The notes under the pieces were generated by a model, which searched no databases, was not told the origin of the DNA, and was given only the letters and a program-made list of their open reading frames with translations. A stretch of DNA of 63,995 nt, the filler included, from an uncultured bacterium (GTDB taxonomy: Bacteria > DAOPZR01): NCBI GenBank assembly GCA_964637655.1. It is 5 parts of 5 records of this genome, joined end to end, with 100 filler letters (N's around TTAATTAATTAA, not from the genome) between each part and the next. Parts side by side here need not be neighbours in the genome. Positions count along the whole stretch, not along the records: positions 26,323 to 39,330 come from CAZWUZ010000089.1; 4 more parts are not named here. One strand, 5' to 3'. How positions within the stretch are numbered: position 1 is the stretch's first letter; every line of letters begins with the position of its first letter. Below, one piece after another: positions 1-63,995 of the stretch. Position numbers and translations under genes: made by a program.

Positions 1-123
1 CTCTCCCGCCGGGAGAGGAAGCCGCGAAGCGGCAGGGCAGACACGGCCGGACGTACCCCCTCACCCGACGCTGCGCGTCGCCCTCTCCCAAAGGAGAGGG
101 GACTGATTGGCTGAATAGTTACG
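1..123 (-). repeat. MITE/REP-like element (CCCTCTCCC-hairpin family), cut by the window start
   Basis: 61-89 TCACCCGACGCTGCGCGTCGCCCTCTCCC is the exact reverse complement of 61201-61229. GCTGAATAGTTAC at ~110-122 matches the reverse complement of the GnAACTATTCA ends at 48110, 60941 and 61166. Confidence 0.75.
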
Positions 124-240
124 CGGATTCGGAAATTACGCAGTGCGCGACGCCGGTTAGCCGGCAGGGTATTCTGCAGGATGTGGCAGGGCGCGTTAGA
201 GAGCGGATTCAGGAAAAACGCAGTGCGCGACTCCGGTAGC
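123..240. repeat. Two imperfect ~38-bp direct repeats, 80-bp period
   Basis: GCGGATTC..ACGCAGTGCGCGAC.CCGGT starts at 123 and at 203. Confidence 0.7.
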
Positions 241-276
241 GGACGAGGGAACAGGAAAACGTCAGGAGGAGCGCGT

Positions 277-311
277 AAAAAGAGCGTGCCGCCCGTGATG
301 GGGCGGCACGC
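277..311 (-). terminator. Intrinsic terminator after the two small membrane-anchored genes
   Basis: 11-bp stem GCGTGCCGCCC/GGGCGGCACGC followed on the minus strand by TCTTTTT. Confidence 0.75.
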
Positions 312-325
312 CGGGGAATACCGAC

Positions 326-757
326 TCAGTTGAAGAGGTAGCCGCTGCCGTCGCACTCCGGTTCGAGTGAAAGCTGTTGCATCGCACCGCCGCCACCCTG
401 ACGCATGCCGCGCGGTCCCTCATCACGGTCATTGCCGCGTTGCCAGTCGTTGCGTTCGCCGCGGAACTGCTGCATGCCGCCGCCGTCGCGCCGACCGCGC
501 CGCATCTCGCGCACATCGCCGCGCTCGTCATCACGTTCGCGCCGGTCACCACGCATCCCCTCGCGCCGGTCGTCGCCGCGCTGCCCCATCATGTCACAAC
601 CGGGCATGCCGCGCTCGCCTGCCTGGTATTGCATGCCGCGCGCTTTGCCGCTGATGAAAGCCGCTTTGACTGTCGCCATGCTGCTGATGATGCTGGCCAG
701 AATGATGCACAGGCCAAGCGTCAGTGCCGCGAAAAAGAGTCCTTTGTTGGTCACCAT
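326..757 (-). CDS. Small single-TM protein with Gly/Arg/Met-rich disordered tail ending GYLFN
   Basis: AGGAGA RBS; hydrophobic N-terminus; paralogous to the upstream ORF. Confidence 0.7.
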   Translation of the reverse strand: MVTNKGLFFAALTLGLCIILASIISSMATVKAAFISGKARGMQYQAGERGMPGCDMMGQRGDDRREGMRGDRRERDDERGDVREMRRGRRDGGGMQQFRGERNDWQRGNDRDEGPRGMRQGGGGAMQQLSLEPECDGSGYLFN

Positions 758-790
758 GGTTCGTCTCCTGGTCCGGGTCTCTCCCGGAAG

Positions 791-1180
791 TTAGTTGAAG
801 AGGTAGCCGCGTCCGTCATTGCGCCCGCGCTGCGGGGTTGCTTGCGGGCGTGCCTGCCGGTTAGTGCGGCTGTAGCCGTCGCGCCCGCTGCGCTGACCGC
901 GCTGCTGCATGAAATCCTGCCCGCGATTACCGCGCTGCTCGCGGTAGTCCGCCCGCTGCCACGGGGCGCTGCCGCCGCCGCCATGCCCGCGGTTCTGCTG
1001 CCAGCCGCGCATATCGCGCCCCTGCTTGCCGGCGCTGCCCGCCTTGCGGATCGAGCAGGAAACCATCGCTGCCGAGAGCAGCAGGCACAAGCCAAGTATC
1101 CCTGCTGCCGTCAGGATGGTCTTGTTGAGTGTCCACCAGCCTTTTGGTGTTGCTGTTCCGGTGTTCGTTTCTTCTGTCAT
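791..1180 (-). CDS. Small single-TM protein with Gly/Arg/Gln-rich tail ending GYLFN
   Basis: AGGAG RBS; shares NK..L.AA..LGLC and DG.GYLFN with 326-757. Confidence 0.7.
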   Translation of the reverse strand: MTEETNTGTATPKGWWTLNKTILTAAGILGLCLLLSAAMVSCSIRKAGSAGKQGRDMRGWQQNRGHGGGGSAPWQRADYREQRGNRGQDFMQQRGQRSGRDGYSRTNRQARPQATPQRGRNDGRGYLFN

Positions 1181-1211
1181 GTTCGTACTCCTTTCCCGTT
1201 GTCTGCCTGCA

Positions 1212-2420
1212 TCATACCACGGGTGCGATTAGGGTATCATTAGAGGGTTTTTCCGGCAGGCGCAGGTAGAGCGCACCGAGCACAATGAGCAGCGACCCGA
1301 GCAGGAATACCGGCTGCATGCCGATCCGCTCCGCGAGCAGTACCCCCAGCACCGGCACGATCAGTCCGCGCAGCCCCAACAGCGTATACTGCAGTCCGAT
1401 AACACCTTGTATATGCCTGCCGGTGCTGCGGTACAGGTAGTTCTGCCAGGCGAGGTCCCAGGAAAACTGGGTGACGCCGGTAATGACGGTGGCGATGATA
1501 ACCGGCCAGATACCGCCGGCGATACAGTAGAGCAGCCCGGCAAAGGGGACGGTCAGCATGATGCGCTGCAGCGTACGCCGCGGCCCGAGCCGGTCGATTT
1601 CCCGCCCCCAGAAACAGAATGTGAGCGCATTGCCCAGGCCCATGAGTGCGACCAGCAGCCCGATGGCGGCATTGCTCAGGTGCAGTTCGCGCACCTGAAA
1701 GATCGGGAAGAGCGGCAGCACGAGCAGGTTGCCGGTCCCCGCGACCATCTGCGCGACGGTGAACTGCACCAGCGGCGGGCGGCGGCGGATAAACCGCCAG
1801 GAGCGGAGGAGGGGCATCGGGCGCAGCCGTCCGCCGCCGTGCGGGACACGGATGTGCGAAAAGTAATGCGTGGCAATAATCCCGGCGAGCGCCCCGGCGG
1901 GGAAGAGAAACCGGTAACTGTCCGCCCCGAGCCGGTCGAGCAGCACGCCGCCCAGCGCCGCCGACAGCATGATCGACGTGGTGGAAAAGGTGCGCACATT
2001 TCCCATCGCCCGCCCGCGGTACGATTCGGGGTAGACGCGCTGCACGATGACGCTGTAGGCGGGCATCGCCCATGCTTCGAGCAGCCAGACGCCAAGACAG
2101 ACAGTGAGGAAGAACCACGGGTGGCCCGGAGCGAAGAACATCAGTGCCGGGAGCGTGCGCGCGAGCGTCCAGCCGCGGATGCAGGCGGGAACACAACGCG
2201 GGGCGAGCGGGTGCGCGGCGAACCACGAGGTGCCGAGGTAGCCGAGGTACGGGGCTGCCGCGACGAGGCCGATGGCGAGCGGCGACAGGTCGAGGCGCAC
2301 GGCGACGACGGGAAAATATGAGAGGACAAACCCGTAGTACATCCCCCAGAAGAGGGCGGCGCGCGTGTCCCACCAGTAGGCGGGACGCATCATGAGCGGG
2401 AAGGAGCGGGTGAAGAACAT
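1212..2420 (-). CDS. MFS transporter
   Basis: 402 aa with many TM helices; RGRAMG and GxxxDRLGxR motifs. Confidence 0.85.
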   Translation of the reverse strand: MFFTRSFPLMMRPAYWWDTRAALFWGMYYGFVLSYFPVVAVRLDLSPLAIGLVAAAPYLGYLGTSWFAAHPLAPRCVPACIRGWTLARTLPALMFFAPGHPWFFLTVCLGVWLLEAWAMPAYSVIVQRVYPESYRGRAMGNVRTFSTTSIMLSAALGGVLLDRLGADSYRFLFPAGALAGIIATHYFSHIRVPHGGGRLRPMPLLRSWRFIRRRPPLVQFTVAQMVAGTGNLLVLPLFPIFQVRELHLSNAAIGLLVALMGLGNALTFCFWGREIDRLGPRRTLQRIMLTVPFAGLLYCIAGGIWPVIIATVITGVTQFSWDLAWQNYLYRSTGRHIQGVIGLQYTLLGLRGLIVPVLGVLLAERIGMQPVFLLGSLLIVLGALYLRLPEKPSNDTLIAPVV

Positions 2421-2460
2421 GGTGGAGGCGGGACGGCGCTACGCCGCCCCGCGCCTCAGC

Positions 2461-4161
2461 TCATTCGTTGTGCGGTATCTCGTAGACACTGCCGCCGATG
2501 AACTCGCGGATGGGCGACGTCGGCGGGATGACCGACAGGTCGGGGAGCGGCGCCACCGTCTCCATCAGCGCGTGCAGGCGCAGGCCGCGCACGTAGGGGT
2601 CGAGCCGCCCCTGCTCGCGCAGCGACTCGACGAACTCGCGCGACGGGAGCATCGACCCCAGCGCGGTCTTGAGCGCCGCCAGTTCGTACGGCAGCCCCGA
2701 GTTGATCACCGCCTCGGTGGTGAAGATGTACGGGATGATGTGCTTGAGTTCCCCCTTGCGCACGTAGGGCCAGTGCGGCAGGGTGTGCTCGGGGTTGTAG
2801 CCGCGATGCGAGTAGTCGCGCAGCATGCGCTTGAGCATGCGGATGTCCGACCAGCGCGTCGGTTCGCCGGTGATGTGACGGATGACGTTCATCGACTCGA
2901 TATAGATGCGGAACTTCTTCTTGACCGGGACCGCCGCGGTCAGCTGCGAGAAGAGGCCGTGCAGGCAGTCGATGAGCAGGATCTCGTCATTCGCCAGCGC
3001 GAAGGGAATGGTCTTGTCGCGCTTCCCCAGCTTGAAGTTGTAATGCGGCATGTCGATCGGTTTGCCCTGCATGAGCAGGTCGAGATGCTCGTTGAGCAGC
3101 GGGATGTCGATCGCCTCGGGCATCTCGAAATCATAGTCGCCGAATTCGTCCTTCGGCTGCTGGTCGAGGTTCTTGAAGTAGTTGTCGATATTGAGGGTTT
3201 TGAGCTTCAGCCCCTCCTTTTCCAGTTCCTGCCCGACGATGACCGTGGTCGTCGTCTTGTTGCTGCAGGAAGGGCCGGCCACGATGATGACGCGCAGTTC
3301 GTGCTTGCGCTCGAGGATGCGCGCCGCCGCCGCCAGCACGCCGTCGCGGTAGCGCCGCTCCGAGGCGTCGATCAGGTCGCCGAGGTTCTTGCCGCGCCGC
3401 CCGAGCACCCAGTCATTGAGCGAAAAGATGCTGTCGCACTCGTGCGCGATGTTCCAGGCGATGCACTGCCCGATGACCGCGCGGTGGATGCCGTCGTTGG
3501 TGAACTGCGCCGGGGAGATGTCGCCGCTGCGGATCTTGATCTTCCCCTCGCGGAAGAGCATGTAGGCCTCGGCAATCTCGATCTCGCCGATGTCGCGCAG
3601 CAGCGTCTCCACGGTGTCCTGCACGTCCTCGCGCCCCGGGTACATCAGCTCGTTGCCCGGCTGCGCGGCGACCAGTTCCTCCGTCTTGCGCGCGAGGAAG
3701 ACGCTGATGTCGGTGGCCAGGTCGGGGGTGTAGGCCGGCTGCTGCCCGTCGGTGTAGCGCGTGTCGATGGTGAAGGTGCGGAACTCGTCGGCGACGAAGT
3801 CCGCCACCGTTGCCGGCGATGTTTTCGCCGTCTTGCCCGCGAGGAACAGCTCGCGCAGGGCGAAGGCGAGCCGCGTCGTCACGCGCGCGTGGTCGAGCCG
3901 CCGCAGCCGCTCCTCGGGCTTGTAGCTGCAGTACATCGTCACGAATTTGTGCTTGAGCGCCTTGGGATCGTAGAAGTCGCGGTAGAGTTTCTCGGCGACC
4001 AGGTCGGCGTACTTGCGCGCGCGCAGTTCGGGCGCGCGGCGGTCGGAACCGTCGACGTCGATGATGGTGTTGGTGATCGAGCGGACGATCTTCTCGCGCT
4101 CGAACTCCACGACCTTGCCCTGCTTGTTGATGATCCTGGTGACGGTGTTCGGGATGCCCAT
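2461..4161 (-). CDS. ATP-cone + uridine/nucleoside kinase family protein
   Basis: N-terminal INKQGKVVEFEREKI and EDVQDTVE..L...AEAYMLFR (ATP cone); AGPSCSNKTT, DNYFK, YDFEMPEAID, RMLKRMLRD (uridine kinase). GGAGG RBS before ATG 4161. Confidence 0.85.
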   Translation of the reverse strand: MGIPNTVTRIINKQGKVVEFEREKIVRSITNTIIDVDGSDRRAPELRARKYADLVAEKLYRDFYDPKALKHKFVTMYCSYKPEERLRRLDHARVTTRLAFALRELFLAGKTAKTSPATVADFVADEFRTFTIDTRYTDGQQPAYTPDLATDISVFLARKTEELVAAQPGNELMYPGREDVQDTVETLLRDIGEIEIAEAYMLFREGKIKIRSGDISPAQFTNDGIHRAVIGQCIAWNIAHECDSIFSLNDWVLGRRGKNLGDLIDASERRYRDGVLAAAARILERKHELRVIIVAGPSCSNKTTTTVIVGQELEKEGLKLKTLNIDNYFKNLDQQPKDEFGDYDFEMPEAIDIPLLNEHLDLLMQGKPIDMPHYNFKLGKRDKTIPFALANDEILLIDCLHGLFSQLTAAVPVKKKFRIYIESMNVIRHITGEPTRWSDIRMLKRMLRDYSHRGYNPEHTLPHWPYVRKGELKHIIPYIFTTEAVINSGLPYELAALKTALGSMLPSREFVESLREQGRLDPYVRGLRLHALMETVAPLPDLSVIPPTSPIREFIGGSVYEIPHNE

Positions 4162-4272
4162 GGCTGCCTCCGTGCTGCGTCGTTTTCCCGCCGCAACAGT
4201 ATACCACAAAAGCACGCCGGAGGCAACGGGATTTCCCGGGGGCAGCGACGGGAATTACGGATACAAAAACGC

Positions 4273-5196
4273 TCAGGCGGGGGGCGGGGTAAGACCGAAC
4301 GCCAGTGCGGCGGTGTCGTTGCGCAGGATGGCGGTGCCGTCACCGGTGACGACCGGCAGCGTGGCCGGATCGGCGCCGCGCAGCACGGCCATGGCCAGGC
4401 GCGCGGTCGCGGCGCCGAGCGCGTGGTTGTCGGTGGCAACGGTGGCGACCCCGCCGAGCGGCACGTAGGTGCCGTCAGCGGGGTAGAGCGGGAGGCGCAG
4501 GTCCTGACATGAGCGCAGCAGCGCCGGCCAGGCCGCCGCTACGGTGTTATCGAGGGTCATATAGAGCGCGTCCGCCTCGCCGCGGAGCGAGTGTACCGCC
4601 GTCGCGACGGTGGCGCTGTCGTTGACGCTGCGCTCGACCAGCGTGAGGCCCTGCGCGGCACAGACGGCGCGCAGGCGCCCGGTGACGGCGCGTGCCCCGA
4701 TTTCCGCCGGGGTGCTGATGACCGCCAGCCGGGTGAGTGACGGCTGATACTGGCGGATCAGTGCCACCTGCCGCTCGACCGGGGTGCGGTCGCTGGTGCC
4801 GGTCAGGTTTCCCCCGGGTTCCTCCAGCGAACGCACGAGGCCGGCCGCGACGGGGTCACTGACCGCGGCAAAAATCACCGGAATATCTGTCAGCGCGCGC
4901 GCGCAGGCCTGTGCCGCCGGGGTGGCGATGGCAATGACCAGGTCGGGCCGGGTGGTGGCCAGCTGGCCGGCGATGGCTGCGGCGGTGGCGGCTTCGCCCC
5001 GGGCGTTGTGTTCGGTCAGGACCATGGCGAACGAATCGGCGGCGAACTGCGCGAGGATGCCGTCGCGGATGGCGTCGAGCGCGGGATGCGGCACGTACTG
5101 CAGCAGCGCGACGTGCGGCACCTCCGGCGCGGTGGCATCGCCGCAGGCGGATAGCAGGCCGCAGAGCAGGAGCAGAAATGTCAGCAGGCAGCGCAC
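4273..5196 (-). CDS. ABC transporter substrate-binding lipoprotein (Trp/Tyr-type ABC_sub_bind)
   Basis: Lipobox LSAC; HPALD, IATPAAQ, AVSDPV.AGLV and PGGNLTGTSD motifs; GTG start after GAGGTG. Confidence 0.9.
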   Translation of the reverse strand: MRCLLTFLLLLCGLLSACGDATAPEVPHVALLQYVPHPALDAIRDGILAQFAADSFAMVLTEHNARGEAATAAAIAGQLATTRPDLVIAIATPAAQACARALTDIPVIFAAVSDPVAAGLVRSLEEPGGNLTGTSDRTPVERQVALIRQYQPSLTRLAVISTPAEIGARAVTGRLRAVCAAQGLTLVERSVNDSATVATAVHSLRGEADALYMTLDNTVAAAWPALLRSCQDLRLPLYPADGTYVPLGGVATVATDNHALGAATARLAMAVLRGADPATLPVVTGDGTAILRNDTAALAFGLTPPPA

Positions 5197-5307
5197 GGTC
5201 TCACCTCGCAGTTGTGATGCTCCGACTCTACGTACTGCCGCGGGATGTGTCAAGGATTCCGGTGCTGCTGCTGACGCCTGCGGTCTGGTATGGTATAAAC
5301 AGCGTGC

Positions 5308-5384
5308 GCGCCCGTAGCTCAGCTGGATAGAGTACCTGGCTTCGAACCAGGGGGTCGGGGGTTCGAATCCCTCCGGGCGCACCA
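5308..5384 (+). tRNA. tRNA-Arg, anticodon TCG
   Basis: Acceptor stem GCGCCCG/CGGGCGC plus ACCA; anticodon arm CCTGG-CT TCG AA-CCAGG; GTTCGAATC T-loop; TGnTATAAA promoter just upstream. Confidence 0.97.
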
Positions 5385-5526
5385 GTGTGCAGGGGCGATC
5401 GCGGTTGCGCCTATCTGTCGTGTGAGAAGAAAGCGGGAGCGCCTGGAAAAACTGTTCTGCAGCGGCAACGTGGTGCGCGACTGCGGTTGAGGATTTCGGA
5501 TGGCGAGAGATCGGCAGGAGCGCATA

Positions 5527-5634
5527 CAAAAAGGAAAGCCGGGCGTTTCGGAGCGCCCGGCATCCTTATAAGGGATGGTTAGTCCTCGCTGATGCCCCGG
5601 CACTTGGGAGGGAAGCCGGTGCATCAACTAAGAG
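5527..5634 (-). ncRNA. Candidate small RNA: long hairpin with CCCUCCC loop, short hairpin, intrinsic terminator
   Basis: Minus strand CTC..GTTGATGC.CCGGC TT CCCTCCC AA..GCCGG.GCATCAGC GAG, then GCCGGGCG/CGCCCGGC plus TTTCCTTTTT. No minus-strand gene upstream needs this terminator. Confidence 0.5.
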
Positions 5635-5695
5635 ATTTATCGGCACTATGCCGGGAAACTTTATTCTTTTTTTGTGCAGTGGCGGAGAATACCCG

Positions 5696-6847
5696 ATGAC
5701 CAGGAATATCGGTATACTTATCGTGCTGCTGGTGCTCGGGATGCAGTCCGCGGCACTGGCCTGGGGCAAAGACGGGCATCAGTGGATTGTGCGCGAAGCG
5801 GTCGGACTGATGCCCGACACCTACGCGGCGACCATGCGCGAATACTACCTGCGCTATATCTACCGCCGGGTGATGGCGCCCGACCAGCGCAAGTCGCAGG
5901 ACGAGACGGAAGCCCCGAAGCACTTCCTCGATGTCGAGGATTACGCGGCGGCGGGACTTTCCGCCGCCGCCATGCCGTGGGACATGGCGCGCGCGCTCAA
6001 GGCGGTCGGGCCACGCCGCTTCCGCGAGTACGGACAGGGTCCGTGGGCGGTACGCGACACCTACGAACAGCTGGTGGCGGCGCTGCGCGCACGCGACTGG
6101 GCGACCGCACGGCGGATGTTCGCCGATATCTCCCACTACGTGGGTGACCTCGCGCAGCCGCTGCACGCCACGCGCAACTACGACGGGCAGGTGACCGGCA
6201 ACCGCGGGGTGCATGCGCGTTTCGAGATGGACCTGCTGCAGCGCTGCCTCAGCGAGGTGCCGAAGGCAACGGGCGAAGTGCCGGCGTTGGGCGACCCGCT
6301 GGCCGCGGCCTTTGCCCTGGTGCGGGCGAGCAATAGCCGGGTCGATGCGGTGATGGCGGCCGACCGCAAGGCCGCCTGGGACCCCGCCCTCTATGACAAT
6401 ACCTACTACCGCGCCTTCCAGGCGGAGATCATGCCGGTCATGGTCGCCTCGCTGCATGACGGCGCGCGCGCGCTGGCGGCCTATTATCTCGCCGCGCTGA
6501 TCGCGGCGGAGCAGGGCGGGGTGGTGACCGACAGCACGGCGCTGGCGGGAGCGGAGGCCGAGCCCGAAGTGAATTTTGTCGCGCGTGACGCGGAAATGGA
6601 TCGCGGCTGGCGCCGTCGTGACAGAAATGAACGCGAGGCGGAACCGCGCCCGCTCACGGAGGCGCAACAGAGCCGCCGCTTCTGGCTGATTCTCGCCGGC
6701 GTGCTGATGGGGGGCGGTGGACTGGCGGTCTACCTGCGCTTCGGGCGCCGGCTCTTCCCGCCGCCGCCGCCGGTACAGGAAGAGCTCTTCAGCGAGTCGG
6801 CCCCGCCCGGCGAATCGGCACCCGGTGACCATGCGCGCCTGCTGTAG
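5696..6847 (+). CDS. Secreted S1/P1 nuclease / Zn-dependent phospholipase C family protein with C-terminal TM anchor
   Basis: Signal peptide then WGKDGH; HFLD, HYVGDLAQPLH and VHARFE zinc motifs; hydrophobic helix near the C-terminus. Confidence 0.85.
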   Translation: MTRNIGILIVLLVLGMQSAALAWGKDGHQWIVREAVGLMPDTYAATMREYYLRYIYRRVMAPDQRKSQDETEAPKHFLDVEDYAAAGLSAAAMPWDMARALKAVGPRRFREYGQGPWAVRDTYEQLVAALRARDWATARRMFADISHYVGDLAQPLHATRNYDGQVTGNRGVHARFEMDLLQRCLSEVPKATGEVPALGDPLAAAFALVRASNSRVDAVMAADRKAAWDPALYDNTYYRAFQAEIMPVMVASLHDGARALAAYYLAALIAAEQGGVVTDSTALAGAEAEPEVNFVARDAEMDRGWRRRDRNEREAEPRPLTEAQQSRRFWLILAGVLMGGGGLAVYLRFGRRLFPPPPPVQEELFSESAPPGESAPGDHARLL

Positions 6848-7433
6848 CGTACTGCTGCTGCTGCTGGCGCTGCCGGCGGCAGCGGACACGGACACGTGGC
6901 GCATTGCCGACCGCGTGCTCGACAACGCGCTGCTCACCGCCTACTGGACCGCCGACGAGACCTTTGCCGTCGCGCCCAAGGAAGCGGTGTACGACCGGCA
7001 CGGCATCCTGCTCGGGCACTATCGCGCCGATTTTCTCGATGCGGTGCGGCTCGAGGGGTGGGGCAGAGGGGATGGCAACGGCAATACCGGCGACTTCCTC
7101 GGGCATTACCGCCCGCGCGGATTCTACCGCCATGCGTATCCGCTTGACAGCCGCAACGGCGAACTGGCGGCGTGGCAGACTGTGGCCGCCGGGCGCAACA
7201 TCCCGGTCGGCACCCGCCTGCGCATCCTCGCGCTTCCGCCGGGTCAGCCGCGCGACCCGCAGGTGCGCGAGCGGCTGCTGGCGACGGAGTTCGTCGTGCG
7301 CGACCGCGGGTCATGGCTCAAGCCGTGGCAGTTCGACCTCTACGTTGGCAACCAGTACGCGCCGGAGATGAAAAAAATGCCCGAGTCGTTCCGTATCGAC
7401 TGCGCCGTCGTCGCCCTCGATTTCCCCGACTGA
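6831..7433 (+). CDS. Secreted 3D/RlpA-like (MltA-type barrel) domain protein
   Basis: Signal peptide; TAY, VAAGRNIPVGTRLRI, DRG and FDLYVG motifs. Confidence 0.65.
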   Translation: MRACCSVLLLLLALPAAADTDTWRIADRVLDNALLTAYWTADETFAVAPKEAVYDRHGILLGHYRADFLDAVRLEGWGRGDGNGNTGDFLGHYRPRGFYRHAYPLDSRNGELAAWQTVAAGRNIPVGTRLRILALPPGQPRDPQVRERLLATEFVVRDRGSWLKPWQFDLYVGNQYAPEMKKMPESFRIDCAVVALDFPD

Positions 7434-7544
7434 CCAGCCACTGTATCGTTGCCACTGAGCGTCTGAGGTCCGTCATTTCATGGCGCGCTGCCTGCCGGCG
7501 GGTAAGCGCCCGCAGGCCGTCCCGCTCTCCGTCTCTACGCTTTT

Positions 7545-7619
7545 CTCTGCGTACTCAGCGTGCTCTGCGGTGAACACGCCTTGCTGTGTAGTTCCGTGTG
7601 CTCCGTGTGCTCCGTGGTT
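7545..7619 (-). repeat. Two units of the 9-nt-periodic ACC(A/G)C(A/G)GAG repeat family
   Basis: CTCTGCGTACTCAGCGTGCTCTGCGGTGAA and TTCCGTGTGCTCCGTGTGCTCCGTGGTT. Confidence 0.75.
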
Positions 7620-7729
7620 GCCGGTTTGCGACGGTGTGTCATGCGGTGAGTCACCGGGATCAGCGCGGTGCTTGCCTTGCGGGCGGCAGGGGTGGTATGA
7701 TGCAAGTACCTCGCGCGCGGGAGAAACCC

Positions 7730-9940
7730 ATGCTCACCTCGATACCCGTTTTTGACATGCTCAAGCTCATCAATGCCAGCCACGAATCGCCTGCCGGCGT
7801 GCTGGGCATGCACCGCGTCGAGTATCACGGCAAGTCGTTCCTTGCCGTGCGTGCGCTGCTCCCCGATGCCAGGGAAGTCGCGGTGGTCGACCGCAGCGAC
7901 CCGTCGCGCCGCTACCCGATGGAGCAGTTGCACCGTTGCGGGCTCTTCGAGGCGCTCGTCTGGGACCGTGACAAGCGCTTCAAGTACCAGCTGGCCATGA
8001 CCGACCACTACGGGCAGGAGCACCTGCTCAACGACGTCTATGCCTTCTGGTCGGAGGAACTCTCCGATTTCGACCGCTACCTGTTCAACACCGCGCGCCA
8101 CTACCGGCTCTACGAAAAACTCGGGGCGCACCTCAAGACCGTCGACGGGGTGGCCGGCGTCCACTTCGCCGTCTGGGCGCCCAACGCGAAGCGGGTCAGC
8201 GTGGTCGGCAATTTCAACAACTGGGACGGGCGCCGCCACCAGATGGTGCGCCGCGGCGGGGCCGGCATCTGGGAACTGTTCATCCCCGACATGGTCGCCG
8301 GCGACCTCTACAAGTACGAAATCAAGACGAAGGGAAACCGCATCCTGCTCAAGGCGGACCCGTTCGCCTTCTCCGCCGAAATGCGCCCGGCCACCGCGTC
8401 GCGCGTGGCGACGGTGGCGGGTTATGAGTGGCATGACCGCGAATGGCTCGACCAGCGCGCGCGCGCCGACCTCTACCGCGCCCCGGTCTCCATCTACGAG
8501 GTGCATCTGCCGTCGTGGATGCGCGGTGACAACAACCGCCTGCTCAACTACCGCGAACTGGCACCGCGCCTCGTCGAGTACGTGCAGCAGAACCACTTCA
8601 CCCATATCGAACTGATGCCGGTGATGGAGCATCCGCTCGACGCCTCGTGGGGCTATCAGGTGACGGGCTACTTCGCGCCGACCAGCCGCCTCGGCACCCC
8701 GCACGACTTCATGTTCTTCGTCGATTACTGCCACCAGCACGGCATCGGGGTCATCCTCGACTGGGTCCCCGCGCACTTCCCCAAGGACGCGCACGGGCTG
8801 GCGCGCTTTGACGGGACCGCGCTCTATGAGCATGAGGACCCGCGCCTGGGCGAGCATCCCGACTGGGGGACCAAGATCTTCAACTACGGGCGCTACGAGG
8901 TGGCCAACTTCCTGATTTCCAGCGCGCTCTTCTGGCTCGACAAGTACCACATCGACGGGCTGCGCGTCGACGCCGTGGCCTCGATGCTCTACCTCGACTA
9001 CTCGCGCAAGGCGGGACAGTGGGTGCCCAACAAATACGGCGGGCGGGAGAACCTCGAGGCGATCGAGTTCCTCAAGCACCTCAACAGCATCGCCTACCAG
9101 TATTACCCGGGGATTACCATGATCGCCGAGGAATCGACCGCGTGGCCGGGGGTGAGCAAGCCGGCGTGGGCGGGCGGGCTCGGGTTCGGCTTCAAGTGGA
9201 ACATGGGGTGGATGAACGACACGCTCGTCTACCTCGAGAAGGAGCCGATCCACCGCAAGTTCCATCATTCCAACCTGACCTTCTCGCTGCTCTACGCCTA
9301 CACCGAGAATTTCATCCTGCCGTTCTCGCACGACGAGGTGGTGCACGGCAAGAAGTCGATGATCAACAAGCTGCCGGGCGACCGCTGGCAGCAGTTTGCC
9401 GGCCTGCGCGCGCTCTACACCTACTACTTCGGGCACCCGGGCAAGAAGATGCTGTTTATGGGGAGCGAGTTCGGGATGTTCAACGAGTGGCGCGAGACGA
9501 AATCGCTCGACTGGCACCTGCTGCAGTACGACTGGCACCAGCAGCTGCAATTGTGCGTGCGCGATCTCAACCGCCTCTACCGCGAGGAGCCGGCGCTGCA
9601 CCGCCACGACCATAGCGGGCGCGGCTTCGAGTGGCTCAACTGCGACGATTACAACAATTCCACCTTCAGCTTCGTGCGCAAGGGGGATGACGAGGACGAT
9701 TTCCTCGTCATCGTCGTCAACTTCACCCCGGTGCCGCGCCGCGGCTACACCATCGGCGTGCCGCAGCGCGTGGCCTTCCGCGAGATCTTCAACAGCGACG
9801 CCGAATGTTACCACGGCTCCAACGTCGGCAATCCCGGGACGCTGCAGCCTAACAGCTACGGCGCCAATGGCAAACCGCAGTCGCTGACCGTCAACGTGCC
9901 ACCGCTGGGAGGCATCATCCTCAAACCCGTGCGTGGCTGA
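7730..9940 (+). CDS. glgB: 1,4-alpha-glucan branching enzyme
   Basis: FAVWAPNA, SIYEVHLPSW, SWGYQVTGYFAP, LDWVPAHF, RVDAVASMLY, AEESTAWP, SHDEVVHGK. Confidence 0.98.
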   Translation: MLTSIPVFDMLKLINASHESPAGVLGMHRVEYHGKSFLAVRALLPDAREVAVVDRSDPSRRYPMEQLHRCGLFEALVWDRDKRFKYQLAMTDHYGQEHLLNDVYAFWSEELSDFDRYLFNTARHYRLYEKLGAHLKTVDGVAGVHFAVWAPNAKRVSVVGNFNNWDGRRHQMVRRGGAGIWELFIPDMVAGDLYKYEIKTKGNRILLKADPFAFSAEMRPATASRVATVAGYEWHDREWLDQRARADLYRAPVSIYEVHLPSWMRGDNNRLLNYRELAPRLVEYVQQNHFTHIELMPVMEHPLDASWGYQVTGYFAPTSRLGTPHDFMFFVDYCHQHGIGVILDWVPAHFPKDAHGLARFDGTALYEHEDPRLGEHPDWGTKIFNYGRYEVANFLISSALFWLDKYHIDGLRVDAVASMLYLDYSRKAGQWVPNKYGGRENLEAIEFLKHLNSIAYQYYPGITMIAEESTAWPGVSKPAWAGGLGFGFKWNMGWMNDTLVYLEKEPIHRKFHHSNLTFSLLYAYTENFILPFSHDEVVHGKKSMINKLPGDRWQQFAGLRALYTYYFGHPGKKMLFMGSEFGMFNEWRETKSLDWHLLQYDWHQQLQLCVRDLNRLYREEPALHRHDHSGRGFEWLNCDDYNNSTFSFVRKGDDEDDFLVIVVNFTPVPRRGYTIGVPQRVAFREIFNSDAECYHGSNVGNPGTLQPNSYGANGKPQSLTVNVPPLGGIILKPVRG

Positions 9941-9949
9941 AAGACGACC

Positions 9950-10651
9950 ATGAGCGAGACGACCGTCCTGCTGATCGAGCCGTGTGATGCCCTGCATGCG
10001 GTGCTGGCCTACAACCTGCAGAAGCGCCGCTACCTGGTGGTGCGTGCGGCAACCGCGGCGGCGGCGCGCGAGTATTTCCAAAGCCGGCAGCCGGCCGACC
10101 TCGTTCTGCTCAACACGGAACTGCCCGATGCCGACGGCACGGCGTATGCCGCGACCCTGAACAAGGCGCACAGCAACCTGCCGGTCATCCTGCTGGCACC
10201 GGTGCTGACGCGGGAGCAGGTGCTGCGCGTGTCGCAGGCGCGCTGCAACGGCATTATCGCGCTGCCGTGCACCCTCGACGACCTGTTCGACAAGCTCAAC
10301 GAGGTGCTGCATGCCGATACCGCCTGCGCGCCGCTGGTTATCGGCAGGTACGACGTGCTGGTGCTGCGCGGTAACCTGGCGGCCGACTTTTCCCCGCGCC
10401 TGAAGAGCATGCTCGGTACGGTACTGGCCTCCGAGCGCACTTCGCTGGTCCTCGACATGACTGAAGTGGGGTTTCTTGCCCACCAGAACATCGTCGTGCT
10501 GACTACCGCGGCGTGCCGTGCCCGCAAGTGCGGCAAGACCGTCGCCCTGGCCGGGGCGAACGCGGACATCATCAAGATGCTGGAGAAGGCAGGTACCCTG
10601 AAGGTGTTCCGCCAGTGTCCCAACCGCGCTGAGGCACTGCGCGGCGCCTGA
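9950..10651 (+). CDS. Atypical receiver domain + STAS domain protein
   Basis: REC-like N-half (VLLIE, DLVLLNTELPDADG, LPVILL); STAS-like C-half (LRGNL, LVLDMTEVGFL). Confidence 0.7.
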   Translation: MSETTVLLIEPCDALHAVLAYNLQKRRYLVVRAATAAAAREYFQSRQPADLVLLNTELPDADGTAYAATLNKAHSNLPVILLAPVLTREQVLRVSQARCNGIIALPCTLDDLFDKLNEVLHADTACAPLVIGRYDVLVLRGNLAADFSPRLKSMLGTVLASERTSLVLDMTEVGFLAHQNIVVLTTAACRARKCGKTVALAGANADIIKMLEKAGTLKVFRQCPNRAEALRGA

Positions 10652-10826
10652 TGCGTGTCGGGCGCCTGCGTTCCGGCAGCATATCCGTTTTCTGCGCCGG
10701 TATCGCGCGCTGCCGACACTGTCGGTATCCGGACGTCGGCTGTTCGGCGTTCCCCGGCGTCACGGCAGGTATGGTGAAAACTGGCAATGGCGGCATTCCG
10801 TGCTGCACCCTGAAAAGGTGGGGATA

Positions 10827-12026
10827 ATGGACGTGCACGGCACAATCCCGCGCAGCGAACTCGAGGCGCGGCTGGCGCGTTTCCGAGCCGTGCTGACGGC
10901 AGAACAGCCGCAGTGGCAAGTGGCGGTAATCTTCAGTCGCATCAGCCAGTACTATTTCACCGGCACGCTGCAGGACGGGGTGCTGCTTATCCCGCGCGAC
11001 GGCACGGCGCGCTACTTCGTGCGGCGCAGTTTCGAGCGCGCGCTTACGGAATCGGAATTTCCGGATATCCTGCCGATGCAGAGCTACCGCGATGCCGCCG
11101 CGGTATTCGGCGCCACGCCGGACGCCATTCACGTCGAGACGGAGGCAGTGCCGCTCGCCATGCTGCAGCGCTTCCAGAAACATTTTCCCGCGCGCACCGT
11201 GCTTGCCTGCGACCTGGCCATGGCTAAAACGCGGGCGGTGAAAGGCGCGTACGAACTGGCCTGCCTCGAACGCGCGGGCATTATCCATCGCGAACTGCTC
11301 GAAGAAGAAGTGCCGCGCCTGCTGCGCGAAGGGATGAACGAGGCGGAGCTCGGGACGGCGATCTACGCGCAGCTGGTCAGCCGCGGGCACCAGGGGGTGA
11401 TCCGTTTCGGCATGTTCCAGGTGGAGGCGATGCTCGGGCAGATCGGTTTCGGCGACAGTTCGCTCTACCCGACCGCGTTCGACGGGCCGGGGGGCTGCCG
11501 TGGCATCTGCGCGGCGGCACCGGTCATCGGCAGCACGGAGCGCACTCTGCGTCCGGGTGACCTGGTCTTCGTCGATATCGGCTGCGGCTACCAGGGCTAT
11601 CAGACCGACAAAACGATGACCTATGTGTTCAGGGGAACGCTGTCTGACGATGCGGTTGCTGCACACCGCCGCTGTGTGGAACTGGAACTGCAGACAGCGG
11701 CTATGCTTCGTCCGGGCGCCATTCCCGAGGATATCTACCGCACGGTCATGGGCTCGCTGTCAGTGGAGTTCAGGGAGAACTTCATGGGGTTTGGTAACCG
11801 CACGGTGAACTTCCTCGGGCACGGGACGGGCTTGCATGTCGACGAGTACCCGGTCATCGCCGAAAAGTTCAAGGAGCCGCTCGAGGAAAACATGGTCATC
11901 GCGCTGGAACCGAAGAAGGGCATCCCCGGTGTCGGTTTAGTGGGGAGCGAAAACACGTATGTCGTCACGCCGCAGGGTGGTCGTTCGCTTACCGGCGTCC
12001 ACCCCGGCCTCATGCCAGTCGGCTGA
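10827..12026 (+). CDS. Xaa-Pro peptidase (M24 family)
   Basis: DLVFVDIG, YQTDKT, GHGTGLHVDEYP, ALEPK and GSENT metal motifs. Confidence 0.92.
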   Translation: MDVHGTIPRSELEARLARFRAVLTAEQPQWQVAVIFSRISQYYFTGTLQDGVLLIPRDGTARYFVRRSFERALTESEFPDILPMQSYRDAAAVFGATPDAIHVETEAVPLAMLQRFQKHFPARTVLACDLAMAKTRAVKGAYELACLERAGIIHRELLEEEVPRLLREGMNEAELGTAIYAQLVSRGHQGVIRFGMFQVEAMLGQIGFGDSSLYPTAFDGPGGCRGICAAAPVIGSTERTLRPGDLVFVDIGCGYQGYQTDKTMTYVFRGTLSDDAVAAHRRCVELELQTAAMLRPGAIPEDIYRTVMGSLSVEFRENFMGFGNRTVNFLGHGTGLHVDEYPVIAEKFKEPLEENMVIALEPKKGIPGVGLVGSENTYVVTPQGGRSLTGVHPGLMPVG

Positions 12027-12078
12027 GTGGTCCGCGCGCCACTATTACGGTTGTTGTTTTTAGTCGAAACTTAAAAAG

Positions 12079-12106
12079 TGGTGGAGGCGAGGGGAGTCGA
12101 ACCCCT
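12079..12106 (-). mobile_element. Displaced tmRNA (ssrA)-like 3' fragment; att site at a genomic island edge
   Basis: Minus strand AGGGGTTCGACTCCCCTCGCCTCCACCA gives a T-arm, acceptor 3' strand and CCA with no 5' half. GC falls abruptly, and TGGGGCAT direct repeats sit at 12165 and 12176. Confidence 0.75.
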
Positions 12107-12236
12107 TCAATAATAATCACTAAAGCTTTATTGCCAGTCGGTTATATTGCCAAAGGCATTTTTGTGGGGCATTTATGGGGCATCTGACGTACTGATGAGC
12201 GACGATTACAGATCGCGTAATAATCACTATCCCTAC

Positions 12237-12294
12237 GATTAGCGTTCTGCGTTGAGCCGCGCCAGCGGCGAAGCGCAGCAACGCGAAGTTAAGC
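12237..12294 (-). mobile_element. Degenerate attC-like site
   Basis: R'' GCTTAAC, L'' GTTG.., L' GGCTCAAC, R' GCTAATC (GTT changed to GCT). Confidence 0.55.
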
Positions 12295-12419
12295 AGGTTC
12301 ATTGTACAATTTATCTGACCGCCGGGACAACCTGGCTGCTGGGTTCTGAAGGGAAGCAGTTCCCCTTGGTGAGCTTTTGATTTGTCTCGGTTCCGACTTT
12401 ATCAGATCAGGATTTGACC

Positions 12420-13028
12420 TCATAAGTTTCCGGCTCCGATTCTATCGGGTTCGATCATCATTATTGTGAGCGTATTTGATTTATACGAAACCGCATGCTG
12501 AATATAATTTCCAGAAAGATCCAGTTCAAAAATAGGGTTGGCATATTCGGCTGTAATGCGATATGTTCCAGATCGTACCACTGCAGGAGACTGGAAGTGC
12601 ACAGGATTCCCTGTATTCCAATAGTAGTTCTCCGGGACTCCATACAAATCATTTCTGGAGCTTTCCAACACAATATTTACCCCGAGATAATACTTAGGAT
12701 ATATTCCGAATGCGGGTTTTGGCCAATCGACGGGCAAGTCCCCCCAAAGAATTCTCGGAAAAAATGAAATCGAAGAATCAAAAATGTTTTCAACATACAC
12801 TTGTATTCCGCCTGGAAAACCACGCCCAAAATCAGGCAAAGAGATGTACGTGTCGCCGTAATTATGTAATTCGACACTGATAGGAATGGGGGCACCGATG
12901 TTATAGCTTGTGGTTTCCGAAACAATACGAAGTTCAAGTTGATCGGCTATATTTTGCCCCTGAACAGAGATGGAAAGAAAAACGCTTGTAAAAATTACAC
13001 TCAGAATCACAATTATGATTTTCTTCAT
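12420..13028 (-). CDS. Low-GC secreted hypothetical protein (Ig-like), probable integron cassette gene
   Basis: Signal peptide MKKIIIVILSV; GAGG RBS immediately after the attC core GTTAAGC; AT-rich codon usage. Confidence 0.75.
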   Translation of the reverse strand: MKKIIIVILSVIFTSVFLSISVQGQNIADQLELRIVSETTSYNIGAPIPISVELHNYGDTYISLPDFGRGFPGGIQVYVENIFDSSISFFPRILWGDLPVDWPKPAFGIYPKYYLGVNIVLESSRNDLYGVPENYYWNTGNPVHFQSPAVVRSGTYRITAEYANPIFELDLSGNYIQHAVSYKSNTLTIMMIEPDRIGAGNL

Positions 13029-13042
13029 AAAAACCTCATTTC

Positions 13043-13092
13043 GCTTAACGACCGGGGCTCCGCAGCGAAGCTGCGGCAGCCCCTTGTTCTGT
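13043..13092 (-). mobile_element. Short attC-like site
   Basis: ACAGAAC-AAGGG-GCT[G]CCGCAGC-TTC-GCTGCGGAGC-CCCGGTC-GTTAAGC: paired L boxes with one extrahelical base and a GTTRRRY core. Confidence 0.65.
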
Positions 13093-13100
13093 TGCAACGC

Positions 13101-13200
13101 NNNNNNNNNNNNNNNNNNNNNNNNNNNNNNNNNNNNNNNNNNNNTTAATTAATTAANNNNNNNNNNNNNNNNNNNNNNNNNNNNNNNNNNNNNNNNNNNN
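13101..13200. other. Artificial contig linker
   Basis: N-run with TTAATTAATTAA six-frame stop. Confidence 0.99.
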
Positions 13201-15090
13201 CGGCTGGTAGGTGTTCCATGCCTGCGCCGTGTTGAGCAGGGTGACGTTCCCCTTTTCGAACAGCAGCGTGTACTGCGCCGCCCCCTCGCGCCACGCCTGG
13301 GTGAAACTGACCCCGAGCAGCGTGCACTCGACCGGCATCCAGACGCGGTCCTCGCGCACGATGTACAGGCCGCGCGCGATATCCGCCTCGGCCACCGTCC
13401 CCTTGGGCAGGCCGCTGTCGAACATCAGGAAGATATGGTCGGGGGTGAGGATGAGCATGGTGGCGATCTGGATGTTCTCCAGGCAGGAGGCGAACAGCGC
13501 CACCATGTCGTCGCAGTCGCCCGTGCGCCGCAGCAGCAGTTCGCGCGGGTGCTGGATGTAATCGACCGCGATCTCCCCGCCCAGCGCCGCCGCGAGCGAG
13601 ATGTTCGGGTCGCGCACGTAGCGGATCTGCGCCGCGCCGAGCGCGTCGTACACCTGCATGGCGCGGTAGATGTTCGGGGTCAGGTAGGACGGCACGTGCT
13701 GGTGGCGGCTGACCACGCCGCGCACGAACTCCTGCACCACCTCGTCCTTGGCGTGGATGAAGGCACCGTAGCGCAGCGGTTCCGCCCAGGTGATCGAGTT
13801 GATGCCGTGCAGCGTCAGTTTCTGCGCCACCTCGCGCGTGTTGGTGCGCCGGTCGCTGTCGTAGCGGATGCGCACGCGCGCCTGCACCGCGTCGTCGGCA
13901 CGCACATGCCGCACCTTGTCGTTGAAGACGAGGTGCAGCGGGATGGTGCGGGTCGAGCGCGGCGCCATCTCGATGTCCTGCTCGCTGAACGCGTCCATGT
14001 AGCCGTCGATGATCGTGCCGACCTTGACGGTGAACGGCTCGTCGGCATTGTTCTTGAGGACGATTTCCCCCGCCGGACTGCCGACGTACGACTTGTAGTT
14101 CGAGGCGAACAGGTCGCTGACCGTGACGCGGTCGATGACCACCTGCGCGTCGTAGAAATCGTACATCCACGCCAGCGAGAAACGGTGGGTTGCCGGCAGC
14201 GTCGGGTAGCCCGTGTAGGCGTAATCGCACTGGAAGTTGCGGTAGGCGACTCCCGTCCCCACCGACCAGACCACGCCCTCGTCGCCGTCGAAATCGCGCT
14301 GCAGCCCGCCGCGCAGCGCCACCAGGCCGCTCCACCAGTACTCGGCCCCGAGGTTGTAGCGGTCGTTCATGTCGAACGCCACGGTCAGGTCCTCGTAGGG
14401 CTCCCCCGCCAGCCCGAAGGTCCACTGCGCGTTGGCCACCGTGCTCTGTCCCCCCGCATCATACGTGATGGTCGGGTTGTTGATATCGCGCACGGTCAGC
14501 GCCGCGCGCACCTTGTACTTCCCGAGGAAGCGGTACCAGTCATGGCGGTAAATGTCGCGCAGCCAGGCGCTGCGGTAGGCGTCGTCACTCTCGTCGCGGT
14601 CGCTGAAGGCGTAGAGCAGCCCGGCGTCGAAACCCCAGCCGGTGCCGCTGCCGACGCTGCGGTTGTCCAGTTTCACGTCGTGGCTGTAGTAGCGCGCCCC
14701 CACCCCCGCGCTCATGTCGCGCAGGAAGCGGTAGCCGAAGGCGAAGGTCATGCGGTCATCGTGGAAAAAGAGTTCGTTGTCGTCAAACGCCACCCGCGAC
14801 CAGTCGAAACCGAACCCCGCATGTTCCCCCCACGGCGACGCATAGACGAGGTACGAGTTCTTCAGGTCGAGCCCGTAGAGATCACCGTACATCGTGTTCA
14901 GTTCCTTGTGGGTCAGGTAGGCGAGCGACGCCGCGTTCCACTGCAGGCAGTTGGCGTCGCCGGGCACCGCGCTGAACGCCTCGCCCATCCCCAGCGGACG
15001 GGCGCCAACGGGAATGCCGTCATAGGCAGCCGCAGGCAGGGCGACCGCACCCAGCATGAAGACGGCGCACAGCAGGCGGAGCGGGCTCAT
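13201..15090 (-). CDS. PorV/PorQ-like outer-membrane beta-barrel fused to a transglutaminase-like domain (3' end cut by contig)
   Basis: Signal peptide; GARPLGMGEAFSAV..D...LQWNAA.L and THRFSL barrel motifs; C-terminal GDCDD, DHIFLMFD and WMPVECT. Confidence 0.75.
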
Positions 15091-18000
15091 TTGTTCATCA
15101 GGTAGACGAGTTTGGTTTCCTTCGTCCCCCCCGCCGCGATGCTGATGATATAGGCGCCGTTGGCGACATACTCGCCCTCCTCATCGCGCCCGTCCCACTG
15201 CACCACGTTGCTCCCCGCCGGATAGGTAACGTTGCGCACGATTTCCCGCGCCATGCGCCCGCTGAGCGCGTAGGCCTTGATGGTGACGGCCTCGGGCGCC
15301 CCGAGCGTGAACGAGATATCGAGGTGGTCGGAGAAACCGCTCCCCGACGGGGTGAAAACGCGGGGCTGGGCATTGACCCGCGACAGGCCCGCCGTTGCCG
15401 CCCCCGCCCCCGAGCGGTCGTCCATGATGGCATACTGGCGGAAATCAGTTACTGCCGTGGTCAGCGTGCGGGCCGCCGTGTTGAGCGTGCCGCCGACCTT
15501 CTCCCACGTGCTCGTCGCGGTGTTCCAGCCGTAGAGGGCGAACGACGCCGGCTGGTAGCCGACCTCCTCCGCCGCCGTCCATTTCATGGTCAGCGTCCCC
15601 GGCTTGGCCAGGGTCGTGTTGGCGGGGTAGAGGTCGTAGCCGACCCCGATGGCGGTGATGTTTGCCGGTGCCGGGTCGCTCACCGCGCTCATGCGGGTAA
15701 CCGTGACCACCGTCGCCGCGTTGAGCGCGTTGGGCGGCAGGTAGAGCGAACCGTTCCTGTCGGTGCTCGTCACCGTGTTCTGCACTGCCGGGTCGAGCGC
15801 CTGGTTGTTGACCGCGATGACGCGTTTCGTCCAGGTCGAATAGAAGCCTGCGCCGTCGAGCAGGCGCGCGCGCAGCCAGACCATGCTGTCCTTCCCCGAG
15901 GCGGGGAGCGTCTGCCAGCGGAAGGTGTAGGGGGTGGTGGTATCGGGGTTGCTCCCCGAATCGGCCACGCAGGCGATATAGGCGCCGTTATCCCCATCCG
16001 TCGAGTCGAGCGAGTACTGCCATTCGACCTGCGCCACCCCGTCGCTGTCGCTCGCGGTGACGGTGACGTCAACGATGCCGCCGACCTCTTCGCCCGCCGC
16101 CGGGGCGGTGAAGGTGACGCCCCCGCCCTGCGGGATGTTGACCACGATATACTCGTCGTTGCGGTTGCTGCCGTCGCTGGTCCGCAGACGCAGGGTGTAG
16201 TTGCCCGCGCTCAGTTGCGACACGTCCCACGCCTGCAGCAGCGAATTGCTGACATTGGCCGCCCCCGCGCTGCCGATGGTGGTGAACGCCCCCTGCGCAG
16301 GATACTTCCCCGCGGCATAGGCGAGCGTCCACGCGGAAATGTTTTCGTAGTCGATCGCGCTGCCGAGCACCGCGACATTGCCGGCCGTGAGCACCGCCCC
16401 GTGCCGCGGCGAACTGATGCGCGCTTCGGGGCTTTTCTTGTTGTAGCGGCAGATCCCGTTCTTGGCGCCGAAATAGACGTAGTTGCCGTCGACGTCAATG
16501 CCGTAGATGTAGTTCTCGATCAGGCCGCTGCCGGTCTTGATGTTGCGCCAGGACGCTCCGTCGTTGCTCGTGTAGGTGACCCCGCCGTTGCTGCTGCTCC
16601 CCACCCAGACCGTCTCGCCGTCGATGCGCAGGCAGTAGTTGTTGTTGGTGTCAAAGCCGTTGGCGGTGGTATAGGTCGTCCAGGTGGTGTAGGGGGGCGC
16701 CGCCTTGGCCACACCGCCGCGGGTCGCGATCCAGACCGTATCCATGGTGATGGCGACATCGTAGACGTAAACATCGGGCAGCCCGGCCAGGTAGTTGGTG
16801 AAGGAGGCGCCGCCATTGGTCGAGCGCGCCACCCCGTTGTTGGTCGCCACCCAGACCGTATCACCCTGCGCCGCCACGCCGTTGACCGAGTCGCTCCCCA
16901 AACCGTTTCCCACAGTACGCAGCACAGGCCAATTTGTGCCCTTGTCCCTGGATATGTAGAGTCCGTTAGTCGTCCCCACGTAAACAGTATCGCCATCCTG
17001 AATAATACACCGAACGTTTTTACCATCTAGCGCAGCAACCCTATCCCACGTCAAACCTGTCGTTGATTTTGCCATCCCACTAGCGGTGCCAACAAAAACC
17101 CCATCCGCTCCAGCCAGCACTGCCTGACAGTTTGTATCGGGAATTTTCCCGGCAGTATTCTCGGGCGTGAACGTCGTCCATGAAGCGCCGTTGTCCGTCG
17201 ATTTGCTCAGCCCGCCCGGGGTGCATGCCGCCCAGATGATGCTGCTGTAGACATCGACATCATAGGCATTGATGGACCCCTGCAGATTCCAATCGACACC
17301 GGCACGATTTGGCTGTACGTCACCCACCCCGTTGGTGGCCGTGTAGGTCGTCCAGGTCGCCCCATTGTCCACCGAGACGCTTATGCCACCGCCGGCACTG
17401 CCTCCCCAGACGCGCACTCCGTCAATCAACACTGAAAACATGTTGTTGAGCCCATTGACAAATTGATCGTTTGTCCAAGTTGTTCCGGAATCAGTTGAGC
17501 AACTTATCCCACCGCGCCCGGCACCTGAAGGGCTGTCGCTGCATGCCAGCCAAACATATCCCGGCGAAATTGCCACATCGTATACATTGTCGCTGCCGAT
17601 ACCATCAATCCGGTTTTTGTGAACCCAGGTAGCACCGTTATCAGTACTTGAATAAACTCCATCACCCCACGTAGCCACAACCAATGTCTGGCCAGAGCGG
17701 GCAATCGAGTAAACTTCCGACGTGATTACCGGGTTGCGAATCCACGTGCCGCCGTAGTTGCTGGTTCCGAACAACCCGATATTCGGGAACGTCCCCGGAT
17801 CGTCCGGGGATGGCGCAGCATACAAGGTATCTCCTGCCCAATAAATTTTATCAAACAGAGCTTGCGCCGCAAGATTATTCCACGTCCCGCCGTTGTTATC
17901 TGTCCAGCGTATTGCACCGGTCGTAGCCGGCGCCATGCCATAAGCGGCAACCCACAATGTATCACTGCTTGCAGTCAGCGATGTGATTACATGGTTAGCA

Positions 18001-18335
18001 TAAACGCTATCAGAAAAAGAAGTTCCATTATCAGCTGTGTAGCATAAGCCACTAAACGTCCCAACCCACAGTCTTCCCTTGTGTATGGCTAAACTGTACA
18101 CCCAATTGTCAGGTAATCTATCGGCAGTAGTAAATGTTGTCCACGTCCCGGTAGCCTTGCTGTAGCGCTTGAGACCGCCGAAGGTGCCGTACCAGACGTA
18201 GTTCGCATCCGACGCCATCGCGTTGATGCGGCTTGTGTTTGTGTAGTTGGAGAAATCGGCAGCCTCAGCGATTGACATGCCTGCCACCAGCCAAACAAAT
18301 GACAGTAGAGTGAGTACGCCCCTAACTGAAAGCAA
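15087..18335 (-). CDS. Large secreted beta-propeller (BNR/Asp-box repeats) protein with Ig-like domains and a FlgD-type C-terminal domain
   Basis: TTG start after AGGGGG; signal peptide; repeated S-T-D-N-G-x-T-W; C-terminal PRVFTP, WDGRDEEGEYVANGAY. Confidence 0.85.
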   Translation of the reverse strand: MLSVRGVLTLLSFVWLVAGMSIAEAADFSNYTNTSRINAMASDANYVWYGTFGGLKRYSKATGTWTTFTTADRLPDNWVYSLAIHKGRLWVGTFSGLCYTADNGTSFSDSVYANHVITSLTASSDTLWVAAYGMAPATTGAIRWTDNNGGTWNNLAAQALFDKIYWAGDTLYAAPSPDDPGTFPNIGLFGTSNYGGTWIRNPVITSEVYSIARSGQTLVVATWGDGVYSSTDNGATWVHKNRIDGIGSDNVYDVAISPGYVWLACSDSPSGAGRGGISCSTDSGTTWTNDQFVNGLNNMFSVLIDGVRVWGGSAGGGISVSVDNGATWTTYTATNGVGDVQPNRAGVDWNLQGSINAYDVDVYSSIIWAACTPGGLSKSTDNGASWTTFTPENTAGKIPDTNCQAVLAGADGVFVGTASGMAKSTTGLTWDRVAALDGKNVRCIIQDGDTVYVGTTNGLYISRDKGTNWPVLRTVGNGLGSDSVNGVAAQGDTVWVATNNGVARSTNGGASFTNYLAGLPDVYVYDVAITMDTVWIATRGGVAKAAPPYTTWTTYTTANGFDTNNNYCLRIDGETVWVGSSSNGGVTYTSNDGASWRNIKTGSGLIENYIYGIDVDGNYVYFGAKNGICRYNKKSPEARISSPRHGAVLTAGNVAVLGSAIDYENISAWTLAYAAGKYPAQGAFTTIGSAGAANVSNSLLQAWDVSQLSAGNYTLRLRTSDGSNRNDEYIVVNIPQGGGVTFTAPAAGEEVGGIVDVTVTASDSDGVAQVEWQYSLDSTDGDNGAYIACVADSGSNPDTTTPYTFRWQTLPASGKDSMVWLRARLLDGAGFYSTWTKRVIAVNNQALDPAVQNTVTSTDRNGSLYLPPNALNAATVVTVTRMSAVSDPAPANITAIGVGYDLYPANTTLAKPGTLTMKWTAAEEVGYQPASFALYGWNTATSTWEKVGGTLNTAARTLTTAVTDFRQYAIMDDRSGAGAATAGLSRVNAQPRVFTPSGSGFSDHLDISFTLGAPEAVTIKAYALSGRMAREIVRNVTYPAGSNVVQWDGRDEEGEYVANGAYIISIAAGGTKETKLVYLMNK

Positions 18336-18383
18336 TTCATATCCCCCTTGACAAAACATAGCACCAATTATACAGTTGCCGTT

Positions 18384-18719
18384 ATGAAAAAGCAAGTGTC
18401 GCCATTTTGCATGTTGTTGCTATTTGTTGCGATACTTGTGGGGGGCTTGTTTTCCGCCCCTGTGCGAGCAATAAATCGCCAATCGTCGACAGTGAGAAAA
18501 GGAAAGTTCTATATCGGTGACGATAAGATTAACGCCGCAGATACGATGGTGTTTCAGTTGATGGACCTTTCGCTCTATAATTCAGTGTATGGACTAACTG
18601 CGACAGATTCCTCGTACCCCACATATGCCGCTATGGATATAGTTGACACTGGTACAAGTTATCACCGAATTGACGAAGAAGATATTTTTGATGTCGCGCG
18701 TAGATTTGGCGGACTATAG
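18384..18719 (+). CDS. Small low-GC hypothetical secreted protein
   Basis: MKK plus hydrophobic stretch and V-R-A cleavage-like site; fills the intergenic gap; no clear RBS. Confidence 0.45.
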   Translation: MKKQVSPFCMLLLFVAILVGGLFSAPVRAINRQSSTVRKGKFYIGDDKINAADTMVFQLMDLSLYNSVYGLTATDSSYPTYAAMDIVDTGTSYHRIDEEDIFDVARRFGGL

Positions 18720-19280
18720 CAGATCCCTCCCTCCGAGCAGCAGCGTCAGGGTGCGCCACATGATGCGCAGGTCCAGCCAGAGCGACTGCTCGCGCACGTA
18801 GCGCAGGTCGTATTCGATTTTCCGCTGCAGGTCGGACTCGGTGGCAGTGGCGCGATGCGAGACCTGCGCCAGTCCGGTGATGCCCGGCAGCACGCGCAAA
18901 CGCCCGTTGCGCAGTTCCGGATACTTGTCGTAGAAGTAGGCACGCTCCGGGCGCGGCCCGACCACGCTCATCTCTCCGCGCAGCACCGTTCCGAACTGCG
19001 GGAGCTCGTCGAGTCCGAAGCGCCGCAGCCAGCGCCCGACCCGGGTGATGCGCGGGTCGGCGGGCTGCGCCCAGCGCGGGGTGCCGTCCGCCTCAGCGTC
19101 CGCCTGCATGGTGCGGTACTTGCACAGGATGAACGGTTTTCCGTCTTTGCCGAGACGTTCCTGCCGGTAGAAGATACTCCCGCGCGATTCAAGCATAATG
19201 GCGAGCGCGATGAGCGGATGCAGCAGCGCCCAGACCATCAGCCCGCACGACGCGACGAAGAGGTCCAGCAGCCGTTTCAT
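18714..19280 (-). CDS. Bacterial sugar transferase (phosphoglycosyl transferase)
   Basis: KRLLD, KYRTM, DPRITRVGRWLR, LDELPQ, GEMSVVGPRPE, PGITGLAQV. Confidence 0.95.
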   Translation of the reverse strand: MKRLLDLFVASCGLMVWALLHPLIALAIMLESRGSIFYRQERLGKDGKPFILCKYRTMQADAEADGTPRWAQPADPRITRVGRWLRRFGLDELPQFGTVLRGEMSVVGPRPERAYFYDKYPELRNGRLRVLPGITGLAQVSHRATATESDLQRKIEYDLRYVREQSLWLDLRIMWRTLTLLLGGRDLL

Positions 19281-20431
19281 TGCCGGTCATGCTCCCAGTG
19301 CGGCGCAGTGCTGCCCGCCAGCGCGTGCAGCAGCCCGACGGTAAACGCCACATGCGTCAGCAGGCCATGCACCAGTGCCGCCGCCGCCGCCCGCACGGTG
19401 GTATACGTCCAGCCATAAAAGCGATTCTGCAGATCAAGCAGCAGTGCGGCTGGAAGCGCCAGCCACAGCAACAGCCACGACCCGTAGGGTGCAGCCAGCC
19501 GGAACAGGATGCCAAGGGTCAGCAACAGCAGCGGCAGCAGCAGCGGGGCACAGAGCCAGCGCAGAATTTTGTGCGACCAGAGGCAGAAACGCGCGCGCGG
19601 CGGCAGCGGCAGGTGCAGCAGCAGCGGCAGCATGGCAAAATTTGCCGCGGCGATGCGCACCTTGCGCCGGAACTCCGCATCGCTGCCGCTGCTCTCCTCC
19701 CGCGCCCGCGCCGCCGGCACATAGACCGCGCGGCCGCGCGGCAGCAGGCGCAGCGGGATGAGCAGGTCTTCCATCAGCAGGCCGTCCGGAAGCGGTGTCC
19801 AGTCGCGCAGGCGCAGCGCATGCAGCGCCCCGTTGGCACCGATAAGACACCCCTCCGCCCCCTCGCCGCGTTTCAGCACCTGTTCCCCGCGCCAGTACCA
19901 CGCCTCGCCGTTGTCGCCGCTGACGGTCAGTTCGCCGCAGGCACTCGTCACTGCCGGGGCGGCCAGCGCTTCCGCCAGCCGCCGCACCGCGTCGGGCTGC
20001 AGTGCGGTGTTGGCATCGGTGAAAACCACCACCGTCTCCGGCGGCATCGTCTTCTGCAGGTGCGCCAGCGCCGCGTTGAGGCCGGCACTCTTGCCCCCGC
20101 GCTGTGCCAAACACAGCAGTTCCGCCCGCCCGTCCGCGCGCACGCTGGCATCGCTGCCGTCGTCTGACGCATCGGAAACAAACAGCATGCTCAGCTTCTC
20201 CGCCGGGTAGTCGAGCGCACGGCAGTTCGCCAGTTTCGCCGGCAGCTGCGTCTGCTCGTTATGGTAGACACAGACCACCACCGCCGGCGGCAGGTCATCG
20301 GCCGGCAGCGCCAGCCATAACGGCTGCCGGCGCGACCAGCCCCGGCAGAGCAGCGGATAGCCGACATAGCACCAGAGCGGCACCGCCCACAACACCAGCG
20401 GCGCCAGCAGCAGCCAGATCATGACCGTCAC
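19277..20431 (-). CDS. Glycosyltransferase family 2
   Basis: HNE, SDASDDGS, GKSAGLN, FTDAN, GANGAL and EDL motifs; TM helices. Confidence 0.9.
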   Translation of the reverse strand: MTVMIWLLLAPLVLWAVPLWCYVGYPLLCRGWSRRQPLWLALPADDLPPAVVVCVYHNEQTQLPAKLANCRALDYPAEKLSMLFVSDASDDGSDASVRADGRAELLCLAQRGGKSAGLNAALAHLQKTMPPETVVVFTDANTALQPDAVRRLAEALAAPAVTSACGELTVSGDNGEAWYWRGEQVLKRGEGAEGCLIGANGALHALRLRDWTPLPDGLLMEDLLIPLRLLPRGRAVYVPAARAREESSGSDAEFRRKVRIAAANFAMLPLLLHLPLPPRARFCLWSHKILRWLCAPLLLPLLLLTLGILFRLAAPYGSWLLLWLALPAALLLDLQNRFYGWTYTTVRAAAAALVHGLLTHVAFTVGLLHALAGSTAPHWEHDRQ

Positions 20432-21747
20432 CGGCCCGACACCAGCGCGGGGAGGAAATGCGTCGCCGCGCGCCGCAGGCGATAGCGGCTGTCCGGATCG
20501 TCGCGCCACTGCCGCCACTGCTGCCGCCAGTACACCGGGCGGCAGTAGAATGCCCGCCGCGCCCGCGCACACCACTGTCGCGCTGTCGCCGCGTCGAACG
20601 GGGCTGCCGCCAGCGCGTTCCCCGGTTCCGGCAGCGGCGGGTAGAACTGCGCGGTGTCGAGCGGCAGCCGCCGCGCCCAGGCGATGGTCGCTTGCGTCTC
20701 GCGCGCCGTCTCCCCCGGCCAGCCGAGGATAAAACAGCCATGCACGCGGATGCCCGCATCCGCCGCCGCGCGCGCAAAGCGTTCCATCGTTGCCGCGTCA
20801 ACGCCCTTGTGCAGCGCACGCAGCGTGCGCGCGCTTTTGGCCTCGAAGCCGACCGTCAGCGAGGCGCAGCCGCTCGCCCTGAGCGGCGCCAGCCAGGCGG
20901 TATCGAGGTCAGCGCGCGCGTTTCCCGCCCAGCGCAGGCGCGGCGCGCGACGCGGTTTTTCCGCGCACCACTCCGTCAGCCACCCGGCATCAGCGGTAAA
21001 GGTCTCGTCCTCGAAAAAGACCGCGCGCACCTGCGGCCATTCCCGTTCCACCCACGCCAGTTCGTCGAGCACCTGCCCGACGCTGCGCCGCTCGCTCTCC
21101 CCGCCCGGCGCGCAGAAGGCGCAGCGCCAGTCGCAGCCGTAGCGCGTGCGCAGCGTCAGCACGGGATGCGGCGCGCAGGCGTAGAAATAGCGTTCCAGCG
21201 GCAGGCACTCCTGCGCCAGCGGCGCGACCTGCGGCCATTCCGCCGCCGCCAGCACCGCCGCCGGCGCCGGCAGCACGCGCAACCCCGCGCGCCAGCGCAG
21301 TTGCGGCATGCTTTCGCCCGTGCGCAGCCAGTGGCGCACGGGGAGCAGCGGCAGCCCGGAAACCACCGCGTCGAGCGCATCATGCGCCGGCGGGTCGCCA
21401 TCAAGACATTTGATGCTCAGAAAGAGATGGCGCGCGGTGAGCGCCCGTTCCTTGCACCGTGCCGCCGCGGCGATATCGTGCGCCAGCGACGGATAGGCCG
21501 CGGCAGCGATGAGCAGGTCGGGTTCCCAGCGATGCAGTTGCTCCGCCAGCACGGGCAGGGTTTTCTGCTCGGCCACCGCATCGACGACCAGCACCGTGTG
21601 CCCGTCGGCGCGCAGCCCCGCCGCGGTCAGCAGCAAATCATGCGGCATATAGAGCGTGCCGCTGCGCGGCACCGACGGCGAACGCGAGGCACGCGAATAG
21701 CCCGCCCGGTACGGCGGGTTGATGAGCGCGATGCGTTTTGTCTTCAT
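20428..21747 (-). CDS. B12-binding radical SAM protein (HpnJ-like)
   Basis: LINPP N-terminus; GCDWRCAFC; FFEDETFT; VGFE; GCFILGWPGET. Confidence 0.88.
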   Translation of the reverse strand: MKTKRIALINPPYRAGYSRASRSPSVPRSGTLYMPHDLLLTAAGLRADGHTVLVVDAVAEQKTLPVLAEQLHRWEPDLLIAAAAYPSLAHDIAAAARCKERALTARHLFLSIKCLDGDPPAHDALDAVVSGLPLLPVRHWLRTGESMPQLRWRAGLRVLPAPAAVLAAAEWPQVAPLAQECLPLERYFYACAPHPVLTLRTRYGCDWRCAFCAPGGESERRSVGQVLDELAWVEREWPQVRAVFFEDETFTADAGWLTEWCAEKPRRAPRLRWAGNARADLDTAWLAPLRASGCASLTVGFEAKSARTLRALHKGVDAATMERFARAAADAGIRVHGCFILGWPGETARETQATIAWARRLPLDTAQFYPPLPEPGNALAAAPFDAATARQWCARARRAFYCRPVYWRQQWRQWRDDPDSRYRLRRAATHFLPALVSGR

Positions 21748-21771
21748 CGCCGCCCGCCCGGAGCGTCGCAC

Positions 21772-21947
21772 ATGTTCACCGCAGAGCACGCAGAGAACGC
21801 AGAGCGCTCACGAATCGCCGGACATTTCTGCAGGTCATGCCCGTCAGCAGCGGGTATCGGTTGCTCTGCCGCATTTTCCAGCACTGCTCGCCTCTCCCCC
21901 GCTCGCCTGCTTTGCTCTGCGTGCTCTGTGTGCTCTGTGGTGAACAT
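21772..21947. repeat. MITE-like element bounded by inverted 9-nt-periodic repeat units
   Basis: ATGTTCACCGCAGAGCACGCAGAGAACGCAGAGC ... GCTCTGCGTGCTCTGTGTGCTCTGTGGTGAACAT. Confidence 0.8.
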
Positions 21948-21954
21948 TCCTGCC

Positions 21955-23133
21955 TCATCCATGGCAGGAACCACCGGCGGCGCGGTGCAGCACATCGAGC
22001 GTCGCGGCCGCCGCCTTCTCCCAGGTCAGGTGCGCCACCTGTTGCGGCCCGGCAGCGCGCAACTGCTGCTGCCTGTCCTTCTTCTGCACCGCCGCCAGCG
22101 CCGCCCCCCACGCTGCCGGCGTTTCTGCACACACCGCGACATACGCGTCGCCTGCCATTTCGGGAATGGCCCCGGCCGCCGAGGCGACGACGGGGAGGCC
22201 CGCCGCCAGCGCATCAAGTACGGGGAGCGAACACCCCTCGTCGCGGGTGGGCATGACCAGCGCGGTGGCCCCATGGTAGATGGCCGGCAGATCGTCACCA
22301 CGCACTGGCCCGGCGATGCGCACCTCGATGCCGGCGGCACTGCCCGCATTGAGCAGCGCCGCCTCGGCCAGCGCGTCGCGATTCCCCGAGAGCGCCAGCC
22401 AGGGAAGGCGCTGCGGCGGCGGGAGCGTCCCCGCCCCCGCCAGCGCCATGGCAAAGGTCTTGCGCGGGTCGAGCCCCCCGACGTAGAGCAAAAAGCGCGG
22501 CGGCAGCGCATAGCGTTCACGCACCGCGTCCAGTTCCGCCGCGTCGGGCGGCACCCGCATCGACGGGCGCGGTGCCTCGTGGATGACGGTGATACGTTCG
22601 GCAGGAATGCCCCAGCGCGCAACGATATCGTCGCGGGTCGCTCCCGACACGGCGATGAGCGCCGCAGCGCGGCGGCAGGCGCGGCGCATCGCCGCGCGAC
22701 GCAGGCGCTCGCGCAGGTCGGCAGGGTAGAGCGCGGGATACTTTTCCGGGATGAGGTCGTGCACCGTCACCACCGTCGGCAGTGGCTGATAGAGCGGCGC
22801 CTGCAGCTGGCTCGGGTACCACGCCACCTGCGCCCCCGCCGCAGCCAATGCGCGCGGCGCGCACCAATGGTCAGCAACAAACCCGTCGCGCAGGCGGGCA
22901 TCGTCGAGCCGGCGCACCGACGGCGGCAGCTGCCCGGGCGAAGTGCACTCCTTCTCCCCGCCCAGCAGGACCAGCGGCTCCGCCGGCGGCTGCGCGTACC
23001 ACGCACGCAGCAGCGAGCGCGTGTAGGTGCCGATGCCGCCATGCCCCTGCCGCTTGCAGTCCGCGGCCAGCACGCGCGCATCGATGCCGAGTACGGGGTC
23101 AGTCAAGACGTATCGCTCCGGTATCACCCTCAT
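21955..23133 (-). CDS. Glycosyltransferase family 4
   Basis: IDAR, GGIGTY, VTVHDLIP, YVGGLDPRK, EGCSLPVLDALAAGLPVV. Confidence 0.9.
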   Translation of the reverse strand: MRVIPERYVLTDPVLGIDARVLAADCKRQGHGGIGTYTRSLLRAWYAQPPAEPLVLLGGEKECTSPGQLPPSVRRLDDARLRDGFVADHWCAPRALAAAGAQVAWYPSQLQAPLYQPLPTVVTVHDLIPEKYPALYPADLRERLRRAAMRRACRRAAALIAVSGATRDDIVARWGIPAERITVIHEAPRPSMRVPPDAAELDAVRERYALPPRFLLYVGGLDPRKTFAMALAGAGTLPPPQRLPWLALSGNRDALAEAALLNAGSAAGIEVRIAGPVRGDDLPAIYHGATALVMPTRDEGCSLPVLDALAAGLPVVASAAGAIPEMAGDAYVAVCAETPAAWGAALAAVQKKDRQQQLRAAGPQQVAHLTWEKAAAATLDVLHRAAGGSCHG

Positions 23134-25417
23134 AGCGGGCAATCTCGAGATTGCGCTGTGCCGCAGCCAGCGCCGGCTGCAGGGCCAACGCCTGCCGGGC
23201 CGCGGCTTCCGCGTCACGCCAGCGCTGCGCGCGGATGTAGAGCGCGGCGAGGTCGGAATGGAACGCGGCATCGGTATCCGCACGCCCGCGCTCCGCTTCA
23301 AAAATGACCAGTGCCGCCGCATACTCATGCACCTGCACATAGCAGTCGGCGAGCGCCCGCCACGCCATGTGGTCATCCGGACGCTGGCTGAGGTAGCGCA
23401 GCAGCAGCACCACCGCGGCCGGGTACTCGCCGCGTGCCTGCGCGAGACCGGCCAGTTGCAGCGCGTAGAGCGGATGGTCGCCGTAGCGCGGCCCGCGCTG
23501 CAGTTCCGCCACCGCCGCCGCCTGCTCCCCCAGCCGCAGCAGCTGCCCGACCAGCGCCAGCCGCGCCGGGACATAGCCGGGGCGCAGGCGCAGCGCCTCG
23601 TGCAGCGCGCCCAGGTCGCCGGTACGCTGCCCGAGCCGCGTCAGCGCGACGAAATTGTCGCGGTCCGCAGCCAGCGCCGCGTGCAACGCCTCCAGCGCCT
23701 CGGGTGCCCGGTCGAGACGGAACAGGCAGTTGCTCAGTTCCGTCAGCACGCGGCTGTTGCGCGGATCTTCACCCAGCGCCGCCAGGTACCAGTCAACGGC
23801 GGCAGCATGGAGCCCCTGCGCCTGACAGGCATCACCGGCAAGCAGATACGGCCAGACGCGATAGGGTGATTCACGCACCGCGCGTTCGAGCGCGGCGCGA
23901 TACGCCACTTCGTCCGCGTAAAGTTCATCCGGGTCGAGCAGCGGCCACGGGCGTGCGTAGTACGGGACCGCAGGGTAGCGCGACCGCTGCGCGAAGATGA
24001 GCGTGACATCGTCGAAAAAGACCAGGCCCCAGCCGCTGTCCGTCGCCAGCGCCTGCGCCAGCGGCGCATACGGTCCCTCCGCGTAGGTGAACGGTTTGGC
24101 CTGCAGCACTGCCAGCCCGATGCCGTAGCGGGCGAACTCCTCGCGCCACCCCTCCCCCGCATTGACCCGGTGGTAGCGGCGGAACTGCTCCTCCCCGTGC
24201 ACGTCCCAGCGCCCGTCCATGTAGGGCGGGTTGTGCGGGTGCAGCGCCGTCAGCATCGTCCCGTACTGGTAGGTGGCAAATGTCGGCCCGGCGAGCGCCT
24301 GCTGCCGCAGGTGCTCAATGGCCGCGAGCGGGAACATCCGGTCGGCAAAGGTGAAACCGACGTCAGCGAGCAGGCCGAAACGGAAGAGCGGCAGCAGCAG
24401 TGCGGCGCCTGCGGCCAGCCAGAGCAGGGCCGGCGCGCGCCAGCGGTCGAGGTGACGCAGCCAGACACACACTGCCGCGGCATGCAGCGGCCAGCCGAAA
24501 ATGACCGCCAGCGGCAGGTAGCGGCGCGCCTTGACCGCGGCGAGAAAACCGAACAGCGCGAGCAGCAGCGCGAACCAGCGACGCTCACCGCGCACGCTCA
24601 GCGCCGCCACCGTCAGCAGAGTGCCGAACAGTCCGCAAAACACCAGTTGCTCGTCCGCCGGCAGCGGCATCCACTCGTAGACCAGCCGCTGGAACTCGGT
24701 GTAGGACCCGATGGCCGCCGCCATCGACCAGAGCCGCCAGCCGTACGGATTGCATAGCGTCAGCAGCAGTGCGAGCAGCGTCAGCAGCGCCGGGCGGCGC
24801 GCCGCGCGCCAGCCACCCGTGTCGAGTACGCGGCAAACGGCATACAGGCCGAGCAGCGCCACCCCGATGAGCACATCACCGTGGATATTCGCCCAGAGCG
24901 GAAAGAGCAACAGCGGCCACCAGCCGCGCTGCCCGCGCTGCAGCCAGGCGAGCAGCACCGCCAGCAGCAGCAGCGAGACCCAGTGCGGACGCACGGAGAA
25001 ACGCGACTTCATCAGCAGGAAGCCGGGAAGCAGGTAGAGCAGCAGCAGCGGCAGGCGCGCCATGGTGAAGGGGGCGCCACGCAGCGTGCCATACAGCAGC
25101 GCCGCCAGCGTGCCGCCGACCAGCAGCGCGTTGAGCAGGTTGAGCGCCGGAAGTCCCGCCGCCTGCATCAGCAGGTGCGCCACGACCGCAAAGAGCCATT
25201 CGTGGTAGACCCACGGCTGTCCTTCGCGCGTGCAGGTGTAGATATCGGTGTGGGGAATACCCTGCTGCAGGATGAGTTCGCCGCTCTTGAGATGCAGCCA
25301 GATGTCGAATTCGGCGATCGGGGTGATAGCTGCGACCGTGAGAACCGCCATGACCAGCGTCAGCAGCGCGCCTTCAAGCACGCGCTGCACGCGCAGCGGC
25401 GGCTGCAATAGCGTCAT
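23099..25417 (-). CDS. Polytopic membrane protein (GT-C-like) with C-terminal TPR repeats
   Basis: DIWLHLKSGE..HEWL, RPH, WANIHG, NPYG and EW motifs; many TM helices; TPR-like helical repeats. Confidence 0.7.
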   Translation of the reverse strand: MTLLQPPLRVQRVLEGALLTLVMAVLTVAAITPIAEFDIWLHLKSGELILQQGIPHTDIYTCTREGQPWVYHEWLFAVVAHLLMQAAGLPALNLLNALLVGGTLAALLYGTLRGAPFTMARLPLLLLYLLPGFLLMKSRFSVRPHWVSLLLLAVLLAWLQRGQRGWWPLLLFPLWANIHGDVLIGVALLGLYAVCRVLDTGGWRAARRPALLTLLALLLTLCNPYGWRLWSMAAAIGSYTEFQRLVYEWMPLPADEQLVFCGLFGTLLTVAALSVRGERRWFALLLALFGFLAAVKARRYLPLAVIFGWPLHAAAVCVWLRHLDRWRAPALLWLAAGAALLLPLFRFGLLADVGFTFADRMFPLAAIEHLRQQALAGPTFATYQYGTMLTALHPHNPPYMDGRWDVHGEEQFRRYHRVNAGEGWREEFARYGIGLAVLQAKPFTYAEGPYAPLAQALATDSGWGLVFFDDVTLIFAQRSRYPAVPYYARPWPLLDPDELYADEVAYRAALERAVRESPYRVWPYLLAGDACQAQGLHAAAVDWYLAALGEDPRNSRVLTELSNCLFRLDRAPEALEALHAALAADRDNFVALTRLGQRTGDLGALHEALRLRPGYVPARLALVGQLLRLGEQAAAVAELQRGPRYGDHPLYALQLAGLAQARGEYPAAVVLLLRYLSQRPDDHMAWRALADCYVQVHEYAAALVIFEAERGRADTDAAFHSDLAALYIRAQRWRDAEAAARQALALQPALAAAQRNLEIARYEGDTGAIRLD

Positions 25418-25490
25418 CGTTCACTCCACCCCCGTACCGCAGGATGGTTTCAGTATACTATGCGGAAGCGGCCGCGGCAAAACACGCGGC

Positions 25491-26222
25491 TCAGGACCAC
25501 CCGGGGATTTCCCACCATTCCTGCCAGTAAACGAACTGCACGGGGGTCTCGTCGTATTCGGAGGTCAGTTTGATATAGCACTCAATGACCGCCTCGCCCG
25601 CCTCGTCCGAGGTGACGACCCCGGACCCTACCGATACCCCGCGCGCGACAATGCGGTAGTAGCCGTGCGAGTCAAAACGGACAGCCGCCGGCAGGACGCC
25701 CGGACCGATGCCTCCCGCCGTGATCACCGCGTCGACTGCCGCCACATCCGCGAACGGGTTGCTGTTGCGGGCATTGACCAGCGCGGTAATCTGGTTGTTA
25801 TTGAGGCAGTCGGAGCCGCTGGTGGTGCGTACCGCGCGCAGCACGCGTGCGCTGGCACTATTGATGTTGATCTTGCCGGTCTGGTCGTAATTCCCCGCCG
25901 GGCCTGCATAATTCGGGTAGACGGTCAGGAAACTCTTGTTGAGAAACATCGTCGGGCCGCCGATTTCGCTTCCCAGCGCAAGGTCGCCGATGGTGCGATA
26001 TATGGTGTCCTGTAGTTCTGACGCTTGCGCCGGGGTCATGTCCGTAGTCGGGACATTTTTCCCCGCCAGTTGCGCCATCATTTCAAATGTCGCCTCGGGA
26101 AGGAAGCTATTGCTGTTGACATTGAACTTGCCGCTCTCGTCCTGCACCGCCACCTGGAAGTAGCCATTATCAAGGGTGTTCTTGGTGGTGCTCTGGCTCG
26201 GCATGTAATACTTGCAGGAGTG
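25491..26222 (-). CDS. GspK-like type II secretion pseudopilin, C-terminal part (5' end cut by contig)
   Basis: VQDESGKFNVN and GKININSAS..VL motifs. Confidence 0.6.
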   Translation of the reverse strand, partial: HSCKYYMPSQSTTKNTLDNGYFQVAVQDESGKFNVNSNSFLPEATFEMMAQLAGKNVPTTDMTPAQASELQDTIYRTIGDLALGSEIGGPTMFLNKSFLTVYPNYAGPAGNYDQTGKININSASARVLRAVRTTSGSDCLNNNQITALVNARNSNPFADVAAVDAVITAGGIGPGVLPAAVRFDSHGYYRIVARGVSVGSGVVTSDEAGEAVIECYIKLTSEYDETPVQFVYWQEWWEIPGWS

Positions 26223-26322
26223 NNNNNNNNNNNNNNNNNNNNNNNNNNNNNNNNNNNNNNNNNNNNTTAATTAATTAANNNNNNNNNNNNNNNNNNNNNN
26301 NNNNNNNNNNNNNNNNNNNNNN
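26223..26322. other. Artificial contig linker
   Basis: N-run with TTAATTAATTAA. Confidence 0.99.
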
Positions 26323-26592
26323 CCCGCGGACCTGATTCCGCTCTGCCACCCGCTGCCGCTGACCGGCATCGAACACGCCATCGTGCCGCAGGGGGGTGAC
26401 GCGCTGATCATCACCGCCACGGTCACGGTGACTGACCGCACGGGGGTCGAGATGGAGGCGCTGACCGCGGTGAGCGTGGCGGCACTGACGGTCTACGACA
26501 TGGCCAAGGCAATCGACCGCGGCATGACCATCACGGATATCGGTCTGCTGACCAAGAGCGGCGGCCGCAGCGGCAGCTGGCGGCGGCGCTGA
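26323..26592 (+). CDS. moaC: Cyclic pyranopterin monophosphate synthase (5' end truncated)
   Basis: [29 protein letters not shown]. Confidence 0.95.
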
Positions 26593-26593
26593 C

Positions 26594-27571
26594 ATGGGTC
26601 ATCTCTGGCAGCCCGGTGCGGTCGTGGCGGTGTGCAGCAGCGACCGTACCGGCATCCCGAAGACCGCCGTGGCGACGGCGGAACTGCGCGCGGCGCACGG
26701 TATCGTCGGCGATGCGCACGCGGGGAGCGGGCGGCAGGTATCGCTGCTCGACGCGGCGGCCGTGCGCGCGTTCGCCGCGGCCAACCCGTCTCTCGACCTG
26801 CCCCCGGGCAGCTTCGGGGAGAATCTGCTCATCGACGGCATCGACTGGGCAACACTGGCGGTCGGAACACGCCTGCAGATCGGCAGCGCGCGGCTGGAAA
26901 TCACGCAGCGCGGCAAGGAGTGCCACGGCGACGGGTGCGCCATCCGCCAGGCGGCGGGTGACTGCATCATGCCGGTGCAGGGACTGTTCGCGCGCGTGCT
27001 GACTGACGGCAGCGTGCATGCCGGCGACCCCGTGTGGGTGCCGGTGCACAACTTTGTGCTCGGTCTGCTCACCGTGAGCGACCGCGGCAGCCGCGGTGAG
27101 ACGACGGACGCGAGCGGCGACCTGCTGGCGGAGCTGCTTACCCCGCTCGGTGAGGTGGCGGCGCGCGCGCTGCTCCCGGACGAACCGGAGCGCATCAGCG
27201 CGCTGCTGCGCGAGTGGTGCGATGCCCCGTCCGCGCCGGCGCTCATCGTGACGACCGGCGGCACCGGGCTGTCGCCGCGCGACACCACTCCCGAGGCGAC
27301 GCGCGCGGTGCTCGAGCGCGAGGCGCCCGGCCTGATGGAGTACGCGCGGGCGCAGGGGGGACGCGACAACCCGGCGGCGTATCTCAGCCGCGGCGTGGCG
27401 GGTACGCGCGGCCGCACGCTTATCCTCAACCTGCCGGGGAGCGTGCGCGCGGTGCGTGAGTCGCTCGCCGCGCTCATGCCGCTGCTGCCGCACGCGCTGC
27501 AGACGCTGCAGGGGAGCGTGCATGACTGCGGGCGGGCGCACGGCGGCTGCGGAGGGTGCCACCATGGCTGA
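26594..27571 (+). CDS. MOSC domain + MogA/MoaB molybdopterin-binding fusion
   Basis: GIVGDAHAG, RQVSLL, FGEN, GKECH; TVSD, TTGGTG.SPRD.TPEAT, NLPGS. Confidence 0.92.
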   Translation: MGHLWQPGAVVAVCSSDRTGIPKTAVATAELRAAHGIVGDAHAGSGRQVSLLDAAAVRAFAAANPSLDLPPGSFGENLLIDGIDWATLAVGTRLQIGSARLEITQRGKECHGDGCAIRQAAGDCIMPVQGLFARVLTDGSVHAGDPVWVPVHNFVLGLLTVSDRGSRGETTDASGDLLAELLTPLGEVAARALLPDEPERISALLREWCDAPSAPALIVTTGGTGLSPRDTTPEATRAVLEREAPGLMEYARAQGGRDNPAAYLSRGVAGTRGRTLILNLPGSVRAVRESLAALMPLLPHALQTLQGSVHDCGRAHGGCGGCHHG

Positions 27572-27786
27572 ACACCGGCGGCGCATTTCGCTCTGGGAAC
27601 GCCTGGTCGAGGGAAAATCGGGGCATCGCGTCAGGCGCATCAACAACCCGGGCGAAATTGCCCTGCGCCTGTTCATCATCGTCGCCATCCTGCTGGTCAT
27701 CGTCTATGTGGTCGTGCTGGGCGTCCGTACCTTCGGCGGCAATGGCGACGACGGCACGCTGGCGCCGCTGCCCCCCGAGGTGGCCG

Positions 27787-27797
<11 letters not shown>
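27564..27797 (+). CDS. Small single-TM hypothetical protein
   Basis: GGAGG RBS; hydrophobic helix; overlaps both neighbouring genes. Confidence 0.6.
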
Positions 27798-29807
<2,010 letters not shown>

Positions 29808-29811
<4 letters not shown>

Positions 29812-32453
29812 CCGGACTGTCGGCAAAACTGGCGGTTGCTGTCGCCGGGTGGCGTGCGGCGGGGTATCCCTGTCCCGGGCATCCGGCAATTGCCGAACTG
29901 CTGGATTGGGCACAGGAAGATGCCACCGGCACGTCGCGGTACCTGCGCCGGCCGCAAGTGCGGGCACTGGAAACCTATTGGTATGTCCGCTTGGTTCTCA
30001 ACACGCCGCACATTCTCGACCTGTACCGCCTGTTGTATCCGAAAAGTTCGGAATTGCGCAAGGCGCTGGGACTGGAAGGCGAGCGGGTGCTTGAACTTAT
30101 TGAGGATTCAGGCCTGCCGGAAGTACTGACACGGATACAAAACGATGATGCGTTTGTGCGCGAGTGCAAGTTGGAGGCGTTGCGCGAGACGCTGAACCTC
30201 GACTATCCAAGTTATATTCTCGCTCTGGCGATGGGTGCCGGAAAAACCGTGCTGATCGGGGCGATCATCGCCACGGAATTTGCTCTGGCCATGGAATATC
30301 CTGACGGACCGTTTGTGCGTAACGCGCTGGTTTTTGCACCGGGGAAAACCATTATCGAGGCGTTGCGCGAACTGGCAGCCATGCCGTACGAAAAAATTCT
30401 GCCGCCGCGCTGGCATAAGACGTTTGCTGCCTCGGTCAAACTGACCTTTACCCGCGATGGAGAGCGCAATATCCCGGTTATTCCCGGTTCGCAGTGGAAT
30501 GTGGTGGTGACCAACACCGAGAAAATCCGCATTCAGAAGGAAACTATCCGCAAGGCCGAACTGGGCGGATTGTTGACGGCTGGCAATGAAGATGCGGCAC
30601 GGTGTGAAGTGGCCAATCTGCGCCTGCAGACGATTGCCAGTTTGCCGCATCTCGCGGTCTTTTCCGATGAGGCGCATCATACCTACGGGCAGTCGATGGG
30701 CAGCGAACTGAAACGGGTGCGCCAGACGGTTGATTATCTCGCGGCCAAAACCAACATGCTGTGCGTGGTCAACACCACCGGCACGCCGTTTTTCGAGCGG
30801 CAACCGCTGCGCGACGTAATTATCTGGTACGGTCTTTCCGAGGGCATTTGTGACGGGATACTCAAGGATGTGGCGGGCAATATCCAGGCCTACGATTTTT
30901 CCGACAATACCGCCGAGTACGTGCGGCATATTATTGCCGATTTTTTCCGCGATTACGGTGACGTGACGTTGCCTGATGGTTCGCCCGCTAAACTGGCGGT
31001 CTATTTTCCGCAAACGGATGACCTCAAGGAACTGAAACCGGTCATTGATGCGGCGCTGCTCGCCGCAGGCCAGAGTCCGGCGCTGGCTCTGGTCAACACG
31101 TCCGATGAATCGATGACCAGAACTGCTGACATCGATGCGTTCAACCGGCTCAATGACCCCGCTGCGCCGCATCGGGTCATGCTGCTGGTCAACAAGGGGA
31201 CTGAGGGGTGGAATTGTCCGTCGCTGTTTGCCTGTGCCCTGGCGCGCAAATTGAAAAGTTCTAATAATTTCGTGCTGCAGGCAGCGACGCGGTGCCTGCG
31301 TCAGGTGGCAGGCAATGACGTCAAGGCCCGGATTTATCTTTCGGCTGATAATTTCAATGTGCTTGACCGGCAATTGCGCGAAACCTACGGCGAGGATATC
31401 GCCTGCCTGAACCACGCGGCTCAGGATACGCGCCGGACGCGGATTGTGCTCACCAAACTCGATGTGCCGCCGGTAGTCATTACCCGCACCGTGCGTGTGG
31501 TGGAACGGGGGACATCGTCTGACGCCGCGGTGCATCTGCAGCGGCCGCTGCGGGCGGCACGCACCATGACGAAAACCACCTATACCGTGGCCGACGCCAC
31601 GGCGGCGTATGGCGTGCTGCGTGCGATTGGTGATGGTGAAACGATTATAACCACGCAGTCATTGACAGTGTATGAAGTGGCGAGCGCCTTGTCAGGCACG
31701 TATCGGCTGGATTTGTGGCAGGTGGTTGATGCATTGCGCGCAGTGTATGGTACGGGCGACATACCTGATACGCACGTGCCGGCGCTGGCGGAACAGCTTG
31801 AGGAGCAGTTCCGCACGTATACTGTGCGCGAGGAGAAGGTTGAAGTGGCGCTGGCGCTGGTCAAACCGGAGGGCTTCACGCGGGCCACGCTGCCTGACGG
31901 CGCGGAGGTCTTTACCGCGGAAATCATCTATCATAAGGATCACGAAAAATATCTGCTGGCGGCGGAAAAACTTTGCGCGACCAATCCCGGCGGCTACGGT
32001 TTTCATTATACGCCGTATCAGTTCGATTCGATGCCGGAAATGGCGTTTTTCGAGCAGTTGCTTACCGAACTGAATCTCAAACCGCATCAGGTGGAGGACT
32101 TCTATTTTACCGGTGGGCTTACTGCGGCTGACAAAACCGACTTTTTCATTGAATATCGTGATGTGAAAGGCAGGTGGCGGCATTACACACCGGATTTTGT
32201 CATCCGGCAGAAGCCGCCACGCGGCGGCAAACGCGGTACCGGCAAGGTCTATATCGTCGAAGTCAAGGCGGAACGCGAACGCAGCGATGCGCTTGACGGC
32301 GAAAACGGGAAGAAGGCCATGGCCATCCGCGCCTGGGAAAAGCTCAATCCTGACCGGCTCAAATACCAGATGATTTTTACCGCCACCACTACCGTGCCGG
32401 GAGAAGCATTGGCGCCGGTACGTGCATTTGTGGCAGGTGAAAGCAATGCATAA
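29808..32453 (+). CDS. Type III restriction enzyme, Res subunit (SF2 helicase + PD-(D/E)xK nuclease)
   Basis: AMGAGKT, DEAHH, EGW, QAATRCLR, YTPDF...IVEVK. Confidence 0.88.
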
Positions 32454-32496
32454 CCTTTTGCCATTGCTGGGGACAATGACCATGGCTAAGAAAGTA

Positions 32497-32526
32497 TTGA
32501 CAAAAAGCCGATTAGTGTGGTATAAG
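32497..32526 (+). promoter_or_regulatory. Strong sigma70-type promoter
   Basis: TTGACA (32497-32502), 18-nt spacer, extended -10 TGnTATAAG (hexamer 32521-32526). Confidence 0.8.
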
Positions 32527-32529
32527 TAC

Positions 32530-32604
32530 GGTAGCAATACCACCCCTTGTAGCTTCGGCGAACGGGCGCGGAGCCGTTTCGCAAGAAACGGCTCCTGCTG
32601 TTTT
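32530..32604 (+). ncRNA. Candidate structured RNA/leader: three tetraloop hairpins, the last terminator-like
   Basis: GGTA-GCAA-TACC; CCC-TTGTA-GC-TTCG-GC-GAAC-GGG; GGAGCCGTTTC-GCAA-GAAACGGCTCC followed by TGCTGTTTT. Confidence 0.7.
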
Positions 32605-32615
32605 CAGGTCATCCC

Positions 32616-33245
32616 ATGCTAAAAACCAATGTGTATATAGATGCGTTCAATCTCTATTACGGCATCCTGCAAGGCAGCAAATGTAAATGGCTGGATGTGC
32701 GAAAACTGGCGGCGATATTGCTGCCCAAACATCAAATTGTCAAAATCAAATATTTCACTGCCCTGGTCAATGCGCGTGAAAATGATCCGGACCAACCCAT
32801 GCGGCAGCAGATGTATTTGCGCGCACTCGGTACACTTCCGGAAGTCGAGATATACTATGGCCATTTTTTGACCAACTCTGTGGCAATGCCGCTGGTTGAA
32901 CCGCTCGTAGATGGCACGAAGTATGTCAAAGTCATTAAAACCGAAGAGAAGGGTTCGGATGTCAATCTTGCCAGTCAGTTATTGCGGGACGGATTCATGA
33001 ACAGTTATGAGTGTGCAGTTTTGGTGACAGGCGATTCCGATCTGCTGATGCCAATGAAAATTGTCCGGGAAGAGTTGCACAAGCCGGTGGGGGTGGTCAA
33101 CCCGCGCACCAAACCGTCCCGGATAATGCAGCGCCATGCGACTTTCTACAAGCACATACGCCATTCGGCATTGTTGGCGGCGCAATTTCCAGATGAATTA
33201 CACGATGCGCAGGGTATATTCCACAAACCAGAGAAGTGGAGTTAA
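32616..33245 (+). CDS. NYN domain (LabA/DUF88, PIN-like) ribonuclease
   Basis: VYIDAFNLYY, EEKGSDVNLA and VTGDSDL acidic motifs all intact. Confidence 0.92.
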   Translation: MLKTNVYIDAFNLYYGILQGSKCKWLDVRKLAAILLPKHQIVKIKYFTALVNARENDPDQPMRQQMYLRALGTLPEVEIYYGHFLTNSVAMPLVEPLVDGTKYVKVIKTEEKGSDVNLASQLLRDGFMNSYECAVLVTGDSDLLMPMKIVREELHKPVGVVNPRTKPSRIMQRHATFYKHIRHSALLAAQFPDELHDAQGIFHKPEKWS

Positions 33246-35333
33246 ATGATGGCAACTAAGAAAAAGAAAGTCACGGCGAAAAAAGCGGCCAAACCGGCAG
33301 AGGCCAAAGTTAAATCGGCGGCGCCGGTGAAGAAAGCGGAAGTCAGGATCGCGGCGGCCAAGGGCCGGCCGATGCTGACCTGGGTGGGAAAGCGGCCGCT
33401 GACCACGGTTACCGCCTTTCCGGCGCAGGCGGTCGAGTCCTTTGCCCCGGCCGGCAGCGTGGCCGCGGCGGGCGAGGCGTGGCGTGACTGGCCGAGCCAG
33501 TATCCGAAGGGTGGCCTGCTCTTTCATGGCGACAACAAGGAAGTTCTGGCCCATTTGCTGGCGAACGGTTTTCGCGGCAAGGTGAACCTGATTTACATCG
33601 ATCCGCCGTTTGACAGCGGCGCTGACTATGTGCGCAAGGTGGCGCTGCGCGGGGCAACGGGCAGCGCTAAACTAGCCGGCGAAACCTATACGCTGGGCGA
33701 GCAGATCCAGTACACCGACATCTGGGCCAACGATAATTACCTGCAATTCATGTACGAGCGGCTGTTGATACTAAAATCCCTTTTAAGTGACGACTGTGCG
33801 ATCTTTCTGCATTGCGATTGGAAGCGTACACACTTATTACGATGCCTGCTTGATGAGGTTTTTGGTTCAGAGTCTTTTCGCAATGAGATTATTCGTGTAA
33901 AGTGCAATCCCAAAAATTCGAAACGCAAAGCATTTGGCAACATCCATGACTGTGTACTGTTCTATTGTAACGGCACGAGTGAAGATCGTACTTGGAATAT
34001 GCAGCGTGATGAAACTGACACAGAAGACGTCACACGTCTCTTTAGTAAAGTCGACCCAAGAACCGGAAGACGATACACAACTGTAGCATTACACGCTCGT
34101 GGAACTCGTAGTGCGAGCAGAGACAGTGGAAAGCCGTGGCGTGGATTAGAGCCTCCGCCCGGTCGGCATTGGGCATATTTGCATTCTGAGTTAGACCGAT
34201 TTGATGCCGAAGGACACATTGAATGGTCTTCTTCGGGAAATCCACGTCTTATCCGCTACGCCGATGAGAAGGATGGCGATCTGGTTCAAGATATCTGGAC
34301 CATGAAAGATCCAGATGAAGACGAATACCCAACGGAAAAACCAGAGGAACTTATCGATAGAGTGATTCGTGCGACAACCAATCATGGTGACCTTGTCCTC
34401 GATTGTTTCGGTGGGTCGGGGACGACGGCGGCGGTGGCGCAGAAACTCGGGCGGCGGTGGATTGCCTGCGATATCAACAAGGGCGCTATCCAGACCACCA
34501 GCAAACGCCTGCAGGGCATCATCAGCGAGCAGATAGCCGCGCACCAGACGAAGGTGCCGGCGTTACCGCTTGGCGACAGCAAAGCAGCGGCGACGATACC
34601 GCCGCCGGCGCAAAGTTCTTTCTCCGTCTGGCGGGTCAACGATTACGACCTTGCCATTCAGCATAATGAGGCGGTCAATCTCGCCTGCGAGCATATCGGG
34701 GTCGAACGCACGCGCGGCGACGGTTTTTTTGACGGCACACAGGGCAAGAAACTGGTCAAGGTCATTCCCTTCGGGCATCCGCTGACGCCGCTCGATTGCG
34801 AGGAAATCAAGCGCGAACTGGATGCGCGGCCCGAAGAGGATCGCGCGGTATTGGTGGTTTGTCTCGGCATGGAATTGGCCGCCGGCGTCTGGCTTGAGGA
34901 ATGGAACCGCCTGCGCAAGGGCAAGGACGCAGCCAACCGCATTGAGGTGATTGAACTGCGCACTGACCAGCGTTACGGCGCGTTCATTCGCCACGAACCG
35001 GCACGGGCGCGGGTCACATTCGGCCGGTCGAAGGACCAGCTGAAAATCGAAATTACCGATTTCATTTCCCCCAGCATTCTCGAACGCCTGCGCCAGCAGT
35101 CAGGTGTAGTGGCGCCAAAAATTGACGATTGGCGGGCCATGGTTGACAGTGTGATGATCGATACCGCCTACGATGGCAAACTGTTCAATGTTGTGGTGGC
35201 TGATATTCCGGAAAAGAAAAGCGAATATGTGCGCGGTGCTTATGCATTGCCCGCTCCGGTCGGGCAAACTACAATCGCCATCAAGATAACCGACATGCTG
35301 GGCGAAGAGGTGTTGATATGCCAAGCGCTGTAA
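33246..35333 (+). CDS. Type III RM site-specific DNA methyltransferase (Mod)
   Basis: GDN, LIYIDPPF, YPTEKPE.L, LDCFGGSGTT, C-terminal IKITDMLGEE. Confidence 0.92.
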   Translation: MMATKKKKVTAKKAAKPAEAKVKSAAPVKKAEVRIAAAKGRPMLTWVGKRPLTTVTAFPAQAVESFAPAGSVAAAGEAWRDWPSQYPKGGLLFHGDNKEVLAHLLANGFRGKVNLIYIDPPFDSGADYVRKVALRGATGSAKLAGETYTLGEQIQYTDIWANDNYLQFMYERLLILKSLLSDDCAIFLHCDWKRTHLLRCLLDEVFGSESFRNEIIRVKCNPKNSKRKAFGNIHDCVLFYCNGTSEDRTWNMQRDETDTEDVTRLFSKVDPRTGRRYTTVALHARGTRSASRDSGKPWRGLEPPPGRHWAYLHSELDRFDAEGHIEWSSSGNPRLIRYADEKDGDLVQDIWTMKDPDEDEYPTEKPEELIDRVIRATTNHGDLVLDCFGGSGTTAAVAQKLGRRWIACDINKGAIQTTSKRLQGIISEQIAAHQTKVPALPLGDSKAAATIPPPAQSSFSVWRVNDYDLAIQHNEAVNLACEHIGVERTRGDGFFDGTQGKKLVKVIPFGHPLTPLDCEEIKRELDARPEEDRAVLVVCLGMELAAGVWLEEWNRLRKGKDAANRIEVIELRTDQRYGAFIRHEPARARVTFGRSKDQLKIEITDFISPSILERLRQQSGVVAPKIDDWRAMVDSVMIDTAYDGKLFNVVVADIPEKKSEYVRGAYALPAPVGQTTIAIKITDMLGEEVLICQAL

Positions 35334-35366
35334 TCCGGCTTGTATCCCGGCAAAGGCAATTACAGG

Positions 35367-35386
35367 ATTCCCGCATTCGCGGGAAT
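35367..35386. repeat. ATTCCC-N8-GGGAAT palindromic (dRS3/REP-like) unit
   Basis: ATTCCC GCATTCGC GGGAAT between mod and nadC. Confidence 0.6.
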
Positions 35387-35403
35387 GACGGATTGTAACG
35401 GTC

Positions 35404-36243
35404 ATGATAATTGAACCGGTGGCAGCAGAAATCATCAGCGACATTGTCGAGCGGGCATTGGCGGAGGATCGCGCGACGGAGGATATCACCTCGCGCTTTA
35501 CCGTGGCGGGCCGGCAGGGGAGCGCGCGACTGGTCGCGCGCAAGGCGGGTGTGGCCTGCGGGCTCCCCTGTGTCAGCGAGGTTTACCGCCAGCTGGGCGG
35601 GGTGACGGTGACGCCGCGCCTTACGGACGGAATCCGCCTGACCCCGGGCGATACGCTGGCCGAGCTGCGCGGCGACCTGGCCATGCTGCTGGCGGGGGAA
35701 CGTACTGCGCTCAACTTCGCCACGCACCTGTCGGGCATCGCCACGCTGACAGCGGAATACGTCGCGGCGGTGGCGGGGACGCATGCGAAGATTTACGATA
35801 CGCGCAAGACCATACCCGGCCTGCGCGCGCTGGCGAAGTATGCCGTGCGCTGCGGCGGCGGTGAGAACCACCGCATGGACCTTGCCGCGATGGCGCTGGT
35901 CAAGGACAATCACGCCGCGGCCTGCGGGTCGCCCGCGCGGGCGGCACGGCAGGTCAAACCGCATCTCCCGGCGGGGGTGCGGCTGCAGGTGGAGATCGAC
36001 GACGTCGCTGACCTCGAGGAGGTCATCGCCGCCGGGGCTGACCTCGTGCTGCTCGACAACATGACGCCGGCGGTGGTGGCGGCGGCGGTGCGCGCGGCGC
36101 ACGGGCGGGTCGAACTCGAGGTGTCGGGCGGGGTGTCGCTGGCGACGGTGCGCGCCTATGCGCTGACCGGTGTCGACCGCATCTCGGTCGGCGCGCTCAC
36201 CCATTCGGCGCCGCACCTCGACCTGGCGCTGGATATGGCATGA
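35404..36243 (+). CDS. nadC: Nicotinate-nucleotide pyrophosphorylase (carboxylating)
   Basis: ERTALN, DTRKTIPGLR, KYAV..GGG.NHR, KDNH, LLDNM, SVGALTHS. Confidence 0.96.
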   Translation: MIIEPVAAEIISDIVERALAEDRATEDITSRFTVAGRQGSARLVARKAGVACGLPCVSEVYRQLGGVTVTPRLTDGIRLTPGDTLAELRGDLAMLLAGERTALNFATHLSGIATLTAEYVAAVAGTHAKIYDTRKTIPGLRALAKYAVRCGGGENHRMDLAAMALVKDNHAAACGSPARAARQVKPHLPAGVRLQVEIDDVADLEEVIAAGADLVLLDNMTPAVVAAAVRAAHGRVELEVSGGVSLATVRAYALTGVDRISVGALTHSAPHLDLALDMA

Positions 36244-37112
36244 GCGAACTGCGCCTGCTGCATGAGGAAACCACCCGCGTCATCGGGCGGCGGGTCTGGT
36301 TTGTCGACGATTGTGAATCGACCAATGACCTGGCGGTGACGGAGCGCGCGCGGCTGCAGCATGGCGATGTCCTCTGGGCCGGGACGCAGCGGCGCGGGCG
36401 CGGGCGTCAGGGACGTGTATGGTTCACGCCGCGCGGTTCGCTCGCGCTGACCGTGGTGCTGCGCACCGCGGCGGCGGCGCCATCGGGAACTGCGAACGGA
36501 GAGGAGCGGCCGTCGATGCGCTGCACGCCGGCGGCGCATCCTGACGGGACTGCCGCAGATACAGCGCAGCCGTCGATGCGTTGCACGCCGGCGGCGCATC
36601 CCGCGCATCTGCCGCTGGTGCTCGCGCTGGGCATTGTGCGCTGGCTGGCGACGCAGGGGGTGACGGCGCAGGTCAAGTGGCCGAACGATGTCTACCTGCT
36701 CGGGCGTAAACTGGCAGGCATTCTCACCGAGGGTGGTGAGCAGCACGGCACGTGGGAGCTGCGGGTCGGCATCGGCATGAATGTCTGCGTGCCGGACGCG
36801 GACTTTCCCGCGGAGGTGCGGGACGCGGCCATTTCGCTGCTGCAGGCGCAGTGCGGATTGACTCCGCGGCAGGCGCTCGACGGCATGCTCCCCTTCCTTG
36901 ACGCGGTATGGCAGGAGGAGGAGCGTGGCGGCTGGCCGCTGCTGCGCGCGGAATGCGAGCGCGTCCTGCTCTGGCGTCAGCAGCGCGTGCGCGCGGTGAG
37001 CGGCACGACGGTGACGGAGGGTATGCTGCAGGGACTGACGGATGCGGGGTTCCTGCAGCTCGATACGGGAACGCTATGCGCGGGTGACATCAGCCCGCTG
37101 ACAGGTGACTGA
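36240..37112 (+). CDS. birA: Biotin-[acetyl-CoA carboxylase] ligase with an in-frame repeat insertion
   Basis: STN, Q..GRGRQGRVW, KWPND, KLAGIL, GIGMN; no N-terminal HTH. Confidence 0.9.
   Translation: MSELRLLHEETTRVIGRRVWFVDDCESTNDLAVTERARLQHGDVLWAGTQRRGRGRQGRVWFTPRGSLALTVVLRTAAAAPSGTANGEERPSMRCTPAAHPDGTAADTAQPSMRCTPAAHPAHLPLVLALGIVRWLATQGVTAQVKWPNDVYLLGRKLAGILTEGGEQHGTWELRVGIGMNVCVPDADFPAEVRDAAISLLQAQCGLTPRQALDGMLPFLDAVWQEEERGGWPLLRAECERVLLWRQQRVRAVSGTTVTEGMLQGLTDAGFLQLDTGTLCAGDISPLTGD
36509..36601. repeat. Two 33-bp palindromic direct repeats (60-bp period) inside birA
   Basis: GCCGTCGATGCG(C/T)TGCACGCCGGCGGCGCATCC at 36509 and 36569. Confidence 0.9.
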
Positions 37113-37113
37113 T

Positions 37114-37878
37114 ATGCGGCTGCTGGCGGTGGATATCGGCAATACCAACATGGTGGCAGGGTTGTTTGACAACGACACGCTGACGGGACGCTGGCGCATC
37201 GCCTCGGCACCGCCGCGTACGGGGGACGAGTACGCGGTGGTGCTGGCCGGGTTCCTGCACCGTCAGGAACGGGTGGATGCGGCAGTCATCGGCAGCGTCG
37301 TGCCGCAACTGACCGGGGCGCTGACCGCAGCAGTGCGTGCGGTCTGTGCGGTGGAACCGCTGGTCATCCGCAGCGGCATGCCGCTCCCCGTTGCGGTCGC
37401 CTACGCGCAACCGGAGCAGGTGGGTCCCGACCGCATCGCCAATGCCATGGCGGCGCGTGAACTGTACGGGGCGCCCGCCATCGTCATCGATTTCGGCACG
37501 GCGACGACGTTCGAGGTGCTCGACGCGGAGGGACGCTTTCTCGGCGGCGCCATCCTGCCCGGCATGCGTGTCGGACTGGAAGGCCTCTTTTCCCGCACTG
37601 CGCTGCTGGCAAGCACCGAGATCAACAAGCCGGATGTCGCCATCGGGCGGACGACCGCGGACTGCATCCGCAGCGGTGTCTACCATGGCACGCTCGGCAG
37701 TATCCGCGAGATCCTGCGGCAGATCCGGCTGGAACTGGGGGGCGCACCGAAGGTTATCGCCACCGGCGGCCTGTACCGCATTCTGCAGGAGACCGATCTG
37801 TTCGATGTGGTTGACCAGGACCTGACGCTCAAGGGGCTGCGCCTGCTGCACGCGCGGCTGCAGGAGGCGCAGCGGTGA
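37114..37878 (+). CDS. coaX: Type III pantothenate kinase
   Basis: VDIGNTN, SVVP, GPDR, IDFGTATT, GGAILPG, IATGG. Confidence 0.96.
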   Translation: MRLLAVDIGNTNMVAGLFDNDTLTGRWRIASAPPRTGDEYAVVLAGFLHRQERVDAAVIGSVVPQLTGALTAAVRAVCAVEPLVIRSGMPLPVAVAYAQPEQVGPDRIANAMAARELYGAPAIVIDFGTATTFEVLDAEGRFLGGAILPGMRVGLEGLFSRTALLASTEINKPDVAIGRTTADCIRSGVYHGTLGSIREILRQIRLELGGAPKVIATGGLYRILQETDLFDVVDQDLTLKGLRLLHARLQEAQR

Positions 37879-38276
37879 TCCTCGGCATCGGCTGCGATTT
37901 CGCCGACGACGCGCGCATCGCCGACATCATTGCGCGGCGTGAAGAGGGATTTTTGCAGCGCGTTTTCACGGAGACCGAACGCACGTACTGCAGCGCGCGG
38001 GTCAACCCCGCGCCGCATTACGCCGCGCGCTTCGCCGCCAAGGAGGCGCTCTTCAAGGCGCTGGGGACGGGCTGGGCGCAGGGGGTGTCGTGGCTCGATG
38101 CCGAGGTGACCAACCTGCCGTCGGGCGAGCCGCAACTGACGCTGCGCGGCGCCGCGGCGGACATCCTGCAGAAAAAATGCGCGCCGGGAACGACCGCGCG
38201 CGTGCTGCTGTCGCTGTCGCATGCGGGTGAGATGTCGATGGCGATGGTGGTGCTCGAACAATGCGCATCCTGCTGA
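37875..38276 (+). CDS. acpS: Holo-ACP synthase
   Basis: GIGCD, VFTETE, ARFAAKEA.FKALGTG, SLSH. Confidence 0.95.
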   Translation: MILGIGCDFADDARIADIIARREEGFLQRVFTETERTYCSARVNPAPHYAARFAAKEALFKALGTGWAQGVSWLDAEVTNLPSGEPQLTLRGAAADILQKKCAPGTTARVLLSLSHAGEMSMAMVVLEQCASC

Positions 38277-39330
38277 CCAATCCCCCCTCGGGGCTCTATA
38301 TCCGCGAGGACCGCTGCCAGGTGCCGGTGGAAGGCCTGTCGGCGACGGCGGTGCGGCCGCCGCTCGACCTCGCCTACCTTGCCGCGGTGGCGGAGCAGAA
38401 GGGGGCGACGGCGAAGATCGCCGACTACCCGGCGGCCGGGATGACCTGGGACGACTTCGACCGCGACCTGCAGGAGTTCAAGCCGTCGGTGGTGGTCATC
38501 AGCGTGACCACGCCGACGCTCGCGGGGGACATGGAGGCGGCGGCACGCGCGAAGCGCGCGGGCGCGCTGACCGTCGCCAAGGGGGCGCATTTCCTCACCG
38601 AGGCGCGTACCGTGCTCGAGCAGTACCCGGCGCTCGACATCGCCATCCGCGGCGAATACGAGTTCACGTTCGCGGATATCATCACCGGCGTGCCGCTGCC
38701 GGAAATCGCGGGGATCACGTATCGCGACGGGAACACGGTGCAGGAAAACCCGGCCCGCCCGTTTATCAATGAACTGGACAGCATTCCGTTTCCGGCGCGT
38801 CACCTGCTGAACAACGACCTCTACCGCCGGCCCGACACGGGTGAGCGGCAGACGACCATCCAGACCAACCGCGGCTGCCCGGCCAAATGCATCTATTGCC
38901 TCGCGGAGCCGGTCTCGGGGCGTGCCATCCGTCTGCGTTCGCCGGAGAATATCGTCGCGGAACTGCAGGAATGCGTGGCAAAGCACGGTATCCGCAATTT
39001 CTTTTTCCGCGCTGATACCTTCACGCTCGACAAGGCATGGGTTATCCGCGTCTGCGAGGCGATCATCGCCGCCAACCTGAATATCAGCTGGGTGTGCAAC
39101 AGCCGCGTCGACACGCTCGACGAGCAGCGTCTGCGCCTGATGCAGAAGGCGGGGTGCTGGCTGGTGGCGCTCGGCATCGAGGCGGGGACGGACGAGGACC
39201 TCGCGCGCATCCGCAAGGGTATCACCGTGGCGCAGGCGCGCACCGCGGTCACCCTCTGCCGCGCGCTGGGCATCAAAACCTTCTGTTTCTACATGACCGG
39301 GCTGCCGTGGGACGACCGGCAGAGCAGCGC
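38261..39330 (+). CDS. B12-binding radical SAM protein (3' end cut by contig)
   Basis: PPLDLAYLAA, GEYE, NRGCPAKCIYC, ADTFT, GIE. Confidence 0.9.
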
Positions 39331-39430
39331 NNNNNNNNNNNNNNNNNNNNNNNNNNNNNNNNNNNNNNNNNNNNTTAATTAATTAANNNNNNNNNNNNNN
39401 NNNNNNNNNNNNNNNNNNNNNNNNNNNNNN
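39331..39430. other. Artificial contig linker
   Basis: N-run with TTAATTAATTAA. Confidence 0.99.
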
Positions 39431-39488
39431 CGAACTCGCGACCCTCTGCTCCCAAAGCAGATGCGCTACCAGGCTGCGCTACGCCCCG
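39431..39488 (-). tRNA. tRNA-Pro, anticodon TGG (3' end cut by contig)
   Basis: CGGGGCGTAGCGCAGCCTGGTAGCGCA TCTGC-TT TGG GA-GCAGA GGGTCGCGAGTTCG. Confidence 0.93.
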
Positions 39489-39525
39489 CCGCGCCCCGCA
39501 TAGTAGCACCCGCACGCCGCCGCCG

Positions 39526-41097
39526 TCAACGCGGCGCGAGATAGCCCAGCGCCTTGTGCAGGGCGCCGCTGACTTCCGGCACACGCAGCAGGTGGGCGAC
39601 AGCGACGTAGACCGCGGTGCCGAGCGCGATATGCAGCGCCAGCCAGAACGCGGCGAGCGGCAGCGACGCCATGGCGGCAGGGTCGGCCGCCTGCAGCAGC
39701 AGTATGAGCACGCCGCCCATGAGGAGCGCGGCGCACAGCACGCACAGCGCGGCGGAGAATATCTCGCGCCCACCGAGCGCCCCGAGGCGGCGGCGCAATA
39801 ACACCACCAGTGCGAGCCAGTTGAAGGTGACGGCCAGCGCGGTCGACAGGGCGAGCCCGGCAAACGAGAGCGGCACCATGAGCAGCAGGTTGAGCGCGAT
39901 ATTGAGGAAGAGCGCAGCAATGGCGATCTTCACCGGGGTGCGCGTATCCTGCAGCGCGTAGAAGGCCTGGGCGAAAATTTTCACACCGGCAAACGAGCAG
40001 AGACCGAGCGTGAAACAGACGGTGGCCAGCGCGGCATCGTGCGTGTCTGCACCGGTAAACCGTCCCCCCTCAAGCAGCACGCGGATGACGGGACGGGCGA
40101 GGACGATGAGCCCGACCGTCGCGGGGACGAGGATGGCGAGCATGAGGCGCACCCCGTCGCCCAGCGTGCGCTTGAACTCGTCGAGACGGTGCGCGGCACT
40201 GTGCCCGGAGAGCGCCGGAAGCATGGCGGTGGCGATGGCCACGCCGAACACTCCAAGCGGCAATTGCATCAGGCGGTTGCCCCAGTAGAGCGACGAGACC
40301 GCGCCCTCGCCGAGGTTCCACGCGAGTACGGTGTCGACGAGGAGCCCGACCTCGGCCATCATCAGCCCGACGGTCCCCGGGAGCATCAGGGTGAACATCT
40401 TTTTCAGGGCGGGATGGCGCAGTGCGGGGCGGAAGCGGAACCCGAGGCGGTAGAGCGCCGGGAGCTGCACGAGCAGCTGCAGCAGGCCACCGAGCAACAC
40501 GCCGACGACCAGCGCGTGAATCTGCACGGACGGGTCGGAGCCGAACGCCGGCGCCAGCCAGAGGGCGCCGGCAATCATCGCCAGGTTGAGCATGACGGGA
40601 GCGAAAGCGGGGAGCGCGAATTTCCGCTGCGCATTGAGCATCCCCATGACGAGCGCAGCGAGCCCGATAAAGAAAATGAACGGGAAGAGCGCGCGGGTCA
40701 GCGAGACAGTGAGCGGAAAATTCGGCGCGAACGGCGGCACAAACTCGAAGGTAAAGAGGCGCACCAGCCACGGGGCGCAGAGCATGCCGAGCAGCGTGAC
40801 CACAACGAGCACCATCGCCATGACGGTCAGCGCCGCGCTGCCGAGCGCGAAGGCCGCCTCCTTCCCGCGCTCCTGCTCCTCGCGCGTAAAGAGCGGGATG
40901 AAGGCGGCGGAGAGCGAGCCCTCGGCGAGCAGGCCGCGCAGCAGGTCGGGGATGCGGTAAGCGACGAAGAACGCGTCGGTGAGCGCCCCGGCGCCGAAAA
41001 CGAAGGCGATACACTTGTCGCGCAGCAGCCCGCTGACGCGGCTGAGCACGGTCATGCCGCCGATGACGGCGGTGGAACGCCCGAGGCGGTCGCTCAC
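39526..41097 (-). CDS. murJ: Lipid II flippase MurJ/MviN
   Basis: SRVSGLLRD, DAFFVAYRIP, AEGSLSAAFIP, RLMQLPLGVFG, FYALQDTRTP. Confidence 0.96.
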   Translation of the reverse strand: MSDRLGRSTAVIGGMTVLSRVSGLLRDKCIAFVFGAGALTDAFFVAYRIPDLLRGLLAEGSLSAAFIPLFTREEQERGKEAAFALGSAALTVMAMVLVVVTLLGMLCAPWLVRLFTFEFVPPFAPNFPLTVSLTRALFPFIFFIGLAALVMGMLNAQRKFALPAFAPVMLNLAMIAGALWLAPAFGSDPSVQIHALVVGVLLGGLLQLLVQLPALYRLGFRFRPALRHPALKKMFTLMLPGTVGLMMAEVGLLVDTVLAWNLGEGAVSSLYWGNRLMQLPLGVFGVAIATAMLPALSGHSAAHRLDEFKRTLGDGVRLMLAILVPATVGLIVLARPVIRVLLEGGRFTGADTHDAALATVCFTLGLCSFAGVKIFAQAFYALQDTRTPVKIAIAALFLNIALNLLLMVPLSFAGLALSTALAVTFNWLALVVLLRRRLGALGGREIFSAALCVLCAALLMGGVLILLLQAADPAAMASLPLAAFWLALHIALGTAVYVAVAHLLRVPEVSGALHKALGYLAPR

Positions 41098-42839
41098 CGG
41101 CGCACCCCGATATCGTAGAGTTCGAGGCGCGGCCCCTGCGCGACGCCGCGCCCGGGCTGTTCACGCCGCAGCAGCGTCCCCTGTGTTTCGACCGCGTCGT
41201 AGAAAACGCAGATTTGCGGGTAGAGGTGGCGGTGCCACGGGGTGCGATAGGCGTCGCGATTGAGCGACGAGATCACGACATAACGGATCCCCTGCGCCCG
41301 TACCGCGTCGATGCCTTCGGCGATGGTGATATACGGGATGGTCACGTCGCTCCATTCCTGATCGCGCGGCAGCGCGGTGTTCTTCTCGTGGCGTGTCCAG
41401 TACCACTCGTAGGTGACGGGGGGCAGGGTGGCCAGCTGCAGGCGGAACTTATCTTTCTTCGGATGGTTTTCCGCCACGGCCCGCTGGTAGAGCTGCGTCA
41501 GCAGGCGGCGCGACTGCGCCAGCGGGGGACAGAACGGATCCATGAGGATTTTCGTTTCCGGCGGGATGGTACGTTCGATATGCTGCTTCATCAGTGTGCG
41601 GGTATCAGGCAGGGTCAGGGTGACGTTGTTTTCCACCACGGCAACGGCAGGGGCGCTCAGCGCGGCGAGGAGAAGCCCAAGACCGGCGACCGTCGCCGCG
41701 AGGCGCAGTCCGTTGCGCTGCAGGTACGCGGCAAGTTCAGCTGCGATCCACGCGGCCAGCAGCGAGAGGAGCGGGTAGAGCGGGATGGGGTAGCGCGGCG
41801 TCACCTGCTTCGACTGCGCAAGAAACAGGACGAGGACGATGCCGTAGGCGGCATAGGGTGCCAGCCAGCCAGGGCGGCGCACCAGGACGAACCCGATGCC
41901 GGCGAGCGCCAGCACGAAGGCCGGCCAGCCCATCGCGTCGGGGAGATAGGACGTGGTCATGGCGACAAGCGGATGCGGCTCGTCCGGCGGCGCGAACACC
42001 ACGCCCGCGGCGCCGCGCACACGCCATTCGTTCATGTAATCGAGAAATGTCGGCGCATCGAGCAGCGCGTAGGGGGTGCCGGCAAGAAAGCCGGCGGCGG
42101 CACAGACCCCGGCGATGATGACCGGCAACCACGAGCGCGGCACGAAGAGCGGCAGCCGCTGCGCGCGCAGGAACTGCAGGTGCGCGACCGGCACGGCGAC
42201 AAACATAAGCACCGGGATATACTTGGTCGACGCGGCCAGCCCGACGGCGATACCGGCACGCACATACCGCCACCTGCCGCCCGACCGGCGGATGCCATCC
42301 GCCTCCCACACCGCCCAGAGCATGAGCAGGAGCATGAGCGGGTCACTGAGCGCGCTGTGGGCATTGTCGACGACGGTGATATTGACCGCCATGAGGAGCG
42401 CGGCGCCCCAGGCGCAGAGTTCGCCGCCCCAGCGCCGCCCGAGGAAGAAGGTGACCCCGACCGCGGCGGCGGCGAGGATGCCGCTCCACGCGCGCGCCAG
42501 CAGGTAGAAAAGGGTCGGGTCGCCGACAAAGAGGCGGGCATATTGTTCCGTCGAGGCGATGAGTCCCGCCCCGCGCAGCACGGCATAGAGCGCGCCGTAG
42601 TTGGCGAAAAGAAAGTACATGTTCAGCGTACCGTAGTTGAACCAGTGCGGGTTGAGGTCGCCGGTGCCGAAGCGAACGGCGCGGTTGATGGTTACCGCCT
42701 CGTCAGAGGTATAGATGTAGGGGAGCCCGAAGCTGTTCCCCCACCAGCGCAGGAGCAGGGCGACGAGGACGATGAGCAGCCAGCCGTGGCGGCGGAGGAA
42801 CCCGGCCAGCAGCGGGGGTGCAGCGGCAGTGCCCGTCAT
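41094..42839 (-). CDS. GT-C fold glycosyltransferase (ArnT/PMT family)
   Basis: GLP..DE, NPHWFNY, GLAASTKY, PRY; multiple TM helices. Confidence 0.8.
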   Translation of the reverse strand: MTGTAAAPPLLAGFLRRHGWLLIVLVALLLRWWGNSFGLPYIYTSDEAVTINRAVRFGTGDLNPHWFNYGTLNMYFLFANYGALYAVLRGAGLIASTEQYARLFVGDPTLFYLLARAWSGILAAAAVGVTFFLGRRWGGELCAWGAALLMAVNITVVDNAHSALSDPLMLLLMLWAVWEADGIRRSGGRWRYVRAGIAVGLAASTKYIPVLMFVAVPVAHLQFLRAQRLPLFVPRSWLPVIIAGVCAAAGFLAGTPYALLDAPTFLDYMNEWRVRGAAGVVFAPPDEPHPLVAMTTSYLPDAMGWPAFVLALAGIGFVLVRRPGWLAPYAAYGIVLVLFLAQSKQVTPRYPIPLYPLLSLLAAWIAAELAAYLQRNGLRLAATVAGLGLLLAALSAPAVAVVENNVTLTLPDTRTLMKQHIERTIPPETKILMDPFCPPLAQSRRLLTQLYQRAVAENHPKKDKFRLQLATLPPVTYEWYWTRHEKNTALPRDQEWSDVTIPYITIAEGIDAVRAQGIRYVVISSLNRDAYRTPWHRHLYPQICVFYDAVETQGTLLRREQPGRGVAQGPRLELYDIGVRR

Positions 42840-42846
42840 GGGCTGG

Positions 42847-43743
42847 TCAGCGGGGTGCGGGCAGAGCAGGCGCCGACGCCGCAGTGACGCGCAGGTCGAT
42901 AATGGTATGGCGCGGGCACTTCTGCGCGCAGATGCCGCAGTCGGTGCATTTCGCGTAGTTGATGACCGGCAGGTCGTGCAGGCGTTCGAGCTGCACCGGC
43001 GGGTACTTGCCTTCCGCCCAGAGTTCCGCCGCCTGCAGCGGGTCGGTCATCCAGATAATCGCCTGCTGCGGGCATGACTTGACGCAGATTTTGCACTTGA
43101 TGCACGACTTCTGGCACTGCGCCCGCGAATTTTTCGCGGTTTCGCCCGTGCGGCAGAGGATGTGCACGGGACGCGCCGCGGGACGCAGGACGATAACGCC
43201 CTTGGGACAGGCGGCCATGCAAACCCCGCAGCCGGTGCAGCGGTCGGTGATAACGGGACGTCGGTCGACCATCTCGATGGCATGGAACGGGCAGGCGCGC
43301 AGGCAGTCGGCAAAGCCGATGCAGCCGTAATTGCAGGCGCGCGGCCCGCCGCCGACGGCGGCGGCGGCGGCGCAGGTCTGCACCCCGGTCCACTCCGCGC
43401 GGTCGGTGCAGACCGGGTCGAACCCCTGGCAGATGATGTAGGCGCGCATCGGCACGGTTTCCTCGACACTGGCACCGACCACCGCGGCCACCGCTTTCGC
43501 CACGTCGCTGCCGCCGGGGATACAGAGGTCGGGCGACGCCTGGCCCGCGGCAACCGCGGCAGCATAGCCCGCGCAGCCGGGATACCCGCAGGCGCCGCAA
43601 TTGGCTCCGGGCAACCGTTCGCAGATCAGTTCAACTTTCGGATCAGCCTCGACGGCGAACTTCTTCGCGACGACAGCAAGGACCACCCCGAAGAGCGCCC
43701 CGAGCAGGCCCATGCCGAGCAGGGCGGCAAGCAGGCCGCTCAC
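42847..43743 (-). CDS. rnfB: Rnf complex subunit B (polyferredoxin)
   Basis: LPGANCGACGYPGC; multiple CxxCxxCxxxCP motifs. Confidence 0.93.
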   Translation of the reverse strand: MSGLLAALLGMGLLGALFGVVLAVVAKKFAVEADPKVELICERLPGANCGACGYPGCAGYAAAVAAGQASPDLCIPGGSDVAKAVAAVVGASVEETVPMRAYIICQGFDPVCTDRAEWTGVQTCAAAAAVGGGPRACNYGCIGFADCLRACPFHAIEMVDRRPVITDRCTGCGVCMAACPKGVIVLRPAARPVHILCRTGETAKNSRAQCQKSCIKCKICVKSCPQQAIIWMTDPLQAAELWAEGKYPPVQLERLHDLPVINYAKCTDCGICAQKCPRHTIIDLRVTAASAPALPAPR

Positions 43744-44357
43744 AGGCGCACCAATGTCGCCAGCGCGGCGATATCGTTGAGCATCTGCTCCGTGCGGAAG
43801 GCGCTGAAGGCCATGAAGGCCATGGAGAGCAGCCCGGCGGTGATCAGGCCGATGGCGGCACCGCGCAGGTGGACCGGCACACCGGTGCGTTCGAGGCGCT
43901 CACGCAATCCGGCCATCAGCAGCAGGGCGAGGGTAAAGCCCAGTGCGGCCGCAGCGGCATAGACGAGCGTTTCCGCAAAGGTGTACTCCTTGCGCACGGC
44001 GAGCAGGGTCATGCCGAGCACGGCGCAGTTGGTGGTAATCAGCGGCAGGAAGATGCCGAGCGCCTGGTAGAGGACGGGGGAGACCTTCTGCAGCACCATC
44101 TCGACGATCTGCACGAGGGTGGCGATGGTGAGAATAAAGGCGAGCGTCTGCAGGTAGAGGTAGTCGGGGGCGAGCAGCTGCTGCAGCCCGAAAGTGACGG
44201 CGCCGGCGATAACCATGACGAAGAGCACGGCCATGCCCATGCCGAGCGCGGTATCGAGCCGGCGTGAGACCCCGAGAAAGGGGCAGATACCGAGGAACTG
44301 CATGAGGACGAAGTTATTGATGAGTACGGCGGAGATGATAATGAGCAGGAAACTCAC
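43740..44357 (-). CDS. rnfA: Rnf complex subunit A
   Basis: NNFVL.QFLGICPFLG, LPLITTNCAVLG. Confidence 0.95.
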   Translation of the reverse strand: MSFLLIIISAVLINNFVLMQFLGICPFLGVSRRLDTALGMGMAVLFVMVIAGAVTFGLQQLLAPDYLYLQTLAFILTIATLVQIVEMVLQKVSPVLYQALGIFLPLITTNCAVLGMTLLAVRKEYTFAETLVYAAAAALGFTLALLLMAGLRERLERTGVPVHLRGAAIGLITAGLLSMAFMAFSAFRTEQMLNDIAALATLVRL

Positions 44358-44962
44358 GCGGCACCTCCGCGCGCCTTGAGCCAGGCACTAAGCCCGAGGA
44401 TTGAACCGAGCACGAGGAAGGCGCCGGGCGCGAGGATGAAGACCACCGCCGGCTGGAAGGACGCGCCGAAGACCGGCACGTTCCACAACGTGCCGTTGCC
44501 GAGCAGTTCACGCACGCAGGCGAGCAGGCAGAGGGCGAGGGTGAACCCGAGTCCCTGCCCGACCCCGTCGGCAGCTGACGCCAGCACCCCGTGCTTGTAG
44601 GCGAAGGCCTCGGCCCGCCCGAGGATGATGCAGTTGACGACGATGAGCGGGATGAAAATGCCAAGCGCCTGCCAGAGAACAAAGGTGAAGGCATGCATGA
44701 AGAGGTCGGTGATGGTGACGAACGTCGCCACCACGACGATAAAGCAGGGGATACGCACCTTGCGCGGAATGACATTGCGCAGCAGTGAGATGAGGACATT
44801 GGCACAGAGCAGGACGAACGTCGCGGCAAGCCCCATGCCGACCGCGTTCTGCAGCGAGGTGCTGACTGCCAGCGTCGGGCACATGCCCAGCACCGCGACG
44901 AGGATGGGGTTATCGCGCCAGATGCCGCGGAGAAAGGCGGTTGCCGCCGTGGGCGCGCTCAC
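44354..44962 (-). CDS. rnfE: Rnf complex subunit E
   Basis: LGMCPTLAV, VRIP, IPLIVVNCIILGRAEAFA. Confidence 0.95.
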   Translation of the reverse strand: MSAPTAATAFLRGIWRDNPILVAVLGMCPTLAVSTSLQNAVGMGLAATFVLLCANVLISLLRNVIPRKVRIPCFIVVVATFVTITDLFMHAFTFVLWQALGIFIPLIVVNCIILGRAEAFAYKHGVLASAADGVGQGLGFTLALCLLACVRELLGNGTLWNVPVFGASFQPAVVFILAPGAFLVLGSILGLSAWLKARGGAA

Positions 44963-45717
44963 CGGTGTCCCTCACGCGTCGCGCCGCTGTGCGCGTCAGG
45001 AGCGGTTGCCGGTGCGGCAGCGGGCGCCGGAGCAGCGGGCGCCGTTCCGGTTGGCGCCGTTGCGGCAGCGGGCAGTTGCCAGAGCGCAGCGAGACGCTGC
45101 ATCCCGAGTCCCACGGCATCAACGACGGCGCGCGACGAGATGGTAGCGCCGGTGATGGCGGCGATGCTGCCGCCGTCCTTGTCGACCGCAAAGCGCGGGG
45201 TATTGGCCAGCGTGCGGAAGGTGCGCGACGCGACGTCGGCAAACTGCACCCGCGTGAGAAAGTCGGGTTCGGCGACCTTGGTGCCGAGGCCCGGGGTTTC
45301 CTGCGCCATGGCGACAATGCGGATACTGACGAGGTTGCCGTCGCCGTCGACACCGATGGCGGTCTGCACCGCGCCGCCGTAGCCGGTTTTGCTCACCTGC
45401 AGCGCCGCCCCGTTGTAGGCAGCACCCTGTTTCGCCGGGTAGACCATCTCCTGCCAGAACGGGTCACCGGCAGCAGGAAAGAGCTGCGGTGACGCGGCGA
45501 GCAGTGCGTTGCGGTATTTTTCCCAGGCGAAGGCGTCGGCAAACGGGTCGTTGTCATGTGCGGGGAGCACGGCATTGAGCGCGTCGCGCTCCACCCCGCC
45601 GTCGTTCTGCGCGATACGTTCCTGCGTCACCCGGAAGGCGCCGCTGAGGGCAAGCCCGGCCAGCCCGGCAAAGATAAAGAGGATGACGGCGAATTTCACC
45701 GTTTCGCTGCGCATCAT
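44959..45717 (-). CDS. rnfG: Rnf complex subunit G
   Basis: GYGG, ETPGLG, ITGATISS FMN-attachment motif. Confidence 0.92.
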   Translation of the reverse strand: MMRSETVKFAVILFIFAGLAGLALSGAFRVTQERIAQNDGGVERDALNAVLPAHDNDPFADAFAWEKYRNALLAASPQLFPAAGDPFWQEMVYPAKQGAAYNGAALQVSKTGYGGAVQTAIGVDGDGNLVSIRIVAMAQETPGLGTKVAEPDFLTRVQFADVASRTFRTLANTPRFAVDKDGGSIAAITGATISSRAVVDAVGLGMQRLAALWQLPAAATAPTGTAPAAPAPAAAPATAPDAHSGATREGHR

Positions 45718-46670
45718 GCGGCACGCTCCACGCCGAAGCGCGGTCCCTTGAGATAACGTTCGAGGAGCGGGGCCAGCGCGTTCATAATGAGAATGGCAAA
45801 CGACACGCCTTCCGGGTAGCCGCCCCAGAGGCGGATCATCATGGTGATAAGGCCACAGCCGCAGCCGAAAGCGAGGCGCGCGCGCCGCCCGAGCGGCATG
45901 GTCACCATGTCGGTCGCCATGAAGAAAGCGCCGATGACCGCGCCGCCGGTAAGCAGGTGGAAGAGCGGCGAGGCAAAACGCACCGGGTCGAGCTGCCAGA
46001 AGGGGAGCGCGACGAGCGCCATAGTGCCGAGGAAGGAGACGGGTACTTCCCAGCCGATGCGGCAGCGCCAGAGCAGGTAGATCGCGCCGAGCAGCAGCAG
46101 GAAGACGGAGACCTCGCCCATGCTGCCGCCCTTCATGCCGAAAAAGAGCAGGTCATTGCCGGGGAGCGCCGCGGTCCCGCTGTTCTTGAGGATGCCGAGC
46201 GGGGTGGCGGCGGTGCGCACGGGGGAGAAGGGATCCTGCCACTGCGCGGTCATGGCGACGGGAAACGACAGCAGGAGGAAGACACGCCCGACGGCGGCGG
46301 GGTTGAACGGGTTGTGCCCGAGCCCGCCGAAGACAAGTTTGCCGAAGACCAGCGCGATGAGCACGCCGCTGAGCGTCATCCACCATGGCAGGTTGGCGGG
46401 CACATTGAGGGCAAGAATGAGCCCGGTGACCAGCGCGCTGCCGTCCGCCACCGTCGACTGCTGCCCGGTGCATTTCTGCCAGAGCGCCTCGATGGCGACC
46501 GCGCCAACGAGTGCGACCACCAGCGTGAGCAACGCACCATGACCGAAGACATAGACCGCCCAGATAACCGCGGGCATCAGGGCGACAATCACGTCGGTCA
46601 TCACCCGCGGGACGCTGTCACCGCCATGCAGGTGCGGGGCAGGCCCGAAACGCAATTGCGGTGCGCTCAC
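45714..46670 (-). CDS. rnfD: Rnf complex subunit D
   Basis: PHLH, FGGLGHNPFNPA, ATPL, GSMGEVS, FFMATD.VT.P. Confidence 0.95.
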   Translation of the reverse strand: MSAPQLRFGPAPHLHGGDSVPRVMTDVIVALMPAVIWAVYVFGHGALLTLVVALVGAVAIEALWQKCTGQQSTVADGSALVTGLILALNVPANLPWWMTLSGVLIALVFGKLVFGGLGHNPFNPAAVGRVFLLLSFPVAMTAQWQDPFSPVRTAATPLGILKNSGTAALPGNDLLFFGMKGGSMGEVSVFLLLLGAIYLLWRCRIGWEVPVSFLGTMALVALPFWQLDPVRFASPLFHLLTGGAVIGAFFMATDMVTMPLGRRARLAFGCGCGLITMMIRLWGGYPEGVSFAILIMNALAPLLERYLKGPRFGVERAA

Positions 46671-47965
46671 TTTTTCATCTCCCGCACCAGTTTCTTGCCG
46701 AGCTGCACCTTCTGCACAAGGAAGCGCCGTGCGGGGCAGGAGTAGGCGCAGCAGCCGCATTCCATGCAGTCGCTGATGCCGGCCGCGACGAGCTGTTCCG
46801 GCTCTTTCGCGTCGGCGTGCAGTTCAAAAGCGCGCGGGGAAAGCCCCATCGGGCAGACCTCGCCGCAGCGCCCGCAGCGGATGCAGGGGTACTGGCGCGG
46901 TTCGCGCGCCTCGTCGGCAGTGAGAAAGAGCAGGCCGGAGGTACCCTTGCCGACGGGATAATCCATCCCCTTGAGCGCGAGCCCCATCATCGGGCCGCCG
47001 GCAATGATTTTGGCGAGGCAGCAGTCGCGGCCGCCGGCGAGGGCAAAGAGCTCGCTGACCGGGGTGCCGAGGCGCACGCGGAAGTTGCCGGGACGGTCGA
47101 CCGCGCCCCCGGCCACCGTAACAATACGTTCAATGAGCGGCGTGCCGCTGACCACCGCCTCGCGCACAGCGTAGGCGGTCCCGGCATTCTGCACCACGCA
47201 GCCGGCATCCATCGGCAGGGTGCCGGAGCGGACGACGCGGCGGGTAAGCGCGTAGATGAGCTGCTTTTCCGCCCCCTGCGGGTAGCGGGTGGGGACAATC
47301 ACGACCTCGGCGACACTGGCCGCCGCGGCGCGCAGTGCGGCGATGGCGGCCGGCTTGTTGTCCTCGATGCCGATGACCGCGGTGACGTCGCCGAGCAGTT
47401 TGCGCATGATGGCAACGCCCTCGATGACCGCGGCGGCATGCTCTTCCATGAGGCGCGCATCGGCGTTGAGGTAGGGCTCGCATTCGGCGGCGTTGATAAC
47501 GAGACAGTCGATCTTCTTCTCCGGCGGCGGCGCCAGTTTGACATGCGCGGGGAAGGTGGCGCCGCCGAGCCCGACGATGCCCGCGTCACGCACGCGCGCA
47601 AGCAGTTCCTCGCGCGAAGCACTGCGCCAGTCGAGAGCAGGGAGTGACTCGCGCTGTTCCTCCGCGGCGCGGGTGATGACCGCCGCGAGGCGCGGCTCGC
47701 CGCAGGGATGGAGCACGGTGGTGAGTGCGGTGATTTTGCCGGTAACGGGGCTGTGCACGGCAGCGGAGATAAACCCGTCGGGTTCACCGAGGAGCTGCCC
47801 GGTGCGCACCTCGGCACCCGCCGTGACGACGGGTTTCGCCGGCTTGCCGATATGCTGGCCGAAAAAGACCGTGGCCACCGCCGGCAGCGGCGCCGCCTGA
47901 ATGGCAGCGTGCGCGGTCGCGCGTTTGCGGTCGTCAGGATGTATGCCACCCGGAAACAGACGCAT
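46667..47965 (-). CDS. rnfC: Rnf complex subunit C
   Basis: GGIHP, GIVGLGGATFPAHVK, NAAECEPYL, YPQGAEKQL, GGPMMG, CIRCGRC, CMECGCC. Confidence 0.96.
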   Translation of the reverse strand: MRLFPGGIHPDDRKRATAHAAIQAAPLPAVATVFFGQHIGKPAKPVVTAGAEVRTGQLLGEPDGFISAAVHSPVTGKITALTTVLHPCGEPRLAAVITRAAEEQRESLPALDWRSASREELLARVRDAGIVGLGGATFPAHVKLAPPPEKKIDCLVINAAECEPYLNADARLMEEHAAAVIEGVAIMRKLLGDVTAVIGIEDNKPAAIAALRAAAASVAEVVIVPTRYPQGAEKQLIYALTRRVVRSGTLPMDAGCVVQNAGTAYAVREAVVSGTPLIERIVTVAGGAVDRPGNFRVRLGTPVSELFALAGGRDCCLAKIIAGGPMMGLALKGMDYPVGKGTSGLLFLTADEAREPRQYPCIRCGRCGEVCPMGLSPRAFELHADAKEPEQLVAAGISDCMECGCCAYSCPARRFLVQKVQLGKKLVREMKK

Positions 47966-48109
47966 CAGACCCCGTTCCGGATGCCGGATGGAACCCCCGG
48001 CATCCCGCATCGTTGGCGTATTGTAGCACCCGTCGGCGAAATCGTCAATCGGCACTTGGCAAGCGGGCGCGGCGGTGCTACACTCGCTTTCTATGGACCA
48101 CGGCCCGCG

Positions 48110-48216
48110 GCAACTATTCACTCACCCTCGCCCTGCCCTCTCCCGCCGCAGGCGGGAGAGGGTGTTTGCCTTTTCCCTCTCTGAGGGGGAAGGGTGGATG
48201 AGGGTGAACAGGTACG
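48110..48216. repeat. MITE/REP-like element (CCCTCTCCC family) with imperfect terminal inverted repeats
   Basis: GCAACTATTCAC ... CCCTCTCCCGCC.GGCGGGAGAGGG ... GGGTGAACAGGTAC; near-identical core at 60991-61068. Confidence 0.8.
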
Positions 48217-48277
48217 GCCCGCGTATTGCCACCGTACGATACGACAGGCACACCGGTACCGGCCGGCGGGGCAGCGC

Positions 48278-49354
48278 GTGCTGACCGGCATCGCGCTGCA
48301 CCTGGCCGGCCTGCTGCTCGTGCTGCTCGCCGTACTTCCCGCCGGTACCGCCCTGCTGCGCCTGCTCACCGGGCGACGACCGGACGTTGCGGACCTGCCC
48401 GTGGCCGCGGCGGCAGGACTGGCGCTGGCGCTGGCGTGCAACCTGCTGCTGGCGCAGGCCGCCACGTTTTCCCGCTTCCTGCTGCTGTATGTGCCGTGGT
48501 GGCTGGCCGGATGGCGGCAGTTGCGGGGTTTGGCCGGACCCGCCGGCGCACTCTTGCGCCGGCCGCAGGCGTGGCTGCTGGCGGCGACACTGTTCTGCTT
48601 TGCCGGGCTGACCGCGCTGCCCCACCGTTTTCTCGGCGGCGCGGACGAAGGTTCCTACACGGCGACCACCGCCACCTTCTACGCGCGCGGCGGGCTGGCG
48701 GCGCCGCTGCCGCTGGCGGCGGAACTGGCCCCGGCCATTCCCGCGGCGCGGTTTGCGCCGCTCTCCCATCTGCCGGTCAGTGGTTTCCGCCTCTCCCCGC
48801 TCTGTCCTGCCGGCCTGCCGCTGATGGCGGCGCCGCTGCATGCGCTTACCCGTCCGCTGCTGGGCGCTATCGACGCGCTCTTCATCACCACGCAGTTCTG
48901 CGGGGCGTGGTCGCTGCTGCTGGTGTTCGGCATCGCCCGGCGCCGGGGCGGCGCACCCGCCGGTTTTGCCGCCGTGCTGCTGCTGGGCAGCACCTGGCTG
49001 CAGGTGTGGCTGAGCCGCGCGCCGCAGGCGGAAGTGCCGCTGCAGACGCTGCTGCTCGCGTCACTGGCCGCCGCGCTGACGGCAGTCGAGCGCCGGGCCC
49101 CGCGCGAATTCGCCGTGGCCGGGGTGCTGGCCGCCGCCGCCGCGCTGGTCAAACTCGAGGGACTGCTCATCCTGCCCGGGCTGTTCATGCTGCTCGGCCT
49201 GCTGCGTCTGCCGGTCGGCCGTTACTGCCGGCACGCGCTGCTGCTGCTGCTGCTCATCAGTGCGCCGCTGGCGTACACCGTCGCCATCCACGATGCCTAT
49301 CGCGAGCATTACCTGCCGCTCAACCTGCGCGGCCTGACGGGAGACGGGCAGTGA
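48278..49354 (+). CDS. Polytopic membrane protein (GT-C-like, N-terminal half)
   Basis: TM helices; GADEGSY loop; W.SR...E motif. Confidence 0.6.
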   Translation: MLTGIALHLAGLLLVLLAVLPAGTALLRLLTGRRPDVADLPVAAAAGLALALACNLLLAQAATFSRFLLLYVPWWLAGWRQLRGLAGPAGALLRRPQAWLLAATLFCFAGLTALPHRFLGGADEGSYTATTATFYARGGLAAPLPLAAELAPAIPAARFAPLSHLPVSGFRLSPLCPAGLPLMAAPLHALTRPLLGAIDALFITTQFCGAWSLLLVFGIARRRGGAPAGFAAVLLLGSTWLQVWLSRAPQAEVPLQTLLLASLAAALTAVERRAPREFAVAGVLAAAAALVKLEGLLILPGLFMLLGLLRLPVGRYCRHALLLLLLISAPLAYTVAIHDAYREHYLPLNLRGLTGDGQ

Positions 49355-50217
49355 CCGCGCGCACGTTCACCCTGCTGCTGGTGCTGGCCATGGTCGCCAT
49401 GCTGTTCATCGGGACAGCGGACGACCGCTACCGGAGCATCGCGGCCATGCGGCTGCACGGGCTGCTGTTGTTCGGCGGCCCGCTGCTCGTCTGCGGCGGT
49501 GTGCTGCTGCTGTGCCGCCGCGGCCTGCCCGGCATTCCGGGTACTGACGCACCACGGGCGGCGCTGCTGCTGCTGCTGCTGCTCGCGCTGCTGACGCAGG
49601 GGCTGTTCGACGCGGGGCGGCACGAGCCAAACATCTCCCGTCGGCTGGTGCCGCTGGTGCTGCCGCTCATCGCGGTGCTGGCAGGCAGCGGCTATGCCGC
49701 CTGCCGCCGTGCCGGCGGGTGGCGGGCGCGACTCGCCGTGATGCTGCTCGGCGGCGGCGTGCTCTGGTCGCTGATTCCTTCCCTGCCGTTTTTCGGCTAC
49801 AGCAATTACGCGTCACTCAACCCGCCGCTGGCGCAGGCGGCCGCGGCACTGCCGCCACAGGCCATCCTGATCGTCGACTGGCCGCGCGGTCTGCTCGACA
49901 CGCCGCTGCATTTCCATCACGGCATCACCACGGTCAACGGTGACGGGCTGACCGCCGCGGAACTGGCGGCGCTGCGCGCGTACGCGGCCACCCGCCACCG
50001 GCGGCTGTTCCTGCTGCGCAGCCGCATCACCCCCGCCAGCGGCTGGCTGGGCGAGGTTTCGCCGCTGCTGGCAGGACTGGTGCTGCCTCACCCGCAGGTT
50101 GTGGACCTGCCGCTGGTCTGGGAGGATACCACCGACGGCGTGCGTCATCCGCGGCGCACCGCGCCCCTGCGGGTGCTGCTGTCACTGCAGGAACTGCCGC
50201 CCGACGCCGCCCCCTGA
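49351..50217 (+). CDS. Membrane protein (GT-C-like, C-terminal half)
   Basis: GTGA overlap with the upstream gene, GGAGA RBS; RRLVP.VLP motif followed by a soluble domain. Confidence 0.55.
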   Translation: MTARTFTLLLVLAMVAMLFIGTADDRYRSIAAMRLHGLLLFGGPLLVCGGVLLLCRRGLPGIPGTDAPRAALLLLLLLALLTQGLFDAGRHEPNISRRLVPLVLPLIAVLAGSGYAACRRAGGWRARLAVMLLGGGVLWSLIPSLPFFGYSNYASLNPPLAQAAAALPPQAILIVDWPRGLLDTPLHFHHGITTVNGDGLTAAELAALRAYAATRHRRLFLLRSRITPASGWLGEVSPLLAGLVLPHPQVVDLPLVWEDTTDGVRHPRRTAPLRVLLSLQELPPDAAP

Positions 50218-50275
50218 GACCGCAGTTGCCCGTCGGGAAACGCCTATGCTACACTCGGTGCCGACGGGGAAAACG

Positions 50276-51028
50276 ATGAACAAACTGCTGCGCTGGTTCG
50301 GCTCCATCGACCTGTTCGACCGCAACAAGCACGCGTCGATGATGGTGGCCGCCCAGGAAAAACTGAGCGGCATGGACTCAGCCAACCGCTGGCTGCACGA
50401 CACGCTCGCGCCCTATCTCGGGACGCGGGTGCTCGAGATCGGCTGCGGACTGGGCGGCTTCCTGCGCGTGCTGGCCGCGCGCGGGCAGTGCACCTCCCTG
50501 GCGGGCACCGAGGTCATCGAGGAGTATTTTCCCACGCTGGCGGCGCTCCCCGGCGTGACGGTACACCGTCACGACATCGTCACCGACCCGCTCGACGTGT
50601 TGCAGGCAGGCGCGTATGACACTGTCGTCTGCAGCAATGTGCTCGAGCATCTTGCCGACGATGGCGGGGTGGCACGGCGGCTGGTCGACAGCGTCGTCCC
50701 GGGCGGCACCGTGCTCATCCTCGTGCCCGCCTTCCCGCGCCTCTACTGCAACCTCGACCGCAACGCGGGGCATTACCGGCGCTATTCACGCGCCATGCTG
50801 CGCGCGCTGGCGTCAGCCACCGGAGCGGAGACGCAGGCCCTCTTCTTCTTCAATTTTCCCGGGCTGCTGGGGTGGATGGTCAACGGCGTGCTGCTGCGCA
50901 AGGACTACCTGAGCAACCACCTGCTCGACGTCTTCAACTATGCCGTCCCGCTCTTCCGTATGACCGAGCGGCTGACGCGGCACGTGGCCGGCGCCTCGCT
51001 CATCCTCGTGCTGCGCCGACCGCGCTGA
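50276..51028 (+). CDS. Class I SAM-dependent methyltransferase
   Basis: VLEIGCGLG, NVLEHL.DD, LVPA, GHYRRY. Confidence 0.92.
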   Translation: MNKLLRWFGSIDLFDRNKHASMMVAAQEKLSGMDSANRWLHDTLAPYLGTRVLEIGCGLGGFLRVLAARGQCTSLAGTEVIEEYFPTLAALPGVTVHRHDIVTDPLDVLQAGAYDTVVCSNVLEHLADDGGVARRLVDSVVPGGTVLILVPAFPRLYCNLDRNAGHYRRYSRAMLRALASATGAETQALFFFNFPGLLGWMVNGVLLRKDYLSNHLLDVFNYAVPLFRMTERLTRHVAGASLILVLRRPR

Positions 51029-52235
51029 CCCTGCCGGCAGCCAGCCGCTGCCAGCCCAGCGCCGCCCAGACCGCGAGCAGCGGATGCAGCGGCAGGCGGA
51101 AGCGCAGCGTGCCGTAGTAGACCGCGACAAACAGCAGCGTATAGGCGAGCAACGCGTAGAGCGGCCAGGCGCGGCGCCAGGTGCCGCGTGCCGCCCACAT
51201 GCCGGTGAGAAACAGCGGGAAGACCGGCAGGCACCAGGCAAGTGAAACCGCCAGCTGGTACCAGGCGGTGTGGCCCGAGGTTTCCGACGGCAGCGGCGAC
51301 CAGGCCCGCGCCAGTTTCACCGGCATCATGCGCAGGAAGTGCAGCGGGCGTTCGCGCACGTAGGTCACCGCGGCCCGGGTCAGCGCATCATTGAGCGCGT
51401 CTTCACGCAGCGCAGCATGGCCGGGGACGCGGCTCAGGTCATAGTCGATACCGCCACCCAGTCCGCCCCCGAGGCGATTGAGCGGATTATTGCCCGCATA
51501 GAGCGCCATACCTGACTGGTTGGTCACGGGAATATAGCGCCCGAACACCGCGTAATTGCGCAGCAGCCACGGCAGCATGACCGCGACGGCGGCCAGCACC
51601 AGCGCCAGACCGCGGCGCAGCAGCACCGCGCGCGGCAAGGCAGCGTAGCGCCACCAGCCAAGCAGAATAAGCGGGATAAATCCCTGCAGGACGGGACGGG
51701 TGAGAGCACTGAGCCCGACGACGATGCCGATGAGCAGGCACCAGCCCGTGCCGCGCGGCCGGGCCGCATCCTCGACCAGCATCCAGAGCAGCAGCAGGGC
51801 AATGAAGGTGAACAGCGTTTCCGTCAGCAGCAGCAGGGAAAAATACGCCGTCAAGGGATCAAGCGCGATAAGCGCCGCCGCCACGACCCCCGCCCACGGC
51901 CGGCCACCGAGACGCAGCGTCAGGCGCCAGCCGAACCACTGCATGCCGCAGACCAGCAGGCCCTGCGCGAGCAGGGTAAGCAGAAACGGGTGCCCGGTAA
52001 GACCGAAAGGAACGGTGAGCAGCAGCGGATAGAGCGGCGCATACCACGCCTTGAACCCGTTGCTGTCGAACCCGCGTCCGGCCAGCAGATTGCGCGCAAT
52101 CATCTCGTACGCACCGGCATCGCTGGCGACGAAGTGCCGCTCGCCGATATACAGGCCGGCGACCAGGTGCAGGAGCATGGTCAGGGCGGCGAGCAGCCAG
52201 AGCCATGTGCGCGGTGAGCGCAGCCGGTACGGCAT
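51000..52235 (-). CDS. GT-C fold glycosyltransferase (ArnT/PMT family)
   Basis: DAGAY..IARNL..G.G, PLYP, LTETLF, LTRP, PW..RNY, RFRLP. Confidence 0.82.
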   Translation of the reverse strand: MPYRLRSPRTWLWLLAALTMLLHLVAGLYIGERHFVASDAGAYEMIARNLLAGRGFDSNGFKAWYAPLYPLLLTVPFGLTGHPFLLTLLAQGLLVCGMQWFGWRLTLRLGGRPWAGVVAAALIALDPLTAYFSLLLLTETLFTFIALLLLWMLVEDAARPRGTGWCLLIGIVVGLSALTRPVLQGFIPLILLGWWRYAALPRAVLLRRGLALVLAAVAVMLPWLLRNYAVFGRYIPVTNQSGMALYAGNNPLNRLGGGLGGGIDYDLSRVPGHAALREDALNDALTRAAVTYVRERPLHFLRMMPVKLARAWSPLPSETSGHTAWYQLAVSLAWCLPVFPLFLTGMWAARGTWRRAWPLYALLAYTLLFVAVYYGTLRFRLPLHPLLAVWAALGWQRLAAGRVSAVGAARG

Positions 52236-52236
52236 G

Positions 52237-52435
52237 CTACAGGCCACCGGGAGCGGCCAGCAGGGCGATGACCGCGACGGCCACCGCCGCGAGCGCCACG
52301 CCGCCGAGCGCGAGGATGAGGCAGCCGATACCGGTCAGCGCGCACCCTGACGTTCCGCGCGACGCCGCCGGGGCGGCCGCCGCGGGGACAACGGCAGGAG
52401 CAGTCACGGGCGCCACCAGTCCCTGCAGCAGCGCG
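52237..52435 (-). CDS. C-terminal fragment of a membrane-anchored protein (5' end cut by contig)
   Basis: Open frame ..APAASRGTSGCALTGIGCLILALGGVALAAVAVAVIALLAAPGGL*. Confidence 0.5.
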
Positions 52436-52535
52436 NNNNNNNNNNNNNNNNNNNNNNNNNNNNNNNNNNNNNNNNNNNNTTAATTAATTAANNNNNNNNN
52501 NNNNNNNNNNNNNNNNNNNNNNNNNNNNNNNNNNN
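52436..52535. other. Artificial contig linker
   Basis: N-run with TTAATTAATTAA. Confidence 0.99.
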
Positions 52536-52674
52536 GCAGCGGCACGCGCGCCGCGCGCGCCTGTTCCTGCAGGTCGGCCCGTTTTCCCGGCACCGCGTCG
52601 AGAGCGGTGCGCACACCGCGCCGCGCCAGGTCAAGCCGCTGCAGCGCGGCGTACTTCTGCAGCAGCGGCAGCAT
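52536..52674 (-). CDS. N-terminus of a coiled-coil protein (possibly C4 zinc-ribbon/DUF164 family), cut by contig
   Basis: MLPLLQKYAALQRLDL..; TGATG coupling to the upstream gene. Confidence 0.45.
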
Positions 52675-53534
52675 CAGTTCTGCGCCTTCGGCTGCTTCGC
52701 CTTCCAGTGCTCGCGCAGCGCGAAGTTCTTGAGCAGCCAGTTGACGAAGGCGTTGAGCACCGCCACGAGGATGAGCAGCGTGACGGTCTTGCCGAGCACG
52801 GTCGAGACATCGAGTGACGCCTCCGCGGTGAGACGGAAGAGGTCGCCGAAATTCGCCGCCTCGCGCACCGTGCCGCCGATGAGCGCCAGCGCCACCGTCG
52901 CCGCGTACAGGGTGATGATCAGTTCGCACCAGACGCGCACCAGCGCCATGACGATCCCCGAGAAGATCCCCGGGCGGGCGCGGTCCATCACCTTCGCGCC
53001 GACCTCGTCCCACGTCGCCGGCGAGGCGTTGCACTCGCGCCCCGCGGCATCGAGCGCGATGCCCGCGGTGTTCATCGTCGTCGGCAGCAGCATCAGCGCG
53101 AAGATGAAACTCTGCGCCACCACCCCCCAGCCGAGGCCGAGTCGCGTGCACAGGTAGAACCCGTAGATACCGATGATGATCGCCGGCAGCCGGGTGAGGG
53201 TATCCACCCCCGACTGCAGCAGCTGGCGCGCCCAGTTGCGCTGCGCGTGGCACTGCAGGTAGATGGCGCCGCAGACCCCGAGCGGTACGGCGATGAGCAG
53301 CCCGAGCGCCGAGACGCTGATCGCCCCGGTGAAGAGCACGAGCAGCTTGACGCGGTCGCCCGCCAGCGCGCGCACCGCGTTGCTCATCTCGAGATTGAAG
53401 TCGAACAGCCCTTCGCACAGCTGGTAGAAAATGCCGCCGACCGTCAGCGACAGCAGCAGCGTCGCCATGATGGCGAAGAGATAGAACCACAACGTCGTCA
53501 GCACCGGACGGTGTTTCGTGCCGTTTTCGCTCAT
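52674..53534 (-). CDS. PstC/PstA-like ABC transporter permease
   Basis: IAVPLGVCGAIYL, LPAIIIGIYG, LMLLPT, PGIFSGIVMAL.R. Confidence 0.75.
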   Translation of the reverse strand: MSENGTKHRPVLTTLWFYLFAIMATLLLSLTVGGIFYQLCEGLFDFNLEMSNAVRALAGDRVKLLVLFTGAISVSALGLLIAVPLGVCGAIYLQCHAQRNWARQLLQSGVDTLTRLPAIIIGIYGFYLCTRLGLGWGVVAQSFIFALMLLPTTMNTAGIALDAAGRECNASPATWDEVGAKVMDRARPGIFSGIVMALVRVWCELIITLYAATVALALIGGTVREAANFGDLFRLTAEASLDVSTVLGKTVTLLILVAVLNAFVNWLLKNFALREHWKAKQPKAQN

Positions 53535-53561
53535 GGCAGATGCCTCCCGCGCGGTTGCGCG

Positions 53562-54620
53562 TCAGATTTCGAGTTGTTTGACTTTCGCCAGCGAACGCGC
53601 CAGCGGGGCGCGGCAGACGCCGCGGTCAGTGATGATGGCCGTGATCAGGTTGGCCGGGGTGACATCGAAGGCGGGGTTCCACACCTTTACTCCGCGCGGG
53701 GCAAGGTTTTCCTTCCCTGCCATCGCCACTTCCTCGGGCGCACGTTCCTCGATGGGAATCGCCTTCCCTTCGGGCACCTGCAGGTCGATGGTCGAACTGG
53801 GTGCCACGATGTAGAAGGGAATCCCGTGATGCTTCGCCAGCACCGCGAGGTTGTAGGTGCCGATCTTGTTGGCCGTGTCGCCGTTGGCGGCGATGCGGTC
53901 CGCCCCCACGACAATCAGGTCGATCTTCGACCGCTGCATGAGGAACGCCGCCATGTTGTCGCAGATAACCGTCACGTCGATGCCGTTCTTCTGCAGTTCC
54001 CACGCGGTCAGTTTCGCCCCCTGCAGCCGCGGCCGCGTCTCGTCCGCGTAGACCCGCAGTTTCTTCCCCTGCGCCGCCGCGGTGTAGATGACCGACAGCG
54101 CCGTCCCCAACCCCGCCGTCGCCAGCGCGCCGGCATTGCAATGCGTCAGGATGTTCGCCGACCGGCCGATCAGCGCCGCGCCGAATTCGCCCATGCGCCG
54201 GCTCATCGCCAGGTCTTCCTCGTGGATGCGCCGCGCCTCGCGCTCGAGCGCCGCCGCCAGGTCGTTCGGGTTTCCCCCCTTCATCAGCAGCGTCCGCTGC
54301 CGCTTCAGGGCCCAGAACAGGTTGACCGCGGTCGGCCGGCTGGCCGCCAGCACGTCCAGCGCATGCTGCACCGCGCGGATGAACGCGGGTGCCGGCAGAT
54401 GCTTCGAGCGCTGCGCTTCGAGCGCCACCCCGTACGCTGCCGCCACCCCGATGGCCGGGGCGCCGCGCACGACCATCGTTTTGACCGCCTTCGCCACCTC
54501 CGCCGCCGTCTTGTACTTGTTGAGTTTCATCCGGGCGGGCAGTTGCGTCTGATCGAGCAGCGTCAGCGCCCCGTTGCGGTAGGACAATGTCGGGAGCGGG
54601 TCAATGGTCTTCTTTTCCAT
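53562..54620 (-). CDS. mtnA: S-methyl-5-thioribose-1-phosphate isomerase
   Basis: LLDQT.LP, VRGAPAIG, RPTAVNL, THCNAGALAT, ETRP.LQGA.LT, GADRIAANGDTANKIGTY, NPAFDVTP. Confidence 0.97.
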   Translation of the reverse strand: MEKKTIDPLPTLSYRNGALTLLDQTQLPARMKLNKYKTAAEVAKAVKTMVVRGAPAIGVAAAYGVALEAQRSKHLPAPAFIRAVQHALDVLAASRPTAVNLFWALKRQRTLLMKGGNPNDLAAALEREARRIHEEDLAMSRRMGEFGAALIGRSANILTHCNAGALATAGLGTALSVIYTAAAQGKKLRVYADETRPRLQGAKLTAWELQKNGIDVTVICDNMAAFLMQRSKIDLIVVGADRIAANGDTANKIGTYNLAVLAKHHGIPFYIVAPSSTIDLQVPEGKAIPIEERAPEEVAMAGKENLAPRGVKVWNPAFDVTPANLITAIITDRGVCRAPLARSLAKVKQLEI

Positions 54621-54660
54621 TTCCGTCACCTCGGCCGCTGGCGCGGCATGCGTTCAGGAT

Positions 54661-55497
54661 TCAATTGAGGATATGGACCTGTACGGTACGACGACCGTAG
54701 CGGATGGCTTCCTCGTGCGTGTTGAAACAGAGATCGATGCGGTTGCCGCGAATGGCGCCCCCGACATCACCCGCCAGCGCGTACCCGTACCCGGGAATGT
54801 ACAACCGCGTCCCCAGCGGAATAACACTGCGGTCAACCGCCGCGATGCCGTAGCCCGCGCGCAGCCCGATGCAGGTTTTCCCGTCAGCAAACTCGCCGCA
54901 CGACTGGGCATCAGGAGAGTATGCGGTTGCCACCATCGTGATAACCCGTTTCCCTTCAGCGTTTTCCACCGCCCCGGGGATTTCCTCTACCGGCCTTCCC
55001 GTCCCCACCATAACGGCACGCCGCAGCGGTGTACTGATAATCCGGCTCTGCAGGGTATGCTCGGCGACCTGCTCACCATTCACATTCGCCACGTACCGCA
55101 CCACTTCCTTGACCCCGGGGCGCCCCTCATCCATAACGATCTCTTTGCCGCGCGGTACCGCCGCGGTGCGCGTCGTGCGTGCCGGTACGTCATATTCAAC
55201 CCGACCGCGGAATTCGGAAACCTCGATACGCCTGATTTCAACACACATCCCCGAGGTCAGCGACGACACTAATGACGGTCTGGTGATGTCGTTGTAATCA
55301 AGTACAATATTTTGTTCAGCAAGTAGTTGTGCTACTGTTTCCGCATTGGTGTAACAATTGGTCGTCTGGCCACCATCATTGATGGCAACTGATTTCAGCC
55401 CGTTGCGCGCTGAATGCGTAAAAGCGGTCAGAGGGATGACCGCCAGCACCAACAACATCAGCAGGGCAATATTGTGCCGCTTTTCATTCCAACCCAT
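54661..55497 (-). CDS. DUF348-G5-3D domain cell-wall protein (YabE-like)
   Basis: TVAQLLAEQNI, G5-like segment, ATAY, AVDRSVIPLGT, DVGGAIRGNRIDL. Confidence 0.88.
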   Translation of the reverse strand: MGWNEKRHNIALLMLLVLAVIPLTAFTHSARNGLKSVAINDGGQTTNCYTNAETVAQLLAEQNIVLDYNDITRPSLVSSLTSGMCVEIRRIEVSEFRGRVEYDVPARTTRTAAVPRGKEIVMDEGRPGVKEVVRYVANVNGEQVAEHTLQSRIISTPLRRAVMVGTGRPVEEIPGAVENAEGKRVITMVATAYSPDAQSCGEFADGKTCIGLRAGYGIAAVDRSVIPLGTRLYIPGYGYALAGDVGGAIRGNRIDLCFNTHEEAIRYGRRTVQVHILN

Positions 55498-55561
55498 CCG
55501 CGTCCATCCCCCGTGTTGCTCTGACTAACGCGCAAATGGTAGCATAAACGGCGCGCTGCTG

Positions 55562-56500
55562 TCAAACCTGCCCGAATCGTTCCCTGATAATCCGCACGAT
55601 TTCCTGCGGTTCATGCTTGGCTACCTGATAATCGGCCCCCACCCGCTTCCCCTTTTCCTTCAATTCCGCGTTGATCAGCGATGAAAATATTATAACTGGT
55701 ATATTTTTCAATATGTTATTACTTTTCATCCGGTTGACGAGATGGAATACGTCCATTTGCGGCATCTCGATATCGGTAATGACCATGCTGACATGTTGTT
55801 CTACATCCTCTCCCTTCTCCTGCGACTGTTTGGCATATTCTTCCAGCATTTCCCATATCTTCTGCCCGTTGCCGAACACGGACACATGCACAATCCCAAT
55901 TTCAGCAAGGAGTTGCTGAACCCGCATCCGTACCGTTGCGGAATCGTCAGCAAGCATGATCCGCACATGTTCAAGCGCCGCCCGTTCATCTGCAACAGAA
56001 TGATGCGCCATCATTTCCGGGGCAATGTCGCTGATGATTTTTTCGAAATCGAGCATCTGGATGACCAGGTTGCCGCTTTTGATGACCCCGGTAATCGGCG
56101 GTGGCGTGGCGGAAAGAGCGACAATATCTTCAGGACTCTCCACCTCGCCCCAGGAGAGGCGCTTGATGCTGCGTATCTCATCCACGCGAAACGCAAAGTT
56201 CTGCCCGTTGAATTCGGAGACAATAACCCGGTCACCAGCCGCCCCCTCACGCACCGGCAGCGCAAAGAGCGTGCGGATGCTGATGAGCGGAATCACCCGC
56301 CCGCGCAGTTCGAACACCCCGTCGATAGCCCCGTGCGTCTGCGGCATGCGCAGGATGCGCGGCAGGTTGATGATCTCCCGCACCTTCGCCACGTTGATGC
56401 CATACAACTGCCCGTCGATGGCAAAGTTCAACACTTCCAGTTCGTTGGTCCCCGTGTCGAGCAGGATACCGTTTTTTTCCCCGTGCTTGCCGCCATTCAT
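55562..56500 (-). CDS. cheV: Chemotaxis protein CheV (CheW + receiver)
   Basis: GTNELE, YGINVAKVREI, LDFEKI, ADDS, TDIEMPQMD, FSSL. Confidence 0.92.
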   Translation of the reverse strand: MNGGKHGEKNGILLDTGTNELEVLNFAIDGQLYGINVAKVREIINLPRILRMPQTHGAIDGVFELRGRVIPLISIRTLFALPVREGAAGDRVIVSEFNGQNFAFRVDEIRSIKRLSWGEVESPEDIVALSATPPPITGVIKSGNLVIQMLDFEKIISDIAPEMMAHHSVADERAALEHVRIMLADDSATVRMRVQQLLAEIGIVHVSVFGNGQKIWEMLEEYAKQSQEKGEDVEQHVSMVITDIEMPQMDVFHLVNRMKSNNILKNIPVIIFSSLINAELKEKGKRVGADYQVAKHEPQEIVRIIRERFGQV

Positions 56501-56698
56501 CGCCGCACTCTCCCTGACACCCGATACGCGCAATGGTACCATACTTTTCGCTCACCTGCCACCATTTTTGTGAAAAGTTGATGTTTTACTTCATGAAAAA
56601 GGTGCTAATTCTCATTTTCCGCTCAAGTAAACCGTTGCCGTCTGCCGATACAAAAAGTGGGAACAAAAATAAAATATTTTCCTTTGAGGAGGGGAAAC

Positions 56699-57076
56699 AT
56701 GGTTCAGGGACGCAAAACCAGTCTGTCTGTTGTGCTCAATGATGAGCAGCGTGCGGAACTCGAGACCTGGCAGCGCTCGACGACCGTCTCGGCGGGCCTC
56801 GCCCGCAGGGCACGTATCATCCTGCTGCTGTCGCAGGGGGTCTCCTGCTCGGCCATCTCGCGCACGGTCGATATCGAGCGCCCGCACGTCTACAAGTGGG
56901 TGACCCGCTTCCTGCGCGACGGCATCAAGGGGCTGAGTGACAAGCCGGGACGCGGCCGCAAGCCGCGGCGGCTGCTCCCCGTGACGGACACGGCCGCGAG
57001 TGCCGTGACCACGACCGCCATCGAAAGCATCGCGGCGCCCGCCGCGGTGGCGGCCAGCCAGGAGCAGGCGGCGTAA
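56699..57076 (+). CDS. Stand-alone HTH protein homologous to the IS630 transposase N-terminus
   Basis: RRARIILL..G, V.KW..RF...G..GL.D.P.GR; strong GAGGAGG RBS; no DDE domain. Confidence 0.75.
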   Translation: MVQGRKTSLSVVLNDEQRAELETWQRSTTVSAGLARRARIILLLSQGVSCSAISRTVDIERPHVYKWVTRFLRDGIKGLSDKPGRGRKPRRLLPVTDTAASAVTTTAIESIAAPAAVAASQEQAA

Positions 57077-57102
57077 GCCGCCGGCGCCGGGAGGGACTGA
57101 CG

Positions 57103-57513
57103 ATGAACTTCCACCGTTTCGGCAGCCGCTACCTGCTGCATCTCGAACGCGGCGAGGAGATCGTCACCTCGCTCAAGTTGTTCTGCACCCGCGAGGAGAT
57201 CCACCGGGCCTCGCTGGTCGGGCTCGGCACGGTCAGCCGCGTCACGCTCGGGCTGTTCCGCACCGGTGCCTGCCGCTACCTGTCCGACGAACTGCCGGGT
57301 ACCTGCGCCGCCGCGCCGCTCACCGGTACGGTGACGGCGGAGGATGGCCGGTATGCCGTGCAGTGCCGCATCAATCTCGACACCGTCAGCGGCTATCTGA
57401 ATGCCGCCACGGTCTGCGGTGAATGCGATATCGTGCTCGAGGTGAGCAGCCAGCGCCTCGACTGCGCCGGCCCGGTGCCGGAGGCCGCATTTTCCTTCGC
57501 GTTCGCCGCGTAG
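57103..57513 (+). CDS. PPC/DUF296 domain protein
   Basis: LERGEEIV.SL..FC..E.I..A...GLG. Confidence 0.75.
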   Translation: MNFHRFGSRYLLHLERGEEIVTSLKLFCTREEIHRASLVGLGTVSRVTLGLFRTGACRYLSDELPGTCAAAPLTGTVTAEDGRYAVQCRINLDTVSGYLNAATVCGECDIVLEVSSQRLDCAGPVPEAAFSFAFAA

Positions 57514-57527
57514 CAGCTGTCCCCCGT

Positions 57528-57564
57528 GCGGGGTGGCGGGCTCTGCCCGTCGCCCCGCTTTTTT
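57528..57564 (+). terminator. Intrinsic terminator
   Basis: GCGGGGTGGCGGG / CCCGTCGCCCCGC followed by TTTTTT. Confidence 0.8.
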
Positions 57565-57684
57565 ACGCGCTCCCGCAGATCACTAACGATGGCAATGGGT
57601 GCAACCGCAGTCGCGCACCACGTTGCCACATCCCTGGAAACTTTCACGCGCTCCGCCCGTGCCTGCAACACTACTCTTACAGCG

Positions 57685-58068
57685 TTCACCACGGGGAACA
57701 CGGAGCGCACGGAGAACAGCAGGGCGTTCACCGCATCAGCACGCAGAGCACACAGAGAAAGCATCACCCTGATGCGGCCCTGCGGACACTGCCCTGCTGA
57801 CGAAATTGCGCTGCAGCGAACGGCAACACCGCAACCGCTCCGCGTGCTCCGTGTGATAGCTCTGTGGTGAGCAGGATGTTGCCGTTTTCCGTGCGCTCCG
57901 TGGTAAAAAAATATGTCGGTTTTCAGCAGACGAAAAACAGCAACGGATGTGCACCACGGAGCGGTTGCGGTAAGCAGGTTTCTTGTCGGTAGCGCTTTTT
58001 CGTTCCCGCGTGCGGGAGCCACCTCATCATGTGTCGTTCTCCGCGTGCTCCGTGTGCTGCTGTGGTGA
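57685..58068. repeat. Cluster of 9-nt-periodic repeat units in direct and inverted orientation
   Basis: Forward units near 57685, 57727 and 57952; reverse units near 57837, 57887 and 58039. Confidence 0.75.
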
Positions 58069-58117
58069 ATGCTGTTGCAGTTGCTCTGCCTGACGGCAAA
58101 CCGTTTTGCGTTCCGCC

Positions 58118-59293
58118 TCACTGGCCGCCGGGAAACGCCCGCAGCACACAGACCCACATCTCCCAGCCAAGCATCCCCGACCGGTGCCGGTACCACGCCG
58201 CAATGGTGTCTCCCGACGGATGCCAGGCCGGTGCCCCGGTGGCAACCACCCCGTCACTGCCCGCCCCCCCATTGTACCACGTCAGCCGCACTGCCGCGCC
58301 GCCATCCGCATCCATGCGGTACAGGTCGCTCGCCCCGTCACTCCCTCCCGCCGTATACTCACCGCTCACCCAGGCGATGCTCCGCCCGTCCGGCGCATAG
58401 GCCGCCGCCCCGTCGTAGGTGTCTGGCGTCGCGGTCAGCCGCACTGCCGGCGCACCGCGCCGCAGCGGCACGCGGTACAGATCGCTCCCCCGTGCGGGCA
58501 TGCTCTCCGTCGCCATGCTCACCAGCAGGTGCCGGCCGTCACGGGAAAACCCGCCCGCCTGCGCGTAGGTGCCGGGGGCGAGCAGCACCCGCTCCCCCGT
58601 CAGCCGCGCACCGCGCCGAGCCACCTGCAGCGTCGCGACACACACCTCCCACTCGCCCAGTTCCTTCCCGGTCACCCCCGGTTGCGGCGGCTGCACCATG
58701 CGGCTCCACGCCACGATCCGCCCGTCGCGTGCCACCGCCGGCTTGCGCAGCACCCCGCCCGCCGGGGTTGCAGCCAGCCGGGCAAACATGCTCCCGTCCG
58801 TGCGCATCACCCATAAATCGTGCGCCGCGCCGTGCTGCGGCAGCGTCGTTGGCCCGTGATCGCCATGCCGGTTTTCCGCCGTAAACAGCAGCAGGGTGCC
58901 CGACGGCAGCGGCTGCACGTTCCCCTTGTGCCGGCCGCGCAATTCCGCCGGCGTGCTGTCTGGCAGCGTCAGGCAGCGCGAATCGCCGTCGGGAAAGAGC
59001 AGAAAGAGTTCCTGCGTCCCCAGCCGGTTGCGGCTGCAGACCAGCGTTCTGCCATCAGGCAGCCAGACCGGCTGCGCCCCGGGGCCGCGCACCTGCGGCT
59101 CAGGCGGCAGTGCTTCCGCTGTTGGCGGACCGGTATCCGTCACGGTCTCGATCGCTGCGGGACGGGGACCCGCGCCACTCCCCGCGCTCAGCAACACCCA
59201 GACCGCCGTCATCCCCGCCGCCAGCAGCGCGAACAGGCCCGCGAGCACCAGCAGGCGGCGGCCGATGGCCGCCGCAACACCAGCCCCGTCCAT
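58118..59293 (-). CDS. TolB-like PD40 beta-propeller protein with N-terminal TM
   Basis: W.PDG, FSRDG, YAPDG and WHPSG repeats; DLWVMRTDGS, DLYRMDADGG. Confidence 0.8.
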   Translation of the reverse strand: MDGAGVAAAIGRRLLVLAGLFALLAAGMTAVWVLLSAGSGAGPRPAAIETVTDTGPPTAEALPPEPQVRGPGAQPVWLPDGRTLVCSRNRLGTQELFLLFPDGDSRCLTLPDSTPAELRGRHKGNVQPLPSGTLLLFTAENRHGDHGPTTLPQHGAAHDLWVMRTDGSMFARLAATPAGGVLRKPAVARDGRIVAWSRMVQPPQPGVTGKELGEWEVCVATLQVARRGARLTGERVLLAPGTYAQAGGFSRDGRHLLVSMATESMPARGSDLYRVPLRRGAPAVRLTATPDTYDGAAAYAPDGRSIAWVSGEYTAGGSDGASDLYRMDADGGAAVRLTWYNGGAGSDGVVATGAPAWHPSGDTIAAWYRHRSGMLGWEMWVCVLRAFPGGQ

Positions 59294-59294
59294 G

Positions 59295-59564
59295 TCAACC
59301 GAAACGGTAGTACTTGCGCACCGGCTTGAGCACCCGCCAGATGCACTGCAACCCCTGCGGGAAGACCGCAAGATCACCGGGCGACAGCCGGTAGGTCCGC
59401 CCCTCCGTCTCCACCTCGACCTCACCCTCGATGATGAAACAGGTTTCCTTCTCGTCGTACTCCCACGGAAAGGTGCTCTTGCTGCAGCCCCATTCACCCC
59501 ACGATGTGATACCGAGCTGCTCCTGCTCCGCCGTGTCGGGACGCGAGATATGCACTTTGGCCAT
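59295..59564 (-). CDS. Cupin_3 (DUF861) protein
   Basis: W.C..STFPWEY.EKETC.IIEG.V, GDL.VFP.GL.C.W.V..PVRKYY. Confidence 0.92.
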   Translation of the reverse strand: MAKVHISRPDTAEQEQLGITSWGEWGCSKSTFPWEYDEKETCFIIEGEVEVETEGRTYRLSPGDLAVFPQGLQCIWRVLKPVRKYYRFG

Positions 59565-59698
59565 GGTCCGCCTCCTTGCCGCCGCCGATGGTAGCGCACG
59601 CCTGCCGCGCTGTCAACGATGGCCGGCCGATTGACGCTGCCGGCAGGCGATGCTACAGTACTACGGTTCACCCGACAACCATCCTGGAGGAGGAAATC

Positions 59699-60877
59699 AT
59701 GTTCAGAAGCGTATTGGCGGTGGCCGTAATGCTGATGCTGGTCTCGGGAGCGTTTGCCTACGCCCCGGGCGAAACCGTGGTACGCGAGATCTACTTCGAT
59801 CTCGACAAGGCGGATATTCGCGGCGATGCCATCCCCACCCTGCAGGAAGTGGCAAAAATCATGCGCGCGTTCCCCGAACTGGGCATCGTGCTTGAAGGGT
59901 ACACCTGCGACCTGGCGACCAACGCCTACAATCAGCGCCTCGCGCGGCGCCGCGCCGACAACGCGCTGGCCTACCTCGTGCGGCAGGAAAACATCGCCCG
60001 CGCCCGCGTGCTCGACCGCAGTTATGGCGAGGAACGCCCGGGCTACCCGAACGATACCGAGGAGAACCGCCGCAAGAACCGCCGCGTGCTCATCACCCTG
60101 ACCGTCCCCGCGCCGGTCATCCGCAGCGTCGATGCCGTGGTGGTCGACGGGCGCAACAACTTCCTCGCCAACCTCCCCGACAATAACTTCACGGTTACCG
60201 TCAATGGTGAACCCAAAAAAGTCGTCCGCGTCACCCAGCGGGTGCAGCGCGACGCCGCCTCGCTCGGCATGGTACTCGACAACAGCGGCAGCATCGCCGG
60301 GGGGGAACTGCGTGACGCCGCGCGCGGCTTCATCGGCGAACGCGGCGAAGGCGACCGCCTCATTCTCATGTCGTTCAACGAGGATATCCGCCTGCTCGAC
60401 GAACTGACCCATGACCGCAGCGGGCAGTACACGCTGGTCAACGGCACGCTCTGCGAGGGCTTCACCCGCTTCAATGACGGGCTGCATGCCGCGGTCACCA
60501 GCCGCCTCGCCGGCCAGCCGGCACCGCGTTACCTCGTCCTCTTCAGCGACGGGGTCGACGAAGGACGTCCGGGCCAGGCCCGCGGCAGCGAACTCACGCT
60601 CGAACCGGTCATCGCCGCTGCAAAGCAGGCGGCGGTCAAAATCCTCGCCGTCGAACTCGGTACCATCCGCCCCGAAGGCACCGCGGTGCTCAAGCGCCTC
60701 GCGGCCGAAACGGGCGGCGCCTACATGACATGGGACGAGGCGGCCAGCAGCGCGCAGTTCCGCGAACTGCTCAATGCCATGGGGAGCGTGCGCGGCAGCT
60801 ACACCGTCGAGTACGAGGTGCTGCCGTCAGTGACGGGCAGCGCCGTCGTCGGCAGCGCCGCCGGCCGCGTCCGCTAA
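59699..60877 (+). CDS. Secreted OmpA-like peptidoglycan-binding + VWA domain protein
   Basis: Signal peptide; IYFDLDK, EGYTC, YNQRLARRRA, KNRRV; LDNSGS MIDAS, FSDGVD. Confidence 0.88.
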   Translation: MFRSVLAVAVMLMLVSGAFAYAPGETVVREIYFDLDKADIRGDAIPTLQEVAKIMRAFPELGIVLEGYTCDLATNAYNQRLARRRADNALAYLVRQENIARARVLDRSYGEERPGYPNDTEENRRKNRRVLITLTVPAPVIRSVDAVVVDGRNNFLANLPDNNFTVTVNGEPKKVVRVTQRVQRDAASLGMVLDNSGSIAGGELRDAARGFIGERGEGDRLILMSFNEDIRLLDELTHDRSGQYTLVNGTLCEGFTRFNDGLHAAVTSRLAGQPAPRYLVLFSDGVDEGRPGQARGSELTLEPVIAAAKQAAVKILAVELGTIRPEGTAVLKRLAAETGGAYMTWDEAASSAQFRELLNAMGSVRGSYTVEYEVLPSVTGSAVVGSAAGRVR

Positions 60878-60897
60878 GTTTTCCGCAGGTTCACACC

Positions 60898-60929
60898 GCA
60901 CCGCGCCGGAAACGGCGCGGTGCTTTTTT
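60898..60929 (+). terminator. Intrinsic terminator
   Basis: GCACCGCGCCG-GAAA-CGGCGCGGTGC followed by TTTTTT. Confidence 0.9.
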
Positions 60930-60940
60930 ATTGCTTATTT

Positions 60941-61370
60941 GGAACTATTCAGCCACCCCCGCATCTGGCAGAGCGACCCGGTGGGCCACCCTTCCCTCTC
61001 CCGCCGCGGCGGGAGAGGGTGGTTGCCTTCCCCCTCTCTGAGGGGGAAGGTTGGATGAGGGTGAATAGATCCTTTTTTCCTGCACTGCAGTTAACCACGC
61101 AGCACGCGGAGAACACGGAGCGCCTGTGTTTGTTCCGCTGTGCAGCTGTCATTCCTTGCCTGCCAGCAACTGTTCAGCCAGTACTTTCCCCTCTCCCCGG
61201 GGGAGAGGGCGACGCGCAGCGTCGGGTGAGGGGTTGCTTCCCTCCCCTGCCTTTTTGTTGTCCGCCGCCGACGAACTTCATCTCCCCTTGTGTATTTCTC
61301 CGTGTGCTCCGTGTGCCCCGTGGTTATACATCCTGCTGTTCTCTGCGTGCTCTGTGTGCTCTGCGGTGAA
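60941..61370. repeat. Composite repeat region: two CCCTCTCCC-family elements and three 9-nt-periodic units, partly nested
   Basis: 60941-61072 and 61166-61240 resemble 48110-48216 and 1-123; 9-nt units at 61091 (forward), 61297 and 61340 (reverse). Confidence 0.8.
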
Positions 61371-61376
61371 GAATTT

Positions 61377-63425
61377 TCAGCGCGGGCGCGCAAAGACAAT
61401 GCGGTTGCCCGTGCGTCGTCCCACCAGGCGTGCCGCGCCCGTATCCGTCGTCACCGTCAGGGTATTCGTCGCCGCATCGTAGCGCCGCTCCTGCACCCCT
61501 GCTGCCGTCACTGTCCGTTCCGACCACGAGGCGCGCGCCGTCACCCGTGCCGCCGTGTCGGTGCGTACCTGCGCGGGCATGCTGCGCACCACCAGCGGCG
61601 GCGCCGGTAGCGGAGTCACCACGCGCGGTGGCGCGGTTGCCGCCGGCTGACGTGCCGGCGTCGGGCGCGCGCCGCTCCGCGGCTGCACGCGGATGCGGAA
61701 TTCGTCCGCCCCGAGATTGATCCCCCCGCCGATGCTGATAATGTGCGCGCTGTAAAAACCGCCTGCCGGTTGTGTTTCCCCGCCCGCCCGCGCCGAGCGC
61801 AGCGTCATCTCCCGCGCCCGCTGCCGCGCCGCCAGCATGACAAACTCCTGCAAGGCCTGCGTCGTGGCGATATGCTGCCGTGCCGGTTCGTCGCCGCGCT
61901 CCGGCCAGAACGTCCGTGCCGGGTCGTCGAGCAGCGGGGTCAGGTAATCCGCCACCAGGTGCGTCGCGGCATACGCGCTGTCGGGCGCCGCGTGGCGCGG
62001 TACCGCCAGCCAGTTGGCCGCCAGCAGTTGCGGCTTATCGCGCGGCGTGCGGTGCGCCGGCAGCTCCACCGCCAGCAACGCGTCGAGGTCCAGTTCACGC
62101 CCCGGGCGCCGCGTGAGCCAGCTGCACAGCCCCAGCAGGCGCGCCGCGCTGCGCAGTTCGCGCAGGTCGGAGCAGGCGGCCGCGTAGCGGTCGTAGTGGC
62201 GGTTGAGGTCGTCGATGCAGCCGCGGATGCCGGGCGACAGTTTTGTCCGCTCACGCGCGAACGCCGCCGCGTCGGTAAAATCGCCGCGCTGCCGTTCCGC
62301 GTCCGCGGTAAAGCGTGCGCTGGTGATGCGCATCGTACGCCAGTCCGCATCCGTTGCCAGTTCCACCGACTCGGGGTAGAACCAGAACCGCGTGCCGATC
62401 CAGTTGCCCTCCGTCACTGCCTGCACCAGCAGGTCGCGCTCCGCCGAGGTGAGAAAGCCGGGATGCGCCGCGCGCAGCGCTGCGCGCTCGTCAGTGAACG
62501 TGCTGGCGTCGAGTCCCGTGCCGATCATCTTGAAACGCTTGTCCGCCTCGAGCACCGTGCTCCCCAGGCGCGTGTCCTCGAGCCGCCCGCCGAAACTCAC
62601 CGTCGCCCGCGTCGGGTCGCGATGCGGGTCGAGCGAGATGAACGCCGCGTTGTCACCGGCATGCGCTGCCGCGCGCCACGCCACCGCCAGATCTGCCAGC
62701 GTCACCGGCTGCTCCTGCAGTGTCATCCGCGTCCCCGCTTCGCCCAGCAGCGTCAGCCCGTCCCGCCCGGCGGTTGCCCCCGTCAGCACCGCGCCGCTGC
62801 GGAAGAATGCGTCGAGCGCCGCCAGGTCAGGCGGGGTGGTGTTCGCCGGCGCCGGGAACATCGCGGCGCGGAAGGTATAGGGCCGCTCTACCAGGTCGAA
62901 TTCGCTGCGCGCGTAATCGTGACGATAGGCGTAGACCCGCACGCTGAGCGTGCTATCGCCTGCCGTCGCTGCGCGTCCCGCCGCCAGCGAGGCAAGCGCA
63001 TGCCGCACGATACCGTACTGCTCGCGATAGGCAGTGCGTGGCGCATTGCCCGGCAGGAAGAGCCGCACCTTTCCCGCGCCGTCGCTCTCAATGACCAGTT
63101 TCCCGTCGCGGCAGAGTGCCGCCCACGCGGGCTGCGCGTTCCCTTCCGGGAAAAGTTCTGCGATATCACGATAGGGTTGTGCCGGCGCGCCTTCGAGCAT
63201 GTCGACCGCCTGCGCCAGCAGTGTGGTGTGGGGATCGAGGAATGGCTGCACGGTGCCGCGCGGCAGCGGGCGCTGGCGCAGGGCGCTGCCGAGCGTCTCG
63301 CCCGTGCGCACCAGCTGCGTTTCGTCGATCAGGTCGCGGTAGCTTACCGCCACCCCGGCAACAGCCGGAGCACACCATGCGACCAGGAGCAGTACCGGCA
63401 GCAGGCTCCGCCGGAAGGTCGTCAT
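61377..63425 (-). CDS. Secreted hypothetical protein, DUF1598-like
   Basis: Signal peptide; LADLAVAWRA, ISLDP, LEADKRFKMIGTG, RFWFYP, YD......DLRELR. Confidence 0.6.
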   Translation of the reverse strand: MTTFRRSLLPVLLLVAWCAPAVAGVAVSYRDLIDETQLVRTGETLGSALRQRPLPRGTVQPFLDPHTTLLAQAVDMLEGAPAQPYRDIAELFPEGNAQPAWAALCRDGKLVIESDGAGKVRLFLPGNAPRTAYREQYGIVRHALASLAAGRAATAGDSTLSVRVYAYRHDYARSEFDLVERPYTFRAAMFPAPANTTPPDLAALDAFFRSGAVLTGATAGRDGLTLLGEAGTRMTLQEQPVTLADLAVAWRAAAHAGDNAAFISLDPHRDPTRATVSFGGRLEDTRLGSTVLEADKRFKMIGTGLDASTFTDERAALRAAHPGFLTSAERDLLVQAVTEGNWIGTRFWFYPESVELATDADWRTMRITSARFTADAERQRGDFTDAAAFARERTKLSPGIRGCIDDLNRHYDRYAAACSDLRELRSAARLLGLCSWLTRRPGRELDLDALLAVELPAHRTPRDKPQLLAANWLAVPRHAAPDSAYAATHLVADYLTPLLDDPARTFWPERGDEPARQHIATTQALQEFVMLAARQRAREMTLRSARAGGETQPAGGFYSAHIISIGGGINLGADEFRIRVQPRSGARPTPARQPAATAPPRVVTPLPAPPLVVRSMPAQVRTDTAARVTARASWSERTVTAAGVQERRYDAATNTLTVTTDTGAARLVGRRTGNRIVFARPR

Positions 63426-63433
63426 ACGTCTGG

Positions 63434-63662
63434 TTAGTCCTGTTCGAATACTGTGCGGGGAATTCCTGATTGCCTGATAATGGCGGCGAGGGTGCCGCTC
63501 CGCAATTCCTTGTGCAAGGGAACCGGTACGGTCAACTGTTCCTGCCGGTTGCAGTTGTTTCTGCATCACCATATTGCTGCCGCGCTGCCGGAGACGGATA
63601 AACCCGTGTTGCTCGAGTATCCGGCAAACCTGTTCACCCGAAAGGACTAAGCGCTTAGCCAT
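63434..63662 (-). pseudogene. hicA: HicA toxin, frameshifted and with catalytic His replaced by Asn
   Basis: N-half ..ILEQHGF..RQRGSN; C-half TVPVPLHKELRSGTLAAIIRQSGI is in another frame; total length 229 nt (3n+1). Confidence 0.8.
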
Positions 63663-63876
63663 TGGCGGCGAACTGGGTCACATACACCTCATCGTGCCGC
63701 CGGCGGGAGATTTCCTCGGGCGAAGCGGTCTCGAGAAACAGTTCAACCGCTTCCCGCAGGTTGGCGATTGCTTCTTCCACGCTCCCGCCCTGGCTGGCAA
63801 TGTCAAATTCAGGGCACAAGGCAACGAATCCGTCCTCCTCACGCTCGACAACTGCCGTATACCGGTTGGTCGCCAT
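63655..63876 (-). CDS. hicB: HicB family antitoxin
   Basis: YTAVVEREEDGFVALCPE.DIASQG.SVEEA.ANLREAVELFLE; GGAGG RBS. Confidence 0.92.
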   Translation of the reverse strand: MATNRYTAVVEREEDGFVALCPEFDIASQGGSVEEAIANLREAVELFLETASPEEISRRRHDEVYVTQFAANG

Positions 63877-63995
63877 AGAACCTCCGTCGCCGGTCACATT
63901 CTATCACGCACCCCGCACACCGTCAACGTTGCCATCGTATCCGCAGCGATTCCGCATCTGGGTATAATTGCCAACGCCAGGTTTCACCCGCAGGT

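Follow-up and report, generated by a model that had tools for sequence, protein, structure and literature searches.

A conserved two-hairpin RNA linked to HEC-09-type NYN genes, a candidate type III-like RNA-antitoxin module

The 63,995-nt stretch of DNA from an uncultured bacterium that we analysed (64 kb, hereafter the window) raises a compact question: what is a promoter-like site, followed by a short and almost fully paired segment, doing immediately ahead of an NYN ribonuclease-like gene that is itself wedged between a res-like gene and a DNA methyltransferase (mod) gene? An earlier note on this DNA had proposed a structured RNA that restrains the nuclease, within a defence module nested inside a type III restriction–modification (RM) system. 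The same segment could also be read as a leader of the NYN gene, or as the terminator of res. The features under discussion are collected in Table 1.

Table 1. Features of the locus, with positions counted along the 64-kb window
Feature	Positions	Strand	Remarks
Promoter-like site	32497..32526	+	TTGACA 32497-32502, 18-nt spacer, TG 32518-19, TATAAG 32521-26; read from sequence
Hairpin 1, 4 bp, GCAA loop	32530..32541	+	Outside the conserved RNA
NYN-associated small RNA, match to covariance model R1	32540..32605	+	All 63 model positions
P1 (= hairpin 2)	32545..32566	+	UUCG loop, CC/GG base, UGUA/GAAC internal loop; CM alignment
P2 with intrinsic terminator	32568..32604	+	GC clamp, bulged U32596, 11-bp stem, GCAA loop, UGUUUU
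NYN ribonuclease-like gene, 209 aa, PADLOC HEC-09	32616..33245	+	PF01936, PDLC04163
res-like helicase-nuclease, 881 aa, upstream neighbour	29808..32453	+	ResIII domain; context only
N6/N4 DNA methyltransferase (mod), 695 aa, downstream neighbour	33246..35333	+	PF01555

Much of the local reading in the earlier note was borne out on inspection. The near-consensus promoter that it had placed between res and mod has its hexamers, 18-nt spacer and TG all present as described, and hairpin 3, which it had taken for a terminator, is indeed an 11-bp stem with a GCAA loop (32570-95), followed by UGCUGUUUU up to 32604, which supplies the U run; the P2 stretch was also picked up as a terminator by a motif scan of the window. 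The promoter itself was not listed by motif scan because the scan rule wants a T ending the second hexamer, which here is a G. The spacing of the genes likewise agrees with what had been noted: the NYN ATG at 32616 begins 11 nt past the U run, and the mod ATG (33246) directly abuts the NYN stop codon (33243-45), so that mod also lies behind the RNA terminator.

The assignment of the intervening gene to the NYN family, with its catalytic Asp residues, is well founded. The protein reaches 37.6 bits with Pfam PF01936 (cut-off 24.2; E 3.9e-9, residues 3-175), and D9, D115, D140 and D142 are invariant in 113 NYN homologues. An AlphaFold2 model of the protein (pLDDT 94.7) has the NYN fold, the nearest PDB folds found by Foldseek being 2qip (2.3e-8) and the MARF1 NYN domains 5yaa/6fdl (1e-6 to 6e-6). 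Its sole match among PADLOC models at E<=0.01 is HEC-09 (PDLC04163, E 4.4e-43), covering profile positions 3-203 of 203. The protein showed no homology to ToxN, CptN or TenpN, with Pfam returning only NYN and NCBIfam nothing (E<=0.001).

We gathered 132 related loci by NYN protein similarity only, many of them near-copies of one another, and at 116 of them R1 matched (E<=0.01) no further than ~115 nt from the NYN gene; 59 of these 116 loci had given seed rows to the model and 57 were new detections. The upstream regions of NYN homologues, whose comparison the earlier note had suggested, thus do carry a conserved structure, and the order promoter, RNA, terminator and RNase that it had described recurs at 97 of the positive loci. 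In this upstream same-strand class the RNA ends 3-51 nt before the NYN start, mostly less than 20 nt. The RNA is upstream and divergent at 10 further loci, downstream and convergent at 8, and downstream on the same strand at 1, and a quick maximum-likelihood tree of 113 NYN proteins requires seven changes of arrangement. Since a cis leader cannot act from the other strand or from downstream, the RNA is, on this comparative sequence evidence, an independent gene partnered with NYN and not a mere leader or res terminator.

The pairing also holds when the search begins from the RNA. Across five whole genomes of 2.2-10.1 Mb, all of them genomes of related loci, each of the six R1 matches adjoins an NYN gene. 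When 151 genomes of a single phylum were searched from the RNA side, four strong matches came back, all four adjoining NYN; four weak matches to R1 in other genomes have no NYN nearby. Together with the four arrangements, these searches show the linkage of predicted RNA and NYN gene to be exclusive, in the whole genomes searched, and independent of orientation. At 16 of the 132 loci R1 gave no match at E<=0.01, and 4 of these are cut by contig ends. A variant of the RNA could be recognized by eye at 7 of the 16, three of which fell below threshold at E 0.2-0.87; at L130-L132, L011 and L016 no RNA was found by R1 or by eye.

Promoters of the kind seen in the window are common across the family. 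Of 113 distinct regions upstream of the RNA, 84 have a sigma-70-like site scoring at least 9/12 at the equivalent place, compared with 10 of 580 random 70-mers, and L017, the nearest relative, shares the TATAAG. Judged by these predicted sites, the RNA usually has its own promoter.

The earlier note had counted three hairpins. Hairpins 2 and 3 (P1 and P2, separated by one nucleotide) are conserved with covariation, and hairpin 1 has no counterpart in relatives. Transcription usually starts ~7 nt after the -10 element, and the predicted start at ~32533 accordingly falls inside hairpin 1, itself unconserved, which argues for an RNA of two hairpins, not three. We rejected hairpin 1 as part of the RNA: it is absent upstream of the relatives' NYN genes, lies outside the R1 match and is cut by the predicted start. 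The predicted transcript runs from ~32533 to 32604, and the RNA would be ~65-70 nt, of which the conserved part takes up ~63 nt. The window sequence, itself among the 61 seed rows of R1, matches the model with 56.9 bits (E 6e-15), the sole match under E 0.1 within the 64 kb. Among sequencing runs, five DNA runs from two studies contain all or part of this stretch, and no RNA run was found to contain it.

Conservation is concentrated in the C/G base of P1 and, in P2, in the GC clamp, the bulge and a GAGGCC-type lower stem that doubles as terminator, so that the most conserved letters lie where the two helices meet, away from the loops. The C-G clamp pair of P2 is invariant in 61/61 rows (stem as given by the RNAalifold consensus). 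In the CM alignment, all nine pairs of P1 have changed on both sides somewhere in the family, as have 10 of the 11 pairs of P2, which is 97.7% paired, giving both-side changes in 19/20 pairs overall. An unfitted MAFFT alignment has 91.6% of its paired cells filled by pairs, against 76.1% in shuffles (0/500 as good), and sliding the pairing partners drops the figure to 34-52%. The RNA alignment contains many G-U cells, which on the opposite strand would appear as A-C mismatches. Folded alone, the window sequence gave z = -2.1, with 7/200 shuffles as good, and z = -2.2 in a second run (2/200); because this single-sequence fold only modestly beats shuffles while hairpins 2 and 3 covary, the support for the structure is comparative.

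The GUA/GAA internal loop that had been highlighted as a loop E type motif is present in the window, as UGUA/GAAC in place of the AGUA/GAA loop E signature, and is found in only ~13 of 95 distinct family members (counted by regular expression, with the false hits L061 and L098 taken out by eye). The signature occurs in two protein clades; the other RNAs have a plain helix there. An anti-terminator formed by the 3' strand of P1 and the 5' strand of P2 was considered and set aside: it is possible in the window and impossible in L004. Rfam 15 returned no match at 32454-32615 even at E<=10, and at gathering scores found only a tRNA in the whole window.

The nesting of the module in an RM system, prominent in the earlier note, is not a conserved link. 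No homologue of the window's res or mod lies next to NYN at any of the 132 loci, and a tblastn search of these loci with both proteins gave two weak methylase matches elsewhere and no res match at all. The genes that flank NYN in relatives, picked by a crude longest-ORF rule that makes the tallies approximate, are diverse and mostly unrelated. The type III label of the neighbours stands in part. The mod protein matches PF01555 (E 2.2e-43), as the label would have it; its top PADLOC model is MTase_II (2.1e-104), followed by MTase_III (5e-56). The res-like protein has no match among PADLOC models. It contains a ResIII domain (E 3.7e-6) at residues 123-327 and a weak TnsA-like endonuclease match, under cut-off, at residues 781-845 (E 0.005), and reaches 49 bits with the NCBIfam BPTD_3080 restriction enzyme model, whose cut-off is 800. 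Type III RM systems usually have mod before res; here res precedes mod.

Homologues of the NYN gene were found on 453 plasmids, including plasmids of 3.4-4.6 kb with few other annotated genes, and 36 loci are on viral contigs, with one prophage locus lying between integrase and repressor. From these contexts we conclude that the predicted RNA and NYN travel together among genomes, plasmids and prophages as a self-sufficient module of two genes, which would have landed here between a res-like gene and mod.

The RNA is present as a single copy in the window, and the earlier note had described the antitoxin as single and non-repeated. This description fails for the family as a whole. R1 identifies two copies at L094, L115 and L133, and at L134, from small E. 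coli plasmids, a 33-nt unit repeated 3.5 times is followed by the terminator and then by NYN, an array common to 17 small mobilizable plasmids. Tandem Repeats Finder, applied to the 400 nt upstream of NYN wherever the start had been called and the upstream sequence reached 120 nt or more, reported only the L134 array and an unrelated repeat at L132; it missed the two-copy loci because their copies are too diverged, and these rest on the R1 hits.

Taken together, the sequence comparisons indicate that the RNA is probably an antidote or partner of the NYN ribonuclease. The best reading, in our judgement evenly poised between right and wrong, is a type III-like module of RNA antitoxin and NYN toxin, whose binding, inhibition, toxicity and trigger we infer. 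In such a module, a dedicated promoter and terminator would bound transcription of the RNA, which would greatly outnumber NYN, since the only route to NYN mRNA in the tandem layout is read-through of the RNA terminator. The RNA would bind NYN through the conserved two-helix junction and hold the nuclease inactive; loss of the RNA supply, by plasmid loss or phage-induced transcription shut-off, would then free NYN to cut RNA. The RNA may be long-lived because it is almost fully paired and has stable tetraloop caps. Shut-off models lead one to expect a labile antitoxin. Against the antitoxin reading we counted this possible long life of the RNA, its usual single copy, the metal-dependent PIN-like enzyme, the loci with no R1 match, the weak matches away from NYN, the many near-copies among the loci and the failure of HEC-09 to protect against phages.

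A wider proposal, which we make tentatively and hold at a little under even confidence, is that HEC-09-type NYN and its RNA constitute a new and widespread type III-like toxin–antitoxin or abortive-infection family, the first with a PIN-like/NYN toxin. Its antitoxin would be a two-hairpin RNA, processing-free when single-copy and arrayed in enterobacterial plasmids, and distant NYN clades would have different RNAs of their own, making such pairing a general feature of the superfamily.

What the linkage, orientation and specificity results establish is a partnership. They are silent on its sign, and would equally suit an RNA that, instead of inhibiting NYN, is needed in a ribonucleoprotein with it as cofactor or sensor subunit; the RNA might poise NYN, for example, or a phage factor might attack or displace it to switch the nuclease on. 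The peak of conservation at the helix junction, away from the loops, fits a fixed protein-binding platform, and a very stable RNA suits a structural subunit. We nevertheless regard this reading as unlikely, since the RNA has no variable guide-like segment, its variation being compensatory only, and since the intervening terminator and the tandem arrays would give a large RNA excess, typical of antidotes and not of stoichiometric subunits. Less likely again is an element acting only in cis, a leader or attenuator that keeps NYN (and here also mod) low, and that NYN itself may bind or cleave. The 97 of 116 loci with the RNA upstream on the same strand, where NYN has no separate promoter, would suit such an element, as would the place of mod behind the terminator in the window; but 19 of the 116 loci have the RNA downstream of NYN or on the opposite strand, a sigma-70-like site of its own precedes it at 9 of the 10 divergent loci, and the tree calls for several independent rearrangements. 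No conserved anti-terminator pairing was found, and attenuation does not require the sequence of a terminator stem to be conserved across phyla.

Two further readings fare far worse against the same data. A type I-like antisense RNA, blocking translation by pairing with the start of the NYN mRNA, could draw on the G-rich ribosome-binding regions that at several loci are potential partners for the RNA's C-rich 5' end, and on the partial transcript overlap possible in divergent and convergent loci. The predicted duplex at the NYN start is no better than elsewhere in the ORF, however, with the start window in the best tenth at 10 of 100 loci and a median rank of 0.64; the RNA leaves hardly any base unpaired, the window offers only a weak AGG ahead of the ATG, and we consider this mechanism very improbable. 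Hardly credible, finally, is that nothing special is present, with hairpin 3 being the res terminator and the promoter and hairpin 2 arising by chance. The single-sequence fold beats shuffles by only ~2 sd and the -10 element lacks its final T, as chance would allow, but this pair of hairpins, its conserved letters and compensatory changes included, recurs at NYN genes in unrelated settings that have no res homologue, which contradicts such a reading.

In the article texts and abstracts searched for the NYN family together with an RNA partner or type III toxin–antitoxin, no description of this pairing was found, and none of the RNA-motif discovery papers listed mentions NYN. The RNA is a well-supported new family missing from Rfam, with ~95 distinct sequences and strong covariation. 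Were the antitoxin reading true, RNA-antitoxin systems would gain a new toxin fold and a new, very simple RNA architecture, and the main cargo of a set of tiny enterobacterial plasmids would gain a function; the E. coli plasmid version opens the idea to direct laboratory test.

Among known arrangements, the leaders of rne and rnc are autoregulatory and act only in cis. Most NYN loci resemble them in having a structured RNA ahead of an RNase gene, and differ in that the RNA stays linked to NYN in four arrangements. Closer are the type III toxin–antitoxin systems, of which one account describes three families, ToxIN, CptIN and TenpIN, whose RNA binds the toxin, the antitoxins being pseudoknots processed from repeats by Kid-like toxins (PMC13682666). 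The present loci share with them the promoter, non-coding RNA, intrinsic terminator and endoribonuclease-type gene, with RNA excess by design, as well as tandem RNA repeats in some relatives (L134, 3.5 x 33 nt) and a presence on plasmids and prophages. They differ in that the protein has an NYN/PIN-like fold and is not of ToxN type, in that the RNA is usually one copy of two plain hairpins and not a pseudoknot as in that account, and in that the RNA occurs on either strand or downstream of NYN.

On the protein side, HEC-09 has been described as an NYN/MARF1-like candidate embedded inside other defence systems (Payne et al., 10.1101/2024.01.29.577857). The window NYN is a full-length member and likewise sits within a res-like/mod pair, the host system here not being Hma. 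That study saw HEC-09, cloned with an upstream piece of ~150 bp, protect against none of the phages it tried, and reported toxicity for HEC-03 and HEC-04 alone; its main text treats HEC-09 as a single protein gene, with neither 'non-coding' nor 'intergenic' and no RNA partner appearing there (10.1101/2024.01.29.577857). If HEC-09 is one part of a two-part RNA-protein module, the negative phage test of the single-protein system may need re-reading. In C. difficile, AbiF is reported to be neutralized by the adjacent ncRNA RCd22, both in cis, through lower transcription, and in trans, by direct binding (10.1101/2025.04.15.648962). The protein there is of the Abi_2/AbiD/F family and the RNA is another one, Rfam finding no abiF motif in the window; AbiF/RCd22 is nonetheless the best functional analogy for the proposed module, since it pairs an adjacent structured ncRNA with a toxic defence protein that belongs to none of the three classical families.

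NYN homologues gathered by protein similarity alone amounted to 132 loci. Species genomes contributed 16, metagenomes 80 (the best of at least 576) and viral contigs 36. Comparison of the 150 nt upstream of NYN revealed a conserved structure in most of them. A TTGACA-type promoter comes first, followed by a short leader, often with AUC at its start, and a hairpin (P1) with a C-rich 5′ strand and a GGG 3′ strand flanking a stem that usually bears a UUCG loop. A single linker base separates P1 from a second hairpin (P2), which has a GC clamp, a GAGGCC-type stem, a stable loop and a complementary 3′ strand in which one base bulges out. GC and a U run follow, and the NYN gene starts a few bases further on. 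Of the three hairpins that the earlier note had read in the window, the second and third correspond to P1 and P2 and are kept in the relatives, whereas the first has no counterpart there.

In the window itself, the NYN ATG lies 11 nt downstream of the U run. The promoter-like site is missing from a promoter scan of the window because the last base of its −10 element is G, and the gap sequence folded alone is only about 2 s.d. better than its shuffles. No Rfam 15 family matches the gap stretch, and Rfam 15 has none for the NYN-associated RNA; across the window, a tRNA gene (5308–5381) alone reached the Rfam gathering score. The uvrB ORF, listed with 751 aa and a GTG start, probably extends too far at its 5′ end as called. 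The res-like ORF begins 4 nt ahead of the uvrB stop and, given this overlap (29808–29811), may be co-transcribed with uvrB.

Features of the NYN locus in the window, and RNA regions of the distant plasmid class
Feature	Position	Remark
uvrB	27556–29811	
res-like helicase-nuclease gene	29808–32453	
Promoter-like site	TTGACA at 32497; TATAAG at 32521–26	18-nt spacer with TG
Hairpin 1	32530–41	4 bp
P1	32545–66	UUCG-capped hairpin
P2/terminator	32570–32604	11-bp GCAA-capped stem and U run; read from sequence, also in terminator scan
Gap		162 nt, between res-like gene and NYN
NYN gene	32616–33245	209 aa
DNA methyltransferase gene (mod)	33246–35333	
nadC, birA		3′ of methyltransferase gene
Distant-class RNA regions	L136:~380–600; L139:~480–580; L140:~490–590	plasmid loci

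We aligned 61 distinct RNA examples with MAFFT, without fitting them to a structure, and RNAalifold returned a two-hairpin consensus in which the 2-bp GC clamp and its bulge are present. On this alignment the 20-pair structure had 91.6% of cells paired, against 76.1% in shuffles (none of 500 as high) and 34–52% in slid-partner controls, and both-side changes numbered 202 cells, compared with 59 in shuffles. Both-side changes occurred in 19 of the 20 pairs in a model-fitted alignment of 100 matches (95 distinct), which leans towards the structure. Many paired cells are G-U, and would be A-C mismatches if read on the opposite strand; the fold therefore belongs to the promoter-read strand. Loops vary across the family (UUCG, CUCG, UUUG, GNRA and others). 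Because the best-conserved letters sit at the bases of both helices and in the clamp, the likely recognition surface is the junction that brings the RNA's 5′ and 3′ ends together.

At 116 of the 132 loci, a covariance model of the two hairpins (R1) has a match (E≤0.01) no more than about 115 nt from NYN; these raw counts are inflated by near-identical loci. Of the 116, 59 had supplied seed rows, as had the window, leaving 57 new detections. The RNA lies upstream on the NYN strand in 97 loci (two with two copies), the arrangement expected of a purely cis-acting leader, but this explanation is contradicted by the other 19, in which the RNA is upstream and divergent (10), downstream and convergent (8) or downstream on the same strand (1). 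A quick maximum-likelihood tree of 113 NYN proteins requires seven changes of arrangement, and its well-supported branches alone require the divergent and the convergent form to have arisen at least once each. Nor is there support for antisense action of the RNA on the NYN start region. A sigma-70-like site (≥9/12) was present in 84 of 113 distinct RNA upstream regions, compared with 10 of 580 70-mers drawn at random from these loci, its −10 end 3–22 nt (mostly 6–9 nt) before model position 1; the site was found in nine of ten divergent cases and only two of seven in the convergent, mostly actinobacterial class.

Among the 16 R1-negative loci, four were lost to contig ends, seven have a variant that is recognizably related by eye and has a GUGC-type loop (L120, L121 and L127, of this type, gave only sub-threshold matches, E 0.2–0.87), three are remote NYN homologues (31–33% identity), L011 has different hairpins and L016 is an NYN gene fragment. 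The L016 match covers the N-terminal third only; the reading frame ends early there and in L014, and no start codon could be placed in L015. The RNA is intact beside the NYN genes of L014 and L015 (60.7–62.9 bits). L014 and L008 belong to one Verrucomicrobia assembly.

On five whole genomes (2.2–10.1 Mb), all six R1 matches adjoin an NYN gene. A search starting from the RNA in 151 genomes of one phylum returned eight matches (E≤0.001). Four are strong (E≤9e-8), and each of these adjoins an NYN homologue; the other four are weak (E between 6e-4 and 9e-4), have no NYN homologue beside them and are probably due to chance. The RNA is therefore neither a repeat scattered over genomes nor a terminator of general use.

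The genes around NYN are diverse. The nearest ORFs, chosen by a crude rule (108 upstream, 105 downstream), fall into 92 and 78 Pfam families, respectively, the largest with at most three upstream and five downstream ORFs, and defence genes are a minority (HsdR-type domains 4–5, PglZ 3, TIR 1). In none of the 132 loci does a homologue of the window's res or mod adjoin NYN. Because of this diversity and absence, we infer that the nesting is a single insertion; the partnership with a restriction–modification (RM) pair that the earlier note envisaged is not conserved. Its type III label for that pair is uncertain: the pair is RM-like, but mod best matches a type II methylase model, and res, in which a ResIII helicase domain is joined by a nuclease domain scoring below threshold, matches no PADLOC model. 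Since mod starts at the base directly after the NYN stop, transcripts reaching it would have to pass the RNA terminator.

The window NYN protein matches Pfam PF01936 above cut-off and PADLOC family HEC-09 over its full length (E 4.4e-43). Ten residues (D9, N12, E110, E111, K112, G113, D115, N117, D140 and D142) are invariant across 113 homologues, and the nearest PDB folds to its AlphaFold2 model (pLDDT 94.7) are 2qip and MARF1 NYN domains. HEC-09 belongs to the 'Hma-embedded candidates' of Payne et al. (bioRxiv 10.1101/2024.01.29.577857), who describe it as an NYN/MARF1-like putative RNase; the window insertion agrees with the embedded habit described for the family. Their clone, in which the gene and about 150 bp of upstream sequence were placed behind a T5/lac promoter, gave no protection from any tested phage, and the main text makes no mention of a non-coding RNA.

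NYN genes are also found on mobile elements, and some loci have repeated RNA units. NYN homologues occur on 453 plasmids by tblastn (Klebsiella 207, Xanthomonas 61, Escherichia 48, others). On a 3461-bp E. coli plasmid (L133), NYN is one of three annotated genes and is preceded by two diverged two-hairpin units (R1 scores 25.0 and 8.8 bits). On a 4600-bp mobilizable E. coli plasmid (L134, NZ_CP145651.1), of which it is the main non-mobilization cargo, NYN follows 3.5 copies (88% matches) of a 33-nt hairpin unit and a terminator (L134:1081–1225); by eye, the unit is a P1-type hairpin of the GUGC-loop variant with an A-rich linker. This array and gene are common to 17 plasmids (L134 and 16 similar); among 5426 complete E. 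coli genomes, 10 have them, in every case on a plasmid. Two tandem copies of the whole RNA precede NYN at L094:2836–2953 and L115:2862–2989, the first L115 copy having no U run after its second hairpin. In an M. abscessus prophage (Mycobacterium phage prophiGD43A-1), gene 6 (L155:2501–3187), annotated only as a hypothetical protein, is an NYN gene between integrase and immunity repressor with a convergent RNA copy (54.4 bits). Three Klebsiella/Xanthomonas plasmids (L136, L139, L140) encode distant homologues (26–35% identity) in the order promoter, structured RNA, terminator, NYN; by eye, their RNA is unlike the R1 type and has a common AUUAAGUU-type motif, with two units in L136. Some such genes are annotated '6-hydroxy-3-succinoylpyridine 3-monooxygenase HspA', which looks like a mis-annotation. 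With these different RNA classes in view, an RNA partner may be a common feature across the NYN superfamily. In the literature searched, supplementary tables aside, no paper connected NYN proteins to an RNA antitoxin or RNA motif.

These sequence comparisons show that RNA and NYN form a two-gene module in which the RNA works as a product and not by its position, and a type III-like RNA antitoxin/NYN arrangement is the best explanation. The RNA would be over-produced relative to NYN, because in the common layout the NYN mRNA needs terminator read-through; it would bind NYN through the conserved helix junction and keep it inactive, and the nuclease would be freed once the RNA supply is lost. Tandem arrays and carriage on small plasmids and prophages fit this proposal. 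Against it count the negative phage test of HEC-09, as published, and the probable stability of the RNA. So do several differences from the classical type III families, which are defined, according to PMC13682666, by ToxN-like toxins and pseudoknotted, processed repeats. A precedent that fits the type III-like reading is AbiF/RCd22, in which, according to 10.1101/2025.04.15.648962, an adjacent non-coding RNA neutralizes a defence protein that is toxic, both in cis and, by binding it directly, in trans. The putative toxin and antidote would make up an RNA-antidote module of a known general kind, in which the toxin fold and the RNA are new.
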